Shown here: one piece after another, positions 1 to 64,000 of the stretch
Position numbering within the stretch: position 1 is the stretch's first letter
Layout: each line of letters opens with the position of its first letter
Assembly: GCA_951406725.2 (NCBI GenBank)
Contig: OX597818.1
Coordinates: forward strand, 72,850,001-72,914,000
Direction of reading: 5' to 3'
Length of the DNA stretch: 64,000 bases
From: Octopus vulgaris
Lineage: Eukaryota
Translations under genes and position numbers: made by a program
The notes under the pieces: model-generated
Seen by the model: the letters and a program-made list of their open reading frames with translations, nothing else
What the model was told of the DNA's origin: nothing
Database searches by the model: none

Positions 1-247
1 ATCTTCTCACAAAGCTTTGGTCTGCACTCGACTATCGTCGGTGCCTGTAACCCAAAATCGAAAATGGATGCATGGCAAGAAAATGTGTTCTGTTATATTG
101 TCCGATCGCTCTTAAGCGACTATACTGGTAACTCCACCAAGACTGCTTGGCAAGGTTGTTAGTTTATTTGACATCCAGTGAGATGAAAAATAAAACACGT
201 CAACGGATGGAGGGTCTTGATTGTCAACACCATCCGATAATGTGTGA

Positions 248-430
248 AGTGCCAGGCCTACTGGTTAGGGTGTTGCACTCACGATCGTGAGATCATAGTT
301 TCTAATCCCAGACCGGTTGTACGCTGTATTCTTGAGCAAAACACTTCATTTAACGTTGCCTCCGTTCTCTCTACTGTTAATGTGCAACCTTGTGATCGAT
401 TGGCGTACAAGGATGAGATGGTGTCAGAGA
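248..430 (+). mobile_element. Degenerate tRNA-derived SINE (same family as 30151-30490)
   Basis: ctcacgatcgtgag...aatcccagaccgg...ttcttgagcaaaacactt...cgttgc matches the reverse complement of the 30151-30490 element. Confidence 0.55.
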
Positions 431-1066
431 AATCACCCGAATAGAGATCTTGATATCTACGTTTTGTATTCAGCGGTCGAATGGACGAATAATAAAACTC
501 CGGCTTCCGAGTGGTTTAGAATGGTTGCTCAGCCACGTCCAAGGCTGATATTTTCAGTTGGGTTTGATACCTAGTAGCGTTCATTGCACTCTTATAGATA
601 TGTAATATATATCGAAGTAAATATTCGACATATATCGGGAGCAAATGTGTTCGTTTTTTATATTTCGCTTGAATTATTTAAAATTTAGCCATGGTATTTG
701 ATAGTTATGGATTTCAAAGTAAATAATCGGTAAGGAAACGTCAAAGATGGCATATAATATAATAGATACACATAATAAATGCCCAGATCTTATCAAGTAC
801 ACGAACCATTGATAAACGAAGCTTTATTACAGAATATTTATTTAAAGGTTTAGCTGCCGAAGTGATGTCAGACATATGACTGTTAAGAAGAAAGCTACTT
901 GTCAAGAGCCAAACACCCAAGGTTGTGTGAAGCAATATTGGAAGCGTGGGACGGGTCGAGCTAAAGTAAATATAATAAAATTTAAGATGGACAGATAATT
1001 GTAAATTGTTAAATCATTCCTAAGGTATTTTATACAAAGGAGAGTATGAAACTATATTTAATCGTA

Positions 1067-1477
1067 GGCGCAGGAGTGGCTGTGTGGTAAGTAGCTTGCT
1101 TACCAACCGCATGGTTCCGGGTTCAGTCCCACTGCGTGGCATCTTGGGCAAGTGTCTTCTGCTATAGCCTCGGGCCGACCAAAGCCTTGTGAGTGGATTT
1201 GGTAGACGGAAACTGAAAGAAGCCTGTCGTATATAGGTATATATATATGTATGTGTGTGTATATGTTTGTGTGTCTGTGTTTGTCCCTCTAGCATTGCTT
1301 GACAACCGGTGCTGGTGTATTTATGTCCCCGTCACTTAGCGGTTCGGCAAAAGATACCGATAGAATAAGTACTGGGCTTACAAAGAATAAGTCCCGGGGT
1401 CGATTTGCTCGACCAAAGACGGTGCTCCAGCATGGCCGCAGTCAAATGACTGAAACAAGTAAGAGAGTAAGAGAGTA
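1067..1477 (+). mobile_element. tRNA-derived SINE family A, full length (internal TA/TG microsatellite, short repeated tail)
   Basis: Head ggcgcaggagtggctgtgtggtaag...gggttcagtcccac has Pol III A/B-box-like motifs, followed by CORE-like cttgggcaagtgtctt and tail gactgaaacaagtaagagagtaagagagta. Near-identical to 11703-12124. Confidence 0.85.
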
Positions 1478-1509
1478 TTTTAATTTTATTGTACTATAAA
1501 AAAATATAC

Positions 1510-1747
1510 TTTTACTTGTGTCAGTCAGTAAGTAGATTGCGGCCATGATGGGGCACCTTCTTAAAGCATCTTCTAATCGAATGTATCGACCCCAATGCTT
1601 TTTTCGTTAAGTCTGTTACTAATTCTATCATCTATTTTTCCGAATCGCTAAGTTGCATGGACGTAAACACATCAACGCCGGTTGTCTAGCAGTTGTAGAC
1701 AACAAATACAAGCTCAAAGACACACACTCGGATATATGTGTGTGTGT

Positions 1748-1791
<44 letters not shown>

Positions 1792-1925
1792 ATGGGTGTG
1801 TGTGTGCGTGTGTGTGAGAGTGTGTGTATAAATAGACATGTAAGTATGTATGTATAGCATGGGTTTTCAGTTTCCTTCTACCAACTCTATTCGGGTGAGA
1901 CTGAACCCGGAACAATGATGTGGTT
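1510..1925 (-). mobile_element. SINE family A, degenerate, inverted relative to 1067-1477
   Basis: Reverse-complement matches to family A: tttacttgtgtcagtca, gcggccatg, cgacccc, cgctaagtt, ttcagtttcc, actgaacccggaac. Confidence 0.7.
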
Positions 1926-2732
1926 GAGGTAACATTTTTTCCATAAAATTATGATGAACCTTCCTCCTGTTTTTGAGCTGCGCGTCCATATGTATCTATG
2001 GCATTTATATTGTAGCACGACTTATTTGCATAAGCTCCATTCATACATCAGAATCATATTGTTATAAATATTTCTTTAAATATGATAACGATGTCAACAT
2101 CTAAATGAGCCGCATTCAGCCAATCCTCAACTCGCTTGAGAATAACATACTGTAAAATAACTTGCGGGAATAAACATCGATTGCATCAGAGTATACATTT
2201 TGTAAGATGAATTCTTGTCGAATTTAGATTCAGATGCAACATATTCAACCAGAACGTGATGAAAAATTTTATTGAAACTGTTCAATATTGATTGTGAATA
2301 ACATAGTTTATGCATTCTGCTAAAAATTACTTTTGATATATATTGAGATGTTGCAAACATTGAAGTGAGATAAGTAGATAAGGAATTTCTGTTGCTTTAA
2401 GTAAACCTAAACTACGGAGATTATTTCGACAGTAGCGTTGGTTATCAGCATTTACAAAATCGCCTTCTATTCAATATTGTTTCTAATAAATTTTCAAAGA
2501 GCCTGTCAAACAAAGAAGAGTTTAAATGTTCAGTTGCGTAATAGGAAAACCGCAGTTGTTATAGTTTTAGCTTTATAATGGTTGTTGGAAATCTTCATTC
2601 ACTTCATCGTGTTGTTATTGCAGCATGGAATTGAAGAAACCCATTATGGCAGTGAAACAATTGAGACAGGTTTCAGATCGTCTGCACACGATGAACAAAA
2701 CTGTGAAAACATTTTAAATGGATAATAACTGC

Positions 2733-2780
<48 letters not shown>

Positions 2781-5384
2781 TACACACACGCACACACACA
2801 TACACACACACTGCTGAAAATGCAATCTTATTAAAAGTAGACATTTTACATGGAACAAAATGGATGATGAAGAGAGATATCGAAATTTGGTAATAATGAA
2901 TGACATTTCCTAAAATTCTAATTACTAAGCGATGGAGAAAATAGTACTTTGTAAAGGTGTTCGATTAAAGTTTAGACTAAGGTTCTGGAATATGTTTCAG
3001 GATATTTCAAATATCTGTTGTTAAAGACACAAAAATGTAAAACCCAGCACGCGTTTCATGTTTCTGCTTTATTGGACTAGAACCAACATATGGTAAAATA
3101 GATGGATAGTGTTTTAGATATTGAATTAATGAACTCCTAAAAACAGCTCAGTGTATCCTCTAGGCATTGGGTTGACCTGTAAGAAATGAGAGCTAAATCG
3201 ACCTCAAATAAATCTGTCCTTTCTTTTAAAATAATGTAACGTTTAAAGATGCAGACGTAAATATAATGTAAGCAAACATATAAAATTGTGCACCTTTGAT
3301 TTTGACACCTGAGTAGAGCTGAAGATATTTTGTTGTCCAAAGCCTTGAGCATAATGTAAATATTTCTGAAGAGACAAAACACGTGCAAGATTTAAACTGA
3401 GCAAATTTATAGTATTTCTATAGTGCAGTGTCAATATTGTAGAAATATTGTAGAAAGTATAAATTACTGGTAAAATGTAAATCAGTGGCTGGCGATTGGA
3501 TTTAAAATATTGTATAGAAGTTTCTAATTAAATGGAGAGACTGTTACCAAGAATTTGGTAGATAGAGTTGGGAAGGTTCCTCATTATTCCATATTTTTAA
3601 GGACAGAGGAACTTACAAGTCGTGCAATTTGTAGGAAGATAACAATGAAATCTCCTCCAAATAGTATCCTTAACTGAAAACCAACGAACGATATCTTTGT
3701 TGATCAGATTCTTAAACTATGTTTCAAGAGAATGATGACATGGTCATGACTTGCATGCATTTTCTCGTCAGGACTCACTTAGGATTAAATAGTAATATCA
3801 ACTCCTTTTTAACATGAAAGATTCTTAATCGGTCATTGATATCGTTATTGATTCTGCTGCTAAGGAAATATTCGCAAAACTAGAACAATGGATAAACTGC
3901 AGTTAAGAATAGGGTTTGGTACGTTGAATAAATTGAAATTTGCGTAAAAGAAACAGGTTTTCGATTTTCCCGTTTGAAAAAACTATACTGGTTAATCATT
4001 GCAAAATAGTGAGATATTAACATAGTGAAAAAAGTTAAGGTCTATCTTCATTACATACTAAGCTGTTTCAAATTGTTTCCAAAAGTTGTGTACGTCTCAT
4101 TACAACTAGCAGTTTCATCTGCCTGAAACACAAGTTTGAAAATAAAGATGCATGGGATAATATATACATATGCGTTTGAAATTCTTTTACTGGTTGCTTG
4201 ATTAGTGCTAATCTCGTACTAAATAAAGGAAGAAATACATTATATATAATATCAAGTGTACCTATAATTAATTTAGAATAATTGAAAATTTATTTCATTA
4301 TGCAGTCAGATATCTCAGCACGTTCGTTGGTGCTATCTCGATTCTGCAGGAATTCAGGTACTGAGATCCCTGTTGTTTAAACTTTTCAAAGGTATCAAGA
4401 CTCTTAATAAAATCTTTGTAATTTTGAAATGTTTAATGCCCAATCATACTCTCATACTGTTTATTTTATATCATAAATATTTTTTTTATGTTGCAAGTAA
4501 GTTGAAATCATCTTCGCGTGTGCGTGTCTACTAACGTTTACACCAATTATTTACGAGTGGAATTATGGATGGGGATAAAAAAACACTCACACAAATATAA
4601 AATGATAAAATATTCAGTATTTCCATAAAATTTGTAAATCTGCTAAAAAGGCAAATCAAAGCGGGGAAATTGGCTTAAGAAGATTAACTACCCCGATGTA
4701 GGACCTCGAGTGAATCGGATCTCATACACAAACTCTGAAAGCTAAACGTGTAATTCAGCGTCCCCTGTAACTGAGAAGAATTTTACAAACGCCTGCTTTT
4801 CATATTTTACTCCCCTCCTTACTAGATTATTGCAATTGAACATAGGCAATTTGTACGCCGTGGTTTACTATCAATATACTTTTTTATAACAACATAGCCT
4901 ATGTGATAAATGTTTATGGAAATTGCAACAAAACGTTTGTATTTATGTACTAAAAACATACATTGAAATTTAGTACATCAACAGGCATTTTTTCTGGCAA
5001 CTAAATGTAGAATATCCTACATATTGTAATACTGATTAAAATAATTGATTTTGACCCCAAAGATCTCGAAGCACATAAACTTATAAATAATAACATCCTA
5101 GCATGTATAGCCTTATATGCTTCGAGATCTGCTATTTCAAAAATAATTGTTTTGTTCTTTTGAAAGTTTATGAACTGTTACGACATCTGATGAACATACC
5201 TTTTGAAAATATACTGACAATATAACAATTATGACCAATTAATTCATGTCTAAGAAAACCCATATTACACTAAACAGCAATAGCCTCTCATACCACACCC
5301 TTTGAGCACAAATCTCCCCACAGGGAAAGTAGATTTCATATGACGAGCAAGTGCAACAATAGATTTGCACCCACGTGTACGTAT

Positions 5385-5420
<36 letters not shown>

Positions 5421-6727
5421 GCATATATGGTGGACTTGTATGCGTACTCGCTTGCCCTTGATATACATTTATAAATTAATTAATTTAACCATAACTAGTT
5501 GATTGCATGCTAACTACCTCATTAAATCTAATATATATTTGATCCTAAATTTTAATACACACACACACATACACACACATATATATATGAACGCGCGCCC
5601 ACACACAACACACATAAACACACATATATACAAATATTTATGTATACAGAGGAAGAGATAGAGAGAGAGTGGGGAAGGGAGAGAAGCGATTCTGTTAAGA
5701 AAGCATAGACTATCAAGTATTTAGGAGTATATATGCACAGTTATTGGTCTCCGGTATTACTCTAGCTTTTTTTTTAATCTTTGACAGTTATGGGATTTGA
5801 CAGAAATGAGCTGCTTGTTGAAGTGAGTAGTCATTGCTGTGCTGCATCGTAGTTCTTAAATATTTGGACTATGCTTATACAAATATACAAGCGCGCAGTT
5901 AGGACTGAAAAGTTCCCGTATAACATAGCATTTCAATCTTTTCACATACGCATAACATGCAGAATCTCAAACGGCACATACATACATTCTAAAATATATA
6001 TATTTTCTAATCATACACCAAGTGTGTAGCTTTTGTATGTCCAACAGATTTTCGGAAGCAGTATGAGTTTCGGTTGCAACAGTTTATATGGTTTGACACT
6101 TAGGCAAATATATTATTTGTTTGTGCATTTGCTGGTGAAACAGTGTTATTCACGCCGGTATTTTTGTTCCATCTAGTATGTAAAATATGCTGATAGATTT
6201 CTGAAATTGCTTTTTGGAATATTATGCAAGGTGTGGTTAGTATTGAACCATATCTATCAGTGTACATCAGGAAGCGGTAACCTTGGAAACGGTTGAATTG
6301 TTGATAGTAATTATTTGCTTCACGATTCATTGAAATTTGTGATTATTTAGAAAGAGTAAACACTAAGAGATTTTCTGATTGTGTCTATTTATTTTAAATT
6401 TTTAATGAGAATTTTACCATAATTTATAACTGTTGTTATTCATTATGATGTTATTGTTTTTGTTGGTGATGTATTTTATACCACACTTAAAGCTTGTCTA
6501 TGATAGATAGTCGTAATGATGAAAGAGAAAGGGGTGGCTTGTCAAAAGAAGTTTAACCGTACGGAACGCGAAATAATATAAGTAACCAAAGGCTATCGTT
6601 TACAGGCAGATAGTTTACACACTGAATTGTGCAATGTGCTCGTGTTTGTAGCCATTACTTTGGATTAATTCATTGCATATATACGCGCGCGTATTTGTAT
6701 ATATATATACATATGTATGTACATACG

Positions 6728-6820
<93 letters not shown>

Positions 6821-6868
6821 GTATGTCCATCTGTCTATCTATCTATCTGTCTATCTATCTATCTATCT
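6728..6868. repeat. (TCTA)n microsatellite
   Basis: Directly visible tandem repeat. Confidence 0.95.
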
Positions 6869-7268
6869 TCCTCTATATATATTTACACACAAACATATAT
6901 ATATCACATGTTTTACAACATGTAGTCGGATGTTTTAATCATATATATTTCCATTTGGCGAAAAGTTAATCATTGATTTTTTTCTTTGTAACGCGATGTA
7001 ATTAGTTTGTTGCATCATCGTGAGTGATTGTTAATGAAGATTAATTATATAAAACTAATTTTGTTCGAGAAAGTTTGTAGTTTCTATGCTGATTGAAAGA
7101 CAGGCAAACACAAAAGGAGACGCACACAAACAGAGACAAACACATAGTGAACCAGACACACATACTGAAACACTCACGAACGTGCATATAAATCTATATT
7201 CAGCGAATATAGAATGTTTACATGTTCTTATGTATAACCTACATAACGTTATATAAGAGTCATAACTA

Positions 7269-8541
7269 CGAGGGACGTTCAATAAGTAATGCCTCTGACC
7301 CACTTGTAGTTGGTTGATCTAGCTGACATTTTGCATGTGCAATTATTTATATCTCTATACAGCTCTGAACTAATTGTGGTTTCTGATTTACAGGTGTTTG
7401 AACTCAGTCAAGTGTGAAATGGAGCCTGTTCAGTGTCGAGCAGTGATTCGGTTTTTGTATTTGAAAGGACGCACACCACGGGAGACTTTTGATGAAATGA
7501 AAGTAACTTATGGTGATGATGCCCCATCATATGACCTTGTAAAACGCTGGCATCGTGAATTCAAGCATGGTCGGAACTCTGTGGAAACAGCTCCCAGATC
7601 TGGTCGCCCCCCTTCTGCCATTGATGAGGCATCTGTCCGTCAAGTTGAGGCTGCTATTTTGGAAGATCGACGCATAATTATTCGCCAAATAGCCCATGAG
7701 GTCAAGATTAGTACCGGGTCCGTGGAAACTATCATTCATGACCATTTGCATATCCAAAAGTTGTCTGCCAGATGGACTCCCAGGTTGCTCACACCTTTCC
7801 AGAAGCAAGAACGCGTCGAGTGCTCGAGGATGAATTTGGAGATATGCCAAGAAGATGAGTCAAAATTTTTCAAAAGACTGATTACACAGGATGAAACCTG
7901 GGTCCATCACTAGGATCCAGAGACCAAAGCCAAGTCAATGCAGTGGAAGCACCGTGACTCACCTCCTCCAAAGAAGGCAAGGGTGCAGCCCTCCGCTGGC
8001 AAGGTCGTGCTCACAGTCTTCTAGGATCAGGGCGGAGTAGTGATGACAGATTTCCTGGCAAGGGGCACCACAATTACAGGAGCCTATTATGCTTCACTTT
8101 TGAGGAATTTAAGAGAAGCTACCAAAATCAAGTGGGGGGCAAGATCAGCAAAGGCATCCTCCTCTTGTTGGACAACGCTCCGGTCCACAACTCGCGTGTC
8201 GCCAGATCAGAAGCACAGACGTGCGGCTATGAACTCCTCCCCCATCCCCCTACTCTCCTGACCGTGCACTCTCTGATTTTCACCTCTTCCCAGCCACGAA
8301 GTTGTTTTTGAAAGGAAAGCGTTTTGCAAATGATGCAGCCTTGATTTCTGAAGTCACGTCGTGGTTGGAGGACCAAGCTGGGGTCTTCTACAAAAACGGT
8401 CTCCAGAGCTGCATCAAACGATGGGAAAATGCGTAACTCTGGGTGTTTCCTATGTAGAAAAAGACTAATAACTGTGCCAAGTTTCGTTGCTCTACTGCTA
8501 TGTGAAGTGGGTTAGGGGCATTACTTATTGAACGCCCCTCG
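7269..8541 (+). mobile_element. Full-length mariner (DD34D) DNA transposon, ~1.27 kb
   Basis: TIRs cgagggacgttcaataagtaatgcctctgacccactt / aagtgggttaggggcattacttattgaacgcccctcg; TA target duplication at 7267-68 and 8542-43; internal transposase. Confidence 0.95.
7419..8468 (+). pseudogene. Mariner transposase pseudogene
   Basis: Reads MEPVQCRAVIRFLYLKG...RSGRP...SARWTPRLL...ITQDETWVHH*DPETK...LLLDNAPVH...PHPPYSPDRALSDFHLF. In-frame TAGs at ~7911 and ~8022; frameshifts near 8135 and 8427. Confidence 0.9.
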
Positions 8542-8734
8542 TACTTGTAAATTGTGTATATATTAGCCGTGGTAAGATAGACGATCGTTTATAACTTGAG
8601 CGCATGGAAACATTTGTGAAAGGAAGTCGGGTAATTGATATGATCGTACTATATGATTAGTATTTATTTTCTTGATGCAAGTACTTTGAGAGTCATGGCT
8701 GTCCAAGCAGAGTTTTTGAAATAAGAGCGTATCA

Positions 8735-8813
<79 letters not shown>

Positions 8814-8814
<1 letters not shown>

Positions 8815-9415
8815 GGTTTTAAATTGATATTAAAATTAATATTAATTTATCTCCCTCAATTTTTAAATATTTAAATAAATACGTTCCCTAGTTGTAAGCA
8901 CTACCCGCAGTGAATTATTCACTGCAGCCCTTCGCTTCAGGAGTCTCTCAGCGCGCCAGAACCAAGACATTTGAAATTTTATTCTCGATGTAATCAGTAA
9001 GACTAAGCACGTGTCTGTCTTGACACAGAGAGCTGGGGTTAGTCTTGCGGTTTGCATCTCGAGGACCGAATGTACTGATGAAGTCACGGACACTGGAATT
9101 ATGCAAGTAATTCTTTTGTTAAGACCGAAACCGAGGTATGCATTTAAGTCTGTTATTTATTTAATTTTTCATATGTCCTGCCCGCCAAAGTTGGTTCTGG
9201 TGTTCGCTGAATTCTTCCTCTAGAGAATTTCCCTTGTAGTTTGATCGTTGATGATCTTCTTCTAGCATTCTGGCCGGCTACCTAGCAGGCCAGCCCTGCC
9301 AATATACAAATATATTTGAATTTTCTCTGACTCCTCAGATTTTTTTGAATGCTGGACTACTGGTTTTAAATTGATGTTAAAATTAATATTAATTTATCCC
9401 CCTCAATTTTTAAAT
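8814..9415 (+). mobile_element. Non-coding retrozyme/Penelope-pLTR-like element: 547-nt unit with 55-bp terminal direct repeat and one hammerhead
   Basis: 8814-8868 and 9361-9415 match at 53/55 positions; (TA)n lies on both sides; type I hammerhead at 9068-9145. Confidence 0.7.
9068..9145 (+). ncRNA. Type I hammerhead ribozyme (candidate)
   Basis: Stem I GAAUGUA/UGCAUUU; CUGAUGA at 9075-81; stem II GUC/GAC extended by a GAAUUAU-GCAA-GUAAUUC hairpin; GAAA at 9127-30; short stem III CC-GA-GG; cleavage triplet GUA ending 9138. Confidence 0.75.
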
Positions 9416-10370
9416 TTATATATATATATATATGTAAATATATAATACACTAACTGCATTTTTTGAATAACACTTTAGCATATAAATCGTTCCTATTTAT
9501 AAGATCCTTGCAAATTATGCAGCACAAGCTGGAGAAGTTCTGTTTATTTTTGCACTTGTCTCATAGTAGTTATTGCAATATTTATCTAAAAATTTCAACA
9601 GCCTTTCTACTCTCTTTTTTATACTCCACTTGTTTCTGTTTGTTTTCTGTATTTTAAAGTTGATTATAAATACTTAACTAATCTTATCTTATGTATAATA
9701 TGACGGCATGCGTTTCACAGCGGTTACAAAGAATGACGGAAATTAAAACAAAAAAAAGAGTAGGAATGAGTGACGTTCAGAGATGCTATATGCAGGTGAA
9801 CTGTAATGAGATATTTAGCTCTGAAGTGGGCAGTATATTAAATAAAATAAATGTAAATTTTCTGGTTAATTACCTAAATTTATTCTAATTTCCAAGTAAA
9901 ACATAACACATTCTCATACAGACATGTGTGTTTGTATATATATATATATATACATATATATAAAGTAACATTGATCATAGAACAAACTGCATTTTGAGTA
10001 ACAAATTCAAGTCAACGACTTTATATATAACACCATACCTCTAAACATTTCATCATATATAAATATTATCATGGTACAAAAACATATAAAATATACATAT
10101 ATAAAAAACACAGAAGGTAGGAATATATATACGAATAAATATACAGATATATAGAACGGCCTATTAAAAAGGTAAATACAATCGTCTAAATAATCTAAAG
10201 CGTGTCATGCTACTAAAAGTCTAAATAAAATAAAATAAAATATCATTCGACTAAAAAAAATTACTTACTCCCCTCAAAAAAAAGAGTACGTCAAAAAATG
10301 TTCAATTCACAAAAATCACGGTAGGTTAGAGTCCAAGAGCAAAAAGGGTTCCACAAAATCAAGTCAAATA

Positions 10371-10452
10371 CACCTCTGGTCATTTCGGGAGTAAATTCCT
10401 GCGGTTCGATTAGAGTTAAAGTGCATCTCGGCAATGACCCCTCATCAGGATG
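10371..10452 (-). ncRNA. Degenerate hammerhead-like motif
   Basis: Minus strand: CAUC CUGAUGA GGGG...ACUCCC GAAA UGACCAGA GGUG. Core intact, but there is no UH in register. Confidence 0.4.
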
Positions 10453-11702
10453 AACAGAAACCTTATTCTTTATTACCCAATATGTCACCATCTATGTTGG
10501 CCCCTAGTGGGCCAACGTATATGGAGACAGCACAATCTGATTTGGGGTCAGATGCATGCTATGATTTCAAAATAAAGATGCGTTTAAAAATTAAACATGT
10601 AAATATATAAACGAATGATTTACATGAAACGAAGTAGAGATACAAATGGAGTGGTGTTTGGGGTCAGCTTCCACACCGCGAGCCCCAATCCACCAGTGAT
10701 ACCTTTCCAAGACACTTTATGTCGTACTTACACGGTTACATCCACTCGCAGCACTCGTGCTACATACTTCCATATTTCATCAAACATTTTCTCTGATAGC
10801 TGGATAAACAGGAAACTCAAGCAAAAAGTTCATTCAACGCTGCATGGCTAATTTAAAGATAATAATCAATGGACCAGTCCAAATTTTCTAACACACTGAA
10901 AGAAAATACGAATTATTTCATTGCTAAACATGCAGGTGGCTGTTGTTAATAGGAATTTTAACTATCCGGTTTCAAAATCCCATAAAACTAAATATTATTT
11001 ACCACATCTATATTTACCACTTCTATATATTTTCAAAAAGTAGAAGAAAACTTGTTGCAAAAAGGGATCGTGTTAGGTATATATGAGATTTTAGTTCTGA
11101 AGCCACTTAATTTTAGAGCGTTGTTGTATACCGGTGCATGTTGATAAAAAATCTCCGTTTGTGGACAATTTAGGGTTTCTGATTTTTAGTAGCATGACAC
11201 GCTTTAGAAGTTTACTAACAATATATGTACAAGAACGTTTAAATAAACAGAATATATTTATCGGAAAACACGTAACACGCCTAAATATAAACGCATATCG
11301 AACTTTGGACTCAGTATATATTTAAGTCATGATCACATATCCATCGCTGTACATATTTCATTTCAATACTTTAGCTCATGAATTTCTATGCTTATTTATC
11401 CGACTCAAAAAGTGAGCAATTACTTCCCTTGTCCCGAATAAACACAATCACCAATTAAATCTCCTTAGATTTTTCTACTTCTTGATTCGTTCACAAATTT
11501 TTATGCAATAAAACGGACTAAACACTTCTTAAGAAAATACGAAATCACCATAATATTCAATGTAATGATTAGCGAAAGTGAAACCGGTTGACAAACAATA
11601 TACTCTTCCTTTCACAATATATCAAATCTATGTAAACTGTGCATTTTCTCTTCCTCCCTTTTCTTACCAAATACATACATACATACATACATACATACAT
11701 AC

Positions 11703-12124
11703 ATGGCTGTGTGGTAAGTAGCTTGCTTACCAACCACATGGTTCCGGGTTCAGTCCCACTGCGTGGCACCTTGGGCGTGTGTCTTCTACTAGAGCCTCGG
11801 GCCGACCAAAGCCTTATGAGTGGATTTGGTAGACGAAAACTGAAAGAAGCCAGTCGTATATATGTATATATATATATATATGTGTGTGTGTATTTGTGTG
11901 TCTGTGTTTGTCCCCCCCAACATCTCTTGACAACCGATGCTGGTGTGTTTACGTCCCCGTAACTTAGCGGTTCGGCAAAAGAGACCGATAGAATAAGTAC
12001 TAGGCGTACAAAGAATAAGTTTTGGGGGTCGATTTGCTCGACTAAAGGCGGTGCTCCAGCATGGCCGCAGTCAAATGACTGAAACAAGTAAAAGAGTAAA
12101 AGATTAAAAGATTAAAAGAGAGTA
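11703..12124 (+). mobile_element. SINE family A, near full length
   Basis: Highly similar to 1067-1477; preceded by (ACAT)n; tail aaagagtaaaagattaaaagattaaaagagagta. Confidence 0.85.
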
Positions 12125-12217
12125 TATCTAGGGAGAGTTTACGAAAAAAAACAAAAGACGAAGAACGTGGTGTACAAAAAACGTATGTATTAGTATAACG
12201 CTCAGGAATTGAAAAGT

Positions 12218-12253
12218 CTTTTACGTTTCGAGCCTACGCTCTTCTACAGAAAG
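12218..12253 (-). ncRNA. Minimal hammerhead-like motif with CUGUAGA core, inside a short repeat element (~12130-12300)
   Basis: Minus strand: CUUU CUGUAGA A GAGC-GUAG-GCUC GAAA CG UA AAAG. A related decayed copy lies at 17093-17128. Confidence 0.55.
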
Positions 12254-14589
12254 GGCCACAGAAAAAAAAAAACAAAGAGAGAAAAAATGTGTGTGTACAA
12301 AATGAATTAAATACATATATAGGACACAACACTATGTTACTGATGGCGACAGAAGGCAGCAATTTACTACCGACTTTCGGCGACCGAATTTAAATAGGAT
12401 TCAAACATTCCTCTAATCACATCATACCTTTCATGTCTTGAAAACGAGGAGACATAATGCTCAAGATATTATTACTGGAGCGAATTATGCAATCCTTCGT
12501 GTGAAGACAGAATGGAAAGAATTCTCTGGAGTAACCTATAAAGCAGCTGACAATAAGATATATTTTATGTGGTTTGATTTCCTATCAGTTATCTTGTTTA
12601 ATTTCTCTTTCAGATTGCCACTCATAATGTCTGACAGGGGCCATTAGAGTAGTTGGTCCCACCGCTTTCCATAGGAAAATTAGATTACACAGCTAGAAAT
12701 TATATCCCGGGTCTTCTCTTGACTTTCCTCTGGACTGTGACATTATAGGCATAAATTAGTGTCGAGTTCTAATGACTAAATACTGAATATTAGAAGTTAC
12801 TCGCAAGCAGTTACCATGCTTACACTAAATTTCTTTAGGTGACTGGGCAGTCACTAGGAGAAACAGAATTCATCTAGAACCTCACAAACAATTTCTGCGG
12901 AAATTTGAGCTTATGATAGCTGCAGGTATATGTTGTTGGGGCAGTACTCACCTAGTAATAATTTTCATCACATTGGACTGGAGCTAAGTGAAATTAAGTG
13001 GGTTTTTTAAGGATACGACGTACTACCTGGCCAAAGAATCGAAAGCACGGCGATATAATCGTGAATCTCATATTTTAAACACTAGTCCAATCGTCTTCAG
13101 TGAGTATATGCAAGCCAATGGTACTTATTACCCTCTACATTTCTTGGCGATTCTCCGTATCTTTATAAGACACAAAGAAGACATTCTCTTAGAATTATTT
13201 TTGTAGAAATAATTCTACTTAAACAATGGAATTTTATATCGTTCCACGAGAGCTAGTTAGACACATGACTAACACAGTAGCTAGAGTAAACGAATTAGAA
13301 CTTCATTTAAATTTCAATTCTTATGTCCCAAGGCACAAATTCGGCCATTCGTTGCCACGTCGATTAAATAAATACAGGAAATGAAATTCTTTTAGCTCTT
13401 ATCAACTGAACTTCTGTTGTAAAACTGTGGAGGTTTCATCTAGGTATGAGATCAATATTAATCTCAAAAGTTGTCTAGACAACAACGATTGCGACCAAAT
13501 GTTTTACAGAATTTCCTTTCTTTTATCAGAACTCCAACATACAGTTATAACAACCAGTAATTTACTTGTGTCGATTCACTCAACTATAAAATAATACTTA
13601 CCAACTTTGACCAGACAATTTTGACAAAAGTCCAATACATGTACTTCCTACTAAGTCCATTAAAAACAGCGGTGTGAAAACACAATGTAATGACTTTTAT
13701 ACAGCAACTTCATTGTTGGAGAAGAATTGGTAATATTCCCATGAGATAGGAGATAAAAAAAGCCGTTAATTAAAAGTTTAAATAAGATTAGATTATTGGA
13801 TAGTAAACAGTGTGAGCCAATTTGACGGTTTTAAATAAAATATTCTTCGCCGAGTAGATAGAATTTATTAAATAACTTTTCATTAAAAGGAACAATGATT
13901 CAATTCCAAATGTTCAATCACAAATTGCAACGTCTGGACAAGAACACACGCCAATACACATATACATATATGCACCCTAACAAGCACAAGCAAACAAAAC
14001 GTTCATTAACGAAGATAATCACACACGCATATACACATATATAAAATGCCACTTCTTTCCTTTGTACACTCTTGGATATTTCATATATCCAGCATCCGAT
14101 ATTTTAGCTGCTTCATCATATTCTGTAGGTCAAAGAATGACTATCATTGGTTCAACAGCCGCTCAAGGGGTGAATAATCTTCGAAGCAGAGGCATGCCCC
14201 ACGCAGAATATTGTGCAACTATATTTTCTTCCTGTGATGCAATTTCAGAGCATGGTTCTCGATTGTGAAAAATTATAAACGTATAGCTATAGGATCGACT
14301 ACCTCTAATGTTGTAAACTGTCCCTGCACACCGATTTGACAAGTATACATACAGACACACACACACAAGTACACAACAGCATATGTATGTATATTTACAT
14401 ACATATTTCACTTAGGTATAACGATTCTAATACCCTGGTTATTTGAACACACACACATACACACACACACACAAACACATACTTATGGGAAAAGTGTTAC
14501 TCTACTACTGAGCTCAATAAGAGAATACACTGTGTCCCACATTATCAAGCAAATCAACCTTCTTTCAATAAATATGTGTATATTCGTTA

Positions 14590-16045
14590 AAAACCAGTTG
14601 CTTCTCCACTGACAGTTGCCAACACCTATTTGCGCATATTCTCTTAAAATTTGTATCTGCGCAGACGAAAACAAACGGTGTCCATTATCGTTTAGCAGCA
14701 ACATTTCTGCTGTCCAAAATTATGAGGCAGATGCCCAATTTAAGTGTCAATATAGGTGAGAAATGTGATCGTAACTCGAATGAGAAGTCTACCATCGTGT
14801 TAGAGCTTGGAAAAGGAAAAACTACCATGGAAATATGAAAAATACAGGGAAGAGATCACTGAACAGTGAAGGAATTCGTGCAGTCTCCTATTTCTGTCCA
14901 ATCGAGGGTTGTTTCGAATCATACTTTGTTACGTATGAAAAGCGAAGTTGCGCGGAACCCATGTCTGACAAATAGAGAAGTCTTCACATGTGTCGCCTCT
15001 TGAAGCAGGTAGCCTGGAATGTTAAACCTGTCACAAGGCTCCCTCTGAAAGCTGTTCATAAGCAGAAAAGACTGAAATCGTCGGAAAAAAATTAGGATAG
15101 ATTTTTCAACAGTTCTGTTCACTGACGAATGCCGTGCTACACTTGACGGATGACTGGAGTAAAGGCTGGAAATCATTCGGCGGGAACCGTCCTCATCGTT
15201 CAAGTCGCCAACAGTGGGGAAGTGGAGTCATATTTTCGGCTACCAGCATTGGTGGTATGAATGTCGGGCCATGGGACGTTCCAAATGGCATTAAGATGAC
15301 ATTAAAAACATATGTTATCTTCTTAAAGGACAATTTCCAACCGTGGATCAAAAGGCAAAAACTTTCATTCAAGAGAAAACTGGTCTTCATGCAAAATAAT
15401 GCTCCGTTTCATGCAGCGAAGAATTCTAAGGAATACTTGCAGAGAATAGGCTTCTCGGGAGGTCGTTTGATGGAGTGGCCATCTTGTTCTCTTGACTTAA
15501 ATCCGATCGAGAACCTGTGAAGTGTCCTGAAGATATAGGTTTACCAAGATGGAAGGCAGTTTTCAAGTAAAGTTGCTCACTGGGATGCTATGTAGATGCT
15601 GTTCAAAGCATGACACAAGAAGATATTAACATCTTGACAAATCCATTGGATCAGCGAGTAAGGAAGGTTATTGTATGTGGAACATCACACATCAAACATT
15701 AGGAGTTGTATGATATCATAGTACCATGATTATTTTCATTCGAAAGCATTATTATGGTTACCATTAAATCCTTTATGAATAATTGTTTTGTTAGACCTTT
15801 ACTGTTGAACTAAATAAATGTCCTGACATAATAATCAGTTTCATTATACTTGCCTAATAATTTGTGACGGTTAAAATGTTGCCCAATCACAAAAATGGGA
15901 GCAATTTGTTGGCGATTTATTTTAACGGAATGCGCGCAGATAGGTGCTACCAACAGTCAGTGGGAAAACAACTGGTTTTCACAGACAAACAAATAAACAT
16001 GACTGAAAAAACAATACCTCAGTCTTCGCTAAAGCAGAGATAATA
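14590..16045. mobile_element. Helentron/HINE-like non-autonomous element interrupted by a Tc1
   Basis: Degenerate inverted repeats 14590-14650 (aaaaccagttgcttctccactgacag...) and 15920-15980 (...cagtcagtgggaaaacaactggtttt), followed by acagacaaac and a terminal hairpin-like stretch ending in taataa. Confidence 0.4.
14709..15870 (+). mobile_element. Decayed Tc1-family (DD34E) transposon
   Basis: Degenerate TIRs (caaaattatgaggcag / cttgcctaataatttgtg). Transposase motifs VLFTDECRATLDG, FMQNNAPFHAAK, WPSCSLDLNPIENL, with many stops and frameshifts. Confidence 0.85.
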
Positions 16046-16069
16046 ATAATAATGATAATAATAATAATG

Positions 16070-16590
16070 ATTTCTTTATCAACCACAAATATTATCAAAT
16101 ATTATGGACAGTACAGGACAAAACAAAGAATGTACGTGTATATGTGTGTGAGTACGTGTTGTGAGTATTTTGCGTGTAAAGAAGACAAACGTAATTTTTT
16201 AAAAATCAACGTGTGATCCTCAATAGAGAGGAGACGTTCGAGGGCTGTTCATAGAAACCCTGATTTGGGGATAGTTGCCTTTTGGGGTAGTATGCTCAGG
16301 GCATGCCCCTTCACTCACACCATTCTCGCCACTTTTACCCACCTTTCAGCGAACTGGCTAAAAGACAACACTTCCTTCTCTACTCTTATTTTTCCTTTTT
16401 CCAGTGAAACTTAAAGAAACTGATCAGAGTTAGGGTTAGGGTTAAAAAACAAAAGTGCTTGTCATCAGCCCCTTCAATCTCGTCCTCTATGCAACCTCCT
16501 TCGCCGAGGTCACAAGGCATATAAACGCAACCTTTCCTTCTACGTTATAGGAAGGCAGCGGAGCGATCCTCACAATGAATTCATTCATAA
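16070..16590 (-). mobile_element. 5'-truncated Tx1/L1-clade LINE 3' end
   Basis: Minus translation FIVRIAPLP...AFICLVTSAKEVA*RTRLKGL...LISFFKFH...KIRVEKEVLS...FAERWVKVARM resembles a Tx1 ORF2 C-terminus; flanked by (AAT)n. Confidence 0.65.
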
Positions 16591-16595
16591 TATTA

Positions 16596-16652
<57 letters not shown>

Positions 16653-16664
16653 TAAATAATAATA

Positions 16665-16860
16665 CTTTCTACTATAGGCACACGACCTGAAATTATATCG
16701 GCCCTAGTGTTTCACTGGTAAATTATTTATCTACTCAGAAAAGATGAAAGGCAAAGTCAACATCGGCGGAATTTGAACTCAGAACGTAGCGACAAGCGAA
16801 ATATAGCTAAGCAAGATGTGATGTGAGCACAAACCGCAGAGAGTAGTGGAACCGGCGAAG
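16665..16860 (-). mobile_element. tRNA-derived SINE family C (conserved gactttgcctttcatc central domain), degenerate
   Basis: gatgaaaggcaaagtcaacatcggcggaatttgaactcagaacgt; related copies at 28010-28272 and 59930-60305. Confidence 0.6.
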
Positions 16861-16890
16861 TTATAAAGTAAACTACAAAAGAAAAGAAAA

Positions 16891-16926
<36 letters not shown>

Positions 16927-16936
16927 GCACACACAT

Positions 16937-17003
<67 letters not shown>

Positions 17004-17004
17004 G

Positions 17005-17170
17005 TTGAAATTCACAGAAGAACAACAGACGATGTCAGGCGTATGTACAACAAACAAGTGTATTAGTTTGACGCTCGGGAAAGTGAAAAAGTCTTTTACA
17101 TTTCGAGCCTACGTTCTTTAACACAAAGGAATAAAAGACAGAATAATGGAATAAAACATGTGGATATAGA
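17005..17170 (-). mobile_element. Second copy of the 12130-12300 hammerhead-bearing repeat
   Basis: gtattagtttgacgctcggga...gaaaaagtcttttacatttcgagcctacgttctt aligns with 12187-12245. Confidence 0.6.
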
Positions 17171-17525
17171 ACAAATTTAATTAAAGATTCATATTGAATA
17201 TAGTTAATTGAACATTTCGGCATGGTCAGAACTTGATAGAAAAAGGAAAAAGTAACTACATCCCTATTTGTTGATATATCAGTGGTAATCTCAGTATTAT
17301 ATTCAGAGATGTTTTTTATGCATTTTAATGTATTTAAAAAAAATATCTGTGTATATACAAATTTGTATTTGCATGTGTTAATGTGTTGAAAAACAAAGGA
17401 GCCGTTAAGTTGCCTAAAGTATATATCCGATACAATTAATTGTAATTAAAACATATACATATAGATATATGTTTTCAACCCATTAATACATGCAAATTTG
17501 TATTTGCATATACACAGATATTTTC

Positions 17526-17613
<88 letters not shown>

Positions 17614-17830
17614 GTATATACACACTTATATACACTTATGTATCTATAGTTTCTATATATCCATCTTAATATATATCTGTAGCTATAAAAAAATATATAT
17701 ACATACACACACACAAACACACACATATATATAAGTGCATAAAAGTTTATACATTCATGTATATCTTAAATAAAATGAGACAAAAAAGCCAAGATTGTGT
17801 GGAATTTATAGGGTATTTCTAAAGATAAAG

Positions 17831-17886
17831 ATAGACTTACAGCTGTTTCTGGGATCTTAGAGATAGCCCTTCATTAGAGAGGCTAT
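17831..17886 (-). ncRNA. Hammerhead relic (G5A core change)
   Basis: Minus strand: AUAGCCUCU CUAAUGA A GGG...CCC A GAAA CAGCUG UA AGUCUAU. Palindromic stem III ACAGCUGU. Confidence 0.55.
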
Positions 17887-18008
17887 AGGAGTGTTAACTA
17901 GATGGAAATAGTAGAGTTCAATATAAGCAGTTATTCTAGAAAAGATGGATACAGGAAGTATAAAGGGAAATAAAAGAATAAAAATAACAATAAAAATATA
18001 AGAGTACA

Positions 18009-18042
<34 letters not shown>

Positions 18043-18189
18043 GTGAAATAGAAAGATGAATAATCTTGTAGTAGATTAATCAAAAGTTTAACCGATACCT
18101 TAGTAGCAAAAATCACAGCAGTAAACAGCACGGTTGGAGGTACAACCATATGGTGTTGCAACCGTGCGTTGGTGCGGATAATTGAAATT

Positions 18190-18427
18190 AAAATATTATT
18201 GGTGAATTGAAGAAATGGAGCTGAACGCAGATTGTTTTTGCTCCGCCTCTGTTCTGTTTTTGTTTTTTCCAACGGATTTCCTATTTTCTTCCTGAAGAGA
18301 AAGACACAATATGGTCCCATTATTCAATCGGATTTTGGTAAATTGTGCCTTTCGAAACACGTGGAGAATGAAATAAAACGATTTCTGTTCAATCTGCGTT
18401 CAGCTCCATTTCTTCAATTCACCAATA

Positions 18428-18433
<6 letters not shown>
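18190..18433. repeat. ~45-bp inverted repeats bracketing the 18282 hammerhead
   Basis: aaatattattggtgaattgaagaaatggagctgaacgcagattg (18190-18234) versus caatctgcgttcagctccatttcttcaattcaccaataatattt (18390-18433). Confidence 0.9.
18282..18375 (+). ncRNA. Type I hammerhead with long stems; cleavage-site U replaced by G
   Basis: Stem I UAUUUUCUUC/GAAUGAAAUA; CUGAAGA at 18292-98; stem II GAAAG-ACACAAU/AUUGUGC-CUUUC; GAAA at 18354-57; palindrome CACGUG; then GA in place of UA. Confidence 0.65.
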
Positions 18434-18478
<45 letters not shown>

Positions 18479-18686
18479 TAGCACACGCATACACATGTGC
18501 TTTTGCACCCACAACACACACACGCGAGCAGAAACACACACTGAGACAAGCTTGTATGTACATATATATATATGCGCCCTAACACATAAACTCATACATG
18601 TTACGCCAAATTTATATTACAAAAATAGTTCTAAACTATGTTTTCTCTTTCTGACATCATTCTATCTCTCTCTAGATCTCTTACCA

Positions 18687-18786
18687 NNNNNNNNNNNNNN
18701 NNNNNNNNNNNNNNNNNNNNNNNNNNNNNNNNNNNNNNNNNNNNNNNNNNNNNNNNNNNNNNNNNNNNNNNNNNNNNNNNNNNNNN
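18687..18786. other. Assembly gap (100 N)
   Basis: Run of n characters; the round length suggests a placeholder of unknown true size. Confidence 0.99.
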
Positions 18787-19074
18787 GCGTATGAATAAAA
18801 TTTGACCTTAAAAATAACTTTGAAGGACTGGGTGAGTTGGTATTTTACAAAAAGTAAAAGAAATCTTGTACTCAGAATAGCAATGAAAACAACATAAAAG
18901 ATCGGATAAGTACCTGTAGAAAATGTGAAAAGCAGTTCTACCTAGCCAGAGAATATCAAGCACCAGTTAAATGCTCAGTACCAGTAAACTAAGCGACCCA
19001 TAACGTCAGTTACTGTTTTTTATGACTCTAAATATCTTAACATGAGAAAACATACTTTGATTTGTTAAAATGAC

Positions 19075-19330
19075 CATTTTTTCATCACTTAAAGCCACAC
19101 AACTCTTTTGGAGCTAATACTTTTTGAATAGGCTTTCACCATAAGAATCATATCATAGGGTTTTTCCTTTGAAGCAACTGTTATATAGTGTTCTTTTACA
19201 ATAGCTGTGATAGTTTGGTTCAAAGTTCATTTGGTGGGGCTACTTACTATTTTTTCATTACTTAAAGCCGCACTACTTTTTTCGTAGCTACTACTTGTTA
19301 ACGAGGTTTACACCAAAAGATTCGTCTCAA
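19075..19330. repeat. Degenerate tandem duplication, period ~175 bp
   Basis: ttttttcatcacttaaagccacac...cacca recurs as ttttttcattacttaaagccgcac...cacca. Confidence 0.6.
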
Positions 19331-20039
19331 TGAGCACAATTCTTTGAAACTCAATTAACACAATTTTATTGTAAAATAATTTGAATATTTTGATTCAGAT
19401 TAAATTTTTCGTCTTACTCATTTTTGACCCCATACATTTTGACTTAACTTTTTAATGAATCTACTTTCAATTATTTTACCTCAAACTGGACCATCATTTC
19501 TAAATCAGATAGCCTATGAGAAAGTGCATCCGGGAGGCTTTCAGCTTATTGAATTATTGGGAGACCGTTTTGGCAATTATTAGTTTGACCTCTCTTCATG
19601 TTGTCAAGCTAATGTGTCGATGAGTGTTCTCCTTTCCGATGCCATGCAAATACCGACGGAGGATTATCGCGACATTTTATGGCATCCGGCGAATTATACT
19701 ACTTAGGTAAATCTAAAAAGCGTCTATATTTATGATTGACACAGAGGTACCTTATGGTAGTGGTATCCCCATTACTTGCTAATTCTAAGTGTAACGTTCA
19801 TTGAGATATATATATATATATATATACAGTACATACACACGTATACATGCATACACACACAGATATACACACACACACTCTCTCTCTCTTACACACACAC
19901 ACCTATTTATATTGCCGTTGGTGAATATATTCTTAAGGTCAACTTTTAGTTACTCGTGAGCACTTCCAGGTTTCATCACAAATTCAGTTCTCGTAGATCT
20001 TTTACAAGTTATCTGGTAATACAAACATTTCTTGTTCTT

Positions 20040-21310
20040 TCTGCTGTTTGTACAGCAGAAAAAAATGTTTATATTACTAGATAACTAAGAAGTGTAGCTT
20101 GCTGGTGTGACCACAGGTTGATCAGGAGCACTATGACGACAAAAACTTACACTCAAACAACATAGACCCAGAAAAATCCTGTAAAGAAGCTTAATGTATC
20201 TGCAGTCATGATAACACAGACTCTGGACAAAGCTCTTGACATTATGTCAGACGACGCATTGCGTATTGAACATTACTGGGCGACCTTAAACCATCTTACC
20301 AACAGCTTTGTTAAGCATAAATATCAAAGCCGGCTGGATTACTCTGCTCATATAGAGTATATCTAAGCCAAGTCATCAACAGGAACTAAGACCACGTACC
20401 CTCAGGCAAAACATTCCCTATAAATCAGACTGAGAGCCCCGAAGAAAATGTAAAAGAGAGCGTCTGAACAAGTAGTTGCTAACAAATGTGACGTAAAAAC
20501 CTACTAAGTTCTCAAATCCATTACTACAGCGGTAGGTTTCATAACATATGTCATTAGGCTTCTTACAGAGAAGAATGATATTTTTTCTTCAGAAGAGCAC
20601 TGCAACACAATCCTATTAAATTTCAACAGTAAAAAATGAGAGAGCTGATTTCGTCCTACGCTGTTTTGGATCAGCTTGACGTGGAACCATCCCTGTCAAA
20701 ACTAAGGAAAGTCATGAGGTAACTGTTCTTGAAAAAGTCAAGAAGGTCAGGCGGCATACCAGACATGTCTAAAAGTATGGCGGATCTCACCAGGTTAAAA
20801 AAAATCACCCGGTTATAAAAACTTGCTGAGCTTTTGCAGAACATATCAAAGCAAAATATCTCGCAAGGCCACAAAGATACCTCCATAAATTTCATAATAG
20901 ATCTTTAGAAATGAAAAGTCAATAAATGCTGTTACGTACACCCATTGTAGAATACCACTCCTCTCCACGGCCAGTGTCATGCTCAAAAGTCATTATTTAC
21001 AAAGTAGATGTAGTATACCTTGAATCACATTGCTGTTTTTGTGGTTATCGAGAAGCAATTGATATGATATTCGCTGCAAGCTAGGATCAGAATTCCAAGT
21101 AACAGAACCAGGACCTTTATATGATATTTGATGATTTAACAAATGTCTTAGACACGGTAAAGCGTGATTTTCTCTGAAAAGTTATGTTCATGTTTGGCTG
21201 CTCAACTAAAATATGATCAAAGTAATGAACTTCTTCTACAATAGAATGATGGCCACTTTTGATACTTTACGTTTAAAAGAGGACCCAAGCAGGGCTGTAT
21301 AATGGCTCTG
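20040..21310 (+). mobile_element. Old RTE-clade LINE fragment (reverse transcriptase region)
   Basis: Broken translation includes HRLIRS, DMIFAA, NQDLYMIFDDLTNVLDTVKR and FKRGPKQGCIMA. Confidence 0.6.
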
Positions 21311-21603
21311 TACAAGCATTGTATATTCTCTCACACACCATATATTAAATAACGTGTTTCAATCATTGTTACTTACTCTATCACATAAATAGTATTTTAT
21401 CTGGTTATAGCTGAAAATTGAAACCACTTCACAAACATTAATTTTAATAACCCTAACCATGGCAATGATAGACACACATTATCAAAATAAATAAAAGGTT
21501 GAAACCTTGAATTACTGGTTAAAACTATGGGATTTCTTCTTCTGGATATAAAATGGAACATTCATAATCGTGTGGAAATAACGTGTATTTTACCTATAAT
21601 ATA

Positions 21604-22095
21604 CGAGGCGCGTTCAAAGAGTATCCGTTTATATTTTCTGACCAAAACTAATTCTGTGTGTGCAAACTTTTTGCATGAGAAATGACTCACCTTGCTGTGC
21701 ATGCATGAAGATTTTTTCGCCTGTACGCAGCGTCAGATCCCAGCTCTTGCGCCTTGTGTACAAGCGTGTAATGCAGGTTCGTCGTCACCGAACACATCGA
21801 GTAATGATATTGCGTTAAGTTTTGTCAAAAACTTGATGATACTGTAACATCCAGGATATTCAGCAAGCTATGTGTGATGATACCATAGGCAAAACACAGA
21901 GCAAGAAGTAGAACAACCGCTTCAAACATAACCGCACCTCAGCAATGAGCGAGACACGCTCAGGCCAACCAACCACAAGTCGAAACGAGGAGCCGATTGA
22001 GAAGGTACAGTGAATAGTCATGGGCGACCATCATGTAACAATTCACAAAATTGCTCATGAAGTGGAAATAAGCACAGGATCAGTGCATTCAATTT
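21604..22095 (+). mobile_element. 5' part of a decayed mariner
   Basis: TA + cgaggcgcgttcaaa TIR-like start; translation RSGQPTTSRNEEPIEKV...TIHKIAHEVEISTGSVHSI parallels the HTH region of the 7419 transposase. Confidence 0.75.
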
Positions 22096-22530
22096 GTGGA
22101 TTTGTGCATACAGATAGTATCGTCGAAATTCTCGTGAAGAAAATAAAGTCGGATATATTCTGAATGCACTGACACACACAGACACACACACATACATACA
22201 TGTGTGTACATATATGTAAGTTTGTATGCATGTATATATATATATATATATTCATATATGTATGTAAGTTAGTATGTATGCATATATATATGCACTATAT
22301 GACACACTGATAAATAAATTATTACAAGAGAGTGAATATGAGATGCTATTATATAAGTACAAAAGTAAGCACCTATGTACATGTAATAAAGCATTTGAGA
22401 ACGATGAATCTTTACTTTTCAATACACAAGTAATGTAAATAAAATATAAGTAAACAATAAAATTAATATTCAAAACTTACGTGCGGTTATAAGCTTAACA
22501 TCGATAAGTTAAAATGGATAGAAAATGTTT

Positions 22531-22536
22531 ACTTAC
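22531..22536 (-). other. 5' splice donor GTAAGT after codon E202 of the receptor
   Basis: Plus strand acttac|ctc gives minus GAG|GTAAGT, a perfect consensus at the point where GPCR similarity stops. Confidence 0.9.
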
Positions 22537-23142
22537 CTCATAATAGACGGCACCTGGCATTACCGTGACAGCCACTAATAGATCAGCTAAAGCCAGTGAA
22601 CATATAAAGTAGTTTGTCGCACACTTTAAACTACGTTCTCGGTACACACTCATTACGACTAGAACATTCCCAAAAACAGTTAAAAGGGGAAACACAGCGA
22701 GTATGAGTTTCCAGTATTTTAAAGCTGCTTCCTCCGAGGATGCGAACTCGTTGTATGTAGAATTCCAGCAGATACTGTCATTCCAGTCACAAAACCATAT
22801 ACTATCGTTGTATATCACCAGGGAATCGGTTGTCATTGATGAAGCATTGCTAACGGCAGAAGAGTTATGTAAAGTGGAAAGATTTGTAGTGGAAACATGG
22901 TTTCCGGGTATGCCGTTTGCATCGTGCACATGCCTTCGTGGTGACTCTCCTACACCTGATAAAATATCAACAGGATCTGTACCAAGAAGTCCTTCAAAAA
23001 AGTCAGGGGATGGCGGGGTTTCTGGTTCTTTATTATCGGACGGTGCAAATAGTTTTTCAAGAAGTTTACTTCCTCCATTATATGTCACCGTGGCCATTTT
23101 GGTGGTTAAAGTTTGAACGGAGGAAGTTTTGTAAAAATCCAT
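22537..23142 (-). CDS. DRD2: D2-like dopamine receptor (class A aminergic GPCR), first coding exon: N-terminus, TM1, ICL1, TM2; partial gene
   Basis: The ORF translates to ...[60 protein letters not shown], with the TM1 GN and TM2 SLAxAD motifs. This closely parallels D2-type [35 protein letters not shown]. ATG context is ACAAAATGG. The exon ends GAG|GTAAGT (phase 0; donor 22536-22531); the ORF-track tail [13 protein letters not shown] is intron read-through. Subtype is assigned from TM1-TM2 only. Confidence 0.85.
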
Positions 23143-26111
23143 TTTGTAAAGTATCGTTGCAGTAAGTAAATGGGCAAATAGATTTCAATAGTTTTGTATT
23201 GGAAAATAACAAATGAGCATTCATATGCACATCTAACAATGGTACATTATATCCATAATGACTGTCTTTTATTCCGTTTGTTTTACTTCCCAATATATCT
23301 GATGGTTTGATATCCGTTAGAGTGAATTTTTCTGGATTGTAATAAAGAAAGAAATGCAAAATAATTTCAGGTTTTGTATTGGAAGTAGTTTTAGGAATAC
23401 AGAACAAAAATTGAGAGGAAAACTGCAACTTTGGTTATGATTACGTAGAATATTAATGAAGGAATAAAACATATATACCCTGTTCTTTCAACGAAATTAT
23501 TTCACTAAAATTTAGGACAGTGTATAAAAATATAAATGTTGATGTTTATATATAATTTTGTTCATGTCATTACTTTTACTAACCATATTTCAAAAGGATA
23601 AATTTTATGTGTAGGGGAAGTAGCAGTCGATAAATTATTTCGAGAAAATTAAAAGAGGTTTATGGTTTAGTTATCAGATTACGATATATTTCAAAATAAA
23701 ACCCGTTTATATATAATGGCTACACGATTTCATACAAATACTTTCATCTTTAACGATACTTGCCGTCTTCGTCGTCGACGTCTCTTTTACTTTGATAGCA
23801 GACGACATTGGACATATATGACGTTAGCTAAACTGAATTTCGTTCTGATTGATTAAATCATGTATAGTCCGAAAACTCGGTTTTCTGCAACTGTTCCTTT
23901 TACAAGCAACATTATCAGCGGGTCTTCCCATTAGAGTAGAAGAAACGGGATTATTAATACGCAAAACAATAGAAACGTCTAAACTTCCATGTGGAGATAT
24001 TGTCTTCCAAGATGAGGTTAAAACCAATTTGATAGAAGTAAACGTGGTTAGATATCGATGGTGGCTAATTTTTAAAGATTTTCTCGGTGAGCTCTTTGGT
24101 GCGATTTTCTGTTTCAACCGCAACATGACTTAGTGACTTTTTTATGGTGATATATCAACATTAGCACTGAAATTCTCTGTTGATATTATATTCAATTATC
24201 AGTAAATCTCTCACTGATATAAATAATATATAAAATGCAATTCAAGAAAGAGATTGCTGCAGATTAAAATTTCCTATTACGATATTCACTCCGCTTCCAA
24301 CCTTTTCGTATATCGCTTTATCTAAAACACCGTTCGTTTTTTAATTTTTTTTCTATGATGAATGTTCTTTCCGACAACTTAAATGCCATTAAAATCAATC
24401 AAGATTATCTAATAAGAACGATCTAAAATCATCTACAAGGAAAGATATGACTATAAATACGCTCTGTTTAAAGATGATTTCTCTACGATTTTACTTCTAT
24501 CATTAACAGATAGATTAGTGTTACGAATATAAAACAATTTTATAGAAGAGAGATCAAATTATTGTTACGGTAATTCTCATAAATAAATAGTTCTATACTT
24601 TACAAAATATATTCATGGTTTTAAAAAATATTTCTTTGGTGAAAATAATCCTATATTTAATATTGTGTTAAATAGACTAATATGTAAAGCAGTTGCTGAT
24701 GTAGACCTTTAATTGATTAGGAGAATAAAAATAATTAATGACAATCTAATAGAATAAGCAGCCTTCACTCACCTTAATACCTATCACTCACCAATCCACA
24801 AATTTTGAGCCACAAGAAATCCCTTGGAAAATTAAGGCGATTAAAACTATTTAAAGTGTGTTTGGACTAAACAATTAACAAACATTTAATCTGGATCAGG
24901 TTCTAAATATTTAAATCAAATATTCATTCGATCTAGACGAAAATGGTAAATGTAAATATTTTAATTTGGTCAATTGTAAATAGATGACCAATGATTTTCG
25001 TTCAGTTCAAAAAGATTTGGTATTAATTTTGGACAGAGAAAAGAATTACAGGAAAATCTATTTATATAATACATTTGGGAAAAATATTCGACAAAACTTT
25101 ATGAAAATATCTACAAACCATATAAACTGTAAGCATGTAATTGGTTAGTTGCTTACTAAAATCACCAAAGACGGATATTACAAACTATTTTCTACATATA
25201 GAGCATTTTACTGCGATCAAGCTGGGGCACTGCTATGAACATGTAGATTTTTAGAAACCCAGTAACTTAATTCCAGGAAGGGCTTCTCTAACTTTAAGTA
25301 AAGTTTTTTCTCAACAGTTTAAATAATGTTGTATTTCTTCAAAATTTATTTTGTGTTCCAAAGAAATATATGTATTAGTTGTAATGGAAATGCAAATTTG
25401 CAAAATTGAATCAAGATTTCACATCACTATAAAATCTTTAGTCGAGTTTTCACACAATCTTTCATATTAAAATATCAACTATTTTCTTTTTGCAATGCCA
25501 TCAAAATATGGATGTTGGCAGATGTCTAGTTCTCCTTCTGTATTCCTAAATACATACATATATATGTGTATAAGTATATATAACTGTATCGGGCTCCGGT
25601 CACTAACATTTGTTTTCAGTGAAGCATAAATATCCATCCACACGTTATGTTGTGTTCAGTTTACATCCACAATAGTTTCGTAAGTAAGGAAAGTTATCCT
25701 GTAGATATTGTCTTAGATCATTTCCTTCGATTGGTAATCTTGCAACATCAACTGATTATAGTATATTCAGTATAAGAACAATTTAGCTTCAAATATTTAG
25801 CTCTTCTTTCATTGATGCTGTCTTTCTGAAAGCAAAACAAATGTATAGATAAAATAGTATCCAGTGATATATTAAACAATGAATTTAATAAATATATTAT
25901 TCTAATGGAAATACATGCACAAAATGTTTATAAGAACGTGAAATAATTCAAACTAATATTTACTTGCTATTATTTATGATATTTATGTGCTTCGAAACCC
26001 AATTATAAAAAAATCATTAATTCTCAATTACTTCAAAGTTTATATATTCTTGTGACGTCTAATGCGCCCTATTCTCGCTGGCAAGAATAAACTTTATACA
26101 TATACTTGTCT

Positions 26112-26185
<74 letters not shown>

Positions 26186-26706
26186 GTATGTGCGTGTGTA
26201 TGAGTTATCCAGCGTACGAATATATGTATCACTATGTAATTAACTTTCATCTTTTGTACCAATCATTGGACTGAGGCCATGCTAGGGGACTACATTGAAA
26301 GCTTTAATCGACTAAAATCAAGAACAATACTGTCAACAAAGCAACATTGGTCATCAAGCACTCGTATATATGTGTGTATAAATATATAAATATGTATAGT
26401 AAAGAATACGGATAATATATCCAGGCGGTCACGGAAAATAGATGCAGGTGGTTACGGATAATAGATTCAAATGCATTGCATTATACAGAATAACTCTCCC
26501 CTAAATAAGATATAAAACTCTCAGAATCATTATACTCTAGTTAGCTTCCAAGTCTTCAGATTACATCACCTTGAATAAAGCTGCATGGGTTTATAAATAC
26601 GATGAAATGTGAAAGCAGCCAAACCGCCAGGATTCAAATGAGCGCCACTTAATAGGATATCGATGTAGCAGTAACACATGTTGGACATAGGTTTAAAGAG
26701 AATATA

Positions 26707-26779
26707 CTGTATAAAAGACTGTATGAGTCTAAACGAAGCTGCTCTGTATAAAAGACCGTATGAGTCTAAATGAAGCTGC
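26707..26779. repeat. 37-bp tandem duplication
   Basis: ctgtataaaagactgtatgagtctaaacgaagctgct followed by ctgtataaaagaccgtatgagtctaaatgaagctgc. Confidence 0.85.
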
Positions 26780-26917
26780 ACAGAAAATTATGCCCGATTG
26801 TATGTGCAGTGAAAACACGTGTATGTAGTAATAACCTTACAATATGGTTTATGAAATAGTAAAATAAAGAGATTTAAAATTTTGAGAATGAACATGTCTC
26901 AAAATTTAATATCGTCT

Positions 26918-26991
<74 letters not shown>

Positions 26992-27182
26992 CGTACAACT
27001 CCACATTATGGAACGCAAAGAAAACCAACAAAGATCTTTAAACATTTAAATCAAATGATATTAAAGTGAAGACACTAAAGTAACTGTACCGGTACAATAG
27101 TAAGGTTACAATTGCAACGGTTACTAATCGGTGCATTAGAAACATGTGTAGGTCTATTTGAAGCTGTATCTATATATATATA

Positions 27183-27411
27183 TCGGAGTAAATACATAAA
27201 TGTGAAACAAGGTGGTAAAAAGAGTACTCAAATACCAGTGGTAGATTAATATGCTTTATTTAAAGCAGCAGAAAATTCAACAAAACCTGTTACTCTGAGT
27301 TTCCCGTTGCCGTTCATCGGACAGCTTTTGCTAGAAAAAAATGTCCGATGAACGGCAACGGGAAACTCAGAGTAACAGGTTTTGTTGAATTTTCTGCTGC
27401 TTTAAATAAAG

Positions 27412-27413
<2 letters not shown>
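27183..27413 (-). mobile_element. Short Penelope-pLTR-like element with a perfect 70-bp inverted repeat; each arm carries a minimal hammerhead-like motif
   Basis: Arms 27254-27323 and 27342-27411, 18-nt spacer. Motif UGU CCGAUGA ACG-GCAA-CGG GAAA CUCAGAG UA ACA. (TA)n on both flanks. Confidence 0.65.
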
Positions 27414-27458
<45 letters not shown>

Positions 27459-27504
27459 GAATTAAAGTTTTTTTTTATTTAAACAAAGTAACCCTAAAAT
27501 TTAA

Positions 27505-27577
27505 TCAGCTTCATCAGGTGTCTTGGGGAAACTTCGAACGTGGATTCTCATTCCTAAGGTATTTTTCGATGTTGTTG

Positions 27578-27636
<59 letters not shown>

Positions 27637-27731
27637 GTTATTATTATGCCCGTGGGCATATGGCGTAGTCGTTAAGAGCGCAGCTACTAAGCCCAAGATT
27701 CCGAGTTCAATTCTTGGCAGTGACCTGAATA

Positions 27732-27813
<82 letters not shown>

Positions 27814-27995
27814 CAACAATTATAATATTAATAACAATAATAAGAACAACAACATCGAAAAATACCTTAGGAATGAGAACCCAGCTTCTAAATTTCCTCA
27901 AGACATCTGATGAAATCTGGAGGATATATCAGCCGAAACGTTGTGTCAACAACAAAAAAGATGAGGACAGATATCCGTCAGTTGTAAATAATGAA
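27505..27995 (+). mobile_element. tRNA-headed element with (AAT)n body and 3' hammerhead, preceded by an inverted partial copy
   Basis: A box tggcgtagtcg (27661), B box gagttcaattc (27703), (AAT)n 27730-27850, hammerhead 27902-27947. 27505-27645 is the reverse complement of the body. Confidence 0.65.
27902..27947 (+). ncRNA. Minimal type I hammerhead ribozyme
   Basis: GACAU CUGAUGA AAUCUGG...UCAGCC GAAA CG UU GUGUC. The inverted copy reads GACAC CUGAUGA AGCUG, which restores stems I and II. Confidence 0.65.
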
Positions 27996-28009
27996 AATAA
28001 TCTACCCAA

Positions 28010-28272
28010 ACATAAAGACGGATGAAATGCCGCCAAGCATTGTGCCTGGAGTGGTAACGATTCTGCTAGCTCACCGCCTTTAAAAATAATTTCAGATTTT
28101 GCCGCAGGGCCAGAAATTTCGAGAAAGAGGATAAGTCGATTATATTACTCCAGAGTACTAAGAGTGTGAAAGGCAAAGTTCACTCCGGGGGAATTTGAAC
28201 TTTGGCATAAACTCGAACGAAATGACGCTAAGCATTTTGGCCGGCCTGATGGGGATTATATCAGCTCGCCGG
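28010..28272 (-). mobile_element. SINE family C, two tandem degenerate pieces
   Basis: gacggatgaaatgccgccaagcatt...ctagctcaccgcc and gaaaggcaaagtt...ggaatttgaac...gctaagcatttt...agctcgccg. Confidence 0.6.
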
Positions 28273-28360
28273 CTTGTTAATGTTTAATAATAAAGCCTCA
28301 GTGAGGTACAAGCATTTGGCAGATTTATTGACAGATTGACAGTTTGGAAGTTTACCCTTC

Positions 28361-28495
<135 letters not shown>

Positions 28496-28970
28496 TTATG
28501 TGTGTATGTGAACATGTGTGTGTATGTGAACATGTGTGTGTAGCTTTTCTTTATTAAATCTGAAACTCGTCTCGAGATAAAGTTTCCGCTTCAGTTCTAA
28601 TAAAATAAAAAAAATTAATCTAATAGACCTATCCTCTAAGACTGTTCAACACTTGGTCGTATGTGGTGTAACGTTAGACTTCAAACTCATATGTGGCTAA
28701 CCAACATAGTAGCTTTACTTTTGTTCCTCAGTCAGAAAGAAGGTACTTGGTTATCACAGTGACTTTTAAAGTCGCGTTCAGTTCATTATGTCATATGGAC
28801 AGGGCATGAATAATTCGGTAAGGCACAATGCGTGTTAAAAACTACTGTCTGGCGTGCTTTTATCGCATAAAACATATCTTAGCACAAAAAAACATATATA
28901 GTGTTTATTAAATAATATTTCTCTCTCACCAGATGGAGTACCTTTTTTTCTTGATTTTACCAATAGTGAT

Positions 28971-29050
28971 GTAGTACGACCGTTTCAGGCGGCTCCAATT
29001 GAACAATGCAATCATTACATCAATTTAAATACAGAGCTATCTTCAGCTGC
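28971..29050 (-). ncRNA. Hammerhead relic
   Basis: Minus strand: GCAG CUGAAGA UA GCUC...GAGC CGCCU GAAA CGGUCG UA CUAC. Base of stem II is disrupted. Confidence 0.5.
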
Positions 29051-29299
29051 ACATATATACGGACCTTCAACAGCAAGGATACATTAATACAATAGCTGAT
29101 AAATCAAGACTCCAAAACTCTGCTTGAAAGACTCTCCTGTATTTTGCTGCTATTGAAAACACACAATGGATATGTTTACACTTTTATCATTTGCCCTCGC
29201 AGTCGATTGTGATCCCACCTCTTTCTGTCTTTCTTTTATTCTCCCTCTGTACACACACATATATACGTACACCGATACATACACTCATATCCACTGACA

Positions 29300-29348
<49 letters not shown>

Positions 29349-29380
29349 TATATATGTATATACATGTTTGTATGTATGTA

Positions 29381-29452
<72 letters not shown>

Positions 29453-30150
29453 TGTATATATATGTATGTACTTTTATCTGTAGGTATATACACACTTAAC
29501 TATGGAGGCAGATAAGTTAATGAGAGAAATAGTTCGTGACAGATGCTCGGCTATTTTGATATATTCTGTATAATAACACTAATTTTGGAGAAAATGATTG
29601 TTGTGTTAACGAAACATATAACATCCATTATTAAAAATATCCTGAGAGTATAGATCGATGAGAGTATCATCGGGAAACGTAAGAAACAACTTAACAGTCA
29701 TCTTCGCCCAAGGCACTGAATCTCTTCCTATATTAGATGTTATTTTTAGAATCTTAAATAGTATTAACGTCTGACACTATTATGAATTCTCCGGAGGCAA
29801 ACGTAATCATTACAGTTACATGAACATCTGTCTCTGTGGTCACTCAACCTTCTATACACGCGCAAGCACTCGTACAGTCAAGCAGTCAGGCGCACGCACA
29901 AGCAGACTCACAAGAGTAGATGCACACACAGAGGTCAAAATTCTTGTGAATAAGGAGCTATACAATTCAAGACATGGCAAATATAGCTGAGCAAAAATCT
30001 TTAGTTACACAAGACAGCGCTTTTAGTACAAAAATGGTAGTATAGGTGCTACCCTCTATCTAAATATAATATATGATATAATGTAATATAATATATTATT
30101 GTATAGTATAGTGCAATTTACTATAATTTGATATAATATAATATAGTATA

Positions 30151-30490
30151 TTCGGAGACCCCCTTCGGTCACGACACAGACCATGGGATTCCACCTAGAA
30201 AGTTACTCTCCTAGACACAAGTCCGGGCAAGGTTGTTTATGGAAGACCAGCAGTCGCCCATGCATACCAGCCTCCCCTCTCCACGCCACCAGTGTTATCC
30301 AAGGGAAAGACAAAGGTCGATACAGCTTGGCACCAGTGACGTCGCAACTCATTTCTACAGCTGAGTGAACCGGAGCAACGTGAAATAAAGTGCCTTGCTC
30401 AAGAACACAACACGCAGCCCGGTCCGGGATTCGAGCTCACAACCTCACGATCGTAAGCTCGACGCTCTAATCACTGAGCCATGCGCCTTC
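30151..30490 (-). mobile_element. Full-length tRNA-derived SINE (family D) with 12-bp target-site duplication
   Basis: Minus head ggcgcatggctcagtgattagagcg...gagctcgaatcccgg, then gttgtgttcttgagcaaggcacttt. TSD taatatagtata at 30139-30150 and 30491-30502. Confidence 0.85.
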
Positions 30491-30845
30491 TAATATAGTA
30501 TAATATAATATAATATATGTATATATATATATGTATGTATATATATTTATATATATATATGTTAATATCGAACAAGGAGAATAAGTGCTGATGGATATGA
30601 ATACTTTATCTATGTGTGAAGTCTATCATTGGTTTCATGTTAAGAGAAATCCTTTGACAATTATTAGGCCTGCCACATGGAACATCAGTGTTCGTGTCCA
30701 ACTTTTATTTATACCTGTGTTAATTAGTACTAAGTATCTTTTCGTGTGCACCCATTACTACTGATGATCATAATCCTAATTTTTATTTCATCGATTTCAT
30801 AGACTTATCTGTAACTGCTAAACTAATTTTACATTCACACACACA

Positions 30846-30910
<65 letters not shown>

Positions 30911-31206
30911 ACACACACACACATAATCAATTTTCGAGTTCAAGCGGAACGTACGCATCACACACAATACACTCCAGCGTTTCCCGGGTCGTTGATAACA
31001 ATAACACAACAACCAACTGGTATTGCGGTATATGTCTCTGATAGGAAACAAAATTGATATAAAATTGTACCAGTCAGTGACCATGATGTGTATCCCGAGC
31101 AATGGAGGGATACGCACGGTGAGTGTACTCATGTGTATGTGACATTAAGTTGCCCTCTCATAGATGCGTGCTGTTGTTGTCTTCACTAAGGTTATCAGGT
31201 CAGATA

Positions 31207-32105
31207 TTTGTTTTCCATCGCGCCACCCGTGTATAACACGGGTGGCGCGATGGAAAACAAAGTAAATGCTATAAAAATTAGGGAGATTGTAGCAAAATCC
31301 TTACGGACTTTGAAGTTATGGAATGAATAGTGAGTCTGAATATATACTAATAACGATAAGTAACTTCGCATAAGTCGGGTAGAATAAATAGGAAAATAAT
31401 AAAGGCGAGAAAAGTATGATAAACTTTTAGTCATAGTTTCACGTCTTTACCACAGAAATACAGGCTCTTACCGTGCTTAATCCTTGGGGAAATTTCATTG
31501 AATTTACACCTGAAAACGCTCGTTTGGCATTCCTGAGTCGTTTGCCGTCAAGAAAATCTACATGGATAAATCATTTTCGGTAGTAAAGCGATTACAGTTA
31601 TGCCAGAAGCACGGTTCACTCGACAATTTTCTGAAGACATTCACATTGGCAGTTTAGTTGTGGCACAAAGGCCATTATTGATGGAAAAATGTGCCAATAA
31701 TTGTTCCAAAAATCATGTTTTTTTATAATTTTCCGTTGACAAATAGAGTTTTGTGCATCACAAATGCACTTATAATACTCGTTGTACATTGCAGCATTTT
31801 TGCCACAAAAACTGTTAAAATTGGCAACGTAGATTAGAAGCCAATCCAAATATTGCCTGAAAATGACCTCAGAATTGTGCGATCTGATCTCGTTTTTCAG
31901 GTTATTCACGAAGAAAAAATGAGTTGTGCAAAAAGACGTACTTCATTTGGTGGCCAAAAGATTACTGAATCCTTTGATAACCCATACATCAAAATTGATA
32001 CCCCATACATCATATATACTCAGTTTTCAAATCCATAAGTAACATACGCGCTACACACATACAAACACACACACACACACAAACTCTGTTTTATATATAT
32101 ATATA
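31207..32105 (-). mobile_element. Probable non-autonomous Helitron-type element
   Basis: One end is (CA)n + aaactctgttttatatata, like 44930-44981. The other end has a cccgtgt-ata-acacggg hairpin. Confidence 0.35.
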
Positions 32106-32683
32106 TTCTACCTCCATCGCTCCACTCTTTTATGGTATATATTCTAAAATATATTTCATTAAATTTAAACCTTTACAACACATCAATTATACTATTCTCA
32201 AGTGTTATATTACTGATATGAATAATGAGGACACATATTTATATTCTTATTTATAATTGATTATATATAAGTTATAATATATGATATATTACGTATTTAT
32301 ATCATACATCCGGTATGAATTATGTATGTAATAATGGTACTTCCATATTTTTAATATTCTCTTATATGTACCTAAATACTTTTAAATTATCATTTTATTT
32401 TTCTTATAGTTTTTTTATCGTTTATATTACATTTTATCCTTTCGTTTTTTATGCTTTACATTTTTTATTGTATCTTCATTTATCTAATTATTTATCTGAT
32501 ATTGAAAGCTACTCATCATTTCTTCTTTTATTTGACACCCTTCTTGTCACTGTAATGATTTTTCCTATGTTAACTACTAACCTGAACAATCTACTACATT
32601 CTTCTGACTATTAGTACTCAGGGAATCACGAAGTGGCACGAACTGGGGTCATTTGGAATGTTTAAAATGTGTAATTCGTGTAT

Positions 32684-32769
32684 ATTCACCTGATGAAAAC
32701 GTTTTTTACATATGATGTAACATCTCTGTTTATCAATTAAAAATTTCCTTGGAAACAGCTATAGTGAAT
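32684..32769 (+). ncRNA. Type I hammerhead (candidate) in an AT-rich pLTR-like segment
   Basis: Perfect stem I AUUCAC/GUGAAU; CUGAUGA at 32690-96; GAAA at 32752-55; CAGCU-AUA (near-palindromic ACAGCUAU). Stem II is long and poorly paired. Confidence 0.6.
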
Positions 32770-33064
32770 GAACCATTATCCATCTGTTGTTATTTATTTA
32801 TTGTTCATCTTAAACAGAACCTGGTATTAGCGTGGATCCAGAGCCTATTAAGTGAAGTACAATTCATGCAGTGAGTGTTCCTTAATACAACCTTGAGACT
32901 TAGTATACTCAGTCAGGTGCAGTTAATCATATATACACCCGGAATAATTATTTCATTATACATTGGTATGTATTATAGGCGAATCACATTATGTAACCCG
33001 ACCTAGTGCTTTACCATTTAAGTACCTCATTCACTAGAATCCTGAACTCTTACGTTATTTTCTT

Positions 33065-33300
33065 CTTTTATTGTTTCACTTGTTTCAGTCATTTAACTGC
33101 GGCCATGTTGGAGCACCACGATTAGACCAATAAATAAAACCTAGGACTTATTATTCGTAAGCCTAATACATATTCTATGGATATATCTTGCCGAACCGCT
33201 AAGTGACGGGGGACGTAAACACACCGACGTCAGTTATCAAGCGATGCTGGGGAAATAAAAACACAGACATTAATAGAAATATACACATACATACATACCT

Positions 33301-33389
<89 letters not shown>

Positions 33390-33513
33390 ACGGGCTACTT
33401 TCAGTTTCCGTCTACCAAATTCACTCACAACGATTTGGTCGTCCCGTGGCAATAGTATATGATATAGGACCAAGGTGTCACGCAGTGGGATTAAACCACA
33501 CATCCACCCTGCG

Positions 33514-33516
<3 letters not shown>
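33065..33516 (-). mobile_element. SINE family A, degenerate
   Basis: cttgtttcagtcattt, gccgaaccgctaagt, ttcagtttccgtctaccaaat, cctgcgcc. Confidence 0.75.
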
Positions 33517-33570
<54 letters not shown>

Positions 33571-34524
33571 CATGTATATATCATGTAGTAGAATCGATAA
33601 AAATTATACTGTAAACTTTCTCCGAGGATTGGAAAATTCAATATTTTGGACACAGTGTTCTTATGCTGAAAGTTGAAAGAAGAGAAATTAACAAGGGACA
33701 GCTGAGTTTTGTATCCTCTAATTAAAAAAAAGTTGGCGATGCCAGTATCAGTGTGAGAACGAAGAAAGGAAGAATAATCGAGTGAAGAGTTTCTGGGAAA
33801 ATCATGAGTGAGATAAGCAGTAAATATTTGGTGAAAGATGGGCCTGAAGGATTAAAAGTGACTGAATGAACTAAGAAAAGATGTAAAAGTGGAAAGAATA
33901 GGTACATCATATCTGTTGATGACGTGAGGGCAAATTCGAATGTGAAACGTTGTTTCTTCTGTTCCCCTGAGAATGTGGCTATATGGTGTGCATGGATACC
34001 GCAAACCAATTAATGCGTGATGGAATTAGGCTGTTGTGTTGGAGTGAGGCAGGTTGGCCAGGCGTACGTAGTAGCATGCTTCGAAAATGTTCTCGAAAGC
34101 AATCAGCATGGCATCTGGCCTGTTTCCTCGCCATGAAGAACGCTGTAAATTTTGCGTATAATATATTATATAAGGTCAGACTATATGCAACTTAAGTTCT
34201 GAGTAATATGATATTGTGTCACAGGCGCAGTGATGGCTGTAGAATTATTAATGTTAGGGCAGCGTCAGCGAGCACATCTAGAAGTACCTGGCTGTGTGTG
34301 GATGGGTCTCCAACTGGCCAAACAACACAAATCTTTGTCATATTTTCGAACAGTGGAGTTTAGCATCACCACACAGCACAGAGCAATATCTGTGGATCGC
34401 TGTTTCCGGGTTATTTCACTTCCTCGGCACAAAATAACTGCCCAGCTGAGATGGCGCTGCTAAACTTCCGTTTGAAAATATATAGTTTTCAAAGTGATAC
34501 ACAATTACTGAGCTACAATCGCTG

Positions 34525-34712
34525 TACTTGTCTCTCCACCATCCCTTGACAACTAATGTTGGTGTGTTTACTTTCCCGTCACCGAGCGGTTCGGCAAAAA
34601 TAACCTATAGGCTTATAAAAAATATTTTCTGGAGTCAATTTCTTCGACTAAAACCCGTTATTGGCGGTGGTCCAGTATGGTCACTGACAATTGACTGAAA
34701 CATTTAAAAGAA
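34525..34712 (+). mobile_element. SINE family A, 3' half
   Basis: cttgacaac...gcggttcggcaaaa...tccagtatgg...tgactgaaaca. Confidence 0.6.
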
Positions 34713-35712
34713 TATGTATGTGAGTGTGTGAGAGAAAGAGAGAGCGTATGTGTGTGGTGGGGGGTGTTTATGAATTAATGTATGTATATAAGCGTGTGGC
34801 TGTTAGTACACTATTTAAGTGAAATTGTTCATGCATAAGATACGTTTTATGAATTTATTAAACTTACACGTGCAAGACTTTCATTTATGCATAATGCTGG
34901 TACAAACACACACGCATATACACACTTCCATCCACACACACATACAGTAATATATGATAGATGCACACACACGCGCACACACATACACAAACACACACAC
35001 TATGCCTGTTCTATTATATTTCTTTTAGTTTCTGTCCCATCTTCACTCGTACTCTATTTCAGTTTTATCTCTTACTATTTTCTACTATTTTCCTTCACTC
35101 TAGTACGTTTCATCTGGTCCTACATCGATGTCTATGGTATTAACCTCATCACAATTTCCTTCCCTCGTCGGCTACCTTTTCCACATGAGCTGTGTAATTC
35201 GTACGTCTCTATCATTACATTCTATTCACTTTTCTTCATTAGATTCCTTCTTTGACTTATTTACTCGTTTTGTTCGTCCTTGCCTTTAATTATTTTTCAA
35301 TATATTTACACATTTCACTGTATTGGTAAGCATCGATTTCACACAACTTCTCTCTAATTACTTTCTATCGATCCCTATCTCTAGATATGTCCTTTTATTT
35401 CAGCCATATCAGTCTCCGATTTCGTATCTCCCTTGTCTATTTTATCTGTATTTCATAATGTTTTATGCTTGAATAAGCTTATTTTGTTAAGATTTAGATT
35501 TATTATATTTTATCTTGTTCAGGCGATGTTTTATTAGGCTTTGTCGATTATATTACCGAAACGTTTGTTCCTTCACTTTAAAGGAATACATGTGTAAGAA
35601 TGCAAGAATACACACACTCGTAGACGCACGAATCACGTACACACAAACACACACGCACGCACACATACATACATACATACAAACATACATACACACACAC
35701 TCACACACATAT

Positions 35713-35762
<50 letters not shown>

Positions 35763-35772
35763 GTATATTTGT

Positions 35773-36130
35773 GAGGCGCAATGGCCCAATGATTAGGGCA
35801 ACGCGCATCGCGGTTTCGATTCCCAGACCGTGTCTTATGAGTGTTTATTGAGTGTAAGCACCTAAAGCTCCACGAGGCTCCGGCAGGGGGTGGAGTCGCA
35901 CCCTGTTGTACTCTTTCAACACAACTTTCTCTCACTCTTTCTGTTTCTGTTATACCTGCATTTCAAAGGGCCTGTCATATTCTGTGTCACGTTGAAACTC
36001 GCCGAGAACTACGTTAAGGGTACTCGTGTCTGTGGAGTGCTCAGCCTCTTGCACGTTAATTTCACGAGCACGCTGTTCCGTTGATCGGCTCAATTGGAAC
36101 CCTTGTCGTAACCAACGGACTGCCACGACA
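35773..36130 (+). mobile_element. tRNA-derived SINE family B
   Basis: gaggcgcaatggcccaatgattaggg...gcggtttcgattcccagaccg; homologous to 50849-51228 (-) and to the head of 57201-57507. Confidence 0.8.
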
Positions 36131-36131
36131 C

Positions 36132-36230
<99 letters not shown>

Positions 36231-36655
36231 TTACATGGAAAATGATGCGTGGCGTTCGATCGTATAATAATATAAATAATATATAAATATATGCATATAT
36301 ACATACATATATGTACATACATACATATACATGTATACATACATGCATATATGGGTACAGGACATCAAAAAGACGTTGAACACAATGAGAATCGGAAACA
36401 TAAAAACAAAATGATAGAAACGAACTTTTTTTCAGACAGCGAAAAAAACAGAAAAAAACAAACAGAGGACAAACGAGACATACAACATAAAGAATATTCC
36501 CCTTCTTCAGTTGTCCCTGTTTCAACTACTCCTCGTTTCGAAGGCGAGAAGGTGAAACTCTGAGTAACAGTTTCTGTGATATTCTTGTTGCTTTTTCAAT
36601 AAAATATATTTATATGTATGTATATATATGTATGTTTGCATCTATGTAAGCGTAC

Positions 36656-36754
36656 ATGTATGTATGTATGTATGTATGTATGTATGTATGTATGTATGTA
36701 TGTATGTATGTATGTATGTATGTATGTATGCATGTATGCATGTATGTATGTATG
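36656..36754. repeat. (TATG)n microsatellite
   Basis: Directly visible. Confidence 0.95.
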
Positions 36755-39690
36755 TGTGAATAGACACAAGGAGCGAAAATGGAAATAGAGGGACCGGTTG
36801 CTTGCATATTTGATGTACAATCAAATATTTCTTGTAAAGACTAAACATAGACTCACTGCTTTTTATTATGTAACTTCTAGTTACTGAATGAACGGGAGAG
36901 AAGGATATATAACGAATATTAGGGCTGTGTTTTCCAGTCATAAGTTATATGACCGAACTTCACTTCTGTCATTCATTCGCTCTCGTTATCTGTATTTCTC
37001 AAACTGCCTCTTGTTTATATAGAGAGTTGGGATATACAAATTTCGTATTACAACCGAGTCATAGCGTCCCTTTATGATCATAAAAGGGATAAAAAAAGTA
37101 ACGATTTGCATATAGTGTACAGTAATATATGATAGAACAGTAGGCTAAAGCCAACAGAAATTAAAACTATCTGAACGAGGATAGACAACAGAACATCTGG
37201 GGTAGTTTGAATGGGTTTACTCTGCTTTCTGTATCTTATATAGAAATCCTGAACTCAATACCCAATTATCTCATCCATATTAAGACTATGAAATAGAAAG
37301 ACAATGCAGTCGGAGAAGGAAGATTCACAATCATAATTCTAAACGTTATGTGCTGAAAAAACTTGAGAGCTTCAGTAGACATTATTACTAATTCAATAGA
37401 CGTTACCACTACTTCTATGTACATGAACATTAAAAAATATTTTGCATCAGCTACAATAATTCTACCCTTGACACGAGAACAATATTTGGCGGGTGGGGGG
37501 TAATAGATCTTATCGACATCACATAATGCAGTCGATGCATTTAATACCAGGACGCAAAGAGCCATAGTTAAACGTAAGTACGATATTAGTACATCGACAC
37601 ACTGATAGAAATCTCGAACGAGAAATGCGAAGGAGATGGCGTAAATTTCAAAGAACCTGGATTTGGAAATTCAAATAAGAAAGTGTCGGATACGATTACT
37701 AATATTAAATAGAGCAATATGTATGATAAGAAATAAATATAACTAAATAAGAGCAAAATTTGATTTGCAAAATTACATAGAGTTTGAAAAATACTCTCGT
37801 CCAATGCAGCCCACATCCTCGACAGGACACTCGTAATTCAAGAGTACAGCTGAATCAGTAGTCTCTCTGTACACAACACACTAAACACAACAATCAACCA
37901 AGTTACTGAAATGCTAAAATATCATAGAAGCTTGTAACTTGACGTTCTGGAAGTAATTTCCAAACCTTTAAAGTTTTGTCTACAATCTTGAAAATGAAAT
38001 ATATATTAATATAAATCTCAGTCCCTATTACACTAAGTTTGAAACTTAGATGCAATAAATTACATTGGTCATAAGTGGAATGGAACAAGGTTGACTTGAG
38101 TCATTGCTCAATATCAGATATATCAATGCAATTGATGCTTTATAAACCTAAAACATTTTATTGCTGTATCGTTAACGATTTTTTTCCGTTTTGTAATAAA
38201 TATTTGATAAAGAATATATATATAAATTCTCAATACAATCTTACAGATTGTAGGAGGTGAAGATGCTGGTTACTGTTTTATTTCGTCAGCGAGGAAGTCT
38301 CTTCCTTTTAGACGATGTGAGTTCATAAAATTCGAGATTCATTGATGTAAGTGGATGTTGAAAAACACAGAGTTCCGACCTTATTGTGTGTCAAAGCTAC
38401 CCTCTGATCAATGAACTACCAAGTGTACTGTTCTAGTTCATAGAAATCAGCATATTATTTGCTGACGCGTGCTGATGTCTCACAAACCGATAGTAATATA
38501 TTAGACGCACTCAGACAACTCATCATCTAAAAAGAAGAGATATTTTCCGATGATGAAACGTAACAGTTAACAGATATTCACCTTCGAATTGGTTACATCG
38601 TATTGAGATTGAAAAGATACGTTATTCCTTGGATTCTCGCTGATTCGCGTGCATCTTATAAAATTTATAATGAATTTTGTTTGCTACAATAAGCAGTAAG
38701 CATTTAATATCCTTGTATCAAGTGTATCATGAAAAGTGTGCCATTAAATTATTCATGATAAACCTGAAGTTATAGCTCAAGCTTGGATCTCAAATTATTT
38801 TTCTTTATGTCTTTACATATAAATTATTTAATTTCAATTCTGCAACTGTAACTATTGTTCAATGTCTATATATTTCCCCATCAAATTATTAGTATATTAA
38901 ATATTCTATTCTTAATATTTTAAATATTCTATGAATATATTGTTTCATTATTCCTATTTTTGTGCATTAGCTTAATAATAAGTTCATTAGCGTCTAACTT
39001 AATTATTCCGAGTTTGGTGAACCATATGTCAGAGTAGTTTGTAACTTTATATTCGCTACAATTCTTTCTCTTCCAAGTTGCAAATAACTTTAACACAATT
39101 CTTGCGTTCCTTTCTAAATGGGAAATATATTATTAATGACTTTTAATTTTAGTACGTATTGTCTAGTGTAAAGCTAGATTAACACGATCAATAATCATTT
39201 CTTCAATAATTGTTTAAACACACACAAACATGTGTATTTATGTATACCTCCGAATATGTGCATCTATATGTACGTGTGCATGTATGTATGCATATGAATG
39301 TTCATAGAATAGTCCAGTATTACGAGTGATTATTCTTTCTCCTCTACTCTTTCTTCATCCTATCTCTTTCTCTCTCTTAGTCTTCTCAATTTCTCTCCTT
39401 CACTCTCTCAGTCGCTGGTACTACAGTTCATTAAACGATTGAACAATCTTTGTAGAAATCGATGTACATTCCAACACATATACTAACACACACAGACACA
39501 AGCACGCACTCATACTCACAGGCACTTATGCATGATAAAATGGAGTAGGGGCAGATTTTGTCAAACATATGCGCAGCCGTTGCTTCAGAAGCTGGTGGGA
39601 TCCAAGTTATGCCTACTATAGTGAGACATACATTTATTTACACACACACGCACACACACAAGCACACACACACACACACACACACACATC

Positions 39691-40370
39691 ACGGAACACG
39701 TCCGAGACATCCGACTCGGTAATGACACTCCGGTCTCGCGCCATTTCCGCTCTACCGGTCACTCTTTGCAACACCTGTCTGTGTTCGGATTGTCCTTGCA
39801 CAGGGGCCATTCGGACTCCAATCTGAACAGGGATTAATCTTCTCTTTTCGCTCCTTTGCGCCACATGGGCTCAACTCTTCTCCCCTCTTCATCTAACCTC
39901 CACCTCTACCTCTCTCCCTCTCACACCTACTTCCTCCCCCACCTCTCCTCTCTTGCTCCGACTCCTACTTCTTCTCTTCACTTCTACTCTCCTTCTCACT
40001 TCTCTTCACTCCTACCCACCTTCTCCTTTTCCCTCTCCCTTAATTGTCAAATCCACCCACATAAAATCCAACCCCATCTTCTTTATCCATCCCATCCCAC
40101 CCCATCCCAGTCCTTACACCCACTCACATACTCCACCTCTACCCCCACCCTCAGCCTACACATATACCCCACCTCTACCCCCACCCTTGCTTTCCCTACT
40201 CTCGCCTCCCCCACATCCCAACCACGCCACGCACCACTACACCATGCACCACCATACCGCACAACACCACATCACATCACATTATATCATACCACCACGC
40301 ACACGCTAGCGCTGACCACTTCCCAGCCCCACATTCACACACCTACACATACACACACGCACACTTACAT
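39691..40370 (+). mobile_element. 5'-truncated Penelope-like element: GIY-YIG C-terminal end plus pyrimidine-rich 3' region
   Basis: The frame starting at 39691 reads TEHVRDIRLGNDTPVSRHFRSTGHSLQHLSVFGL and later APHGLN, matching the typical PLE ending (EH..I....PV..HF...HS...P.GLN). Inserted in (CA)n. Confidence 0.7.
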
Positions 40371-40623
40371 TTTAAAGAGACGGTGTATTAAAATTTGCGG
40401 TAGGGAGAGATAAAGATAAACTCAAAGAAGAAGCAATAGGTATGGGATTAGTGAAGGCTGTTGGAGATATTCAGACCGAAGGGGGTATTATATAGGTTGT
40501 AAAGTTACCTTTGCTATTACGTTCTCTTACCATTCTCTGGGTCCTAGATTATCCACATCTGGATTGTACATTTATTCAATGTTCTTCGTACAGTTAAGAG
40601 GAAAGTTTAATGTTCGCCACCCG

Positions 40624-40674
<51 letters not shown>

Positions 40675-41669
40675 CCTTATTTATTATTCCGAGATAACTG
40701 GTCTCGTTTTTTATTTTTCAAAATTGTTTTATCACCAACTGCTTATTCTGTTCTTTGTCTTTTCAAAGAAATGCTTTCTTTGGTCGTATTGATTTTCTTC
40801 AAATTTGATTTTTTTTTTTCCCTATTAAGCCCGTTTCTTTCTGCATTTTTTCTATGTAAACAACTTTGCTTTCAATATTGTCAACTTACCATCGTGTTTT
40901 CTCCCTATTCTATTTGGTGTTCTTGACTGATGATTACTTTACATTCAATAGATCGAGCATAGTTTCCTTCAATTCGGACATAAGTACATCCACTCATTTT
41001 TTTCCAGCAACTTTCCATACTGCAATTTGTTTTTATCTGAGTGAAAACAATCACCCATAGTCACAGTAGAATTTAGTTTCAGCAAAATTTAATTTATCAA
41101 TAACTTAGCAACAAGTTTCTGCTGATTCTGGTTCACTGATTTTGTATTGACCATTTCTTATTGCTTCGGTATTTCTTTGAGAGTCTCTTCGCTGTTGAAC
41201 GAAGATTATTACGATTTTTTGTTTTATTTTTAATCTTCAGTTTGTTATTATTTGTCTATGTGACACTTATTATTTTTATATATGTTTGTTGGGGATAGTT
41301 ATTCATTGTCAGATTTCCGTTAGGATTATTTGATCTTAAGTCACGTTGCGTATATATATGTATGCCTCGCACGAAGGTATTCCGCTATCACGATACAAAC
41401 TTAGCTTATATAATTATCTGTAATATTGCTTTAATATAACACCTACCTATATATTATGTATTATTTTATCAATCATTCACAAAATATTTGACATAGTTGT
41501 AAAGACCTGTTCTGCATATATTATATAAAACGTATCTATTTTTTCCATAAATATATTCCTAGCACTTGTAATTGTTATTACAACGCATTTCCTCTCAACA
41601 CACTCAGACGCATAGCACATTTACACATACACATATGTGCATATATATATACGTATTTATATATATATA

Positions 41670-41710
<41 letters not shown>

Positions 41711-41752
41711 GCATATATAAATGTTTATGTGTGTGTATATATATATACGCAC

Positions 41753-41890
41753 ATACTTCCCAACCAAATGGTTCCGGGTTCAGTCCCATTGCGCGGCACC
41801 TTGGGCAAGGGTCTTCTACTACAGCCTCTGACCCACCAAACCCTTGCGAGTGAATTTGGTAGACAGAAACTGAAAGGATCCCCTTGTATA
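41753..41890 (+). mobile_element. SINE family A, 5' part
   Basis: ggttccgggttcagtcccattgcgcggcaccttgggcaag...ggtagacagaaactgaaag. Confidence 0.75.
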
Positions 41891-41924
41891 TATGTGTGTG
41901 TGTGTATACACCCCCCATATATAT

Positions 41925-41986
<62 letters not shown>

Positions 41987-42099
41987 TTTTGACCGACCAG
42001 TCCATCGGGCGTCCATTTGACAATGCTGGTCACAGCACACAGTCCACTTCTCTCTGGATCGCGTCTTTCTCATCCACGTTATCCCAATCGTCCTCCTGA

Positions 42100-42500
42100 A
42101 AAATATGTGCCGAGATATCGGAAAGGAAATCTCATGGAGAGTAAGGGCCGGATGGAAGGCGTTTGATGGCATAAGGGATGTGCTCAAGGGAAGGATGGAC
42201 AGGACCACCCGTGCCAACCTCATCAACAGCACAGTTCTACCTGCAATGTCATATGGTAGTGAAACATAGTCTACAACAAAGAGAGAAGAGCGCAGACTGG
42301 AACGGCTCGAAGAGCCATGGAAAGGTCAATGCTTGGAATCTCGTTGAGAGAGCACATCAGTAGCTAGGTCATCAGAGAGAAGTCTGGCGTGAGGGATGTC
42401 ATCGCAGAATATACACACAGAAAGTTTAGATGGGCTGGACACGTCGCCTGGCTCACCGATAATGTCGAGTGGTATCACTCGGAAGGCCTCCACGACGGTG
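42100..42500 (+). mobile_element. RTE-clade LINE C-terminal fragment
   Basis: EISWRVRAGWKAF...NSTVLPAMSYGSET...RAMERSMLGISLREH...KFRWAGHVA. Confidence 0.8.
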
Positions 42501-42680
42501 GAATATATATATATGTAATGGAGAAGGTGTACAAAATGTATAAATGGATGATGAGTAAAGCACCGGCACAGTTTCGATTATCTGTTGTTATCCGTAGATT
42601 TAATATAGGCACTTTGTATTGGCATTTTGGGTAACAGCCTTTATAAAATACGAGATGGAATGTTTAATAGACTTCATTGC

Positions 42681-42721
42681 GTACAATATATGTTTCGACC
42701 CGTTCTGGTCTATTCAGGTAC
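42681..42721 (-). ncRNA. Compact hammerhead with G8U change
   Basis: Minus strand: GUAC CUGAAUA GACC-AGAACG-GGUC GAAA CAUAUA UU GUAC. Confidence 0.6.
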
Positions 42722-43199
42722 ATCAATAAAATGTCTCACTAGACATTTCTCGAGTCGGCTTAAATACTGCGATATGATCATCAAATTCGAGAATGAGTAA
42801 AATAAGGCAAAATATTATTGAAACCTCCAAAATTCAAATATGAACGTCGAAAGTATACACTTTGGTATAGAGAAAATGACATAATCAGCCTTCACTGGTG
42901 TAACTGTTAAGAGAAAGAAAAGGAAGTAGAAGAAATTTAATACTTATACAAAAATTCTTTTTGTATTCGTGCTTAGACGCATATATACAGATGTACATAT
43001 ATAGATATACGCACATATACATTCGCGCTCACACACGCATATATATGGGCTTATACATATAAGATACACGCGCATACGCACATATAAGGACAAATATATA
43101 CATATATATGTATATGAACTCGTATACGTTGGTACACAGTGTATATATACATAAATATACGTATATAGCATAGATGAATATGTGCATAGATACGTATAT

Positions 43200-43408
43200 T
43201 TGTGATTGTCCCTCCTCCCGACAACCCTTGACAAAGATGTTGATATGTTTACGACCCCGTAACTTAATGGCTCAGCAACAGAAACCGATAGAATAAGTAT
43301 TAGGTTTACGAAGAAGAAGATCTGGGGTCGATTTTTTAGGCTAACGGCAGTGCCCCAGCATGTCCGCGGTCAAATGACTGAAAGAAATAAAAGAAGAAAT
43401 AAAAGAAC
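43200..43408 (+). mobile_element. SINE family A, 3' half
   Basis: ccccgtaacttaa...accgatagaataagta...ggggtcgattt...gtcaaatgactgaaa. Confidence 0.7.
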
Positions 43409-43622
43409 ATATATATATATATATATATAAACATAATGTGTCTGGGGAAAGTCATTTTCTTTTTGTGTCTTATAATTTAACACACATCTGTCCGTTAGTC
43501 ACACTGCGTTCCTTTTTGTTTGTTTCTGCGTATGAGTGTGTGTCTGCACATGCATGTGTATATATTCGCATGTGTGTATGCATGTGTGAGTACATATGCA
43601 AATATGTATGTCTGTATATTTG

Positions 43623-43660
<38 letters not shown>

Positions 43661-43665
<5 letters not shown>

Positions 43666-43823
43666 TATACACATATATATACATGCACTAGCACTATAAC
43701 CCGGCAACGACGGGTCTTTAATGCTAGTATGTATATATATATATATATATATATATAAGCATATCTATATATATATATATACATGAATATATATATACAT
43801 GTATACATACATACGTATATACA

Positions 43824-43874
<51 letters not shown>

Positions 43875-44031
43875 GCATGTATATACGTATGTATGTATAC
43901 ATGTATATATATATTCATGTATATATATATAGATATGCTTATATATATATATATATATATATATATACTAGCATTAAAGACCCGTCGTTGCCGGGTTATA
44001 GTTCTAGTGCATGTATATATGTGTATATATA
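43661..44031. repeat. ~370-bp near-perfect palindrome centred on a (TA)n tract
   Basis: cactagcactataacccggcaacgacgggtctttaatgctagta (43686-43729) mirrors tactagcattaaagacccgtcgttgccgggttatagttctagtg (43966-44009). The interrupted microsatellite pattern is mirrored too. Confidence 0.9.
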
Positions 44032-44978
44032 TGTGTACATATTACATGTACATCTATATATATACATCTACACATAAAATACAAAATACAAAGTTATATC
44101 TTGATATCGCTAGTGATAACAATACTCAAAATATATAATAGACTGGAATTGTTAGCCCGTCTCTTGTACTTTCGATCAATTGTATCTTGTCCTCCCTCTT
44201 GTATAGAAATGTGGCTACAATCCAGCCTACCTCCACTTCGGCGGGGTGGGGGCATTTAAATCTTTTTTCCGGGACGTCCTACGTCCCAGATATAAAGGTA
44301 GAAATAAAATATTTCCACTTTGCAAGTTCGAATCGAGTACTCCCTTGCACGCTCCGTTGACTCGAACCTTGCTTCTATTGTGGGGAATTTACCGCCTCTG
44401 ATTAGATACCTTTCCTCCAGGTGTTTTCCTCCATGTGTTCAAATCTTCCTTTTTCTCTACATTGTATACTTTATAGACAATAGTCTTTTCTTTAATTTAA
44501 TTTTTTTTATCCATCTGGACTATTCCATTTCTGCACGCTAATTTTATTTTTAATTTATTCCCATTCATCTGAAACCACTTATTCAAGTTCAAATCATTGA
44601 TGCAATTTTATACCAATTGCTATTTTTACTTTTGTTATGATACGATTATATTATACTTTAGTTTGATTTTAATTATTAATAACTACATATAATTCAATTA
44701 TTATTATTTTTATTGTTAAAGTGAAAATATCTGACATAAAATAAAGAAATGTTCTTGTTTCACTTTTAACACGTAATACTGAAATAAAGGAGAAGATATG
44801 ATATTGCTATGGGCTCGCTCTAGGCAAGACGTTGAACATTTTTTTTTGCCCATAAAACTACATGGACCCTAAGTAAGGCATGTGTAAAAGTTGAATGAAA
44901 TTGGTTGTGTAGTTCTCAAGTTTTAGGGAAACACACAGACAGACAGACAGACACACATTCTCAGTTTTATATATATGT

Positions 44979-44981
<3 letters not shown>
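43968..44981 (-). mobile_element. Candidate non-autonomous Helitron (composite)
   Basis: Minus 5' end a|TCtacatatatataaaactgag + (TGTC)n; 3' end is hairpin acccg-gcaacga-cgggt followed by CTAG|t. Continuity of the interior is not verified. Confidence 0.4.
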
Positions 44982-45035
<54 letters not shown>

Positions 45036-46999
45036 ATACTTCCATCTGATTTTGTGTTGTGATTTGATTTTGCATCTTGTCTCTGGTATTGATCTTTGTT
45101 TCTTTTATATTTCTTTGTATTTTCATGATTGAGACTTTCGCCTTATGTACGCGGTGTTTCAATGCGCTATATTTAATAACTTTTTTCATACTACATTCGG
45201 CAACTTTTCTTACGATAAAGTCTTTCTAGTAAGCATTATTCTCTGTTCTGGCGGAATTTATGTTGTAGCTACATACATTTGGAATACACTTGATCTCAAA
45301 ATGTGTAAATAAGTATATTATCAGATGTATGCAGTTACATATTCAACATCATATCTTATGGATTTGAGATTTATACAGTCTCTGCATATTAATTTAATCT
45401 TTATTTTTAATGTATCATAAGTTTCTCCTACGTTGCTAATATATGCCGGGATTTGGTTGTGGTTCTGTAAGTTTCAGACTAGTTCTGATAATGTAGATGT
45501 ATTTCTGTTTTGCTAATGTACACCGAGTATGGGAGGATGAGGTTGTAGCACCAGACCAGAAGTGATTCTGGAGGTTTGTCCCATGTTGTAGCAATATATA
45601 TCGGGATGTGTTTGTGTTATTAGATCAGTACTGATCATTGAGGTGTATCTTCTGTTGAGCCAATATATGTTGGGAAGTGATTAATGTTTCTGAAGCTGCA
45701 GACCGGCATCTATCATGTAGTTCTAAAGTCAAGATTGTTCTAGTCATGATACATATATTACAGCATGAACTTTCGTACTAAATAGCTTCATTAAGTTTCC
45801 ATGCAGAGCATCCGTTCTGATCTTTAAGGCATTTTAAAGATACTTTTGATTCTTGAAATACAAATGCGTAAACCAGGTGTAAACCATGCGTGTTTCCCAT
45901 TACCAGGAATGAGAAATGTTCATCGTGGCCTAGGTGAAATATTTAACAGACCTCCGAGCAAACGTCTCGAAGATCGAAGTGGTTGCTGGCACTATACTGA
46001 AAGAATACGAAATAAAAACGAGTTTCGTATGACTATGAGCACTCTGGGTACTGTTTAGATACTTACCTTGGATTATAGCCAACGTTCCATGTGTAGGACT
46101 TGGGGCTGATTTACTCAAAGGCTTACACTCCTCATCCAGAAACAGTGAAAGCGGAGATCGTCTCCATCAAAAACTTTCAACCTAAACTAAATTACTTAGC
46201 ACCAGTGAGCATCTCAACACACTCCAGCGTCTCTCTTTTTGTGGATGGAATGTTTTCCACTAAACAGGAGGTCCCTCTACTGCTAATATAATATGCGGAC
46301 ATTATTTGTAGAACATGCTTTTTTCCTTGAATTGTACCTTTGATGGGGTGCTTGTCTCGGAATATAGCCCTTACCCCTCGAGCGATTGTTCCAGCGGTAC
46401 GTCGTATTCCAAGGAAAGCAGAAGATTAATTGTGAGGAAGCGTGATAATATTCTCGGGAACACTCTAGACGTACAAAAATGTGAAAGTACTTTGGAGTTG
46501 GAGAGAGCATCTGATTTTGAGAGTATGATGGATCTTGCATTTCATCGAATACATATTTCTGAATACTCCTCTTTCTCCCCTTAATGTCTGTTTCGTGGTT
46601 ATAACCGGCTTTGAACAGACACAGCTAAACATATACTAAGGAATTTATTTATAATATGAATGTCTAAGTGAGTGAGTGTGCATGTGTTTCAGTGTATGTG
46701 TGAGTGTGCATGTGTTTCAATGTATGTGTGAGTGTGAGTGTGTGTGCATGTGTGTGTACGTGTTTGTGTGTGCACTTATCTTGTTATATAATAATTGTGA
46801 ACGACCATCGCCGTCAGGCATGTTCTTTCTCAGTCTTCTCCGAAAACATGTCCAACCTTGGGGAAGTGTTATGGTACTTTGAAACAGGCAATAGTTGGGG
46901 ATTTGAAGTGCATCTGACCATGGAAAATCTTCCTCAGCAGAATTCTTTCAGACCCATGCATTCATGGAAAAGAGGACGTTAATCGATGATAATATATAA

Positions 47000-47095
<96 letters not shown>

Positions 47096-47715
47096 GTATG
47101 TGCATAAATATGGATGCATCGGTAAGTGCACATATATGTGTGAAACAGGTGGGAGAGCAGCCATATGAGTGCTATCACCATTCTGATGAATATATTATCC
47201 ATATCAATGTAACTCCAACATTTTGTGTTCTGCGTATTGTATATATTGGAGAGAACGTTAATCCCATCCTATTATATAAAGAGCTGTTAGATATTCAATA
47301 TAACCACAGGGGCACCATAATGGTATACAGGTATTTGAAAGTATTGATTACGTTAGAACGTATGTTATGAATCACGTTGAGAGTTACAATGCAGAAGGCA
47401 AATGCAAATGCAATGATCCTTGGGACTTCTAAAGAATTTTGGTAAATGTTTATGGGAATATCGTCACATGAATATTTCTGTTTTTAAGATTTTAAGGTTC
47501 AATGGAATTTACAGATCTATAAAACTCGACAAACACTGGAGCCCTAAATGTATAACTATATAAATATATAGATATGTTTGTACGTTCGTACGTACATATT
47601 AGTGTATGTATATATGTATACTTTTTTGCGTATATACATATATAAAAACACGCATATACACACTATATATATGTATATGTATATACAAATATATGCTAAA
47701 TATACACATATACAG

Positions 47716-47764
<49 letters not shown>

Positions 47765-48292
47765 CGCGTACACATACATATGCCTGTGAATGTACTTTTG
47801 TAATTATATATGTAAATAAATACACACACACGCACAAACATGCGCACGGACACATATGCACTCATACACATTTCCACACACTCTTCTCCGTGTACTGTAG
47901 ATTGTATTTCAATGTTTCGTGCATATCTCATATTAAACTGCATTGTTAACTCATATATCATACTTAATATACATTTCAAATGATGTTCCCAGTGCAGTGG
48001 CCATGAATCGATCGTTTAAAATGCATGAGATTCAAATGTAACATATAAAGTTTTGAATTAAGCGGCAACAGACTTATAGAAATGATGCCAAAAGAGAATA
48101 TCTTGATCCTTCACAACGTTTAATATGCATGTTGTCGAATTAGAAAGAAATTTGTGGAGTTTATAGAAAATTTTCACTTTCTTACCCTTGAGCTTGCCGA
48201 CTGTGAATGTCTCGGCTCTGGAGGGAATTGTCACAAGATTCCGTTTCACTAGCAAAAATAATGAATAAATTTGCTGCGCAATAGTCAAACCA

Positions 48293-48300
48293 TGACGTCA
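48293..48300. promoter_or_regulatory. Perfect CRE palindrome TGACGTCA
   Basis: Exact motif in a repeat-poor island upstream of the receptor CDS. Function unproven. Confidence 0.3.
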
Positions 48301-48984
48301 TTATTGTGCGCCAGACAAACAGCACCGTAATATGGCAGAATTGTCCACTCCAGGACAGTTGCGAGCACAGTTCTGTTGCTTCAACCGCTTCCGAACCCGG
48401 AGTATATAATAACAATTGCTGGGCACAGAATTCTGTTAGACACACAGTTAAGAGTGTTGACGAATGGATTGCTAAGGTGATGTCACCTTCTGCGAACATA
48501 TTGTTGCAGATGTATAAATTTCTACGACCTTCGGTATATTTAACCATGACAATGTTATCCTTGACTTGCAAATATATTCCAGAACGAGTGGCGAATGTAT
48601 TTTACCTTCGTAAGAACATTGATAAATCTAAAGTTTTCACATTACCGAGCGATGTCAACTAGCGTCTAAAATATTTAGAGCCAGTTTTGATTTTGCCTTA
48701 AGTGCTTAGCTAAATGCAGTTCATAATAGAATCTGAGCCGTAGCCAAATAAAAAGGTACTTTTCGGTATACTTTCGGCCTACACAATCAGTCTATGCACG
48801 GTAACTTGTGTTCTCTCTCCTCTCTCCTCATGCTCCAGATTCTTCCTATTTCAAATTTTAAAGGATTATATTTCTTTGTTTTTCGTCCTCTTTCTTTACG
48901 ATCCTGGAATCAAATGAGCGTGATGGGTCGATCAGTAAGCCATTTTGATTTTCCTTATCTGTAATTGTTATGTCCGCTCTATGA

Positions 48985-49810
48985 CAATTATTATTATCGC
49001 TTTACTTCTCAGAATATTCAGTCTTGTTTATTCTTATAGTTTGTGTGAGAGTGGACAGCAGCCTGCTGTCAGAGGTTTCATAAGGTATATTTCTGCAAAT
49101 TATAAGCTTTGATACTTGGTTGTTAATTATCATGGGAGATACTCAACATCAAAATACCAGTCTTAAAATTCTAGCTGTACCAAACAGAGCAGATTTGGGA
49201 GCTTGCTTTGCTCTCATGTCAAATCCAATTTTTAAAAATATATTTCTTGAACTTGGTTGTTAGTGCTCCGGGTTCCCCTACAACTTCTGGAATGACAGAC
49301 ACTCTCCTCATAAGTCTACATTCTTGCAATTTTGCCTTTTAGTAGTCTGTACTTTTCAATCTTTTCTACTTCTTTGTCACTTATGCGTGCATCTCCAGGT
49401 ATTGTATATCTATGATCTTGGTTTCTTTTTGTCCCTCATGTACCACAACAATATCTGGTCTCCGAGCCTCCATTAGGGAGTCACATTGGTTTGTAAAATC
49501 CAACAGTAGCTTATGTTCCTTATTCTCCTTCTGGTTCATGTTCGTACCATTTACGTGCTCTGTTCAGGCCGTACTTTTCGCACAGCCTTCAGTGGACGAA
49601 CTTATCCACGTTCTGGTGCCTCCTTTTATAGTGTATCTTGTAGTGTATTTGAGCCAGCTTGCTATACTCACTCACAATACGTGAGATTGTTTCATTTCTG
49701 CTGCCAAACATCATACTCGTATCTATTTGAAATTAGTTCTCAGAGGTTGTTCCTGGGTGCTGCATATCAAGACATAAGTACATCCTTTTACATTACATTT
49801 CCTTAACTAT
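48985..49810 (-). mobile_element. R4/Dong-clade non-LTR retrotransposon 3' fragment (restriction-like endonuclease)
   Basis: YKRRHQNV..VH*RLCEKYGL..WYEHEP...RRPDIVV...KIIDI..PGD....KEVEKIEKY; 3' end runs into (AAT)n. Confidence 0.8.
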
Positions 49811-49892
49811 TTTCAAGTGTTGAACTTGTCTTTTCCTCCTCCTTCTCCTCCTCTACATTATTATTATTATCGCTACCATTACTATTATTATT

Positions 49893-50355
49893 TTATGTTT
49901 GACTTTTGCTTTGCAGTTATACAAGTTGGCGCCAAATCTCACCCATGTTAATGTTATGCCTCGTGTGCCATACATTCGGTTTTGCGGATAGTATTGTTCT
50001 AGGGAATGTTTAAGAAATGAAGAAAATTATGAGTTTGTTTTAAAATTTGAGATTACATAGACATTATGATACATAGGATATGGGCAGTTCCCATGAGCAT
50101 TATCTTTTGAATTTCTGCAATTTTGGGCTTTCTGGTATCTGAGCTAGTTAGCAATCAGCCCGTTTTGATATCATTCCTAGGGCACATATGACAACAGGTA
50201 TTGCTTTAGTCTTCAGGTTACACATTTTGCTAATTTCTATTTCAAGATCTTTATACTTGCTTAGTTTTTGATAGGTCTTGACAGATACATTTATATCGAT
50301 TCGGACAGTCATGTCAATGAGAAGGCATGGCTTTTGTCTGAAGTCTTTCAATGTA
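49893..50355 (-). mobile_element. Second R4/Dong-clade 3' fragment
   Basis: CLLIDMTV.IDINVSVKTYQKLSKYKDLEIEISKM...IPVVICALGMI; bounded by (TAA)n tracts. Confidence 0.8.
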
Positions 50356-50399
50356 ATGTCTAGTCATATCAATGTGGAGGCAAGATTTTTGTCTGAAAT

Positions 50400-50587
<188 letters not shown>

Positions 50588-50848
50588 ATTTGATGCGGAA
50601 CACATCGGACGTGTTTTCGAACGATCCAAATAAGTTTCAGGAAGCTATTACTGGTTTTATATGGTTATGTACTCCTCAGAGGGCGATTTTTGGCCCACGA
50701 GATAAATTCGGTGGGCGTTAAAATTTAATGGAATCAATATATTCAACAAAATGGCGGAACCAATTTGGATATAGATGAAGACCTCCCTCCCCTTCCTTCT
50801 GTCACGGAAAAATACAGGGGAAGAGGAGGAAGAGAAGAACAAGACTGA

Positions 50849-51228
50849 CATGGTACAAAGTGCCACTCCATCGGTTGCGACGACGAGGGTTCCAGTTGAT
50901 CCGACCAGCGGAACAGCCTGATCGTGAAATTAACGTGCAAGTGGCTGAGCACTCCATAGACACGTATACCTTTAACGCAGTTCTTTGGGAGATTCAGCAT
51001 GTGACAAGGATGGCCCTTTGAAATACTGGTACAACAGAAACAGCAAGAAAGAGTGAGAGAAAGTTGTGGTGAAAGAGTACAGCAGGGTTCACCACCACCC
51101 TCTGCCGGAGCTTCGTAAAGCTTTAGATGTTTTCGCTCAATAAACACTCACAACGCCCGGTCTTGGAATCGAAACCGCGGTCCTACGACTGCGGGACCGC
51201 TGTCATAACCACTGGACCATTGCTCCTC
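50849..51228 (-). mobile_element. SINE family B
   Basis: Reverse complement of the 35773-36130 family. Confidence 0.8.
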
Positions 51229-51599
51229 CAGTGGTACAAAGTACAACGCACAGTAACAACAATAGTAGCAGAAACATTAACAGGGCTAGAAATGACATCA
51301 GCAGCAGCCGCAGCAGTAGTAGTAGTGAGAGCAGCAACAACCGCGAAAAAGAAAGCAACAGCATTGACAGTGGCGATAGCAACAAAAGTAACAACAACAA
51401 CAACGAGAGCAAAAGTAACAACAACAACAACAACAAAACCATTATCAGCAACATCGATAAGAACGTCAACGGCAGCAGCAACAGCGACAACAGCAAAAAC
51501 AACAACAAAAACAATACAAATAAAAACATCAAAAATAGTATTGTAGCAACAGTAGCAGCCAAGCCCTAAAACCGATATACCGTAGACCTCACAAATAGG

Positions 51600-54500
51600 G
51601 AAGAGAAGCTTCCAGAGACATGGAAACCAATTAAAGAAGAGAACAATTGGGCAAATCTGACACTGGCATCAGAGGCAATTGAAGCAGTGGAGAAGAACAG
51701 TGCTTTTCAGCTGCATCTAAGTAGTCACAAAAAGAGCAGTTCTGATAGACCAAGTAGTTATTAAGGCCACGTTGAGGTGCATAAGAAATGACATCGAATA
51801 CATAGCGAGAGGCAAACAATACGGCACAATTTCGGTGCTGTTTAAATCAGAAGCCTTCGCTGTGAAACATTCAATGCCCCCCTGAAAAACTCGCAAAGTC
51901 ATTATGTACCCGTCGCAAATGGGGAAACGTACAACCCGTGTCCGCTTTGCTAAAATCCCACCAGGACTAGATATTTTGTGACTTCTGGGATGCGTAATCG
52001 TGGAGGGGACGGATACTATTCCCTATAGAGGCGACAGGAACTGCTAAGGAGGTCTGATCACGGGTTGATCTGGAGAGGTATCTCCAGATTAGACCCGAAA
52101 ACATGAAATAAATCTCAAGCCACATTCGTCTCTAGAACAGGACGGTGATACACATCCTGACTGAGGGCAAAATGCCTCATTGTTTCAGGTATGGAGAAAC
52201 GACTCATTTGGCTGCTCACTGCCTCTTACGGCCTCCTCTACTGCCTACGCCTGGACGAGAACCACAAATATCACCAGCACTGGCAAAACCACCAGCAACA
52301 ACACCAAATACATTAACAACCCTAGGGGGAAACAAGGAAAGATTTCCCACCGCATCACACCAAACAAAAATACACATATAAATAAGATTATAAATATACA
52401 CACAGACACAGACATACTTACAGCAACAGACCCTTCACCTTCCAGTAGTTAAGATGAAGGAAAAACGAAAAGGCTAACCCCTCAAAAAACACAAAAAAGA
52501 AAGCACAAAAAGACTCCACATAGCAACAGCCACAGTAAAAAATACAAACACCACCCACGCAAACATCTCTTCCAAAACACCAACACAAACACAACCAACA
52601 CGGTCACTATCACCAGAATCCCTCACACGTAAACAACCTGAACAGGTAGACACTCACACAAACATCTAAAACTGCAGACACCACACTCACAGCACACACA
52701 GAAACAACAGAAACGACAATACCTTCATCAGTACAGTCAAACAAACAAATTAAACAACACCAACACAAAACACGCAATTTTGTACTCATCATAAGGGAAA
52801 ACGAGGAACATATCGGAAAACGTGGGAACCCCGAACGTGAGACCCGCATCGAGGCTTTTAAAGGTGTTCCCTAAAAAGACTCTAACAACTATGGTGGTCG
52901 AAATACCTAACCTTTACAAGACACCAGTAGGTAAGTAACCATTTCCTTTCTCTCTTTAGCTTGCCAACACTGCCATACTAAGAATAGGATTTCTAAATGT
53001 GCGAGGGCTAGAGACACCCTGGAAGTAGGGAGACCTTCTCAACAACCTCAGGTCTCTAGAACTGGATATAATTGCTATCAGTGAAACTAAGATTTCCAAT
53101 ACACGCGCACTGGCTCCCATGTTCGACGACTATCAGATCTTTGCATCGGTTAGTCGGTCGGGAATAGGGGTGGAGTAGATGTGCTGTTTAGGAGAGAACT
53201 GGATCTCGAGTTAAAGTTGATCTTCCGTGACCCGGACAGGTAGTACTGGATATGAGCAAGTCAACAAGTGGCTGTCTACACTCCTACTGGAGCCAAACGG
53301 ACAGATTTATTTAGGCGTCTGGAAACCTATCTAGGTAAGTCTCGCTCTTTACTGGTAGTCGGGGACTAGATTGGTATCCGAGATCAACGTTGGGATTATG
53401 TGCGAATTGCTGAAAGAAAAGAGGTTACAAAAACCTCAAGCACCTGATCAGGCTGTTCCAACTGTTTGACAGGTACCGACGAGATGTCCCTAATGCGCCT
53501 GTGTAAGACTTGGATCAACCGCTTAGGGTTATCTACATCGTGCAGATATATGATTTTCCCTAGAAAAATAGATAGTAACACTGTAGGAAGTCCCCCATTT
53601 TTAAAACGGTCGCCTATTTAGACCATAAGTTTGTAATCTGTACGGTCGACCTAGATAAGACGCGTAGGCTAGGTGCCGGTTACTGGAAGCTGAACATGTC
53701 GTTTCTGGCACGCAAGGCTTGCCGGGGCTGGGTCAATAATTTAGCTCAGCAGAAGTTGAGCAACAACTGGCGGGGAGCGGCTCTCAAAAGAGAGATTAGA
53801 GTAATGCCGATAGGTTTTAGCAAAGAAAGAGCGTTAGAAAGAAACAAAAAAGTGGAGGGGTTAGTAGCTAGACGAGGCTATTTGTAGTGGCATGGCAACC
53901 GATGTGCTAGCAGCGAGATTGGCAAGAAACCAGTTATTCAACGCGAAATAGGAAGGTTGTATTGTCAGAGATAAGACGTGTGCTGTAAGAAATGGTGGGG
54001 ATCAAAGCTGTTCGATGGGCCCGCGCGGTGGAGACGCAGCGTGGTAATAAAACCACAATTCGGTCTTTCACGGATCGGACGGACAAAAGCTGAGCGATTC
54101 CAGGCAGATACGGGAGGCCTTTTTGCCAGTAATTTGCTCCGTTGTTCGGAGAGAGTGGTGGGCGAAGATTGTGGAGGACTTAATTTCCTACCTCGATGGC
54201 TTATCACGTCTCTCGACAGCCGACGTTGAGCGCTGTGAAAGACAAATAACTTCAGCCAAAATTCAGGATGTCCTTGTTGCTTGCAGGAGGAACAAGTCCC
54301 CAGGTTTAGATGGTCTACCCTATGAACTTACGTAAATATAGCAAACTTGTCCTTTGATCTCCTCGAAGAGCTCTATAGCAACTGGCATCAGAACGGGAGT
54401 ATTCCCAGTTCTGTGAACCGGCGCGTAGTGACGCTGATAAGGAAAGACGAAAACACAAGGGACACATTATATAATTTCAGCCCCATAACATTGCTTAACA

Positions 54501-55495
54501 CTGAGTTTAAGATTTTGGCCAAGGTATTAGCAAAGAGGTTGTCGCTTGTCGTCGAGGACTTCGTCGGAGAGGCACAAACCTGCGCAATCCTGACTAGGTC
54601 AATACACGACAACCTCCACCTCATGCGATACATCATAGAAAGTGTAGGGTGCAAACCTGGCTTCGGTGGGCGCTGATCAATATCTGGAGGCTGTCCTCAA
54701 AGTGGATGTCTTCAGCGGTTGGATTGCTGCAATGCACAGCGGCACCTGCTCGGTGGTTAAAATTTATGGCTACATATCGGAACTGTTTCATATCTCCCGA
54801 TCGGTCCGTACATATTGACTCTTGAGCCTTTACTGCGGAAGCTGGAGCTGCTGCAGGGTATCCCGCTCGAAAAGAAACTGAGACGCAGAGAAGCTGTGTT
54901 GCCATATGCGAACGATATCACCGTGATGGTGTCGAACACATCAGAAATCGACGTGGTTGGCACATCATTGGAGGAAGAGGAAAAGTTGACAGGAGCTAAA
55001 CTTATCCCGAAAGAGTGGGTGGGCTTGCAACTCGGCACCTGGAAAGGAATGTCCATGCCGTCCGACAGTATCACTGGGCGCTAGACGGATATACCGGTAA
55101 AGTTGCTTAGGGTTTGGTTCGGCCCAGACCTCCAGGTGGATAACAACTGGGACGAGGCGACGAGCAGAGTAGCCAGTCTCACCCAGATATATGATGGGAG
55201 GAAGCTATCACTGAAAGGTCGAGCGGAGGTGACGAATGCGTACGTCACGTCCGTCATCTACTACCGTTTGACTGTTGTGCCTTGCCTCCGATCGTGCCTC
55301 GCCAAGTTAGAACGCCTCCTCTTCAAATTTATGTAGAGGGGACAGGTTCCATTGGTGACGCAGTCCATCTGCTACCAACACTTTCTACGCGGAGGGCTGG
55401 GCATACCGTGGCTATGTATGCGCAGACATGCGCTGAGACTGCGGTATCTCCAGATATTCTGTCTAAATGGTGAACAGGTATGGTTGCCGTTTGTC
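51600..55495 (+). mobile_element. Decayed Tx1/L1-clade LINE (ORF1 zinc knuckle; ORF2 APE + RT), 3'-truncated by a Penelope insertion
   Basis: ORF1 relic CFRYGETTHLAAHC. ORF2 from ~52975: RIGFLNVRGL...DIIAISETK, GYWKLN, KSPGLDGLPYE, SPITLLNTEFKILAKVLAKRL, YANDIT, LSLKGRAEV, GGLGIP. Many stops and frameshifts. Confidence 0.9.
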
Positions 55496-57135
55496 ATAGT
55501 AAGTTGTATCGAACATAAAAAAGTTGTTCAGCAGGATGAATTTGAGTGCTTAAGCACTCAACTTCATCCTGCTGAACAATTTTACTATCGACAAAAATGT
55601 GGAATTGCAATGGGAACCAGAGCTACTCCAGTGATTGCAAACCTTGTAATGGGTTACCAAGAACTTTAGTTATACCAATCATCACTAGAAAAATATGGTG
55701 CCTCTTTTAATTGCTATTTAGAGGAGAACTGGAAGAGATATTTCGATGATTGCTTCATGCTTTGGAAAGACAGCATGGTCCAACTCCTTAATTTCAAATT
55801 AATGCTTAACAACATACATAGCAATATACAATTCACTATGGAACACAACAGTAAACAACTCCCTTTTCTAGACATCTTAATTAAGATAGTTAACAACCAC
55901 ATAGAAACAGACATCTTTTATAAACCCATAGATTCTAAACAATACCTATTATTTAACTCTTGCTACCCCAAACACATAAAAATTCATATACCTTTTAATC
56001 TAGCGAAAATAATCTGTACCATAGTTTCGGATACATATACTCGTGAACAAAGACTCCTTGAAATTAGATCAGCACTAAATAAAAGACATTACCCAATCTT
56101 ATTAATAAATGAATGCATTAAAAGAGTTAAGGAAATTGATATACAAATATTAAGGCAAGCCAGCCGAAATACTAAACCAGACTTTAAAATACTCCAGTAC
56201 ATTTCCACACATAACCCTAGAAGCAACGAAGCCTTCAACATTATCACCCAAAATCTTCCCATCGTCACAGTAGACAAAACAATGAACGAAATTTTAAGCT
56301 CATACAAAATTATAAAAAGCAAAAAGGCAACCGAAGTCACTGAAAAAAATATTAACCAGCGCAAGACTATATCCACTGACAGCAGAGCCAAAAGTGAAAA
56401 AATGTGATCGTCCTAACTGTGGAACATACCCCCACCTTTTCGAGAGTTCAGAATTTCACTTCAAACAAGAAGAAATATTTAAGATCAAATCAAATTTCAC
56501 CTGCGCCTCGGAAAATCTAATCTATGTCATGACATGCTTAGGAGGTGGTAACCCCTATATTGGACAAACAGGAATATCACTCCGTCGAAGAACGACAATC
56601 CACAAAGAGCAAATCCGCCACCCACAATACAGACAGTTGCAGGTTAGTGAACACATAGCAAGGTGTGTCAGGAATCTTAATCCTAATTTCCAAATCTTCC
56701 CCTTCTATCAATGTTCACAGAACACCACAATGCAACAAAGGTTGAATAAAGAGGCAATTATCATCAATAAATATCTTCCCCAACTAAATATGAACACACA
56801 ACTTAATACGGAACACCACTAACCCTTCAATTAACACTACTAACCCCTATGCACTCCCTACACCATTCACATTACAATTCTATATCTAACACAACTGCAC
56901 TCAAGCCAGAACTACTTACCTCCCTTACAAATAATCTTTTTATTCAGGAACTATGAGACCTGACACCGTTCATTAGCCGGTGTTTATTCAAAGCAATGAT
57001 GAAACCATGATATGCTTTACTTTCTGACTTTTTAATCATCTCATAATAATGACTTTTATGACTTCTATTACTACCTCAGTCCATCTAAATGTATATATCA
57101 ATGTGCATTTTCGTTGATTTTTCTTATTTTCCACC

Positions 57136-57140
<5 letters not shown>
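55490..57140 (+). mobile_element. Penelope-like retroelement with 5' fold-back inversion and 3' UTR ending at (TA)n
   Basis: Inverted segment 55490-55551, ORF to 56822, hammerhead relic at 56990-57018. Confidence 0.8.
55552..56822 (+). pseudogene. Penelope-like element RT + GIY-YIG endonuclease, 5'-truncated
   Basis: YYRQKCGIAMGTRATPVIANLVMG, WKRYFDDCF, LPFLDILI, then CDRPNCGTY...NLIYVMTC....YIGQTG.SLRRR...H. One stop and one frameshift are visible. Confidence 0.9.
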
Positions 57141-57200
<60 letters not shown>

Positions 57201-57205
<5 letters not shown>

Positions 57206-57507
57206 CAACGGCCCAGTGGTTAGGGCAGCGGATTCGCAGTCGTAGGTTCGCGGTTTCGATTCTCAGACCGGGCGTTTTGAGTGTTTATTGAGCGAAAACA
57301 CCTAAAGCTCTACGATCACCGGCAGGGGTAGGGTGTGGCTTTCCCTGCTGTATTCTTTCGCCACAACTTTCTCTCACTCTTTCTTCTGTTGGCCTGCTCG
57401 CTTAGCCAGCAGGGTCGCGTCACTTGAAGGCTAAAACAATGCGAAGCGCATTGTGACCAGTGATGTGTAGCAACATCTGATAGCCTGGTCGGTCACGTGA
57501 TTACGTG
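57201..57507 (+). mobile_element. SINE with family B head and a different 3' tail, inserted in (GA)n
   Basis: gagcaacggcccagtggttaggg...gcggtttcgattctcagaccgggcg; diverges from 35773 after ...ctctcactcttt. Confidence 0.75.
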
Positions 57508-57528
57508 CTCTCTCTCTATATATATATT

Positions 57529-57568
<40 letters not shown>

Positions 57569-57774
57569 AATATGCGAATGGAGGGGATCAATAGGTGGTT
57601 CATCAACTTTTAGACATTATATTATTTCAATTTATTTATTTACTAAAATGACAATTACAAGAATATACATACATGTATAAAATATTATGTTTTGCATATA
57701 AAATATATTAATATTTAAAGCTACCAATAATTATTAAAATATAACATACAGGAATATATATATATATGTTTGTG

Positions 57775-57993
57775 CGTGTGCATATGTTTGTCCCTGCCAC
57801 CATTGCTTGAACATCGGATGTTGGTGTGCCTATGTACCGTTAACTTAGTGGCTCAGCAAAAAAGACCGGTAGAGTATGTATTAGGCTTACAAAGAATAAG
57901 CTCTGGGGTAGATTTGTTCGACTAAATCCCTTTAAGGCGATGCTCCAGCATGGCCGCAATCAAATGGCAGAAACAAATAAAACAATAAAAGAA
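57775..57993 (+). mobile_element. SINE family A, 3' half
   Basis: taggcttacaaagaataag...ttcgactaaa...ctccagcatggccgca. Confidence 0.7.
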
Positions 57994-58054
57994 AAAAATA
58001 TTTTTTTGATGTTCTTGTTTGGCCTCATTTTACTAATGTTCGTGCCTTTCATAT

Positions 58055-58360
58055 TTTATCGGTGGACTGCGGCCATGCTGGGTCAAGTTATTTACGAGTT
58101 TGAGATGTACAGATCGACCCACTACTCATTCTCCCGGACTCTTATGCCGAACCGTGACATATGAAGGCAAACGAACGTAAACACACACACACACACACAT
58201 GTATATATATATATATATATATATAACGCAGTTTCCGTTTACTAAATTCACTCATTGTTCGGCCTAAGTCTAAAATATTAGACGCTTACTCAAGGTACTG
58301 CACAGCAAGACTGAACCCCAGACCACGTAAAGGGAGATGCATAACCACACAGCTATTCCT
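58055..58360 (-). mobile_element. SINE family A, degenerate
   Basis: gactgcggccatgctg, gccgaaccg, cagtttccgt, actgaaccc, aaccacacagc. Confidence 0.55.
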
Positions 58361-58839
58361 GGATTTATTTCACCATTTTGCAAACTTAAAACCGGTCTAT
58401 GCATTAGGCAATATGATACCACGTTTCTCGTTTATTAACTTTTATATCACACGTACTACATATGAAAGTAACATTTGTAAAATGTTAACACCTGGAACAT
58501 GAAATTACAGCCCTACCTCGGTTAAATCTCTTGTTATTCTCTGTATCCCGTGTGGTACTATGGACATATTTCTCACGCGTCCATGCATCATATATGATAC
58601 ACACTGCAAATTTTATCAAGAACTAAAGCTAGCAAGAACATGCGACTTATAAAAAGAAAAGTTTATACTCCTAAGAATGTATGAAACGAAAGCTAACTAT
58701 AAGTCTGAAAATAAGCATGGGTGTTTCGGACAAACTTCTAAAAATGCTATGGATAGTTAAAGTGTTATGGAAATCAGAAGAATTCTTAGCTGGTTTCGAA
58801 GCTACAGCAGACAGTCATATCTTATAAGCTTTATTTCTG

Positions 58840-59141
58840 ACGCATGGTTTTTCGGTAAGAAGCTTGCTTGCCAACCATGTGGTTTCGGATTCAGTCCCAC
58901 TGCATGGTATCTTGGGCCATGCGTCTCCTATTACGCCTCGGGACGACCAAGGCCTTGTGAGTGGATCAGTTAGACGGACACTGAAAGAAGCGCATCATAT
59001 ATATATATACATGTGTGTGTGTGCGTGTGTGTGTGTGTGCACGCGCGCGTGTGGGTGTGGGTTTGTGGATGTGGGTGTGTATGTATATATATATATATAT
59101 ATATGTATCGAGATAGATAGATATATACATGTATGTATATA

Positions 59142-59174
<33 letters not shown>

Positions 59175-59378
59175 CTCTTTTTGTTTCCCATCACCGCTTG
59201 ACAACCAGTGTTGGCATGTTTATGTTCCCGTAATCTAGTGTATCGGCAAAAGAGACCCATAAGGTAAGTACCAGGTTTTAAAAATTCTTGGTATCGATTT
59301 GTTCGACTAAAATCCTCCGAGGCGGTGTTCCAGCATAACCACAGCCAAATGCCTGGAGCAAGTAAAAGATAAAAGAAA
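58840..59378 (+). mobile_element. SINE family A, degenerate full length
   Basis: ggtaagaagcttgctt...ttcagtcccactgc...ccttgtgagtggat...ttcgactaaa...agtaaaagataaaag. Confidence 0.75.
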
Positions 59379-59929
59379 AAACATTCCGTCTCTCTAGTGG
59401 CATCGATATAACGATAAAAAAGTTTTTACTGAATAAAAAGAGAATTATTATGTTGATTTGTGTTAAAGAATCGACACAAAGTTAGCTAGTTATATCAATT
59501 ATATCGCCTAGGTCACGAGGTCAAATTTCTAAAAGTAACAGAAAGTTGACAAAGATCGATCCCAGGTTATTACTTTCGTTTCTCGAAACTGAGTGTAAGA
59601 CTGTATTCGGTCGGTGAGCGCGTAAGAAAAACAACCTATTCCGAAAATCATAGCCTTTTTTGTTAAAGTAAGGAAGGGCATAAGTTGTAATGTATCCCTC
59701 AATAAATAAAATTGCTTGAAGAAAAACAATCTATAGTGTTGTCACGGGTAGCTCCCACAGTCATGGCTGTGGCTAAATGATAATTAGGAGAAAAAAAAAA
59801 AACTTTGTTTTTCACAAATTCCGAAGTAGTTAGAAAATTCGAGTTGACATGTTTAGAACCTAAAAATAGTGGAATCTAGTTGCATGTAAATATCTACAGG
59901 ATGTTTTGCTGTCAGCTGAGAATGTAACG

Positions 59930-60305
59930 ATTATCAGTCGTACTCATTAAGAAAAAGAAAAATACAAAATAAAACAAATAAACAATCGATTATATCGACT
60001 CCAGTGCTCACCTAGTAGTCATTTTATCGAACCCGAAAGCATGAAAGGCAAAATCGACTATGGAGTAAGTTGAACAACAAAACCGGACGAAATGCTGTTA
60101 ACCGTCATGTTCGAAGCGCAAACGAATGGTTATAATGGTTATGTAGAGTAGAGAGTTAGTCGATATCAATAACCCCGGTACTATAGTGTTTCTTTCTGTT
60201 ATCGACGAATAAATACTAGACTGACCCAGGCGAAATTTGAACTCTGAACATAAAGAGACGGAAGAAATGCCGCTAAGCATGTAGTCCAACTCTCTAACAA
60301 TTCTT
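59930..60305 (-). mobile_element. SINE family C, tandem degenerate copies
   Basis: tttatcgaacccgaaagcatgaaaggcaaa; aatttgaactctgaac...gaaatgccgctaagcat. Confidence 0.5.
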
Positions 60306-60521
60306 AATAGTACTTATTGATAACAACAACAATAACAACGGTATTAATATATAAACAATAACAATGAAATAACATATATCGGAGAACATTAAACAGTATC
60401 AATAAGCAAAATGAGGGGTGTAACGTACATATGTACATGTATGTGTGTGCGTGTCTATCTCTCTATTCTAGCTGTTTATCTACCTATCTATGTATATAAA
60501 CAATATATATGCCATAAATGT

Positions 60522-60557
<36 letters not shown>

Positions 60558-61739
60558 GCTCACACACACATGAATATGCATGGGTATAAATGCACGTGTA
60601 TATATGTATGTTGGTAAATTCTAGTAGAAACAATAAAAAAGTACAAAGCAAGAAAAAGAGCATGATGATAAACGAAAATAATAAAACGTAAATAATCGAC
60701 AGTGAAAACGTGAAAGCAAGTGGTTACTAAGTAGAATCACGTAGAAAAATGCTCACGTGTTATAAATATACTAGTGTAGACATCTACCGGCTCTTTCCTG
60801 TGGATTTCGCGCCGTTCTATACTTGTATTCAATCGCATTCTCGTACGAAGTATTCAGCTTCCAAGTTCAGCTATGTCACAAATTTATCCACAATTCTTTT
60901 ACTACTCTCTCTCTTTCTTTCACTTTTTCTCTTTCTCTTTCTCACTCTGTCTTTCTTTTTCTCTCACTTCTTTAAACAATTCGTTTTATTCTTTCTTCAT
61001 TGTCGTTATCTTCCTTCGTGTCTTATTTTCCTTCTTTCCATCCGTCCGTACTTCCTGCTTTACTTGTATAAATTTTCTCTTCTTTATTGCTCTCTCTCTC
61101 TCCATCTATTTCTCTCTCACCCAACGTGTTTACTTTTTCCTTTATTTCTTTGCATATATATTTATTCATCTCGTTCGTTCTTTCGTTCTCTCAAGCTTTC
61201 CTTCTACCAACTAACTTCCTATTCATTCAACTCTCTTTCTCTCCTTCCACATAACTTCCGTCCTGTATCCTTTTACATCTACCTTTCTTTCTTTTCTCCC
61301 TTTATTCCAGGTCCTTCGTTCCCACTTCACTATCAAAGAATCTCCTCACCAAACAGAATTTGCACATCCCATTCCCGAAGCTCCTTCTCAACATAAACAC
61401 ATCCCACCTCCTTTCCAAAATCACTGTGTAAACATTTCCTACTTTTGCAAGCTCTATAATGATAATGAACTGAATGGCTAGAGTGAAGATAATGATAATC
61501 ACTAGTGTGGTGGAGGTGGAAGAGTTAAAGTTAACGGTTGTGATGATGACGACGACGATAATGATAGTGGTGTCGGTGGTACTACGTGTGACAAAACGCT
61601 CAACTAACTCATCTGTATTTGTTACTAAAGTTAATTATCAATACTTATAATCCAGGCGTACAATGCCGCCATCCTTTCAAAACAGGTGTCTACAGGCTTA
61701 TTTCTACCTAGACACACACAAAAATATTTTCTATATGAG

Positions 61740-62111
61740 CACACACACACACACACACTCACATATACATACGTGCATGAATACATCTGTCTCTCTCTGT
61801 AAAGCTTGTACATTTATGTACAAACATACAGCCGCACACACACACACACACACATATAAATATACATACACACATATATATGTACAGTGTATGTCTGTAT
61901 ATATATACAGGTATACACATATACACACTCATGCATATATGTATGAATGTATGTAACGGATGAAGTATATATAAATATATAAATGTATGTATAAACTTAA
62001 TTATATTTGTATGCACCTATGTACACCACGCAGCTACATATTATATATTTGTATATTTCTGAAAATTTGTATGTAGGTATGTCTTTGTATGTATGTATAA
62101 AATGCATATGT

Positions 62112-62147
<36 letters not shown>

Positions 62148-62206
62148 CTGTGTGTGGGTGTTTGTATGTATGCATATATATATATATGTATGTATATATA
62201 TACATA

Positions 62207-62252
<46 letters not shown>

Positions 62253-62343
62253 CATATGCATATATCTATCTTTCCCTATCACTCTATTTTTATATATGAA
62301 TATATATATATAAGCATACACACATAGGTATGTATGTATGTAT

Positions 62344-62415
<72 letters not shown>

Positions 62416-62752
62416 ATTAACTTGTTTATTGACGAGAAACAAAGGCCGACTAAGAATCCAAAGCCTTGAAGGTAGGATGTAGAATATATATTTATATGTA
62501 CACATACGTATTTGTTTATATACATACAAATATGTATATATGTATGGGTATAAACATTTTCAAAATAATAGTTGTTTACTACAAAAGCACTATTTTATCA
62601 CTTATACAAGGTCATCATACCAGAGATGTACTTTTGTATCGAGTAGGCTATTATTCTTCATACATATACATATACATATGTGTGTGTGTGTGTATGTGTG
62701 TGTGTGTGTGTGTATGTGTGTGTGTGTGTGTATGTGTGTGTGTGTTTGTATG

Positions 62753-62793
<41 letters not shown>

Positions 62794-63288
62794 TGCATAC
62801 ATATATATATGTATGTAATATTCATAGGTATATGTATATATATCTATATACACATGTATATCCATAAAATATATATATATTTATATATGTGTATATATAT
62901 GCACATATGCGCACGCATAAACGCCCACACAAATACACACGCACACAAACACACTTACACACCCACCCACCAACATATTTCACACGCATAATTATAAATA
63001 TTGTGATATGTACAATCAAATCATTCGTAAAACCTATATACGTACCCAAGAAGTACGTTGTTTAGGTGCACCTATACAGCGAATGTGCCGTCACTAATGT
63101 TGTAAGCAGGTATACACTTTACAGCTATATATATGTATAGAATATATCTATACAGTCCCATGCATGGTAATCTATCAAATAACAAGTACATCGTGATAAT
63201 CCCATATAGCAGTACATTTATTCTCATACGGAAGTGTATAATGCATGTGTGCTTATCTATAAACGTCTGGGTATACATACATACATGC

Positions 63289-63325
<37 letters not shown>

Positions 63326-63606
63326 CATATATATACACACATATACATATTTGTATATACATATATATATATATATATGTGTGTGTGTATATATATACAT
63401 ATACATATATATATATATACATATATAAATATAAATATACTATATATATACAAATATATATAAATATACATATATATGAGCATATATATATATATGTTTA
63501 TATATATATATACGTTTATATATATGTATATTTGTGTATATATATGTATGTATGTATATATACATATACACACATACATATATATACACAAATATACATA
63601 TATATA

Positions 63607-63649
<43 letters not shown>

Positions 63650-63695
63650 ATAGTTATAAATATTCATGTATGTGTATATATATGAATATATATGT
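61740..63695. repeat. Extended TA/CA/TG compound microsatellite region
   Basis: Directly visible low-complexity tracts; these explain the many Y/I/C/V-rich ORFs here. Confidence 0.9.
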
Positions 63696-63854
63696 TTAGG
63701 AAAAATCCAGGGGAATTATTAGAAGGCATTTAAATGTTGCTTAAGTGTCTCAGGATTTAATTCTGGCATATTAAATCGTATTTAGTAGAAAGTAGGTAAA
63801 TTGAATAAGGAGATGAACTCTCGGGATGTTGTTAAACCATTTATAACTTGAATT

Positions 63855-63922
63855 CTTCTACATACGTTTCGATGGTCGCACTCCAAAAATATCTGACTGG
63901 ATAAATTATGGTCATCAGAAAG
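63855..63922 (-). ncRNA. Hammerhead relic
   Basis: Minus strand: CUUU CUGAUGA CCAU...CCAUC GAAA CGUAUG UA GAAG. Base of stem II is unpaired. Confidence 0.5.
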
Positions 63923-64000
63923 TACGTTTAGATATAAACATTATAAACATACTAAAAACACAAACGTATACAAACACAGGCATTAATATACATACCCCCA

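Follow-up and report, generated by a model that had tools for sequence, protein, structure and literature searches.

The locus analysed here raises the question of how a non-coding repeat with a self-cleaving ribozyme motif came to its place in the genome of Octopus vulgaris. The window, by which we mean the whole stretch of 64,000 nucleotides that was analysed, holds one such insertion (Table 1). The preliminary description of this DNA had posed a choice between a retrozyme, copied by reverse transcription around a circular RNA, and a solo pseudo-LTR (pLTR) of a Penelope-like element (PLE). Our data indicate that this choice is not an either/or, since the insertions show Penelope anatomy without an ORF. 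The 547-nt hammerhead repeat quite probably spreads as a self-cut RNA circle which is copied by a borrowed Penelope-like reverse transcriptase (RT) and endonuclease.

The terminal direct repeat of 55 bp, the (TA)n on both flanks and the lack of recognisable coding had all been described correctly: the repeats at 8814-8868 and 9361-9415 are spaced 547 bp apart, and the longest Met-started frames of the unit, when it is read as a circle, encode 40 aa on the forward and 64 aa on the reverse strand. The whole unit is far more structured than its shuffles (z -4.2 as a linear and -4.5 as a circular molecule, with 40 shuffles for the circle). Several other elements were noticed in the window. A mariner-type DNA transposon at 7250-8560, 250 bp to the left of the insertion, has inverted ends of 56 nt and a transposase (HTH_48) that is broken. 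A broken Penelope-like element at 54326-56822, positionally unrelated to the insertion, gives weak RVT_1 and GIY-YIG matches and is 52-54% identical to a young Neptune-type protein. The remaining ones are a DDE_3 transposase fragment (15101-15520, forward strand), a frame that encodes the beginning of a rhodopsin-family GPCR domain, probably a host-gene exon (22495-23184, reverse strand), and a pair of 28-nt inverted repeats 959 nt apart (10194-10221 and 11181-11208), possibly a small DNA element.

Table 1. Features of the insertion and of its immediate flanks, in window positions
Feature	Positions	Strand	Remarks
Left flank, target microsatellite	8743..8813	.	(CA)28 then (TA)7
Whole insertion	8814..9415	+	single arm, 1.1 units, 5'-truncated, 3' end at site B
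One repeat unit, 547 nt	8814..9360	+	family period 546-547; folds better than shuffles
Long hairpin (unit 175-243)	8988..9056	+	contains the 5'-end hot spot and the recurrent GCG/TCA site 9047-9049
Type I hammerhead motif	9068..9145	+	read from sequence; predicted cut 9138/9139
Stem I	9068-9074/9139-9145	+	7 pairs, two G-U
Core CUGAUGA	9075-9081	+	
A10.1·C11.1	9082/9126	+	non-canonical pair
GCAA loop of the distal hairpin	9103-9106	+	
GAAA	9127-9130	+	
Stem III	9130-9137	+	short, self-complementary
GUA	9136-9138	+	
3' site A of the family (unit 495-502)	9308..9315	+	AU-rich, TA-target-like; internal in the window copy
'Tail' between 3' sites A and B	9316..9415	+	about 100-110 nt; on one arm only in most head-to-head insertions
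Start of second unit (terminal redundancy)	9361..9415	+	53/55 identical; reaches site B, merges with (TA)n
Right flank, target microsatellite	9416..9434	.	(TA)n, about (TA)9

The type I hammerhead is present as it had been described, with intact CUGAUGA, GAAA and GUA and a stem I of 7 bp, and two details of that description need to be amended. The GCAA tetraloop exists but caps a distal extension past an internal loop and not the proximal stem II; most of 38 aligned relatives have GUAA or AUAA loops instead. The A-C pair, regarded as the only blemish, is equally real but is not a defect of the window copy, because all 49 of the 49 family hammerheads read from the first 30 loci carry A10.1·C11.1. 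The motif did not arise by chance, since an exact 22-mer of it has 335 copies in the genome versus 0 for the reversed control, and since its stems covary across subfamilies. A scan against Rfam gave no hammerhead at E<=1 and two weak chance matches only, and the active shape is the minimum-energy fold neither of the isolated motif (z -0.3 and -0.4) nor of the circular unit. Stem III consists of 3 bp and a 2-nt loop and is self-complementary (ACCGAGGU), its duplex having an energy of -6.6 kcal/mol. A short palindromic stem III has been described as needing a dimer (PMC4209133), and a dimer is likely needed for activity here as well. Unrelated type I hammerhead motifs with a palindromic stem III were seen in the flanks of five loci (L039, L042, L092, L216 and L231).

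Comparison with the 38 relatives clarifies the non-canonical pair. At 10.1/11.1 these relatives have G-C in 18 cases, A-U in 5, G-U in 1 and no pair in 14. As sister subfamilies have G-C or A-U in the same register, A·C appears to be a substitution that was fixed in the expanding branch. We dropped the idea that the A following the core is the 'extra nucleotide' described for PLE hammerheads (PMC4209133), because the sisters have G-C in that register. In the alignment of the relatives 94.0% of the cells pair versus 86.7% in shuffles, an excess that kinship alone can produce. Nine of the 11 pairs of stems I and II have changed on both sides, and the core and the stem III pairs are invariant, although the invariance of the core is partly built in, since the sister sets were picked by core motifs. 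The pattern of paired changes suggests that the hammerhead is under constraint.

Judged by its similarity to other copies in the genome (2.8 Gb in 227 contigs were searched), the window unit is a member of a young, dispersed family of several hundred non-coding 547-base repeats. Its full-length relatives are 97-99% identical (124 matches, 40 best of 1531 candidates). The young family is nested in an older superfamily of about 500-550 nt with covarying hammerhead stems. Two further motif patterns gave 88 and 139 matches, nearly all from sister subfamilies, and the 45 sister loci read share about 70-89% identity with the unit and have a period of about 546-550 and 3' ends as in the family. A pattern aimed at hammerhead relatives outside the family retrieved one family variant only. 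More distant families (L235-L259, L114:4100-4571, L107, L141 and L168) have the layout and the 3' region of the family; one of them has 2670 first-look candidates and a period of about 489, and some distant cores are altered, e.g. to CCGAUGA. One older subfamily forms a head-to-tail array of about 10 kb on contig C2 (G000:C2:212108977-212119055, L176-L189), which has canonical hammerheads, is about 70% identical to the window unit with a period of about 550, and looks locally amplified.

The structure of the insertions was parsed in 95 loci, one of which (L113) apparently duplicates L112 and was dropped; the other 94 loci, out of perhaps 200 young ones, comprise 163 arms, and flanks of 1.5-3.5 kb were read. 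The best-score list, which is biased to long copies, supplied 38 of the 94; for the other 56 the motif list for contigs C1-C4 was followed in genome order, mostly skipping the loci of the first set. All 94 loci consist of unit sequence only. More than one unit is found in 71 arms, more than two in 13 and more than three in 3, the longest arm having 2142 nt (3.9 units), and a single arm may contain up to 4 complete hammerheads. Both ends have (TA)4 at a distance of no more than 30 nt in 78/94 loci, and one end does in 16/94, in a genome where the density of (TA)n is generally high. The preliminary description had proposed to test whether the copies start at circularly permuted points or form tandem arrays. 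Tandem arms and scattered 5' ends were indeed found, but the 3' ends are fixed at two sites and not permuted. The 5' ends are distributed nearly uniformly round the unit (KS p 0.10), save for a hot spot at unit 218-224 (window 9031-9037) with 10/163 ends versus 2.1 expected in an interval that was chosen after looking; the RT possibly stalls here within the long hairpin, or transcripts may start here.

The two 3' sites, A (unit ~495-502) and B (unit ~55-68 of the next turn), lie about 110 nt apart; both are AT-rich and merge into the TA tract. Among the 30 one-arm loci the 3' end is B in 21, A in 8 and another position in 1. The 56 clean head-to-head loci, with 8 complex loci kept out of the count, are distributed very unevenly: 40 pair A with B, 12 B with another end, 2 A with another end and 2 B with B, and none pairs A with A. 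Like-with-like pairs were so few in 0 of 100,000 shuffles. Head-to-head structure is present in 37 of the 56 loci taken in genome order, and at most central junctions the overlap amounts to 0-7 nt. The insertions therewith carry the marks of the Penelope type, being made of partial tandems plus an inverted copy that is truncated at its 5' end, with the tail on one side only.

The nature of the template can be read from the variants. At 16 polymorphic columns there are 21/705 differences within an arm and 21/708 between opposite arms, versus 71,534/176,143 between loci. Further counts were made after masking unit 234-236 and the AT-rich zones at the ends. In these, variants known from at least 5 loci are shared by every unit of the multi-unit locus in 204/211 cases. 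Of 177 locus-private variants, 155 are confined to one unit, 2 are shared by some units and 20 by all, and 12 of these 20, from 9 loci, span both arms; those in a single unit we read as later mutations or RT errors. At the predicted cut site there are no 3' ends and 5/163 5' ends versus 3.6 expected, and 161 of the 168 passes over it are unchanged. Since the ends ignore the cut site and the passes are intact, the template would have been read through the cut repeatedly, with new variants reaching every unit. The haplotypes shared by opposite arms reject an origin of the two arms from two RNAs of a general pool, and the lack of an end cluster at the cut rejects a linear cleaved monomer as a template without jumps. 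A circular monomer explains the shared haplotypes and the read-through most simply. A haplotype shared between arms looks the same whether it comes from one RNA molecule or from two transcripts of one source locus, and uncut multimers from homogeneous source arrays may also be compatible with the haplotype data.

One site departs from this uniformity. At unit 234-236 (window 9047-9049), within the long hairpin, GCG is replaced by TCA in 17/147 units on differing haplotype backgrounds; the two forms are mixed within 10/44 multi-unit loci (examples are L002, L016, L019, L143 and L159), and none is uniformly TCA. Older subfamilies have TCA or ACA there. The mixing could be due to recurrent RT error, to change after insertion or to assembly error. 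It counts against the model, since an error-free single circular template would not predict it. The inside of the same hairpin (about unit 175-243) is apparently inverted in L021 and probably in L062, and in contig 22 of sequencing run X18 the 90 letters matching its interior are replaced.

Contigs on the unit were found in four runs that are guessed to be RNA (X1, X3, X9 and X14, whose kind is unrecorded). In run X1 the coverage of the unit is lower than that of the neighbouring mariner, and the same is seen in X15, a large run whose kind is likewise unrecorded, so nothing follows from this about expression of the unit. A contig of 577 nt in run X18 goes once round the unit, which fits tandem DNA and a circle alike.

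Taken in sequence, the circle model would work as follows. Loci with two or more hammerheads per arm would be transcribed, the ribozymes would cut, probably as dimers, and the released monomer would be ligated into a circle. The junctions suggest that a GIY-YIG enzyme then nicks a (TA)n tract and that the RT starts at the AU-rich site A or B, 170-280 nt downstream of the cut. Synthesis appears to pass the cut site and to proceed for 0.1-3.9 turns with scattered stops. In most insertions the same template would then also serve for a second strand, begun at whichever site the first had left unused, and both products would be joined head to head; the pattern of turns, stops and paired ends is observed, and the mechanism behind it is our reading. 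In this explanation the window copy is a one-arm product which started at B and stopped 55 nt beyond one turn. Its terminal redundancy, present as described, is thus incidental: it follows from a fixed 3' site and random 5' truncation. Reverse transcription round a circle is the best explanation for the family, but the window copy, having a single hammerhead, would itself be a product and not a source, because the release of a monomer needs two cuts; we infer that it could not have released a monomer circle by itself. The fixed non-canonical A·C, an active fold that is not the minimum-energy one and the lack of helper homology in the stretches tested count against the model.

Some weight must be given to a closely related explanation, in which the repeat is likewise a non-autonomous PLE but its template is an uncut linear multimer, or a linear monomer copied with precise end-to-end jumps, and the hammerhead is slow, protein-assisted or partly vestigial. 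The A·C mismatch fixed in an expanding family would fit it, as would the mixed GCG/TCA site. Uncleaved RNA was the dominant substrate of the Anolis PLE in vitro (PMC11167929), 8/9 Xenopus retrozyme dimers were uncleaved in vitro (bioRxiv 10.64898/2026.07.22.740005), and the long older array could supply multimeric RNA. However, only 6 of the 56 genome-order loci carry two hammerheads in one arm, so copying with truncation would shorten the arrays in each generation, and the period nonetheless persists in subfamilies that are 70-89% identical. New variants in all units of a locus, a cut site with neither scar nor end cluster and hammerhead stems that still covary also speak for a circle, and we consider a linear template unlikely.

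Far less probable is that the unit is a solo or tandem pseudo-LTR of an ORF-bearing Penelope whose full-length copies lie outside the sampled loci and flanks. Every hallmark of the insertions is PLE-like, which would suit this explanation, but a perfect head-to-tail period of up to 3.9 units leaves no room for an ORF. Searches with PLE protein (tblastn) matched 5/103 family and sister loci, in all cases at least 0.7 kb from the arms, and 0/45 further sister loci and 0/25 loci of a distant family. The attachment of copies to a Penelope ORF, which had been named as the observation that would speak for an ordinary pLTR, was found in 0 of the 103 + 45 + 25 loci, none of which is joined to an RT and GIY-YIG ORF; the pLTR of an ordinary autonomous PLE was rejected on this ground. 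A profile of 34 natural copies, compared with 60 stretches (GIY-YIG matches, PLE fragments and odd hammerheads), gave no pLTR homology, and the matches in those PLE-associated stretches are separate family copies only. It is just as hard to believe that monomers were retrotransposed and that the tandems arose later by local DNA duplication, unequal crossing-over or gene conversion, as in the minisatellite model proposed for vertebrate retrozymes (bioRxiv 10.64898/2026.07.22.740005, Discussion). Such processes would homogenise the units within an arm, and the C2 array looks like a product of local amplification. They sit badly with partial units at 5' ends scattered round the unit, with opposite arms that share haplotypes and 12 private variants, and with arrays that are short, young and directly flanked by (TA)n at fixed 3' sites.

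If the repeat is copied as a circle by a borrowed enzyme, the best candidate for the helper is a Neptune-type PLE (L081-L096, e.g. G000:C16:20834000-20842500), which came from a partner search in which 150 of 6136 GIY-YIG candidates were scored. It is very young, with a median ORF distance of 0.66% among 16 copies, and has an unbroken frame of 781 codons with RT and GIY-YIG matches and a CX4CX2C linker of the Neptune/Nematis type as defined in PMC8557442. The element ends in (TA)n, and a tail of about 38 nt is found in 4/16 direct ends and in neither of the two inverted ends seen, so that its target and its rule for the two ends agree with those of the family. Its terminal repeat contains a hammerhead-like UUGAUAA core, with U3 and A8 replacing C3 and G8, and a palindromic stem III. 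As the unit and this element share no alignable sequence, the assignment is inferred from the target, from its age and from the pattern of its ends. One Neptune-type locus resembles the unit over 22 nt, but this resemblance was discarded, its score being within the range of shuffles (30 versus a maximum of 34). We would also venture, as a possible though somewhat doubtful refinement, that a dimeric PLE enzyme primes both nicked (TA)n strands at the two sites about 110 nt apart on one ribozyme-made circle, with no helper homology needed. If so, one circle with two starts would explain retrozyme tandems, the head-to-head structure of PLEs and the one-sided tail together, and the insertions would document, in the genome itself, rolling-circle reverse transcription by Penelope.

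Judged by all the genomic features tested, the family is an animal non-LTR retrozyme, with cleavage and circle predicted; by the anatomy of its insertions we class it as a non-autonomous Penelope-like element. Such retrozymes have been proposed to move as RNA circles copied by the RT of PLEs (Cervera and de la Pena, 2020, PMC7229834), and a 2026 preprint (Li, Clavereau and Pollet, 10.64898/2026.07.22.740005) regards them as non-autonomous PLE sequence. According to these two sources they resemble the octopus family in a tandem unit that lacks coding sequence, is low in GC and contains one type I hammerhead, in the range from monomers to multimers, in the absence of LTR, PBS and PPT, and in the co-occurrence of autonomous PLEs. 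The plant LTR retrozyme, with type III hammerheads in LTRs, PBS/PPT and a 4-bp TSD, was rejected as a model, since the unit has a type I hammerhead, a single-period tandem and no LTR. The unit of 547 nt exceeds the 170-400 nt given in PMC7229834 and lies within the 51-972 bp of the preprint. The preprint reports that 24/57 Xenopus families match known TEs, nearly all of them PLEs, whereas the octopus family has no homologous pLTR among the 60 stretches. The words 'head-to-head' and 'tail' are absent from the main text of the preprint, and 'inverted' from that of PMC7229834. In the main texts of the open literature we found no description of the family, no earlier account from this group of animals, and nothing on the A/B and single-template pattern for retrozymes. 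The class is thus already known, as is the link to PLEs, proposed in PMC7229834 and argued by homology in the preprint; what we add is evidence at the level of junctions on the return of a retrozyme RNA to the genome and on the origin of the tandem and inverted structures of PLEs, specifically the fixed dual start sites, the strict A/B asymmetry and the single template per insertion.

Among PLEs, the EN+ Neptune-type elements are described (PMC8557442, PMC3846280, PMC11167929) with the same 5' truncation, partial tandems, head-to-head arm, one-end tail, two fixed 3' ends and microsatellite or AT-rich target, and with a type I hammerhead that has a short palindromic stem III (PMC4209133). In PMC8557442 and PMC3846280, PLE insertions are reported to combine partial tandems with an inverted copy truncated at its 5' end, and to carry the tail on one side only. 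The octopus family differs from these elements in having no ORF and in the length of its tail (about 100-110 nt versus 30-40). Non-coding, PLE-mobilised and multicopy head-to-tail repeats are also represented by MRC1 of Chlamydomonas, a non-autonomous Chlamys PLE (PMC8557442); unlike the octopus family, non-autonomous Chlamys PLEs are said there generally to share 3' sequence with an autonomous partner, and their clade to lack canonical hammerheads. In the work on a purified PLE (PMC11167929) the tail corresponds to the sequence that separates two start sites of the RT, and the enzyme used uncleaved RNA, the hammerhead being dispensable in vitro. The 3' ends of the octopus family resemble the TA target, whereas the Anolis PLE of that study started at a non-homologous site in vitro. 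The octopus family offers a template of 547 nt and a defined target, (TA)n, and its genome also encodes a young, intact candidate enzyme, which makes the return of the RNA to the genome directly testable in the existing in vitro PLE assay.
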